A DNA stretch of 31,256 nucleotides from a virus (taxonomy: Duplodnaviria > Caudoviricetes), in IMG/VR virus record IMGVR_UViG_3300044267_005815, positions 1 to 31,256 of that record. One strand, given 5' to 3'. Of the stretch, positions 1 to 31,256 are shown one piece after another. The notes beneath the pieces were generated by a model, which ran no database searches, had not been told where the DNA came from, and saw nothing but the letters and a program-made list of their open reading frames with translations. Every line of letters starts with the position of its first letter. Within the stretch, counting starts at the first letter, position 1. The position numbers and the translations under genes were made by a program.

Positions 1-44
1 GGCTTTACCAATTCCACCGCGAGTCAATCAGCACGGAGGAAACA

Positions 45-440
45 ATGCCGATTGCCCTAGACCCCAGAGCCACATTTGACTATGTGCTCCAAGAAGACCG
101 AGAGCTGCCGGAAGAGCAGCAGACAGTGTTTGAGCTACGCTCCCTGACCGTCAGCGAGGAGGCCCGTGTTGCGGACTCTATGATCGCTTCAGTCCCAGGC
201 CAGGACGAGATGTCCATCAAGTCTGGTAGTTACCAACTGCAGATCCTGCGGTGTGGATTGCGGGGGTGGAGGAACTTCAAAACCACAGCGGGGACGGACG
301 CTCAGTTTGATGTGACTAAGGGAAACCCGCGTCATGTGACTGATGAGTGCCTTGATCGCTTGAGCTCCGCCAACAGAACGGAGCTCACAAACGCCATTAC
401 CGAACACTCATCCGTGTCGGAAGAAGAGGGAAACTCCTGA
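45..440 (+). CDS. Tail assembly chaperone (lambda gpG-like)
   Basis: SD GGAGGA upstream. It lies two ORFs before the tape measure gene and ends in an in-phase slippery heptamer G GGA AAC (428-434). Confidence 0.8.
   Translation: MPIALDPRATFDYVLQEDRELPEEQQTVFELRSLTVSEEARVADSMIASVPGQDEMSIKSGSYQLQILRCGLRGWRNFKTTAGTDAQFDVTKGNPRHVTDECLDRLSSANRTELTNAITEHSSVSEEEGNS
428..434 (+). other. Programmed -1 ribosomal frameshift site GGGAAAC
   Basis: X XXY YYZ heptamer in the correct phase (GAG GGA AAC). The -1 frame GGG AAA CTC CTG AAG GTC GTT GCT GCA ATG is open and continuous with ORF 455-916. Confidence 0.85.
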
Positions 441-454
441 AGGTCGTTGCTGCA

Positions 455-916
455 ATGAGTTGGGGCCGCGAAGCGGACCCCAACAAGCCGATGCCGGATT
501 GCACCCGATGTCGAAAGCCGGGGATGGAAATGACTCGGGAGCGGTGGGGGTGTGATGCCCCTGCCAAATATCCTGTGTTCACCATCTCATGCTCAAAGTG
601 CAGCGGCAATGACCCAAAATGTGAGTGCGGAGGAACGGACAGGGCTCCGGTGTTTCGGTGTCCCACAGCGACTCTCTCGTCTGCTCACCCTGAGGTCATG
701 CTTGGGGTAAAGCAGTTTATGAGGGCGTATGCGTTTTTAGAGTCTCGACAGATCTTGCCAGCGGCTGGAGGTCTTAATGACCAGTCGCTGAGTTTTGTTC
801 AGGCTTGTGAGATCGTGGACGCCGAGAGAGGGTTGTTTGACAAGATTCGTCAAGAAACCGCAGAACGCGAGCGCAAAGTTCGCGAGAAGAAAGCCCAGAT
901 GGGCAGGGGTCGATAG
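455..916 (+). CDS. gpT-like frameshift extension of the tail chaperone, Cys-rich
   Basis: Lies in the -1 frame relative to 45-440, has no clear SD, and directly precedes the tape measure gene. Contains an LPAAGGLNDQ motif typical of such extensions and 9 Cys. Confidence 0.75.
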   Translation: MSWGREADPNKPMPDCTRCRKPGMEMTRERWGCDAPAKYPVFTISCSKCSGNDPKCECGGTDRAPVFRCPTATLSSAHPEVMLGVKQFMRAYAFLESRQILPAAGGLNDQSLSFVQACEIVDAERGLFDKIRQETAERERKVREKKAQMGRGR

Positions 917-919
917 AGA

Positions 920-3697
920 ATGGCTGGAGCATCCACTCACGCACTAAAGATCGTCTTGCGAATGCAAGCGATGATGGATGGTCCGGCCAAAAAAGCCGCG
1001 GCAGCACTTCGGAACATTGGAACCGTTGGGGCGGCGGCGTTTAAGAAAGCTGGAGCTGCTGCAAAGCGTCTAGCTAAGTCGGTCGGCAGCACTCTTTTGG
1101 GTGCTGTAAAACGAGTCGCTGGTTCTTTTCTGACTTTGGCCGCGGGGGTAGCCGCTCTCACTCGAGGGACCGCTGACGCAATCAAGTTCTCAAAGGCGAT
1201 GTCTGAGGTCGGAACGATCTCAGGCCAAGTCCGCGCGGACATGGAGGGCTTTACTGATCAGATTTTAGATATGTCGACTGCTTTCGGCCTCGCAGAGGTC
1301 GACACGGCAAAGGCTCTCTATCAGACGATCTCGTCAGGCATCTTGGACGCGAACGATGCTGTCGAGGTCTTGGATGGAGCAGTCCGACTTTCCGTAGGGG
1401 GTCTCGCAGAGCTCTCAGAGACGGTTGATGTCCTGACCTCGATCATCAACGCATACGGGATGAGCTCCAGAGATGTCACTGAGATCAACGACATCCTGTT
1501 CACCACGGTGCGTCGAGGCAAAACGACCATCCCGCTGCTGGCGAACTCGCTCGGAAACATCATTCCGATCGCCGCTCAGACGGGTGTGAGTCTACAAGAA
1601 GTCTCGGCATCGGTCGGCGCCTTGACCCTCGCTGGTATCGATACTCGGACAGCGGGTATCTATGTCAGGCAGATGCTGAACTCGATGATCAAGCCTTCTC
1701 AGGCCGCGAATGATCTGGTGAAGCAACTCAACATTGGTCTTGAGGATCAAAAGTTTGCCTTCAACGCAGTTGCGCTTGAGCAGAGGGGCTTCCGCGGGAT
1801 GCTTGAGGATGTGATGAAGGCTACAGAGGGCAATGTCACCCAACTCGGTGTCCTGTTCGACAATGTTCGAGCCCTGACAGGTGCTACTGCTCTGACCGGA
1901 GCTCAGTTCAAAGACTTCATTTCTATCTTAGATGACTTTGAGAACTCTTCTGGAGCTGCTCAGGAAGCCTTTGAGGTGATGATGCTCGATCCTGGGCGCA
2001 AGATGGAGACGATTTTGAACGCTCTCCGTCAGGGGTTCATGGGGCTCGGTCAGGCGATGTTGACTGGTATCACTGGGCCGATCAAGTCGTTTGAGGATTT
2101 GGAGAACGCTGCCAAGGGCATTCGAGATGGCATCTCTCAGATGGGGCCGGTGATGGTCAGTATGTTTGGGCAACTGATCACCGTTATGAGTCTAGTTGGT
2201 CGAGGAGTAGCAGAATTCAGCGAGTTGATGGCAGCATTGCCCGGTGTGACCGACAACGCGGCAGCAAGGATGAAGTTGTCTGCTGAAAAAACGCGCAACT
2301 TTTCGAGAGTGATGGAAGAGGTCGGGATGTCAATGGCTACAGGAGGCAAAGACTTCAGTGACGCTTTTGACGCTATTAACAGCAGCATCTTGAACAACCG
2401 GCGAGAGCTCCATAACAGTACGATTGAAAACCTTAATGACCTAGATGATCTCCGCGAGAGAGCGGCACTTGTTGAGCAGCAGTTAATGTGGGCTCCTCCG
2501 ACAAAACTTACTGCGGAAGACACTAGCAGTTACGACATTAACCGTATTGTGGCTGGATCTCGGGAAGCCCTTGCGAAGGAATTGCTTGAGATTCAGGGGC
2601 AGATCGATACTGCTAGGATCAATATCGAGCAGTCAAGGATCCTTTATGGCAGAGAGATCGGGACTGCCTTTGAGGAGCAGGTGCGGTTTGCATTTGTTGA
2701 CAGCGACTTGACGGAGATGCTTGACATCCTGTGGAAAACTCCGCAGGAGTTAAAATTAAGATTGGGCCTAGATGTCAATGAAGGGGGTCTGGATGACTTC
2801 TTTGCAAACCTTAGAGAGCGGTTTTTAGCGGGTGTCCCCAAGGAAGAGTTGAGCGTCATTGCCAGCGAGCAAATCGGTGCTTTTGTAGATAGCTTGAATG
2901 AAGCCCTTGCAGCAAGACCAGATTTGGCTCCTGAACTCCGAGAGGCAATGCAAGAAAGGATTAACGAGGTGTTTGCTTTTCTTGGAGGGGAAGCTGCCGC
3001 GGTCTTTGCTCAGTCCTTCGGTGAGTCCGATGACATCGTGAAGCCGGACAACGCAATGCAGAAGCTCTATGATCAGATACTAGACACTGATACTGCAATG
3101 GCAAATGCTGCTGCGACCAGCGTCACAAGCTTCGCCTCCGGCATGGCGAATGCCTTCGTCGCGGTTATGGATGGCTCCAAGTCCGCTAAGGAAGCCTTTG
3201 CAGATTTCGGCAGATCCTTCTTAGCGCAGATCGCTCAGATGATCATTCAGGCTTACATCCTGCAGGGCCTCGTCAGGATGATCCCCGGACTCGGCAAGTT
3301 CTTAGGGGTGTCCGTAGTCGGACAGGCCGATGGGGGCGTAAACGAAGGTGGTTTAGGTCAGCTCTACCCGTTGGCTACGGGGGGAGTAGTTCAGGGAGGC
3401 TTAACTCGCGTCCACCCTTACGCGAATGGCGGCCCGATCGTCAAAGGCCCTCATGTTGCTCTCATCGGAGAGGGCAAGATGAACGAGGCAGTCGTTCCCC
3501 TGCCAGACGGCAAGTCAATTCCCGTGCAGATGCAGGGGGGGCAGTCCGCGAATGTCAGCGTAAACATTCAGGCTGTTGACGCCGCTGGCGTCGAAGAGCT
3601 CCTCTTTAGGAGGCGAGACACCCTGAAGGACATCATCGCAGAAGCCATGATGTCTGATAGAGGCTTCAGAGGGACTATGGGGGGCGCGACAGGATGA
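920..3697 (+). CDS. Tape measure protein (TP901-type core)
   Basis: 925 aa, Ala/Gly-rich and helical. Core motif TAKALYQTISSG...DILFTTVRRGKTTIPLLANSLG. C-terminal ANGG...IGEGKMNEAVVPLPDG motif. Confidence 0.95.
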   Translation: MAGASTHALKIVLRMQAMMDGPAKKAAAALRNIGTVGAAAFKKAGAAAKRLAKSVGSTLLGAVKRVAGSFLTLAAGVAALTRGTADAIKFSKAMSEVGTISGQVRADMEGFTDQILDMSTAFGLAEVDTAKALYQTISSGILDANDAVEVLDGAVRLSVGGLAELSETVDVLTSIINAYGMSSRDVTEINDILFTTVRRGKTTIPLLANSLGNIIPIAAQTGVSLQEVSASVGALTLAGIDTRTAGIYVRQMLNSMIKPSQAANDLVKQLNIGLEDQKFAFNAVALEQRGFRGMLEDVMKATEGNVTQLGVLFDNVRALTGATALTGAQFKDFISILDDFENSSGAAQEAFEVMMLDPGRKMETILNALRQGFMGLGQAMLTGITGPIKSFEDLENAAKGIRDGISQMGPVMVSMFGQLITVMSLVGRGVAEFSELMAALPGVTDNAAARMKLSAEKTRNFSRVMEEVGMSMATGGKDFSDAFDAINSSILNNRRELHNSTIENLNDLDDLRERAALVEQQLMWAPPTKLTAEDTSSYDINRIVAGSREALAKELLEIQGQIDTARINIEQSRILYGREIGTAFEEQVRFAFVDSDLTEMLDILWKTPQELKLRLGLDVNEGGLDDFFANLRERFLAGVPKEELSVIASEQIGAFVDSLNEALAARPDLAPELREAMQERINEVFAFLGGEAAAVFAQSFGESDDIVKPDNAMQKLYDQILDTDTAMANAAATSVTSFASGMANAFVAVMDGSKSAKEAFADFGRSFLAQIAQMIIQAYILQGLVRMIPGLGKFLGVSVVGQADGGVNEGGLGQLYPLATGGVVQGGLTRVHPYANGGPIVKGPHVALIGEGKMNEAVVPLPDGKSIPVQMQGGQSANVSVNIQAVDAAGVEELLFRRRDTLKDIIAEAMMSDRGFRGTMGGATG

Positions 3698-6111
3698 CCG
3701 AGCAGATCCTAGTCGCCTCGCCGCAGATAGCGTCCACCCAGTGGTGTGCGTCCGCGGATGCGCCTAGCTTGGAGATGGCTTATCTGCCTCTCAACTCGCT
3801 CGCGGTCACCAGCGTGGATTACACAAACACGCACACATTCATCACCGCGGCCACTCTTCACTCAGGATACATGGCGACTCGAGGAGTCGCTGCAGTGACC
3901 GGAGCCAACACCAGCAACGATGTTGTCGACGGCACTGAGGCTCCGGGTCTTCGATCAATCGTCGCAGAGAATGATCTTGCCGCGAATACAACCAACACAG
4001 AGGTGAGAGCTGGATTCTCAATCTTTGCCGTTGAGGGCACAGCGACTTCTGCTGCCAAGACTACGACCAAGTATGCCACAGGCTCTCAGGACGCCCTGAG
4101 AACCCCTGAGACGGCAGATGGCGTCTGGAATGGCTCTGGGCTCATTGCGAGGCTCGGTGGAGGCTCGACGGCAATCAGTGCGTCTGACCAGGCAGAGAAC
4201 GCCTCCTACTATCACGCGATCCTCTATCGGGGCGACCAAACGGTGACGGACGATGAGTCGACAACGGTGCCGGCCCTGATTGCTGATGTGTGGAGATGCA
4301 CCGGGGCCTCCCCCAACCCCGTGCTCGTTGCCCGTCACCACCTGTCTGAGGCTCACAAGCACTTGCGCCTCTCGAACTTTCACCTGTCGCTGAAGACCCG
4401 CAATAACGCATCAGGTCATGTTGAGCTTACTTTCAAGGCTGGACCCTTCTTCTTGAACGGAGAATGGCAGAGCGAGGTCACCTTCTTTGACACCTCCACT
4501 TTAGGGGGTCGCACCACAGCGGGTACGGATGCCGCGATCAGTTCAGGCGTGATTACAGACTCGGCGTCAGCAAAGCTCGCCACTGCCGGTGGATATGGCT
4601 TTACGCTGGGCCGCGACCGTATTGCCAAGTTTACAGATGACACAACTGGGCGAGTCGGAGCTGCTCATGTCTGTGACGGGATCAGCTTCCTTGAGGTGAT
4701 CCAGCATACAGATGCAGTAGATGATAGTTCTGCATCAACACCTTCGTCGCCTGGTGGGGGTGAAGGGGTCGCCTCCAGCGAGGTCAAGTTCAGGGACGAA
4801 TTCAAACGGGTCGCGTCTGATGGCGGGATCAAGTCGGTCTCGGATGGGTTTGGCACTTCGGGCGTGAGCCTCATGTCTATGTGGATTCGAGGTAAGGAGT
4901 CCATCTCAACCGGGACCGGCGTCTCTACCGGGATTGATGACCACATCACAAATCATGTCAGCGGTGTTCAGGAGTACGCCGCATTCGATGTGAACATGAA
5001 TACTGAGCACAGGGACTTCGTGTACCTGAGGCCCACAGATTCTCAAACGACTCACAACCGAAAAGTTGAGCTCAACCTCGGAAGCGCACCCAGCTTCACA
5101 AACTCAACATCTATTCAGTACGGTGTGATGGTACGGGGATCTGTGGGCAAGTACGGGCAGATGCTCAAGAGCGCAGCAGCGTGGGTCCGAATCAACATCG
5201 ATGGCAGCGGCACAAAGACCGAGTTCATCGAGGCGGGATGGGTCTACCACAACAGCGCGACCGGGGCCGCGACCTTCTCTAAGAGGGCATCAAAAGATGT
5301 GACCTCCACCTTTGACCCGTGGGATGGATGGCAAGCCCTGCAGGTTGAGGTGTACTTAAATCCGACTTCCCCTAAAGAGGAAGGCCCAGCTCTTTTCAAG
5401 GTCAAGCTCGATGGCTCTGGGGTTACCGGATGGACGCTCTCTAATGGTGCTTACATCCACACCGCGGATGCTGCGGGAGATGTGTTTGCAGACCACAACC
5501 CCGGCATCCCCGGCAAGGCTCAGGTGTTCCGAGGTCAGGCCGAAGGTGTTTTTGTCGCTCAGACAGGCACAGGTGACTTCTTCGCCAGCGACAAACTCCT
5601 TGTACGGAAATTCGACAGAGACACTCTTACAACAGGTTACGACCTGCAACTCGGAGCTGGCGACCAAGCAAGCGTAGAGATCCAGACAACCCAGGATGGA
5701 GTCCTAAAGCTGGATGACTACGCATCAGCGATCGAGTCCCTCCCCTACAGGGTGGAATTTGATCAAACGACATTGACGCACAGGTTTGAGTCGGGACATT
5801 CCTACTCTGCGCCGATGACATCTAAGGCGAGGCGCCGCTGGGTTTTTTCTGGTGTGCCTGTAGATTCGTCTACGAAAGACGCCTTGGTGGATCTTTGGGA
5901 AGCAACTCGCGGCCCAATGTTTCCGTTCAACTTCACGCCGAAGGAGTTCGGCTCAGACTGGAATTACACCGCGACCGACCCCGGCATGACCAGCGCGCTC
6001 ACACTAGGACAGACCTCTGCAAAGGCTAGATTCAAGGCAGACTCATTCAATGTGTCTCAAGTCGGTGCGGGGACATACTTTGTAGACTTCGCTCTTGAGG
6101 AGGTGTTCTAG
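3694..6111 (+). CDS. Minor tail protein with C-terminal distal-tail (gpM/DUF2460-like) domain and large N-terminal extension
   Basis: Follows the tape measure gene with an ATGA overlap. The C-terminal ~130 aa (HRFESGH...RRRW...LVDLWEATRGPMFPFNFTP...ARF..D...LEEVF) resembles Dit/gpM proteins. Confidence 0.7.
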   Translation: MTEQILVASPQIASTQWCASADAPSLEMAYLPLNSLAVTSVDYTNTHTFITAATLHSGYMATRGVAAVTGANTSNDVVDGTEAPGLRSIVAENDLAANTTNTEVRAGFSIFAVEGTATSAAKTTTKYATGSQDALRTPETADGVWNGSGLIARLGGGSTAISASDQAENASYYHAILYRGDQTVTDDESTTVPALIADVWRCTGASPNPVLVARHHLSEAHKHLRLSNFHLSLKTRNNASGHVELTFKAGPFFLNGEWQSEVTFFDTSTLGGRTTAGTDAAISSGVITDSASAKLATAGGYGFTLGRDRIAKFTDDTTGRVGAAHVCDGISFLEVIQHTDAVDDSSASTPSSPGGGEGVASSEVKFRDEFKRVASDGGIKSVSDGFGTSGVSLMSMWIRGKESISTGTGVSTGIDDHITNHVSGVQEYAAFDVNMNTEHRDFVYLRPTDSQTTHNRKVELNLGSAPSFTNSTSIQYGVMVRGSVGKYGQMLKSAAAWVRINIDGSGTKTEFIEAGWVYHNSATGAATFSKRASKDVTSTFDPWDGWQALQVEVYLNPTSPKEEGPALFKVKLDGSGVTGWTLSNGAYIHTADAAGDVFADHNPGIPGKAQVFRGQAEGVFVAQTGTGDFFASDKLLVRKFDRDTLTTGYDLQLGAGDQASVEIQTTQDGVLKLDDYASAIESLPYRVEFDQTTLTHRFESGHSYSAPMTSKARRRWVFSGVPVDSSTKDALVDLWEATRGPMFPFNFTPKEFGSDWNYTATDPGMTSALTLGQTSAKARFKADSFNVSQVGAGTYFVDFALEEVF

Positions 6112-6819
6112 ATGGCTCGTCCTCTGAGCTCCGCAGCGCGATCACACAAGGATAGCCTTGCGTCTGCATCCCCTTGGGTCTGGCTGTACGAGATCGAAGT
6201 TCCGACATCGACGCCCACTCGGTATCGCTTGGCAAGGCACAACCAGGCGATCACATTCAACGGCAACGAATATGTTCCGTTTCCTGTCGCTCACGCCTCG
6301 ACCACTGAGAACACAAAGGGCGACTTGCCCACTGTGACGATGACCATCTCGAACATTGGCCGAGAGGTGACTTCAAACCTAGAAAGCTATAACGGTCTGA
6401 TTGGTCAACCCGTCAGGATCATGCTGGTCTCGCTTGAGGATTTGGATAGCTCATCTCCTGTGATGCAGGAGGAGTACGAGATCCTCTCAGTATCAGCTCG
6501 CGACGATCATGTATCCGCGTCTCTCGGAACTTACAACGCTTTGAGGGCGACCTTCCCCGCTCAAAGAGCGATCAGAGACCACTGCCGTCATGTCTATCGA
6601 TCTGCAGAGTGTGGCTACAGCGTGTCATCAGGTGACGCGCAGTATCTGAGCTCCTGCGATAAGTCATTTGACGGAGTCAACGGATGCGTAGCTCACGGTA
6701 CGAGCGAGAAGAACTCCGCAGAAGCCGGTGGAGCTGCTGGTACTGATCCCGGCTTACATCCGCAGAGGTTCGGTGGATATCCGGGTATCCCGCGGCCTGG
6801 GGCGACTGGAGGAATCTGA
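6112..6819 (+). CDS. Tail tip/hub protein (lambda gpL / BR0599-like)
   Basis: Four-Cys pattern CRHVYRSAECGY...CDKSFDGVNGC and C-terminal RFGGYPGIP. Position between Dit and NlpC/P60. Confidence 0.85.
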   Translation: MARPLSSAARSHKDSLASASPWVWLYEIEVPTSTPTRYRLARHNQAITFNGNEYVPFPVAHASTTENTKGDLPTVTMTISNIGREVTSNLESYNGLIGQPVRIMLVSLEDLDSSSPVMQEEYEILSVSARDDHVSASLGTYNALRATFPAQRAIRDHCRHVYRSAECGYSVSSGDAQYLSSCDKSFDGVNGCVAHGTSEKNSAEAGGAAGTDPGLHPQRFGGYPGIPRPGATGGI

Positions 6820-7232
6820 TGGTGTACTACTCAGACCTAATCGGCAGACCGTGGAAGTTGCACGGCAAAGACGAGGCCGGCATTGACTGCGCTGGTGTGT
6901 GTGAACTGATACTGGTGCGCTTAGGTCAGAATCCCCCTCGCATTGTAGATCTGCGTGAGGGAGATGCCTTTAGGCGCATTGTCGACTACTTCGACAAGTT
7001 CTCAGAGCACTTCAGCCTTCTGGGCCGCAACCATACATCAGCAGTTCAGGAAGGCGACTTGATCGTGTCTGACCCGGACGGTCAAGGAGTCAGCGCGCAT
7101 ATCTCTGTGCTCGTAGATTTGTCAACGAAACGCTGCGTGACATCGACCTTTGAGCATGGCGTGTTGGCTGTTCCCGCTCGAGCGATCAAGAATGTGATTG
7201 GCGTGTACCGATTGAAGGAGGACAGCGAGTGA
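6819..7232 (+). CDS. NlpC/P60-family tail assembly protein (gpK-like)
   Basis: DLIGRPWKLHGKDEAGIDCAG catalytic Cys motif, GDLI and a downstream His (AHISV). Confidence 0.85.
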   Translation: MVYYSDLIGRPWKLHGKDEAGIDCAGVCELILVRLGQNPPRIVDLREGDAFRRIVDYFDKFSEHFSLLGRNHTSAVQEGDLIVSDPDGQGVSAHISVLVDLSTKRCVTSTFEHGVLAVPARAIKNVIGVYRLKEDSE

Positions 7233-10200
7233 TTACTGTCCACAAGGTGCGCTCTCTATACGAGGGCCGCAAGTCGACCCAGAGCTCAATACAGTGGGCT
7301 CCGGGGGTTTGCCCTAGGTCTTGCGCGCCAGAGGGCATTGAGCTTGACTCTGCCGTTATTTGGCGAAATGGCGACCGGCTCAATCCTGAGCAGTACGACG
7401 ATCAACTGAACAACGGGGATCACCTCCACTACACAACGATTCCGAAGGGGCTCGCTGCTCTGCTATTCGGAGCACAGGGGTGGACGGCATTCTTTATTGA
7501 TCTTGCGATCATGGCAGTGACTTCATGGGTAATGAAGGAACTGATGCTTGATCAGATGAAGCAGGAGGCTGATCCTTCTGGTTCTTCGACATACGGATTC
7601 GCTGGAGTTCGCAACCCAAGGAGCAGCGGCGAGGCCCTGCCAGTGGTCTACGGCGAGCACATGGTCGCCGGCCTGGTCATCAACACTTCCGTAGAGATGG
7701 CATTAGGCAGCTTTGATGAGCAGCAATTAACCACTCTCTACGCGATGTCTGAAGGCCCCATCGAAGGGTACGGAGAGATCACCGGACCTTACTCGACCGA
7801 CTTGGAGTTCAGGGATGCAGCGGTCGCGGCTCTGGGGAGCGCGATACCGATCGTCTTCGGATCAAATCTCTACAGGAATCCTGTACTTGACTCCGCGGGG
7901 GTTCAAATCAATGGGCAAAACGCATCCAACTTTTCTCTTGTTGGAATGCAAGGAAGAACGGGTGAGCTCAATCAGGAGTACATCCTAGGATTTGGGGACG
8001 CAAGGCAGTCAGCTCAACTTGACTCAAGAGTCCAGGCGGTTACTGGGATCACCGAGACTGACTCAGGGTATGCCGCTGGCACTTATTCGTCTAAGCCTGA
8101 TCTTTCGCCGGCAGGTACAGACCCCGATCCGGTCACGCACGAAACGACGATCAAAGCTGACAGGGCGATTATCAGGGTCAACTTCCCGCGTGGGCTGTAC
8201 AAGAACACAAACGGTGACATGGAGGGGTCGACCGCAAAGTTCAGAATCTTGTTTTATCAAACAGACGGTTCAGGGACAGCGACTTCTAAGTTTGCACTTT
8301 TGCCCGAGTACGAGATCTCTTCCTCTAGGGCAGGTCAGCTTTCCGCTGACATAGGAGTCGACCTAGTTGACCCAGACACCTATGAGTTCAGCTCTGGAAA
8401 CGCCGACTACATGATTGGTGGAACAGGTGCTGCAGGTAGAAATTCAGACGAGCACACTGCCCTGACTCCGTGTCACCTGATGCTTCAAGTGGGCAAGTCG
8501 AGCTCTACATGGGCCGCGGTGTCTGCCAACAGCGGGACTGCAAACGACCTAACCAGCAACTTTACGATGTACTACGATGTCCCTGCGGATGTAGTACCGA
8601 ATCAAAGCAGGTATGACCAGAACTGGACATTTAGCACATGGGCCAAGCCTCGTTTCAACCGTACAGACACCTACAGTACGACCAACTTTATCGGGGGTGA
8701 TTTTGCTCACATCTTCTTTAACGGGCAGAACGGAACGACCACTACGACCGCGGATATATACCCGCTAAAGCACAACGAACCGTCTACCTCGTCTGATACA
8801 GCAAACATTGGATGGGAAAACGCACAGGCACAAGATGGAGCTCTTGCGTTTTCGTTCTGGTGCGCGAGCAACAACGATGTGCGGTTGGTGTTTACCCATG
8901 TCGCTGGTCGATCAGACGAAGTATCAGGGGGCACAGAATACGATAGATACTATGTATCGGATGTGATTGGTACTAAGGCCGAGATGGAGGGCAAGTGGTC
9001 TCATGTGGCAATCCAGATAAGAAACTATGACCTAGCAGGTGTCGGTAACCTTGCGGTCATCATGTATGCGGACGGGGAGAAGGTTCACGAACAGACTTAT
9101 GACTGCGAGACAGGAGATAACACAAGGCGTCTAGTCAACTTTTACCACGATGGCAACAACGCGGTAAACTACGCCAACTTCCTGCGCTTTGGTCATTGCC
9201 ATATGCCTTTCGGGTACGGGTCTTCTGGGTCAACCTCTGGCATGACCAATGACAACCAACACGCTGCTGTCCGAAGTTACTGCAAGCTTTACAACATAGC
9301 CTTTTTCGAGCACCAGATCTCTGATGGCTATGGGTTCGGCCTCAACAATGTCGGGATACTAGACCTTGCGGCATCTGACGGACTGGGCAAGGCGACCTAT
9401 GAGTTTACAGGGAATGAGAACTACCTGATCTCTCACTGGAAGGGCACGGTGTCTTCGGGGGCGTTTAAGGAGACCAAGAACGACACGGCAGATCGCAGGA
9501 TTAAGTATCACCAGTCAGCTTCGGTCGCTGCTAACCCAACGGATCCTCCCGCGAATCCAGTGGTAACAGCCGGCGAGGCCGCGCGTACTTACTACAAGTT
9601 TGAGATCGCAAGATCGAACCCTGAGCTCGACGATTCTCAGGAAGAGGTCAACTACATGGAGATCTCTGAAATCGTCGAGATCCAAGATGAAGAGCTCGAG
9701 TATCCGCACACCGCGACGATGGCTCTTCTTGTGGGCGCAGACGAGCAGATCAACAACTCAGCTCCAAAGATTACAGCGACCGTCAAGGGGCGAACGGTGG
9801 TTCGTTGGACAGACAACGGAGGCGAGTTCGTTGCGGAAGAGCCAGCGTTCACATCAAATCCCGCGTGGATTGCCTTGGATGCTTTGACTAACGAGCGTTA
9901 CGGAGTCGGCGCCGTCTTCGGCAGCACGATTGATGACATACCTGACAGGTTTGAGCTCGATCAATTCATAGCCTGGGCCGCGTACTGCGACGATGGTGTC
10001 GCAGACGGGTTCGGAAGCGTGACAGGTACATTTACCTCGTACAGTTCGTCGACTCTGGTCTTTCAGGTCGGTCTGATCAACTCATCTGACGGGTCCAGAA
10101 CCGCGAACATTATCCCCCAGTCGTGGATCATTGGTCACACTCTGACGGTCACTGCTGCTACGGACGCCAACAACATCAGTTCCGGCCTTGGCGCGGATGC

Positions 10201-13200
10201 CTTCCTGACAATATCTGCCGTCGACTACGAGTGGCCTACATCAGGAGACTTCTCATATGTGGTCAAATACTCTTTGGCTTGGACTTCATCGTCTCAAACT
10301 CCTACAGGTGCTAACGCTGGCACTGTTACGGGATGGGAGAAGAGAGCTCGTTATGACGGGGTGCTCGGAGAGAAAGACAAGAAGGCGTGGGACGCGATTG
10401 TCGAGATCTTCCAAGCAGGTCGGGCTATGCCGATCAAGGTCGGACAGAAGATCGGTGTTCACTGGGATCGGGCGAGAAGCCCTGTGGCGATGTTCACGAT
10501 GGCGAACATACTCGAGGGGTCGCTGAAGCTTCGATACATGGGGACCGCAAACAGCCCTAACTCGATCGAGGCAGACATCCTAGATCGCCAACAAAACTAC
10601 GAGCGAGTCACGGTCCAGATTGATGACCCGGATATCTCTGATCCGACTGACCTGAAGCAGTACAAGAAGAAGCGTATGCAGATGCGCGGCGTGACCCGTC
10701 GATCACAAGCTATCAGGGACTCTCACTATCAGCTCCGGGTCGCTCAGAAGCTGACACGCTCCGTAGAGTTTGATACCGGCCTCGACTCGGTCGCGCTGCT
10801 ACCTGGCGATGTGTTCATCCTCTCGCACGATGTGCCTGACTACGGCACATCAGGGCGCATACTTAAGAATGTAGAGCAGGGGAACTTCATCTATACCCCG
10901 AAGTCGTTCACCTCTACAGGTAATGTCGACACCGGATGGCTGTACACAAACACTAGCAAGGCAGACGCTACTGGGACATCTCTCGTCTACGCCCCGTTCG
11001 GTGGATCTGAGGCCGCGAAGAAGTTCACCTCGTCTGCCGCAACCCCGTCCATTGTCACAACGACACGATGGAACATGGGCAACAGCGGAGAGACATATGT
11101 CGCGAGCTGCTATGTGAAGAACATCGACGCGACAGATACGCGGATCAAGATCTTCCCGCGCAGCAACACCTCTGAGACGAAAGAGCTCAGGGTGACATGG
11201 ACGGGGACCGCGATCTCGGCGTTCACAGAGCATGGAGCTTCGACAGACGCAGAGGTCGGCTACGAAGCAGTAGACGCCGCAAATATGCTGTGTGATGGCG
11301 AGCAGTTTGCCAGCAGGTACACGGGTACATCTGACCTAACAAAAGGTGACTGGTTCTATAACAACCTGACCTTCGTTGAGGACGGTCAGGCTGGACCTCT
11401 CGGGTATGGGTACGCATTGCGTTGCAGCAAGCCTGACGGCAATAACGCTTATCTGATCTCTCAGATCTACGAGCAGAACCACAGCACTGCGGGTCCGCTA
11501 GTAAACGGCAAGACATACACAGCATCATGCTATGTAAAGAACTACGACGCAGCGCAGACTTCTCTGAACATTTGGGATGTAGAGGGTAGTAGCGACAACA
11601 ACCAGTCAATCACGATTAGCTGGGCAAGTGATGGCACAGCCACAAAGGTGAGCGGCGCAGGTACGGTAGCAAGCGTTGGCAAGGGTTGGTACAGGATCCA
11701 AGCCCCGATCACAATCGACAATACGGAAGGAAACGAGTACAGGTTTGAGATCAAGCCAGCAGGAGGCAGCGGCTCATCTGCTACCGCTGGAGGAACATAT
11801 GTATGGGGCGCCATGCTCAACGAAGGCTCGAGCGCAGCGACCTACTCCAACCTCCACGGGCACACCGATGGTTGGTACAGGATCTGGGCCTCCATGAAGA
11901 GCCCGAACGCAAGCGAGGCCGCTCAGATCTACATTTGCCCTGCAGCAAACAACTCTGGGAACGCATACATCTGGGGTCCGTCGATCACGCTGTCGAGAGA
12001 CAACTCGCCATTAGCGCACTCTCATATGCAGACAGTGGTGTTTGACCGTGATGTGACGCTGACTGCTGGCTCAACATATGAGGTCTCGGCCCGGATTGCC
12101 GGACAAGAAGGAGCTGCTACAGGAGCTGATCTGATCGAGTACGCGATGATCGATCGCATGGAAGTCCCGCAGTGGGGGCAGAGGATCGTGTATGCCGGGA
12201 CTCCGGTGAGAACAGCAAGCTACGCTGGAGACGGAGAGACCGATGGTACAACGACTCACGGCAGGTTCTCTCAGTACCCCCTTGAGGGCGACCTTTACGC
12301 ACTTGGCAAGCTCGCTAACTACACGCAGCAGTTTGCCGTCACTGAGATCCAGTCTGATCCGCAGACATTCATCCGTAAGGTCAAGGCGATCGAGTACGAC
12401 TCGGATGTGTACTTAGACACCACACCAGGTGGAGCGATCAATGCATCGTTCACTCCCGATGGTCCGGGCTCTGCAGATCGAGATAGTCAGGCGCCGCGGC
12501 AGGTTATCCGCGGCCTGGTAGCAAAGGAAGTCACTGCAAGGGACGCAAACGGTGTGGTCGTTCCAGCTATTGAGATCAACTGGTCATACAGTAGCCAGCA
12601 AAAGCACAAGACCACTGCCTTTGGGAAGAAGGCTTCCCACACAGTGGAGAGCACCTCGCCCAGCGTGTTTATTCAGGGAGCTCAGATCTTCCACAGGATG
12701 CTGCCGGCGGCGACGAGCTACACATCAAACTTCCCTGAGTTTAGCCCTAGATCTATTGGATCTGTCAGCGGCAAGCACTCAGTGTTCCGATTCGTCGCTT
12801 CAGGCTATGTCGGAGGACGAGTCCACAGGTTTTCTGTGTGCCCTCAGGGGCCGAATGGCATGAGAGTCAATCCTGCCAAGGCGCCTAGCATCTCTTTCGA
12901 GTTCGCCGGACTAGCAAAAAGGCCGGCAGCTCCAACTCTGAGCTCTCCGGGCATTAGAGGTGAAGAGGGCGTCCTGTACGGATCAAATGCGGACGCCCAG
13001 CCGGTCGAGGCCATCGAGTGGAAGGTCGGTGGATGGATACTCGGTCAAAGCATCGCAGAGATGGACGGCAGCGCAAAAGAGGTCAACACGCCATCGATCT
13101 ATCGCCTGAGTGGGTACTACCCAGACATCTTTGCGCGAGCTCGACTTAGCAATGGTCAATATGGGATCGCATCGAGCACCAAGTATGACACTGACATCGA

Positions 13201-13753
13201 CTCGGGCACTGACCTTGCTGTTGCTGGTCCATACTTCGTCAAGCGCAACTATGAGAGCAACTGGGCTTCATACGGAACCCTGTCTGTCCTTGAAGCAGAC
13301 TCCGCTGGTTATCTGAGGTTTCCCACAAGCGGCTCGGACACCACTGGTACATACATCACAGGCACATTCGACATGGGGGAGGCTCGTCGGATGCACTGTC
13401 GGGCCGCGGCAACCGCTCACCAGAGAGCTGCAGCAACTGTGGATGACATGGACTTCACGGTCGATGGACCGGAGGCGCAGAGGTGGACCGCCGAAGGACC
13501 GACGATTGTCAGGTCAGGAGAAACCGCGAACTGCACCATCAAGGTTGAGTGGTCTCACTCAGCGACTGCAAGCCCAGGCACTGATTATCGTCCGTTCAAG
13601 CCGGGAATGGTCTACTTCAGAACCGCTGCCTTTAGGATCACAGTGACTCGCCCCTCAAACGCGGCGACTCTAAGAATCGAAAAATTCGGTGTGTTTACGA
13701 AGCTCCCAGCAGACTGGGAGTCGGTCACATCAGTCGACGGAGGGACATTCTAA
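7229..13753 (+). CDS. Tip attachment/host-specificity protein (gpI+gpJ-like fusion) with inserted LamG-like and CBM-like domains
   Basis: 2174 aa. Motifs GEALPVVYGEH, MSEGPIEG, FPRGLY, YPHTA, VKGR, SNPAWIALDALTNERYG, MFTMANILEGS, GVTRRSQA, LLPGDVF. Confidence 0.92.
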   Translation: MITVHKVRSLYEGRKSTQSSIQWAPGVCPRSCAPEGIELDSAVIWRNGDRLNPEQYDDQLNNGDHLHYTTIPKGLAALLFGAQGWTAFFIDLAIMAVTSWVMKELMLDQMKQEADPSGSSTYGFAGVRNPRSSGEALPVVYGEHMVAGLVINTSVEMALGSFDEQQLTTLYAMSEGPIEGYGEITGPYSTDLEFRDAAVAALGSAIPIVFGSNLYRNPVLDSAGVQINGQNASNFSLVGMQGRTGELNQEYILGFGDARQSAQLDSRVQAVTGITETDSGYAAGTYSSKPDLSPAGTDPDPVTHETTIKADRAIIRVNFPRGLYKNTNGDMEGSTAKFRILFYQTDGSGTATSKFALLPEYEISSSRAGQLSADIGVDLVDPDTYEFSSGNADYMIGGTGAAGRNSDEHTALTPCHLMLQVGKSSSTWAAVSANSGTANDLTSNFTMYYDVPADVVPNQSRYDQNWTFSTWAKPRFNRTDTYSTTNFIGGDFAHIFFNGQNGTTTTTADIYPLKHNEPSTSSDTANIGWENAQAQDGALAFSFWCASNNDVRLVFTHVAGRSDEVSGGTEYDRYYVSDVIGTKAEMEGKWSHVAIQIRNYDLAGVGNLAVIMYADGEKVHEQTYDCETGDNTRRLVNFYHDGNNAVNYANFLRFGHCHMPFGYGSSGSTSGMTNDNQHAAVRSYCKLYNIAFFEHQISDGYGFGLNNVGILDLAASDGLGKATYEFTGNENYLISHWKGTVSSGAFKETKNDTADRRIKYHQSASVAANPTDPPANPVVTAGEAARTYYKFEIARSNPELDDSQEEVNYMEISEIVEIQDEELEYPHTATMALLVGADEQINNSAPKITATVKGRTVVRWTDNGGEFVAEEPAFTSNPAWIALDALTNERYGVGAVFGSTIDDIPDRFELDQFIAWAAYCDDGVADGFGSVTGTFTSYSSSTLVFQVGLINSSDGSRTANIIPQSWIIGHTLTVTAATDANNISSGLGADAFLTISAVDYEWPTSGDFSYVVKYSLAWTSSSQTPTGANAGTVTGWEKRARYDGVLGEKDKKAWDAIVEIFQAGRAMPIKVGQKIGVHWDRARSPVAMFTMANILEGSLKLRYMGTANSPNSIEADILDRQQNYERVTVQIDDPDISDPTDLKQYKKKRMQMRGVTRRSQAIRDSHYQLRVAQKLTRSVEFDTGLDSVALLPGDVFILSHDVPDYGTSGRILKNVEQGNFIYTPKSFTSTGNVDTGWLYTNTSKADATGTSLVYAPFGGSEAAKKFTSSAATPSIVTTTRWNMGNSGETYVASCYVKNIDATDTRIKIFPRSNTSETKELRVTWTGTAISAFTEHGASTDAEVGYEAVDAANMLCDGEQFASRYTGTSDLTKGDWFYNNLTFVEDGQAGPLGYGYALRCSKPDGNNAYLISQIYEQNHSTAGPLVNGKTYTASCYVKNYDAAQTSLNIWDVEGSSDNNQSITISWASDGTATKVSGAGTVASVGKGWYRIQAPITIDNTEGNEYRFEIKPAGGSGSSATAGGTYVWGAMLNEGSSAATYSNLHGHTDGWYRIWASMKSPNASEAAQIYICPAANNSGNAYIWGPSITLSRDNSPLAHSHMQTVVFDRDVTLTAGSTYEVSARIAGQEGAATGADLIEYAMIDRMEVPQWGQRIVYAGTPVRTASYAGDGETDGTTTHGRFSQYPLEGDLYALGKLANYTQQFAVTEIQSDPQTFIRKVKAIEYDSDVYLDTTPGGAINASFTPDGPGSADRDSQAPRQVIRGLVAKEVTARDANGVVVPAIEINWSYSSQQKHKTTAFGKKASHTVESTSPSVFIQGAQIFHRMLPAATSYTSNFPEFSPRSIGSVSGKHSVFRFVASGYVGGRVHRFSVCPQGPNGMRVNPAKAPSISFEFAGLAKRPAAPTLSSPGIRGEEGVLYGSNADAQPVEAIEWKVGGWILGQSIAEMDGSAKEVNTPSIYRLSGYYPDIFARARLSNGQYGIASSTKYDTDIDSGTDLAVAGPYFVKRNYESNWASYGTLSVLEADSAGYLRFPTSGSDTTGTYITGTFDMGEARRMHCRAAATAHQRAAATVDDMDFTVDGPEAQRWTAEGPTIVRSGETANCTIKVEWSHSATASPGTDYRPFKPGMVYFRTAAFRITVTRPSNAATLRIEKFGVFTKLPADWESVTSVDGGTF

Positions 13754-14232
13754 TGCGCTATATGCCGCTGCTACTGCTACTGGCTTCATGCCAGACATGG
13801 GGCTGGTCAGAGACTGCCGATGTGCTTTTGCCCGATGAGTTCCAGATTGGCGAAGGCTCGTCATCTCTGAACACTGTGGGAGGGTACACCGGACACAGCA
13901 ATATGTACGAATATATGGGCGAGGGGGAGTCGACATACGCGGCCCTCACCTGGCATCTGCCGCAGGTCAAGAGCGAGAACGGTATGAGCCGCGAGACTCA
14001 AAGAAACCTAGCTCTTCTCGTAGACCATATGGCTGAAGAGGAGGGTCTTGTTGCTGCAGATCCCATTGAGGCTGAAGCCCCTGAAGAGGTCTCTGCTGGT
14101 CCCTTGAAGCTTAACCTTAGAGAGGGTGTTGCGCTTCCCCCCAAGGAGGTCGGTTACGGCTTGCTCGCTGTCTTGCTTATCGGTGTTGTCTTTGTTCGTC
14201 TCAAGCAACGATCCTCGAGGCGACAATGGTAA
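13753..14232 (+). CDS. Lipoprotein with C-terminal TM helix (u-spanin-like topology)
   Basis: N-terminal lipobox LLLLLASC. C-terminal GYGLLAVLLIGVVFV followed by a basic tail. Confidence 0.6.
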   Translation: MRYMPLLLLLASCQTWGWSETADVLLPDEFQIGEGSSSLNTVGGYTGHSNMYEYMGEGESTYAALTWHLPQVKSENGMSRETQRNLALLVDHMAEEEGLVAADPIEAEAPEEVSAGPLKLNLREGVALPPKEVGYGLLAVLLIGVVFVRLKQRSSRRQW

Positions 14233-14396
14233 TAGCCATCCTCAAATCCGTCACCGCAGCGTTAGCAGTTCTGTGCTGCTGCTCTTGTGTTTCTCAAGCA
14301 CCCTATAAATCATCAATACATTCGATAGAGACCACACTCTGTGCAGGTTTGATTTGTTCAATCTGCGCTAACACCTCGGAGCTCCCCCATGACTAA
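14226..14396 (+). CDS. Small Cys-rich putative lipoprotein (56 aa, not in the ORF track)
   Basis: MVIAILKSVTAALAVLCCCSCVSQAPY...LPHD. It fills the gap and overlaps both neighbours. Confidence 0.45.
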   Translation: MVIAILKSVTAALAVLCCCSCVSQAPYKSSIHSIETTLCAGLICSICANTSELPHD

Positions 14397-14718
14397 ATCT
14401 GATTCGCCTCCTAGAGACTCATCAAGAGATTCCGCGCAGGAGCTGGCAATGCTCAAGCGCATTGAGGCCGAACTCACGGTTGAGAAGATTCGAGCGCAGA
14501 AGACTGCGTCCGAACTCGCTGCCGAGCACCTTGGAATTTATGGAGGTGGATACCTCTGCTTGATGGTCCTCACATTTTTCGGGGCGTGTTTATTTTTGCC
14601 CGAATCCACAATTTCGGTCGTAGCCGGCTTAACAACGCTCATCGTCACTAGCATGGTGCAGTTGCTCCGGTCTGTGGTTGGCGACCCCGGTCTCGAAAAA
14701 CAAAAGGATGACAAGTGA
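14389..14718 (+). CDS. Two-TM membrane protein (holin-like candidate)
   Basis: SD GGAG. Two hydrophobic segments (YLCLMVLTFFGACLFL; ISVVAGLTTLIVTSMV) and charged termini. Confidence 0.6.
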   Translation: MTKSDSPPRDSSRDSAQELAMLKRIEAELTVEKIRAQKTASELAAEHLGIYGGGYLCLMVLTFFGACLFLPESTISVVAGLTTLIVTSMVQLLRSVVGDPGLEKQKDDK

Positions 14719-15077
14719 AGCGACCGAAGAAGACACCGTTCAGATATTCCGACTGCAAGGTAGACCGCATACTCGACGGTGATACTGCCGACCTGTGGAT
14801 CAACCTAGGCTTTAGCACCTTCGTCAAGAAGCGTGTTCGCTTCTACGGCATCAACTGCCCGGAGACACGCACTAGAGACAAGGCCGAGAAGGTGCTTGGC
14901 CTAGCCTGTAAGGAGCGCCTCAAGGAACTCTTGAAGGACGGAGTGTGCGACCTCGACAGTCTAGAGTTGGGCAAGTACGGGCGAGTCCTTGGCATCCTTT
15001 GGGTGGGCTCTAAGAACATCAACAAAGAGATCCTCAAGATGGAAGGGGTGACGGAATACTACGGAGGCAAGCGATGA
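14715..15077 (+). CDS. Thermonuclease (SNase-like) family protein
   Basis: RILDGDT, RVRFYGINCPE and GKYGRVLG motifs. Confidence 0.9.
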   Translation: MKRPKKTPFRYSDCKVDRILDGDTADLWINLGFSTFVKKRVRFYGINCPETRTRDKAEKVLGLACKERLKELLKDGVCDLDSLELGKYGRVLGILWVGSKNINKEILKMEGVTEYYGGKR

Positions 15078-15229
15078 GGATGGGGCCGATAGTCAGCTTT
15101 CTGTTTAAGGACAGATTCAATATGCGCGGATGGACGATCTTCCCTAGCCGGATGTCTCTGGCAGAGCTGGGGTTCATCATCCTCTGCATCTACGAATTGA
15201 CCCGTCTATTCCTGTGGCTCAATGAGTAA
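15074..15229 (+). CDS. Small membrane protein (51 aa, not in the ORF track)
   Basis: ATGA overlap with SNase and SD GGAGG. MRMGPIVSFLFKDRF...LGFIILCIYELTRLFLWLNE. Confidence 0.5.
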   Translation: MRMGPIVSFLFKDRFNMRGWTIFPSRMSLAELGFIILCIYELTRLFLWLNE

Positions 15230-15863
15230 CATCAAGTTCAAGCGCGGCACAGACGCCGATCGTAGATCTGAGAGTGTCACTCAGGGGGAACCTCTGTACA
15301 CCACAGATGACAAGACGCTGTGGATCGGAGATGGCAGTACGACGGGAGGTCTTCCGGCCTGTAAGCCCCCGGTGTGCGCGACCTTCTACAACACCCTAGA
15401 ACAAAATGTGAACTCGTCGCTGACTGACAATAAGCTCGAGTGGAATCTAGCTTCTCCGTCTATCGGCGTTTTGAACGCGACCTCTGGAACCACAGAAGAT
15501 CTGAGACACTCGAACTCTACAGACAAAGAGCGTTTCACAATAGTAACGCCGGGGACATATCTCATATCTTGCTCGGTCGCGCTCGACGCGACGGGGAGTA
15601 CGCCCACGCGGTATAACGGCAAGCTCCGCATAATCATCAATGATGACTCGGGCTCTGGAACTGAGATCGGTCCTTCTGGTCAGGGGGGATATCTAAGAGA
15701 GAGCTCGGGCCAGGATGAGACTTCGCTAGAGGTTGTCATGTTTGCCTACACATTCGCTGCTAACGATTACTTCTGGGCCAAGATCGACCGTGAATCAACA
15801 ACATCAGCAGCGGTCGACACAGTCGCTCGAGCTTCCACCCTTTTTATTATGAGAGTCGCATGA
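15222..15863 (+). CDS. Fibre protein: Mtd_N-like N-terminus plus C1q/TNF-like C-terminal domain
   Basis: IKFKRGT...QGEPLYTTDDKTLWIGDGSTTGG N-terminus; RFTIVTPGTYLISCSV jelly-roll motif. Confidence 0.75.
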   Translation: MSNIKFKRGTDADRRSESVTQGEPLYTTDDKTLWIGDGSTTGGLPACKPPVCATFYNTLEQNVNSSLTDNKLEWNLASPSIGVLNATSGTTEDLRHSNSTDKERFTIVTPGTYLISCSVALDATGSTPTRYNGKLRIIINDDSGSGTEIGPSGQGGYLRESSGQDETSLEVVMFAYTFAANDYFWAKIDRESTTSAAVDTVARASTLFIMRVA

Positions 15864-16273
15864 CCAAGCACACCAAGATCGAGGCTACCGACAGCGTTAC
15901 GGATGCCTTGATGACTACAACAAACGAGAACTTCAGAACCAGCAAGTTTCTCAACTCTGCAGCAAAGACCGCGGACTTCACTGTCTGGGCCGATGATGAC
16001 AACTCCGTCAACCCATCGATCGAGCCGGATGTCTACTTCATCGACTGCACGGGAGGCAATGTCACCGCAACGCTGCCAGTCGCAGCAGATACTGACGCTG
16101 CAGCGGGTCGCCCCGTGACATTCTTCAGGATAGACGGATCGGGCAACTCGGTCACCATCGACGCGAATGGCTCGGAGACAATCAACGGAGCTGCCAACTT
16201 CACGCTCGCGCAGTACGCCTCTGTGACCTGCATTGCTAGGACGAGCTCAGACTGGGCGAAGATTACGAGCTGA
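15860..16273 (+). CDS. Putative virion fibre/decoration protein
   Basis: KTADFT...IDCTGGNVTATLP...GRPVTFFRIDGSGNSVTI...ETING pattern, common in phage structural proteins. Confidence 0.6.
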   Translation: MTKHTKIEATDSVTDALMTTTNENFRTSKFLNSAAKTADFTVWADDDNSVNPSIEPDVYFIDCTGGNVTATLPVAADTDAAAGRPVTFFRIDGSGNSVTIDANGSETINGAANFTLAQYASVTCIARTSSDWAKITS

Positions 16274-16274
16274 T

Positions 16275-16553
16275 ATGTCTGAGAACGATGACTCAACTGT
16301 ACGCAAGATCGACTCTCTTGCAGACACCGTGGAAGAGATACGCTCAAGAGTCGAGCGTATTGATGACTCGCTGCGCGGCAATGGTCGACGCGGTCTCTAC
16401 ACAGAGGTTGCCTTGATCGACGAGAGAGTCCGTTCTGTAGAATCCTTTCGGCGTGAGGCCGAAGGGTTAAGGAGATGGTTCGTGCTAGGAATCCTGGGCC
16501 TCTTTGGCTCGATAGCGTGGAACATCGCAGAGACCTACATCAGGAGCACCTGA
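16275..16553 (+). CDS. Coiled-coil protein with C-terminal TM (lysis-cassette type)
   Basis: ATG right after the previous stop. LRGNG motif, coiled coil and WFVLGILGLFGSIAW helix. Confidence 0.65.
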   Translation: MSENDDSTVRKIDSLADTVEEIRSRVERIDDSLRGNGRRGLYTEVALIDERVRSVESFRREAEGLRRWFVLGILGLFGSIAWNIAETYIRST

Positions 16554-16608
16554 TGTTTCATCCGTCCCTGAGGTAGACCTCAGACGGTCAACCCCAACCC
16601 TTTTTCCC

Positions 16609-16815
16609 ATGAAAGAACCCCTTTCTCTCGGTCCCGTTTCCACGGGGTCACTATTGTCCTCCTCGGAGGGTCTTGGATACAGCGGACTTTTGGCACTATG
16701 CACCAGTACGATTAGCTCCGGCGACCCTGAGCTCTCGAAGTGGGCTTTTCTTGCCTTAGGCATTGCGACTGGTTGCTACGCGATCAGTCGAGGGCTTGCG
16801 AAGAAGAATGCGTAG
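16609..16815 (+). CDS. Small holin-like membrane protein
   Basis: 68 aa, two hydrophobic stretches, C-terminal YAISRGLAKK. Confidence 0.55.
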   Translation: MKEPLSLGPVSTGSLLSSSEGLGYSGLLALCTSTISSGDPELSKWAFLALGIATGCYAISRGLAKKNA

Positions 16816-17143
16816 TGTCCTTCTCTCAGCTCTCCTGTGTTTCGGCCTGACCGGCTGTTCAGCGATGGACGCGGCCCTCGATTATCCGATGTCGTTCTTT
16901 GAGGAGGACGAAGAGACGGGTGAGATGGTCGAAGTCACCACAACTGTCGGAGATGCGCTCGCTTCAAACGCGGACGGGATCTCCGGCGTGATTGGCAATG
17001 CGGTCGGAGGCGTGAATCCGTTATTGGGGTTGCTCGCCGCTGGCGGCGCCGGCGCATTGCTCTCTGGAGCTCGCCGCAAAAAGAAAGCTGCTGTTGAAGC
17101 AGATGAGGCCGAACCCGCTAAGGGTAAGTCCAAGAAAGCGTAG
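16808..17143 (+). CDS. Lipoprotein with C-terminal hydrophobic segment
   Basis: MRSVLLSALLCFGLTGC lipobox, with the start at 16808 preferred over 16763. Gly/Leu-rich segment followed by RRKKK. Confidence 0.7.
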   Translation: MRSVLLSALLCFGLTGCSAMDAALDYPMSFFEEDEETGEMVEVTTTVGDALASNADGISGVIGNAVGGVNPLLGLLAAGGAGALLSGARRKKKAAVEADEAEPAKGKSKKA

Positions 17144-17418
17144 TGGGCCGCGCGCGTCTGGCTCCGGGCCTCCCCGTGACATCCCCTCCGTGTCACGCGG
17201 GAGGCCCCTTTATAACTCCGTGGACTCTGTGTGAGTGTTGCGAAGACTTCTGGTGCAACATCCACAATGCCCACGCATATGACTGCTCATGCCCTTCCAT
17301 AGAGGTGTGGTGCGACAATGGCACAAGCCCATACGAGCCACAAGAGATCAGCATAAAAATGACCGCTGCCGATCAGGAGAAGTTCGACAGCGGTCAAGTG
17401 GGTACATCCAGTAGCTAG
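17143..17418 (+). CDS. Hypothetical Cys/His-rich (Zn-binding) protein
   Basis: CECCEDFWCNIHNAHAYDCSCP. GTG start overlaps the previous stop. Confidence 0.55.
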   Translation: MGRARLAPGLPVTSPPCHAGGPFITPWTLCECCEDFWCNIHNAHAYDCSCPSIEVWCDNGTSPYEPQEISIKMTAADQEKFDSGQVGTSSS

Positions 17419-17451
17419 AAGTCTCTAACATCCCTAGCTACTCAGAAGCTA

Positions 17452-17781
17452 TCAATCGTCCGGGACTCGAACAACAAGTTCCTCCATCTCTCTCAGATCC
17501 TCTTTGTCGTGCAGCTTGTTCCAGCACTGCTGACAGTGGAAGTCCTGAGACTCTGTGCAATAGATAGTCGCGGTGTTGGAGCACGGGACACTCTCTAACT
17601 TCGTTCTGCCCCACTGGTCTAGTTCACCATCCTTCCAGACAAGGTGACCGCTGCAGGTCTTCTCCTTTCTGCAGAACTCGCAGTCAGAGAATGTGGGGTA
17701 GTAGTTGTCCTTGAGGAGGTACGACTTGACGGGGACTCCGCACCCATCGCAGTCGACTTCACAGGGGTCGCCTTGCATCAC
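17452..17781 (-). CDS. Hypothetical Zn-finger protein
   Basis: Multiple CxxC motifs; coupled to the upstream minus-strand gene. Confidence 0.65.
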   Translation of the reverse strand: MMQGDPCEVDCDGCGVPVKSYLLKDNYYPTFSDCEFCRKEKTCSGHLVWKDGELDQWGRTKLESVPCSNTATIYCTESQDFHCQQCWNKLHDKEDLREMEELVVRVPDD

Positions 17782-18212
17782 TTGAACCTCCTGTAGAACT
17801 TCTTCACATTGGGGATCCAGTGCTTGTTCAGGCCGTTCTTATCCCGCGGATCGTCAAGGGGGCAAAATCGCGCTCCAAGATCCACGATGAAGGCGTCCAT
17901 GTCCTTGGGGTCGCCTCCCTTCTTGATGTAGCGGTCCCAGTGGTTTCTGACAGTGCAAACCGCCCAACCCGCCTGAGATCGATAATTTGCCTTCACGCGC
18001 GGGTGCAGTATCCCGAACTCGCGGCCCGGACCACCGTTCTCGGCGTAGCGGATCGCAGCGACGATCGGCTTCAGGAATGACTTGTCGGACGGCAGGTTGA
18101 CCTGTATCGCGTCCTCGAACTGGGCGACCAGAGCTCCATCCTTGGCCTTGATCGCTTCATGCGCGGCGTCTGAGGGCGCGAGAAGGGACGCTGCTAAAAT
18201 TAGGGTGATCAT
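17778..18212 (-). CDS. Secreted lysozyme-like (muramidase/transglycosylase-fold) protein
   Basis: Signal peptide MITLILAASLLA. IVAAIRYAENG catalytic-Glu-like helix. LGARFCP...DKNGLNKHWIPNV tail. Confidence 0.6.
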   Translation of the reverse strand: MITLILAASLLAPSDAAHEAIKAKDGALVAQFEDAIQVNLPSDKSFLKPIVAAIRYAENGGPGREFGILHPRVKANYRSQAGWAVCTVRNHWDRYIKKGGDPKDMDAFIVDLGARFCPLDDPRDKNGLNKHWIPNVKKFYRRFK

Positions 18213-18469
18213 GCTGTTCTCCTGTTTGCTGGGGCTGATTGTTCCTTTTCAAGTTGGACGCAAAGGCGCGCCCACTCCTTGTTCCAATGCTTCATCGTCT
18301 CGCCCAACTCTTTAACTTGAGGCTCGGGAAGAGTCTCAGGGCGAGTTGGCATCCCGGTCTCTTTGTCAAACCCGCAGTGAAGATCGACAAACTCTCTCCA
18401 CTCCTTGACCGCTTGCTTTCGAGCAGAGTCAGCTTCGTCGAGCCGACGCTCTAGATCTGTACGCCTCAC
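18209..18469 (-). CDS. Hypothetical protein
   Basis: SD GGAGG; 4-nt overlaps with both neighbours. Confidence 0.65.
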   Translation of the reverse strand: MRRTDLERRLDEADSARKQAVKEWREFVDLHCGFDKETGMPTRPETLPEPQVKELGETMKHWNKEWARLCVQLEKEQSAPANRRTA

Positions 18470-18759
18470 GCCAGACCTCCCCTAAAGGGGAATAATCCGT
18501 CAACAAGCTTTTCGCGGTGCTTCGATTCAGGCATCAAGCAGAACTCCGCGTGATGCTTGTCGCAGAGGCCGACAATCTTGTCTTTGTTCGCCGGAGATGC
18601 TCCGGGCCTGTAGACGATGCAGGAAGCCTTTCGGCACTTCGAGACGGAGCACCTGTCGATGTCAGCTCTTTCATGTAGTTGCGTGATATTCATACCCTCA
18701 TATACGGAATGTTCCCGTACAAAGTGAACCCCTTGGCAGACCCAAATATGGGCATTCAT
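18466..18759 (-). CDS. Hypothetical Zn-binding protein (start uncertain; alternative at 18694)
   Basis: CSVSKC...LCDKHH motif; first gene of the leftward cluster. Confidence 0.6.
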   Translation of the reverse strand: MNAHIWVCQGVHFVREHSVYEGMNITQLHERADIDRCSVSKCRKASCIVYRPGASPANKDKIVGLCDKHHAEFCLMPESKHREKLVDGLFPFRGGLA

Positions 18760-18875
18760 CTAACCTCTTGGAGGACCGTGCATTATGTACACCAAGAACG
18801 GGAATCGCCCTTCTTGGCCCCTCTGCACTTGACCAGGCACTCGAAAGGCTGGGCCCAGGACGATACAACAAAGGC

Positions 18876-19142
18876 ATGAGTGACAAAAAAGACACTCCCA
18901 GAGCTGGACGCCCGGTCAACACTGCGGGGCTTGAAGCTTGGGAAGGAGGAGCACTGAGGCTTCGTCGACAGATGAAGGGCTTTACTGCCTCCGGCCTTGC
19001 AAGGGAGCTCAAGATTACACATCCGACCATTCTGCGTTGGGAGAAGGGTGAGAACCGCCCGGACGCAGACACCGTTGTCATCCTTGCTGAGATGCTCGAC
19101 TGTGCCCCTGACGATTTTAGCAGACCCCCCCAACTCCTGTAG
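18876..19142 (+). CDS. XRE/Cro-family HTH regulator
   Basis: LRLRRQMKGFTASGLARELKITHPTILRWEKGENRP. Divergent from the leftward cluster; start at MSDKK preferred. Confidence 0.85.
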   Translation: MSDKKDTPRAGRPVNTAGLEAWEGGALRLRRQMKGFTASGLARELKITHPTILRWEKGENRPDADTVVILAEMLDCAPDDFSRPPQLL

Positions 19143-19155
19143 ACCTCACTCTCGA

Positions 19156-20544
19156 ATGACCGTCCCCACTGCCCCTTCGCTCTGGCGCCATCAGAGCGAG
19201 GCGATCGACTTCGTACTCGATCGTCCCTCCACCCTGCTCCACATGGGCATGGGCACGGGTAAGTCTAGATGCGCGATCGAGGTCGCAGAGCGAATGGAGG
19301 TGCGTCGAATGCTCATCCTGTGTCCACTTTCCGTTGTGGACGCATGGGAGAAGCAATTTACGCAATTCGCTCGCAGGGGTTGGGAGGTCTGCCTTTTGAA
19401 CAAAGGCTCCGTTGCGAAGAAGCAGAAGCTTGCATACGAAGCGATGGAGCGAGCCAGAGCGATGGGATGCCCTGTGGTCATCGTCATCAACTACGAGTCG
19501 GCCCGTCTCTCCCCATTCAATATGCTCGCAGAGGCAGGGCAGTTTGACCTCCTCATCATGGACGAGTCCCACAGGCTCAAGTCGCCCCGCGGCAAGACCG
19601 CAAAGTGGGTCGCCAAGCTTGCGAACAAGATCCCTAAGAGGGTCGCGCTTACAGGCACCCCGATGCCTCACTCGCCGCTGGACTGCTTTCAGCAGACGCT
19701 GTGCCTCGGCGCATCTCATGTGTTCGGTCGTAGCTTTGTCCAGTTCCGGCGTAGATACTCGATCATGGGAGGCTTTCAGGGCAAAGAGGTAAAGGGCTTC
19801 CAGAACATTGATGACCTCCGCGCTCGCCTCTCCAAAGTCACCTATCAGGCAGACAGGACCGTCCTTGAGCTCCCGCCGGCCTTGTTTGAGAAGAGGATGG
19901 TTGAACTCTCCCCTGCAGCTCGCCGCGCTTACAAGCAAATGGAGGAGACGCTTAGGGCCGACATCGGCTCAGGCGAGGTCACCGCTTCCAATGGTCTGAC
20001 GAGATTACTTCGCCTTCAGCAGTTGACCTCTGGGCAGGTGACGATCGACGCTGACCCTCCGTATCAGGAGCGGGTCGATGACTCCAAGGTCAAGGCTTTG
20101 GCAGACCTGATGATCGACCTTCCGCCGGACGAGCCCATCTGTGTGTTCGGTCAGTTCAGGGGGGACATGGAGACGGTCCACCTCGCTGCCAAGAAAGCGG
20201 GTCGTGAATCGCTCGAGCTCTCCGGCCCCAGAAAGGAGCTGAAGGAATGGCAAGAGGGCCAAGCGACTGTGCTTGCTGTACAGATACAGGCCGGAGGAGT
20301 CGGAGTAGACTTGACCAGAGCGCGAGTTGTGGCATTCCTAAGTACCGGCTTTTCTTTGGGCGACTATCTACAAGCTCTCGCTCGAAACCACAGACCAGGT
20401 CAGGACCGCACAGTCCTGTACTACCACTTCCTTGCGAAGGACACGGTCGACCTTGCGGTCTATCACGCTCTTCGTAAGCGCGAGAATGTCATCGAAGGCG
20501 TACTCGCAGACCTCAACAACTCACAAAAAAAGGAGACCGTCTAA
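19156..20544 (+). CDS. SNF2-like SF2 helicase
   Basis: MGMGTGKS, INYE, DESH, LTGTP, GGVGVDL and QALARNHRPGQ motifs. Start at MTVPTAP preferred. Confidence 0.92.
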   Translation: MTVPTAPSLWRHQSEAIDFVLDRPSTLLHMGMGTGKSRCAIEVAERMEVRRMLILCPLSVVDAWEKQFTQFARRGWEVCLLNKGSVAKKQKLAYEAMERARAMGCPVVIVINYESARLSPFNMLAEAGQFDLLIMDESHRLKSPRGKTAKWVAKLANKIPKRVALTGTPMPHSPLDCFQQTLCLGASHVFGRSFVQFRRRYSIMGGFQGKEVKGFQNIDDLRARLSKVTYQADRTVLELPPALFEKRMVELSPAARRAYKQMEETLRADIGSGEVTASNGLTRLLRLQQLTSGQVTIDADPPYQERVDDSKVKALADLMIDLPPDEPICVFGQFRGDMETVHLAAKKAGRESLELSGPRKELKEWQEGQATVLAVQIQAGGVGVDLTRARVVAFLSTGFSLGDYLQALARNHRPGQDRTVLYYHFLAKDTVDLAVYHALRKRENVIEGVLADLNNSQKKETV

Positions 20545-21011
20545 TGGACATGGATAGAGCCCGGAGCATGGCTCGGCTGATCAAGCGGAAGCGCGAGTTA
20601 GAGCAGGAAAGGAGAGAGGTGATGGACGAGATCGCGAAGATCGAGATGCCATTGCTAGAGGAGATGCAGATGGAGCAACTCTCCTCGCTGCCGATCACGG
20701 TGGACGGAGAGAAGATCACGATCTACATCCACAATCAGGTCTGGGCAAAGGCCAAGGACGGAGACAAAGACGCTGTCACTAAGGTGCTCAAGCGTTGCGG
20801 CCTCAAGGACTATGTCTCCGAGACCTACAACACAAACAGCCTGTCTGCCTATGTGCGTGAGCGCATTGCTGATGGCAGGACTCTTCAGCCAACCTTGAGA
20901 GATGTCATTGAGATCTCAGAGGTTCCCTCGATCCGCGGACGGAGGACCGCGGTGTCGGAAGAATCATCTTCCTCCAAGACAATCGCAGCCATTAACAACT
21001 CAAGGAGTTAG
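20544..21011 (+). CDS. Hypothetical replication-module protein
   Basis: SD AGGAG. N-terminal coiled coil and NTNSLSAYVRE motif typical of genes preceding phage SSBs. Confidence 0.7.
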   Translation: MDMDRARSMARLIKRKRELEQERREVMDEIAKIEMPLLEEMQMEQLSSLPITVDGEKITIYIHNQVWAKAKDGDKDAVTKVLKRCGLKDYVSETYNTNSLSAYVRERIADGRTLQPTLRDVIEISEVPSIRGRRTAVSEESSSSKTIAAINNSRS

Positions 21012-21016
21012 GACTC

Positions 21017-21754
21017 ATGGCCCCTAAAAATGAAGTAGCAACCGTGACCTCCGGGTCTTTCCCGATCGTCACAGAACCCCAAGCGACCGACCTTATGATG
21101 TCGACGCTTGACCTGGGCGTGTCTCAGTTTGATCTCAAGCGTCTCAGGATGCCCCTTGGTGGAGGCAGCGCATGGTCTGTCGAGACCTTGTCTGGCGAAG
21201 AGATGTTTAAGGAGCTCAATGCCGTCATCCTCATTATGAAGGGTGGCGAGAAAGCTTGGTGGAAGAGTGCGATGGAGGATGGAGGAGACGAGAAGAACCC
21301 CTCATGCTCATCGCATGACGGCATGACCGGATGGGGCGTCAACTCGCTTGATGCGGACGCGGTCGAAGGCAAGCATGACTGCAAGTCCTGCCACTGGAAT
21401 CAGTTTGGTTCAGCTCGCGGCAAGGGAGACGGCAAAGACTGCAAGGACAGCGCGAAGCTCTTCTTGTTCTTGGAGAACAGCCGCATCCCGGCCCTGCTCA
21501 TCGTTCCCGCGACTAGCCTGAAGTCATTGAGCAAGTACTCGATGATGCTGATTGACGCTGGGAAGTCTGTCGAAGGTGTGGTTTCAAAGCTCACGCTGGA
21601 CAGCAATATGAACAAGGCTGGAATCAAGTTCTCCACGCTGAACCTCGCCTATGTAGAGGATCTCCCCGAAGATGGCGCATCTAGGATGAGCGATCTTGCA
21701 AAGCAGTTCCGCGCTCGCATCGCTGCGAATCCGTCTGAGTTCCCTGACTCCTGA
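21017..21754 (+). CDS. Putative Zn-binding ssDNA-binding/recombination protein
   Basis: PSCSSHDG...CKSCHWNQFGS...GKDCK and VPATSLK motifs. Position between helicase and primase; function inferred. Confidence 0.55.
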   Translation: MAPKNEVATVTSGSFPIVTEPQATDLMMSTLDLGVSQFDLKRLRMPLGGGSAWSVETLSGEEMFKELNAVILIMKGGEKAWWKSAMEDGGDEKNPSCSSHDGMTGWGVNSLDADAVEGKHDCKSCHWNQFGSARGKGDGKDCKDSAKLFLFLENSRIPALLIVPATSLKSLSKYSMMLIDAGKSVEGVVSKLTLDSNMNKAGIKFSTLNLAYVEDLPEDGASRMSDLAKQFRARIAANPSEFPDS

Positions 21755-21759
21755 GCGCA

Positions 21760-23589
21760 GTGCAGGGGCCGAATGGTGTACGCCCCGATCGCGAATCGAT
21801 CAGAGCCTTCTTTGGGGCAATGTTCGAGGATGCGGTCGGGGTAGGGGGCTCGCTTGTCCTTTGGGACGGTGCGAGCAAGAGGTCTACATGGACAAATGAC
21901 CTAGACGAAGCGGCATCCAAAGCAGAGGTGATCGCGGCGAAGTCAGACTGCTACTACGGAGTCTGTCTGCAGAACTCGGACGCTGCTCTGGAAGAGCGAG
22001 CAAAGAAGACTGGAGGGGGCGACCCCAGAGACAAGAGCGGACTCGCCTTTACCCGTGGGTATAGCCACACCGTGAGTTATGTGCCGGGGATCTGGCTTGA
22101 CTTGGACATCGCTGGATCGGGCCATGAGAAGAAAGGCTTGCCTGAGAACGAAGAAGACGCAAAGGCGATTCTTCAGACGCTCCCTATCCAACCGTCTTGG
22201 ACGATCGAGACAGGTGGAGGTTGGCATCTCTACTGGAAGTTCGAAGAAGCTCTGGAGCTCACAAACGCTTCAGAGGTGGAGTCCGCTGCCAAGCTGATCA
22301 GAGGATGGCAGGACTACATTATCGCTCGGGCAAAGCACCTCGGCTTCACGGTCGACGCTACGCATGACTTGGCTAGAGTGCTTCGTCCTGCGGGAAGCAT
22401 CAACCGAAAGTACGCTCGACTCGTCAAAACACTGACAGAATACGACTCAGCTCCTCTTCACAACCCCTGTGATTTTGAGGAGTGGGTCGTTGAGCCATCC
22501 GGGCCGGCGCAAAGTGCTACACGCTCAAAGCGTTACGCGAGAAGCGATGTCGAGGAGATGGTTCAGCGCATTGAACCTTTCCTTACCTCAGACGCGGCGC
22601 CTCACAGCGCCAAGCTGATGGGGATGTTGAACCTTCAGCCACAGTTCGCGTCTACCTGGCGCAGGGAGCGCGACAAAGAGTTCCCCTCCCAGAGTGAATA
22701 CGACATGAGCCTTGCCTCGATGGCAGCGTTCGCCAACTGGAAGGACGAGGAGATTGCGACCCTGTGCATAGCCCACAGGCGTGAAGGGGGTCAGCAACTC
22801 AAGCTCGACCGGCCTGACTACTACGCTTACTTGGTCCTGAAGGCGCGCGAGCGCAACGACTCTGAGCAAGCGCATGAGCGCATCGAGGACAGGGTCGAGG
22901 CAATCGACCGCGGACACTCGAATCCAGAGAACGAGCGTGACGCGATCATGGGGGATCTCAGCGCGGTGCTCGGGTTTGAGATAACCAAGATCATCCGCTT
23001 CGTCTCGAACCCTCCTCAGTACCGACTGATCCTTCCAGAGGGCTCGATCAACCTCGGCAGCGTTAACGCGATTTTGAACCCAGCTCTCTTTCGATCCTCG
23101 ATCGCAGCGGTCAGTGGCAAGCTGATCCCGCGCTTCAAGGCGAACCGATGGGATCCTCTCGCGCAAGCGATTCTGCAGAGCGTAGAAGACCAGCATCTTG
23201 GAGCTGACTCCAGTGAGGAGGGCGTAGTCAAGGAGTGGACAAACGAGTATCTGGGGGTCCACAAGCCTTCGATTGACCGCAACGATGCGATTATCTTGAA
23301 GGAGCCCTTCCTGTATCAGGACACTGCGGTGTTTTTCTTGGCCTCATTCAGACGATGGCTTTACCTTGAGCGCGATGAGCGCCTGAGCCGAGTTCAGGTC
23401 GCGACCATGCTTCGGTCTGCAAATGTGGAACCTGCAGTCGTTGCCTACACAGACTCAGAGACCGGAAAGCGGTCGACCGTCAATGTCTGGAGCCTTCCGA
23501 AGTACGAGGGCTCTCAGGCGCGGGATCATCAGACAGAGGCCGAGTTTACAGACGAATTGAACCGGGGATTTGCACAGGACCGCAGTTGA
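21760..23589 (+). CDS. RepB/AEP-type primase with helical-bundle domain, no P-loop helicase
   Basis: WLDLD, ETGGGWHLYW and DLARVLRPAGSIN catalytic motifs; SQSEYDMSLA helical-bundle motif. Confidence 0.8.
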   Translation: MQGPNGVRPDRESIRAFFGAMFEDAVGVGGSLVLWDGASKRSTWTNDLDEAASKAEVIAAKSDCYYGVCLQNSDAALEERAKKTGGGDPRDKSGLAFTRGYSHTVSYVPGIWLDLDIAGSGHEKKGLPENEEDAKAILQTLPIQPSWTIETGGGWHLYWKFEEALELTNASEVESAAKLIRGWQDYIIARAKHLGFTVDATHDLARVLRPAGSINRKYARLVKTLTEYDSAPLHNPCDFEEWVVEPSGPAQSATRSKRYARSDVEEMVQRIEPFLTSDAAPHSAKLMGMLNLQPQFASTWRRERDKEFPSQSEYDMSLASMAAFANWKDEEIATLCIAHRREGGQQLKLDRPDYYAYLVLKARERNDSEQAHERIEDRVEAIDRGHSNPENERDAIMGDLSAVLGFEITKIIRFVSNPPQYRLILPEGSINLGSVNAILNPALFRSSIAAVSGKLIPRFKANRWDPLAQAILQSVEDQHLGADSSEEGVVKEWTNEYLGVHKPSIDRNDAIILKEPFLYQDTAVFFLASFRRWLYLERDERLSRVQVATMLRSANVEPAVVAYTDSETGKRSTVNVWSLPKYEGSQARDHQTEAEFTDELNRGFAQDRS

Positions 23590-23723
23590 TGAGAAGCCAG
23601 TACGAAAGACCTAATATTGACAATCAAGACCCTTCCGACATCTACCCGTCGACCTGTGTGTACGGGTGTGGGTGCTGGATAGTGTTGTTTTTGGTCTACT
23701 CGATCGTGCTTTGGGTTCTCTGA
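23589..23723 (+). CDS. Small C-terminal TM protein (44 aa, not in the ORF track)
   Basis: TGATG coupling. MRSQYERP...CGCWIVLFLVYSIVLWVL. Ends immediately before the helicase GTG. Confidence 0.5.
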   Translation: MRSQYERPNIDNQDPSDIYPSTCVYGCGCWIVLFLVYSIVLWVL

Positions 23724-25337
23724 GTGACGGAGTACCGACTACATGGGCCTCCGGGGTGTGGCAAGAGTCACGCTCTAGCGAACAAATGGATCCCAAGGGC
23801 TGTTGAGAAGTTTGGCGAAGACGATGTGGTCGTTTGCTCGCTGACTAAGACTGCAGCGGCTGAGATTGCTTCAAGAGACCTCAAGCTGCCGGACCAGAAT
23901 GTCGGCACACTCCACGCGATTGCCTATCGCTCTCTCGGGAGCCCGGACATTGCGGATACCAGGCTGGAAGAGTGGAACGAACATCAGCCAGCTTTTGCCC
24001 TTCAGGGCGCATCTACATCGCTCGATGACCTTGGGCAGCGAGGAGATCGCGGACGAAAGGCCGACGAGCTCGCTTCTATTGCTCAGGTATACCGCCACAG
24101 GATGACTCCTCGCGATCGGTGGAGACCTGATGTGCTCTCTTTCCAGACAAAGTGGGAAGACTGGCTACAAGAGACAGGGTATGTCGACTTTACGGGTCTG
24201 ATCGAGCAAGCACTGGACTCTGGAGCTGCCCCCGGAGATCCACAGGTCTTCGTTGTCGACGAAGCGCAGGACTCCTCGACGCTTGAGCTTGCGCTTGTTC
24301 GCAGTTGGGCCAAAGAGGCCGAGTTTGCGATCCTTGCCGGCGACGGAGATCAGTCGATCTACTCATGGCGAGGTGCTTCTCCTGAGGCATTTTTGGGTGA
24401 GGATATACCGCCGCAGAACAACTATCACCTGAAGCAGTCGTACAGGGTTCCTCGAGCTATTCACCGCGTAGCCTCCAAGTGGATCGAGAAGGCTAGTTAC
24501 AGGTACGCGGTCGAATATGAGCCCAGAGACTTTGAAGGTGAGGTGATACTCAGCCACAGGGGCTCTTCGCGCGCGGTCGAGCCGGTCCTTGACCAAGTTT
24601 ACGCGGACCTAGAGAACGGCAAGACCGTGATGCTGCTGGCGAGCTGCGCCTTCTCGCTGTCTAAAGCGATCGCAAAGCTCAGGGAAGACGGGATTCTGTT
24701 CCATAACCCCTACCGTCTGCACAACGGAGCGTGGAATCCTCTGCGGGGTGGATTCGAGAGGCTTAACGCTTTTATGAAGATTGATCCAAGCATCCACAAG
24801 CATCAAGCGAGGCTCTGGACATGGGGTGAAATGAGGAAGTGGATGGACCTCCTAAAGTCCAGCGACTGCATGAACCCTAAGGCTAAGAAGCTGATACGAC
24901 AGAAGGACGGCACTCGCGCTCGCTACGAGGTGATGTCACCAGCAGATGCTCTTGATGTATTTAGGGAGTCCTCTTGGAGAGAGCTCAGGCAGCACCTAAT
25001 CGATCGCAAGCCCATCGAGTGGCTAAAGAGCAATATGCTCGCGTCCAAAAAGAAGTTGATGTCCTATTCGTTCGCAATTGCAGAGCAGCATGGTTCTGCT
25101 GCGCTACTTGAGGAACCTCGCCTGGTTGTAGGCACGATCCACAGCACAAAAGGGGGCGAGTGCGATAGTTGCTACTTGTTCCCTGACCTTAGCCCCTCCG
25201 GGGCGCGAGAAGCATCGAACGCGGCAAGCAGAGACGGCGTGATCAGAACCTTCTATGTGGGCATGACGCGAGCTAGGGAAAAGCTAGTGCTTTGTTCAAG
25301 ATGGAGTCCATCTTCCGTAAGTTGGGGAACAGCATGA
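23724..25337 (+). CDS. UvrD/Rep-like SF1 helicase
   Basis: GPPGCGKS, VDEAQD, GDGDQSIY, QSYRVP, TIHSTKGGE and YVGMTRA motifs. Confidence 0.93.
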   Translation: MTEYRLHGPPGCGKSHALANKWIPRAVEKFGEDDVVVCSLTKTAAAEIASRDLKLPDQNVGTLHAIAYRSLGSPDIADTRLEEWNEHQPAFALQGASTSLDDLGQRGDRGRKADELASIAQVYRHRMTPRDRWRPDVLSFQTKWEDWLQETGYVDFTGLIEQALDSGAAPGDPQVFVVDEAQDSSTLELALVRSWAKEAEFAILAGDGDQSIYSWRGASPEAFLGEDIPPQNNYHLKQSYRVPRAIHRVASKWIEKASYRYAVEYEPRDFEGEVILSHRGSSRAVEPVLDQVYADLENGKTVMLLASCAFSLSKAIAKLREDGILFHNPYRLHNGAWNPLRGGFERLNAFMKIDPSIHKHQARLWTWGEMRKWMDLLKSSDCMNPKAKKLIRQKDGTRARYEVMSPADALDVFRESSWRELRQHLIDRKPIEWLKSNMLASKKKLMSYSFAIAEQHGSAALLEEPRLVVGTIHSTKGGECDSCYLFPDLSPSGAREASNAASRDGVIRTFYVGMTRAREKLVLCSRWSPSSVSWGTA

Positions 25338-25459
25338 ACAACAAAGAGATTCGTAAGGAGATCAAAAGCCTCAATAGGGCCGCATATCGTCGAGGATGCT
25401 TGTCCTTGCTGCCGATTCTTGTACCGATTGGACTGTTGGCGGCATGGTTCCTTTCCTAA
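25334..25459 (+). CDS. Small basic TM protein (41 aa, not in the ORF track)
   Basis: ATGA overlap. MNNKEIRKEIKSLNRAAYRRGCLSLLPILVPIGLLAAWFLS. Confidence 0.5.
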   Translation: MNNKEIRKEIKSLNRAAYRRGCLSLLPILVPIGLLAAWFLS

Positions 25460-25785
25460 AGCGAAGCTCTGAAGAGCAATCTTCCCCTAGAGAGCTTGCG
25501 CGCAAGCTTCGCATCCTCGTCCCCCCTACCTGGCCTGTGCAAGTTCGCACCGTGCAGCTCTCTGAGTCACATGGCGACTGTGAGCTCGTTAAAGAGAGCA
25601 AGCGTGGGCCTCACTTCCGCATCAGGCTTGCAAAGAGTCTTTCACTGGACGCCGCTCAGTTCGCTCTGATCCATGAATGGGCTCATTGCCTGAGTTGGGG
25701 ATCAGAGTCGCATCGCATCTCGCATCACGGTCCTGAATGGGGGATCGCGATGTCACGCATCTGGCAAGCCCTCATGGAGGAATAA
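25444..25785 (+). CDS. HEXXH zinc metallopeptidase (SprT/ImmA-like)
   Basis: LIHEWAH...HHGPEW motif. Confidence 0.75.
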   Translation: MVPFLKRSSEEQSSPRELARKLRILVPPTWPVQVRTVQLSESHGDCELVKESKRGPHFRIRLAKSLSLDAAQFALIHEWAHCLSWGSESHRISHHGPEWGIAMSRIWQALMEE

Positions 25786-26054
25786 TGAACAGGCGAGAAC
25801 TCATCAAGCTAAAGCGGACAGGTCTGAAGCTACCTGACATTGGCCTCTCAAAGAGGGCAATCAACCTCCGTAATCGTCTCAGCGCAGTCGGGTTCAACCT
25901 CCAGAGGTCACACACCTCAGATTGCGCTTGGGTTATTTACAAGCTTGATGTCGACATGAAGCATCAGCTCGCTCTTAGGGCGAGAACACTAGAAGAGGTC
26001 TCTTCATTCGTGAAGCTCGAGGAGCAGTCCATTATGAACAGGATGATCAAATGA
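25785..26054 (+). CDS. Hypothetical protein
   Basis: SD GGAGG, TAATG coupling. Confidence 0.65.
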   Translation: MNRRELIKLKRTGLKLPDIGLSKRAINLRNRLSAVGFNLQRSHTSDCAWVIYKLDVDMKHQLALRARTLEEVSSFVKLEEQSIMNRMIK

Positions 26055-26554
26055 CAATCTATGTAGGCATCGACCCCGGCATCACCGGGGCTATCGCGAT
26101 CCTCGGAAACGAGGGGCAGTTTATACACGCTCTCAGAGTGCCGATCATCGAGGCTGGAAACGCGCGCAAGGAATACGACCTTCGCCAGATGTCGAACATC
26201 TTCCTAGATGTGATGACCAACACAGAAGAGAAGATCTCCTGCTGGATTGAGAAGCAGACCACAGCACCAGGTGACGGACGAGTCGGCATATTCCGCTTCG
26301 GCATCGGCTACGGGATGTGGCAGGGGCTCCTCACCGGCCTCGGAGTTCCGTTTGAGTTTGTCACGCCACAGAGATGGCAGGGGGCAATGCTCGCTGGACA
26401 CCCTCGCAGCGGAAGAGATCAGATCAAGGTCAGCGCGGTAGCGGTCGCAAAGAACCTCTTCCCGCCGATCCCGATCAAGTTTAAGAAGGACTGGGGGATG
26501 GCAGATGCTGCCCTCATCGCAGAGTACGGTCGAAGAGCTCAAGCAAAGGAGTAA
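26051..26554 (+). CDS. RuvC-like Holliday junction resolvase
   Basis: VGIDPGITGAIA, WIE, FGIGYG, VTPQRW and ADAALIA motifs. Confidence 0.88.
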   Translation: MTIYVGIDPGITGAIAILGNEGQFIHALRVPIIEAGNARKEYDLRQMSNIFLDVMTNTEEKISCWIEKQTTAPGDGRVGIFRFGIGYGMWQGLLTGLGVPFEFVTPQRWQGAMLAGHPRSGRDQIKVSAVAVAKNLFPPIPIKFKKDWGMADAALIAEYGRRAQAKE

Positions 26555-26556
26555 GC

Positions 26557-26697
26557 ATGGACTGGGGAAGTTTTAGTCTCGGGTGCGCTTTTGGCGTACT
26601 CATTGGAGTGGTCATGGTCTTCGGATACATGATCATGCTGGCTCGTCCGCAGATCAGGGAAGCAGCTCGCAAGGCAAGAGAGGGGAGAAAGGGGTGA
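26557..26697 (+). CDS. Small N-terminal TM protein (46 aa, not in the ORF track)
   Basis: SD AAGGAG. MDWGSFSLGCAFGVLIGVVMVFGYMIMLARP... with a GTGA overlap into the next gene. Confidence 0.6.
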   Translation: MDWGSFSLGCAFGVLIGVVMVFGYMIMLARPQIREAARKAREGRKG

Positions 26698-27413
26698 GCG
26701 AGCGACCGAAGGGTAAGAAATCTCGCTATGACGCGCGAAGGAACAGGACAACCTGCACCTTTGAAGACGGCGATGAGCCGAACCGCTGCAGAGCCCGGAA
26801 CCGTCAAGGCAAGAGATGCGGCAACCCCAAGGTCGCAGGGCGCACCGTCTGCAGGATGCACGGGGGACACGCCGGCAGACCTCCGACCAGCGGTCGCAGG
26901 AGCATGGCTCTGGGCAGACTTCAGGAAGCTTACGAAGAGGCCAAGAATGACCCCACACTGCTCGACCTCAAGGACACCCTCGCGGTGCTTGATTTGGTTA
27001 TGCAGAAGGCCGCAGAGCACTTTGTCGACTCTGACACCCCTGAGCTCAGACAAAACGCTCTCGAGCTCCTCATTCAAGCTAGGGCTGAACCAGAGCCTGA
27101 AAAGAGAGAGCACTACCTAGATGCGCTTGAAGAGTTGCTTAGGGCTGGGGCCAATGAGAGCGATGCTCTTGAAAACCTTGCCAAGGCAGCAGAGAGGCTC
27201 GCTAGACGAAAAGAAAAAGCATGGGGCATCAAGCTCGATGCAGCAGTTGCCATGAATGCGCGCGACATGATCGCTGTGCTGGCAAGACTCACAGACTTCA
27301 TTATGGAAGAGGCCCCGCGTGACGCAGCAGGAAGAATTATTAGACGGATTGACCAAGAGATCATGGGCGCAGGTAAGACAGCGGTTGGACTCGATACTGG
27401 AGAACCAGGATGA
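26694..27413 (+). CDS. Putative terminase small subunit with HGGxSTG-type Zn domain
   Basis: CRARNRQGKRC...CRMHGG motif, helical C-terminus, directly upstream of TerL. GTG 26694 preferred as start. Confidence 0.7.
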   Translation: MSERPKGKKSRYDARRNRTTCTFEDGDEPNRCRARNRQGKRCGNPKVAGRTVCRMHGGHAGRPPTSGRRSMALGRLQEAYEEAKNDPTLLDLKDTLAVLDLVMQKAAEHFVDSDTPELRQNALELLIQARAEPEPEKREHYLDALEELLRAGANESDALENLAKAAERLARRKEKAWGIKLDAAVAMNARDMIAVLARLTDFIMEEAPRDAAGRIIRRIDQEIMGAGKTAVGLDTGEPG

Positions 27414-28764
27414 CGCGGGATACCCCCAGTTCGTCGACGATCCGGGCGGGTTCGCTCGCGAAGTGCTGAACTTCGACCCTTGGTCGAAACAAGAAGCGAT
27501 CGGCAAGGCCCTTGTCGAAAACCAGCGAGTCTCCGTGGTCTCATGCAACGGAGCGGGCAAAACAACATGGGCAGCGAGGATCCTCCTGTGGTTTATGAAC
27601 ACTCGCAAGGGCGCGATCGTCTTGACCACTGCTCCCACTTGGCATCAGGTTGGTCTTCTATGGCGAGAAGTCAGGGCCGCGTTTGCTGAGTCCAACATGA
27701 AGTTGCCCGGAGAGCTCATGCAGACTCGCCTTGATATCTCTCCCAATTGGTATGCGATGGGCCTGTCGACCGACAAGGAGGAGAGGTTTCAAGGATTCCA
27801 CGCGAAGGGCTCGGAGCCTGGTGGAGAGGGAGGTCTTCTCGTCATCGTCGACGAGGCATCTGGTGTCGCAGACCACATCTTTGATGCTATGCGGGGCTAC
27901 CTGACCTCGCCCAACTGCTATGTGCTCCTCATCGGCAACGGAAACAGGGCCGAAGGAAGCTTCTTCGACTCTCATCAGCGAGGCAACTGGGCTCGGTTCG
28001 AGATTGCAGCGCACGATGTGCCTGAATCAATCATCTCTCGCGACTGGATCGAGGAGCAGCGCATCCACTATGGAGAGGATTCGCCTCAATGGTATGTCCG
28101 CGTCCTTGGAAAGTTTCCGCCCACAGGGGGCGACTACCAACTGTGTCCCCTCTGGCTCCTCGAGCAGTCCTGTGACACTGTGCCAGACCAAGACCTAGGT
28201 AAGCATATGGGGGTCGATGTTGCTCGATCAGGAAGCGATCAGACCGTCTGCGTAGTCACTACCGATGGCATCGTTACTAGGACCGAAGCGTGGACCGGAT
28301 CAGATCTCATGGAGACTACGCGCAGAGTTCTCGGACTTGCACAAGAAGAGGGCATCGAGGGGCAGAATGTTCATATCGACGCCTCCGGCCTCGGCGCCGG
28401 CGTAGTTGACCGCATGGCAGAAGCTGAGATGCCTGTCGACGCGGTCGACTTCGGAGCTGGGCCGCAAGGCGACTGGGGAGAACTCCTCGGGAGAGACTTC
28501 AAGGCAGCGAACAGAAAGGCCGAGCTCCACTGGGTCGGGCGCATGGCGCTCATCAACGGGATCGCCGCGGTCCCTGAACGCTTCAAGGACAACCTCTGGA
28601 GGCAGCTTCAGTGGACGAACTTTCAGTACAACGAGCGTGGATTCCTGCTCATGGAGCCCAAAGAGAAGCTCAGGCAGAGGTATGGCGCCTCGCCTGACTA
28701 CGCAGATGCTTGGTTCCTCTCGCTCTCGCGGGTGTACAGTCAGCGGAGGGTGTTCTTCGTATGA
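27319..28764 (+). CDS. terL: Terminase large subunit
   Basis: Walker A SCNGAGKT, Walker B LLVIVDEA, LIGN coupling motif, nuclease motifs GVDVARSGSD and SPDYADA. Confidence 0.95.
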   Translation: MTQQEELLDGLTKRSWAQVRQRLDSILENQDDAGYPQFVDDPGGFAREVLNFDPWSKQEAIGKALVENQRVSVVSCNGAGKTTWAARILLWFMNTRKGAIVLTTAPTWHQVGLLWREVRAAFAESNMKLPGELMQTRLDISPNWYAMGLSTDKEERFQGFHAKGSEPGGEGGLLVIVDEASGVADHIFDAMRGYLTSPNCYVLLIGNGNRAEGSFFDSHQRGNWARFEIAAHDVPESIISRDWIEEQRIHYGEDSPQWYVRVLGKFPPTGGDYQLCPLWLLEQSCDTVPDQDLGKHMGVDVARSGSDQTVCVVTTDGIVTRTEAWTGSDLMETTRRVLGLAQEEGIEGQNVHIDASGLGAGVVDRMAEAEMPVDAVDFGAGPQGDWGELLGRDFKAANRKAELHWVGRMALINGIAAVPERFKDNLWRQLQWTNFQYNERGFLLMEPKEKLRQRYGASPDYADAWFLSLSRVYSQRRVFFV

Positions 28765-28964
28765 AATGCCCTAGCTGCAACTCCTCAAAGACCTCGGTCA
28801 GGTCGACCCATTGGTCCGATGGTCTAGAAGCAGTGCGCCGGCGTCGACGGTGTGAGGAGTGTGGCTACCGCTGGGGAACCGTCGAAGTGGACGAAGACCA
28901 GTCTGGGATCATTCCCAAAAAACGACCCCCGCGCCAAAGTCGAAGCCCTCGTCGGGCCAATTAG
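28761..28964 (+). CDS. NrdR-like N-terminal Zn-ribbon protein (no ATP cone)
   Basis: MKCPSC...SVRST...RRRRRCEECGYRWGTVE; ATGA overlap with TerL. Confidence 0.75.
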   Translation: MKCPSCNSSKTSVRSTHWSDGLEAVRRRRRCEECGYRWGTVEVDEDQSGIIPKKRPPRQSRSPRRAN

Positions 28965-29271
28965 CCTCGCCAGACATCCCGGCACCATCGTCGTAGGCGT
29001 CTCGGATAACCTCCAGAGCGCATCGCTTCCAGAGGAACTCTTGTCGAGCGACATAGATCGAGGAGCTCATCATCAACTCGCCTGTCCACAAGCGGTCGCA
29101 TCTGACTACGCTGAAGAAGGCTGCGAGCTTTGCAGCGTCGAGGAGCTGAGTGTCTGGTCGACCGACCATGAGCTCCACTTGGCCTTGCTTAAATTGCACA
29201 ATCAAATCCCCCCGAAAGTTCAGGAAGAGCTGCGGCAACATCATGCCGTCAAGACCAGGCAGCCTGGGCAC
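28909..29271 (-). CDS. Hypothetical protein
   Basis: Start abuts the stop of 29271-29537; overlaps the convergent Zn-ribbon gene tail. Confidence 0.5.
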   Translation of the reverse strand: MPRLPGLDGMMLPQLFLNFRGDLIVQFKQGQVELMVGRPDTQLLDAAKLAAFFSVVRCDRLWTGELMMSSSIYVARQEFLWKRCALEVIRDAYDDGAGMSGEANWPDEGFDFGAGVVFWE

Positions 29272-29537
29272 TACCTGTTAGATCTCGAACCGCCGCTCTT
29301 CCAAGCGGATTTGACTTCCTCGAGCCCCTTGATGTGGCGCCTCAGGGAGTCGACACGCTTCTGAAGCTCGGGGACTTCAGAGTTGTCTTCCTCATGCGAC
29401 TGGGCATCCTTGTTCAAGATCTCGATCTTCATTTCAAGTCCCAGCATCGCTGCCGTGCAGCGTTCAATGTCTCTCCTGATGCGGCGAACCTTGTTCGCTG
29501 GTGTGTTCCTCATTGAGGGCTTCTTTGTTTTTACCAT
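29271..29537 (-). CDS. Hypothetical coiled-coil protein, probably leaderless
   Basis: Coiled-coil heptads; a promoter -10 lies 6 nt before the ATG. Confidence 0.65.
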   Translation of the reverse strand: MVKTKKPSMRNTPANKVRRIRRDIERCTAAMLGLEMKIEILNKDAQSHEEDNSEVPELQKRVDSLRRHIKGLEEVKSAWKSGGSRSNR

Positions 29538-29543
29538 GCATCG

Positions 29544-29572
29544 AACCTACGGTCGAAACGGTCGTATCTCAA
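29544..29572 (-). promoter_or_regulatory. Sigma70-like promoter TTGAGA-17-TAGGTT
   Basis: -35 at 29572-29567, -10 at 29549-29544, exact 17-nt spacer containing CGACCG twice, ATG 6 nt downstream. Confidence 0.55.
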
Positions 29573-29574
29573 CT

Positions 29575-29620
29575 AAATGAAAGCGGGGCGTCCCCACCCT
29601 CTCACAGGTGGGAACGCCCC
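29575..29620 (-). terminator. Probable intrinsic terminator of the leftward operon
   Basis: 14-bp stem (29585-29598/29607-29620). Its only mismatch becomes a G-U pair on the minus strand. Followed by GCUUUCAUUU. Confidence 0.6.
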
Positions 29621-29731
29621 TTGTGGGGACTGTGGTCGACTCACAGACCCCGTCGACCGCTCTAAACCGCCCTCTCACAGGCGGGAGACAATACGAGCGG
29701 TCGAATTCTGGTCAGTTCACTATTCGTCCGG

Positions 29732-30022
29732 CTAATACTCGATGTGGGCGACTCTTTCGCCGCGTCCAGTTTCACGGGGCTCTCTCGACTTGAAGATCCT
29801 AACCTCGCTTGATCTCAGCTCTTCAAGGATCGCGTCCGCAGGGGCGATCGCCTTTCGGATCATGTGATACACGCGGACACCTCCGCGCTGGATGTGGACC
29901 TCGACGCCGGAGCCGGGGCAATCGACGGTCATCGACTTGTTGATGTGCGTCACAACGCGGGGCTTCAGGCCCTGCTTGATGAAGGCGACCTTGACGATCT
30001 CCAACGCTTGAGTGGTCTTCAT
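29732..30022 (-). CDS. Hypothetical protein (96 aa) downstream of the ribozyme
   Basis: SD AGGAG 8 nt upstream of ATG 30022 (MKTTQALEIVK...). Confidence 0.7.
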   Translation of the reverse strand: MKTTQALEIVKVAFIKQGLKPRVVTHINKSMTVDCPGSGVEVHIQRGGVRVYHMIRKAIAPADAILEELRSSEVRIFKSREPRETGRGERVAHIEY

Positions 30023-30065
30023 ATCTAGTTCTCCTGTGAGAGACTGTGAGAGTCGGAAGCCTCGC

Positions 30066-30131
30066 TGGCTTCCCCGGACTCCCCCTGTGGGGAGTTTCGC
30101 CCAGACGCCATCTGGGCTCATCAGCGGGGAG
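30066..30131 (-). ncRNA. Type I hammerhead ribozyme
   Basis: Minus strand reads UCCCCG-CUGAUGA-GCCCAGA(uggcg)UCUGGGC-GAAA-CUCCCC(acag)GGGGAG-UC^CGGGGA. All core nucleotides and three Watson-Crick stems are present. Confidence 0.93.
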
Positions 30132-30139
30132 ATAGAAGT

Positions 30140-30709
30140 CTACTTGACCTCAGGCGCGCCCTCGATCCATGAGGGGGTCTCGCCGTTGCGGATGATGCAG
30201 TTCGGCATCTCCTTCCTGATCCAATGCGCGGACTCAGGGGTGAACTTCACCTTCTTGCGCCCCTGCTTCGCGCCCATGAATGCCATCGGGTTCTTGTCAT
30301 CTTGGTAGCACAGGTATCCCTTCTTGACCTCCTTCGCGATGCGGAACTCAGCGATCAGCACCTCGATCAGGGTGTCGGTGTGATCGTCACCCGCGGGAGT
30401 GAAGCCCCACTCCTTGAAGACCAGAGCCAAGGCAGGGTGAGCGTTCGCCCACTCCTTGAATGCCTTGAACTCTGAATAGGAGACCATGTCCGCTAAATTT
30501 TCTGTCCGACCGATGGGATCGACCATCATTTCACCTCCGCATCCTTCATCGAAGAATCTGGCGACCTTGCCCTTGGTCGGATGGTGGATCTCGCCGCGGC
30601 AACCCATGCCGTCCATGCCCTCCCACTCCTTGAACTTCTTGACGATGTAGGGAGGGGTCTGGGCCTGGTGGGAGGTGTGGTCTACGGACGGAATGGTTGA
30701 ATTAGACAT
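30140..30709 (-). CDS. Hypothetical phage protein (early-gene type)
   Basis: SD AGGAG. The YIVKKFKEWEGMDG...KVARFFDEGCGG pattern recalls an uncharacterised phage family. Confidence 0.75.
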   Translation of the reverse strand: MSNSTIPSVDHTSHQAQTPPYIVKKFKEWEGMDGMGCRGEIHHPTKGKVARFFDEGCGGEMMVDPIGRTENLADMVSYSEFKAFKEWANAHPALALVFKEWGFTPAGDDHTDTLIEVLIAEFRIAKEVKKGYLCYQDDKNPMAFMGAKQGRKKVKFTPESAHWIRKEMPNCIIRNGETPSWIEGAPEVK

Positions 30710-30721
30710 AGTTGGTTCTCC

Positions 30722-30754
30722 TGAACGGTTGAATTGTGAACGGTCGAATTGTGA
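30722..30754. repeat. 15-bp tandem repeat x2 (TGAACGGTYGAATTG)
   Basis: Copies at 30722-30736 and 30737-30751, one mismatch, in the leader of 30140-30709. Confidence 0.8.
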
Positions 30755-30794
30755 GAGGTTGAGTTCTAGTAAGAGGTCAGATCTGAGCAGCTCA

Positions 30795-30863
30795 GAGGCG
30801 AGCTGGAGAGGAGCTGAGAGGCGAGCTGGAGAGGAGCTGAGAGGCGAGCTGGAGAGGAGCTGA
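30795..30863. repeat. 23-bp perfect tandem repeat x3 (GAGGCGAGCTGGAGAGGAGCTGA)
   Basis: Exact copies at 30795, 30818 and 30841; intergenic. Confidence 0.95.
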
Positions 30864-30896
30864 GTCCCGCACCCTGGTCCTCGCCAGTCGCTGGGA

Positions 30897-31154
30897 TTAG
30901 GCCCAGCCGCGTCCCTCGATGGCGAGGAAATCCACGGCGTAGGACAAGAGAGTGAAGGCGCGGCGAACCTTGAAGGACTGAGTGGGCCAAGTCATCACGA
31001 TGACCCAGCCGCTGTCCGTATGATCGACCGTTGCCTCCACGGGACTTGAGTCCCGGCGAGACACCCCGTGGATCATCGTGCCCTCTCCGGTCTGCAGAGA
31101 CTGCAGGTGGAGGGACAGGACGCCGCGAGGAGACAGATTAGAGAGTTGATCCAT
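30897..31154 (-). CDS. Hypothetical protein
   Basis: SD GGAGG upstream of ATG 31154. Confidence 0.65.
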   Translation of the reverse strand: MDQLSNLSPRGVLSLHLQSLQTGEGTMIHGVSRRDSSPVEATVDHTDSGWVIVMTWPTQSFKVRRAFTLLSYAVDFLAIEGRGWA

Positions 31155-31256
31155 TGGGATCCTCCGAAGTTGTTAGAGAGCGTGAGAGCGCCCGTGCGTG
31201 GGCCTGAGACCTCCATCAATGCAGGAGGCGACGCTCGCCGCTGTGGCGAGTGCGTC

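Follow-up and report, generated by a model that had tools for sequence, protein, structure and literature searches.

The short gap between two small genes of a marine phage raises the question of whether the messenger RNA read through it cuts itself and, if so, what such a cut would do for the genes on either side. The stretch analysed here, which we call the window, spans all 31,256 bases of a virus record and encompasses terminase, resolvase, helicase and primase genes, and the sequencing runs that contain this virus are seawater or marine metagenomes. No RNA run is listed among them, and two RNA runs from a sample with this DNA gave no alignment to it, neither of which bears on whether the region is transcribed. 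The gap belongs to a leftward run of small genes without known family that encode proteins of 85, 189, 96, 88 and 120 aa, and two of these genes bound it:

30140..30709, minus strand: upstream gene, an ORF for a 189-aa protein, with its UAG stop at 30142-30140, 9-10 nt before stem I of the putative ribozyme
29732..30022, minus strand: downstream gene, an ORF for a 96-aa protein of no known family, with its ATG starting at 30022

No families were found for the flanking proteins by PHROG, Pfam, profile search or Atlas. The 189-aa protein, without a PHROG or Pfam match, has eight homologs counting itself (49-100% identity), and its Atlas matches are unnamed viral proteins; the 96-aa protein has two homologs (94% and 78%) and an exact, letter-for-letter copy in Atlas; the 88-aa protein yields only weak coiled-coil matches, below the cut-off. 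An SD-like AGGAG (30035-30031) lies 8 nt before the ATG of the 96-aa gene. A sigma-70-type promoter was not found in 28700-31256, and the minus strand has several terminator-like hairpins, among them 29620-29585 and 28942-28923. Two kinds of repeats were seen in this operon. A pyrimidine-rich unit of ~22 nt is present in about three tandem copies (30865-30790, minus strand) ahead of the 189-aa gene. This gap differs in L002 and L005, in which the upstream stop is lost and the frame continues into the 189-aa gene. The motif WTTCRACCG occurs in six copies in the window, four of them in intergenic gaps of the leftward operon (30749, 30734, 29706 and 29558, minus strand), and is a possible operator or leader module.

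The minus strand of the gap, from 30130 to 30066, spells a complete type I hammerhead with a perfect core and three stems of 6-7 bp, with the following parts:

30125..30130, minus strand: 5' strand of stem I, 5 bp by the family register, 6 bp possible
30118..30124, minus strand: catalytic core CUGAUGA (C3-A9), read from the sequence and invariant in the family alignment by the design of the search
30117-30111 with 30105-30099, minus strand: stem II, seven Watson-Crick bp with an opening G-C pair, from sequence and fold
30110-30106, minus strand: loop II, UGGCG, 5 nt, in which GGC or UGGC is the putative pseudoknot donor
30095..30098, minus strand: core GAAA (G12, A13, A14, A15.1), read from the sequence
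30095-30089 with 30084-30078, minus strand: stem III hairpin, 7 bp including A15.1-U16.1, with a 4-nt loop, from sequence, descriptor and variant contigs
30079-30077, minus strand: GUC triplet, with the cut predicted between 30077 and 30076 from established hammerhead chemistry
30071..30076, minus strand: 3' strand of stem I and first bases of the predicted 3' product, pairing with 30130-30125
30066..30069, minus strand: putative pseudoknot acceptor GCCA, cut+8 to +11, from the family register test and covariation

The core bases that define the hammerhead class, as listed in the methods of PMC3088659, are all present (C3 U4 G5 A6 N7 G8 A9, G12 A13 A14 A15.1, U16.1 H17). Three helices flank the core with the pairs 1.1-2.1, 10.1-11.1 and 15.1-16.1 and comprise 6, 7 and 7 pairs, all of them Watson-Crick; none of these 20 pairs and none of the core bases is disrupted. 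Because loops close stems II and III and stem I stays open, the topology is type I. The family register described below points to a stem I of 5 bp followed by a 2-nt AA linker. With regard to the setting in phage and prophage gene runs, the element is intergenic and on the sense strand, with ORFs on either side. A first-pass annotation of this DNA had described the same stems, core, GAAA, GUC and cut, including the 7-bp stem II that opens with a G-C pair, and every coordinate that it gave agrees with the sequence. It had also placed the element on the sense strand of the operon about 10 nt past the upstream stop, and counted a 54-nt leader for the downstream cistron, which is the distance from the cut to the ATG at 30022. 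Its loop II, given as UGGC, is indeed complementary to GCCA, but the loop is actually one of 5 nt.

The hammerhead assignment made in that annotation is borne out by independent searches. A descriptor for all three hammerhead topologies, applied to both strands of the window, found this one site only, as type I. Among 500 dinucleotide shuffles of the window, none contained a site with all stems of at least 6 bp, three contained one with all stems of at least 4 bp, and 67 contained one at the loosest setting; a core pattern matched once in the window and not at all in 100 shuffles. The minimum free energy (MFE) fold of 30140-30060 is the hammerhead, and the folding energy by itself is unremarkable (z -1.63). 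A covariance model built from 67 other phage hammerheads, without the element, scores the element at 65.1 bits, and the next match in the window at 15 bits. Neither the descriptor nor this family model detects a second hammerhead in the window, so that excision or circularisation between two ribozymes is unsupported within this incomplete 31-kb contig.

Searches with Rfam, which the first-pass annotation had proposed as a check, gave a divided result, with no match in the window at gathering thresholds and a sub-threshold one in E-value mode. Over the whole window and L002, the latter mode yielded only a weak match to RF03152 (RAGATH-1-hammerhead; 34.4 bits, E 0.0022, cut-off 56.3), in which 13 nt of stem II remain unaligned because stem II of the model is 1 bp long. 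RF00163 (Hammerhead_1; gathering threshold 34 bits) did not report the element at E<=10. The same annotation held that an absent covariance-model match would refute the ribozyme, which proves to be unsafe given that the Rfam thresholds miss the whole group: at 20 look-alike loci, no Rfam hammerhead model reaches its cut-off, and RF00163 scores are 20-27 bits versus 34. The missing match is thus a gap in Rfam and no refutation. When the family model was run over loci of the GCCA type, the element ranked seventh of 37 (range 34-70 bits), and nine loci in bacterial genomes from several phyla scored 54-66 bits. By score, the element lies outside both RF03152 and RF00163. It shares with RF03152 the type I topology, the core and the long stem III, and a possible counterpart of the model's small hairpin 5' of stem I is predicted:

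30135..30151, minus strand: small hairpin of 5-6 bp across the upstream stop codon, predicted by MFE folds and aligned to the 5' hairpin of RF03152

This predicted hairpin overlaps the coding end and aligns with gaps. Unlike the element, with its 7-bp stem II, the RF03152 model has a stem II of 1 bp and stops at stem I, without a 3' pseudoknot acceptor; with RF00163, the element has in common the type I topology and the core.

The pseudoknot proposed in the first-pass annotation between loop II and the GCCA beyond stem I can be examined across the phage family. An initial IMG/VR search, with the core and a GCCA fixed at cut+8, gave 65 loci with 51 distinct cores, of which 42 fold as type I; GGC is present in loop II of 31 of these (UGGC in 14) and in 3 of the 9 non-folding cores. 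We then used a pattern consisting only of the core and the linker, with the pseudoknot letters free, and scanned 8 of the 64 parts of the IMG/VR collection. It detected 122 loci, which by estimate corresponds to ~1100 IMG/VR stretches, and 126 matches, 116 of them distinct and 92 folding as type I. In 53 of the 92, loop II is complementary to cut+8..+10 (3 bp), compared with a mean of 20.9 with the tails swapped (0 of 500 swaps as high), and 4-bp pairing occurs in 24 of the 92 versus 6.9 expected, by a tail-swap control that ignores kinship among the members. There is no excess at cut+6, +11, +13, +16 or +21, and neighbouring, overlapping offsets are also high. The pairs are of many types: GGU/ACC in 19 members, GGC/GCC in 5, AGU/ACU and GGG/CCC in 4 each, and GGA/UCC, GUU/AAC and UGC/GCA in 3 each. 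This variety argues for a real contact despite the kinship left in the controls.

For alignment, 67 of the 92 members were chosen by stem II length, with the copy of the window element excluded. Stems I, II and III are paired in 98, 89 and 98% of the cells and the pseudoknot in 65.5%, and all four pseudoknot pairs show double changes. The family comparison argues for a pseudoknot of three core pairs plus an optional fourth, absent in some members, and the proposed contact is upheld by its register in the family and by covariation across unrelated phages. By all features that can be tested computationally, the element belongs both to the hammerhead class and to the phage group with the pseudoknot. 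The motif is real, and the ribozyme is very probably active.

The position of these ribozymes relative to genes is equally regular. An SD-like site followed by an open ATG is found downstream in 65 of 90 members, as opposed to 2 of 89 on the opposite strand, and in 48 of the 65 it lies 21-38 nt from the cut. Upstream, 23 of 41 members have a stop codon that ends a frame of at least 60 codons at -3..+12 nt from stem I, compared with 1-4 of 41 in shifted windows; in the set with shorter flanks, where frames of at least 25 codons were counted over the same span, the values are 53 of 90 and 16-19 of 89. With a stop abutting stem I and an SD and ATG after it, the ribozymes of this family fill the sense-strand gap between two genes. 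The group is large yet lies below the Rfam thresholds and, accordingly, is missed by annotation pipelines. In several other phages and a Verrucomicrobia MAG, family hammerheads occur in pairs 300-530 nt apart that apparently bracket single genes (L126, L132, L172, L183, L021, L035 and L208), an arrangement described in 2011; at L148, a tRNA (15-86, plus strand) lies ~60 nt upstream of a family hammerhead.

The closest relatives of the virus say less about selection on the fold than a more divergent lineage does. L001, L002 and L005 all carry the ribozyme without a single change, and the identity in L002 is uninformative because equally long identical runs occur in coding DNA. Variant contigs from the marine runs X11, X13 and X17 carry, on the minus strand and with loose ends, the GAAA, a stem III with a UUCG loop, the GUC and an unchanged 3' strand of stem I. 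Their stem III retains all seven pairs through three compensatory swaps (U-A to C-G, C-G to U-A and C-G to U-A), which is covariation of the kind that the first-pass annotation suggested looking for in related phage contigs. Over 30046-30079 these contigs agree with the window at 31 of 34 nt, and beyond that the leader diverges; in X17, a contig also matches 30094-30160 with three differences and one gap, which indicates that the variant sits after the same upstream gene end. The variant contigs are of low depth, and the variant was never seen whole; a search of IMG/VR did not recover the stem III variant.

Between the cut and the downstream gene, the 54-nt leader contains a structure that the first-pass annotation had missed:

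30055..30073, minus strand: predicted competing 7-bp hairpin (30073-30067 with 30061-30055), -11.2 kcal/mol
30023..30054, minus strand: remainder of the leader, with two 4-bp hairpins, two CUCUCACAG copies and the AGGAG at 30035-30031

The predicted hairpin would start 3 nt in from the 5' terminus of the 3' product and sequester the pseudoknot acceptor together with 3 nt of stem I; the 4-bp pseudoknot duplex is worth -4.2 kcal/mol versus -11.2 for the hairpin. Only 1 of the 92 family members, the window element itself, has such a hairpin, and it arises in 0.0015 of shuffled leaders, in a test devised post hoc. A search of IMG/VR for other hammerheads with the same tail hairpin found none: of the four loci recovered, two were the close relatives and two were not ribozymes. 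When folding is computed step by step, transcripts that end at 30071-30055 have the hammerhead as their MFE structure, which is mostly lost past 30050. The probability of the hammerhead helices is ~0.4-0.5 for transcripts ending at 30066, ~0.07-0.16 at 30050 and <0.04 past 30030, as computed by equilibrium folding with ViennaRNA, in which the pseudoknot does not count. By the same equilibrium test, stem I exceeds a probability of 0.5 in just 18 of 90 family members, so that the test underrates the family in general. Predicted SD access is 0.33 both before and after the cut, and we rejected a switch in which cleavage unlocks the ribosome-binding site, given that this access is unchanged.

We consider it likely that, while the leftward multi-gene mRNA is being transcribed, the hammerhead cuts it after C30077 and thereby frees the message of the 96-aa gene with a 5'-OH and a protective hairpin. 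The proposal starts from what is established: the core and the three stems, membership in the family, pseudoknot pairs that covary across that family, and a location after a stop codon and before an SD with ATG. The splitting of the polycistronic mRNA, which we infer, is consistent with that position across the family. The ribozyme would fold and cut co-transcriptionally between 30077 and 30076; it presumably has a head start in folding, as the polymerase reaches the competing strand (30061-30055) ~5-11 nt past the pseudoknot acceptor. In the hammerhead reaction, the attacking group is the 2'-OH of C17, and the pseudoknot keeps stem I parallel to stem II, which makes for fast cleavage at low Mg2+. 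Cleavage after C17 leaves a 2',3'-cyclic phosphate upstream and a 5'-OH downstream, as covered in PMC8782182 and generally known. After the cut, the hairpin 30073-30055 would form, pull the product off stem I, prevent re-ligation and cap the 5' end, and the freed message of ~500 nt would run as far as the terminator-like hairpin near 29575. Nucleases that depend on the 5' end are slowed by a 5'-OH. The folding model predicts a brief window for cleavage and a hairpin-capped product with a 5'-OH that resembles the product of RiboJ, and the purpose would be separate, differently stable messages for the genes of the small-gene operon.

The putative 3' end of the freed message falls in a structured region behind the 96-aa gene:

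29575..29706, minus strand: three-hairpin element, each hairpin with CUGUGAG; fold z -5.84, weaker on the plus strand

The last of these hairpins is terminator-like and may end the processed mRNA. The element was found in the two close relatives only, with one compensatory change in L002. Two of its three hairpins carry CCUGUGAGAG, which is exactly complementary to 30042-30033, a segment that overlaps the SD of the 96-aa gene. As a free duplex, this pairing is worth -17.9 kcal/mol, and CCUGUGAGAG is also partly complementary to the leader of the 189-aa gene; nested folding gave no pairing of the loops with the leader, kissing pairs being outside the scoring of the method. All five CTCTCACA words of the window lie within 29599-30757. 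The element could be a terminator combined with a kissing or antisense element, or a protein-binding array.

A second class of self-cleaving RNA accompanies relatives of the upstream gene. L006 and L007 encode homologs of the 189-aa protein (49-56% identical) and have no hammerhead after the gene; instead, the gene run has a twister-P1-like ribozyme ahead of the homolog, with scores of 39.3 and 54.9 bits against a cut-off of 67.2:

L006 136-201 and L007 2044-2109, plus strand: twister-P1-like ribozyme, below the Rfam cut-off, before a shared ORF of ~29 codons and the 189-aa homolog

Like the hammerhead, twister-P1 (RF03160) in phage gene clusters is self-cleaving and located between small phage genes; it differs in its unrelated fold and catalytic core and in lying upstream rather than downstream of the shared 189-aa gene. 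The twister of G001 was rejected as an occupant of the orthologous slot, G001 sharing with the window just the 189-aa gene and a 29%-identical helicase. The twister-bearing runs have further genes in common (L006 1406-2254 with L007 4174-4980, and L006 2432-2950 with L007 5700-6188). One of these shared genes presumably resembles base-modification enzymes and one an SprT-like protease; the window, too, has an SprT-like gene (25396-25785). By eye, short GC-rich self-complementary stretches stand between the upstream stop and the twister (L006 ~112-135 and L007 ~2005-2043), which may be post-stop hairpins or knots. Starting at the stop codon ahead of the ribozyme, nine letters agree between the window (30142-30134, minus strand) and L007 (2002-2010), despite different genes and ribozyme classes; this may be chance. 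As the rest of the distant phage genome is unrelated, the pattern is one of gene-ribozyme association, as reviewed in PMC6765202, and no swap at a single slot. That review describes ribozyme classes as interchangeable in shared phage gene contexts and treats the role of many self-cleaving ribozymes in phage operons as still open.

The predicted competition between the hairpin and the active fold suggests an alternative to constitutive cutting, which we regard as possible if unlikely: cleavage would be partial and regulated by a kinetic switch, such that the RNA cuts only before the hairpin 30073-30055 forms and while stem I is free of a terminating ribosome. The fraction of RNA cut and the balance between the two proteins would then depend on how fast the polymerase moves and on translation of the upstream gene. 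In the predictions, the hairpin does win once it has been transcribed, and its rarity among family members and shuffled leaders makes it unusual; yet it is explained equally well as a cap that forms after the cut. The variant lineage keeps most of 30046-30079 although its stem III and leader differ, but the three differences in that segment are not locatable, and the variant is absent from the IMG/VR matches. The ribosomal part of the argument draws on the family, where the upstream stop usually abuts stem I, a spacing that compact phage genomes would produce anyway. A ribosome footprint extends ~9-12 nt past the stop codon, and the stop-to-stem gap of 9-10 nt is at its edge. When pairing is forbidden up to 30128, the stem I base-pair probability for a transcript ending at 30066 drops to 0.07, whereas masking to 30131 leaves stem I at 0.93. 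Thus, this copy is at the margin of ribosome coverage.

In a bolder form, the element would be a self-disarming natural RiboJ, in which the RNA cuts only before the hairpin takes the pseudoknot strand, the hairpin then caps the product and, family-wide, terminating ribosomes cover stem I and gate cleavage. We advance this combined proposition tentatively and consider it rather improbable as a whole. RiboJ raised mRNA about twofold and protein two- to tenfold according to PMC6206723, and the post-cleavage hairpin is thought to stabilise the mRNA (PMC6206723, PMC7536230). The likeness consists in a hammerhead followed by a hairpin that the product retains at its 5' end, before the ribosome-binding site. 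RiboJ is engineered, with its hairpin appended downstream, whereas the predicted hairpin in the window is a natural one that uses bases of stem I and of the pseudoknot, which makes it mutually exclusive with the active fold.

The cut might instead mainly serve the upstream message, giving it a 3' end 63 nt past the stop, with stems II and III and the cyclic phosphate acting as a guard or a decay entry and the downstream gene being incidental. The type I topology does leave the catalytic bulk on the upstream fragment, two strong hairpins would stay at the 3' end of that fragment, and predicted SD access is unaffected by cleavage. The tight distance to the downstream SD and ATG across the family speaks against this view, as does the hairpin predicted exactly at the new 5' end in the window, and we find it quite unlikely that the upstream message is the main beneficiary; the two roles are not exclusive.

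That the element is a disabled relic, a once-working hammerhead now blocked by the downstream hairpin and no longer cutting, appears very unlikely. Equilibrium folding of longer transcripts disfavours the active fold, and 4 of the 18 consensus hammerheads assayed in PMC3088659 were inactive; however, that folding test also fails most of the family, the core and helices are intact here, and the variant lineage altered stem III solely by compensatory changes while keeping the same tail region, which implies selection on the fold. A coding reading, in which a 129-aa frame starts at the AUG of the core (30121) and runs on through the downstream gene (30121-29732, also open in L002) and the fold is incidental, is hardly credible, and we rejected this AUG as a start, given that across 65 members the core AUG is distributed 20/26/19 over the three frames, with just 6 members in which it is both in frame and open, that no SD precedes 30121 while AGGAG precedes 30022, and that Atlas holds the exact 96-aa form.

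Co-transcriptional splitting of the operon message, the reading that we favour, agrees with what is known of this kind of RNA. According to PMC3088659 (Perreault 2011), 14 of 18 consensus hammerheads were active, pseudoknots occur in ~40% of representatives and in all three types, some copies are intergenic in prophages, polycistronic prophage constructs were cleaved, and the proposed role is the cutting of long transcripts to single-gene mRNAs. The pseudoknot was needed for fast cleavage at physiological Mg2+, as shown there for a type II RNA. The window element resembles the phage hammerheads of that study in its consensus core, in a putative pseudoknot that replaces loop-loop contacts and in its intergenic location in a phage gene run; unlike the tested example, it is type I, and it is a single copy rather than part of a cluster. 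The main text of Perreault 2011 mentions neither stop codons nor ribosomes, and the parts of it compared here do not describe a hairpin that seizes the pseudoknot strand. Our literature search, which left out most subscription literature, found no relevant paper on ribosome- or stop-codon-linked control of natural phage hammerheads.

This kind of ribozyme has been known since 2011 and is abundant, and the competing hairpin is the one new detail; as an ordinary family member, the element by itself changes little. Together with the family-wide closeness to stop codons, the exclusive hairpin makes a regulatory reading testable. The locus offers a test case with a single ribozyme, a 54-nt leader, a fold-excluding hairpin, a likely terminator 500 nt on and natural variants, which bears on whether cutting is constitutive or depends on the speed of transcription and on translation upstream. 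If the self-disarming scheme were true, phage hammerheads would be translation- or speed-sensing switches that set the ratios within small-gene operons and not constitutive scissors.
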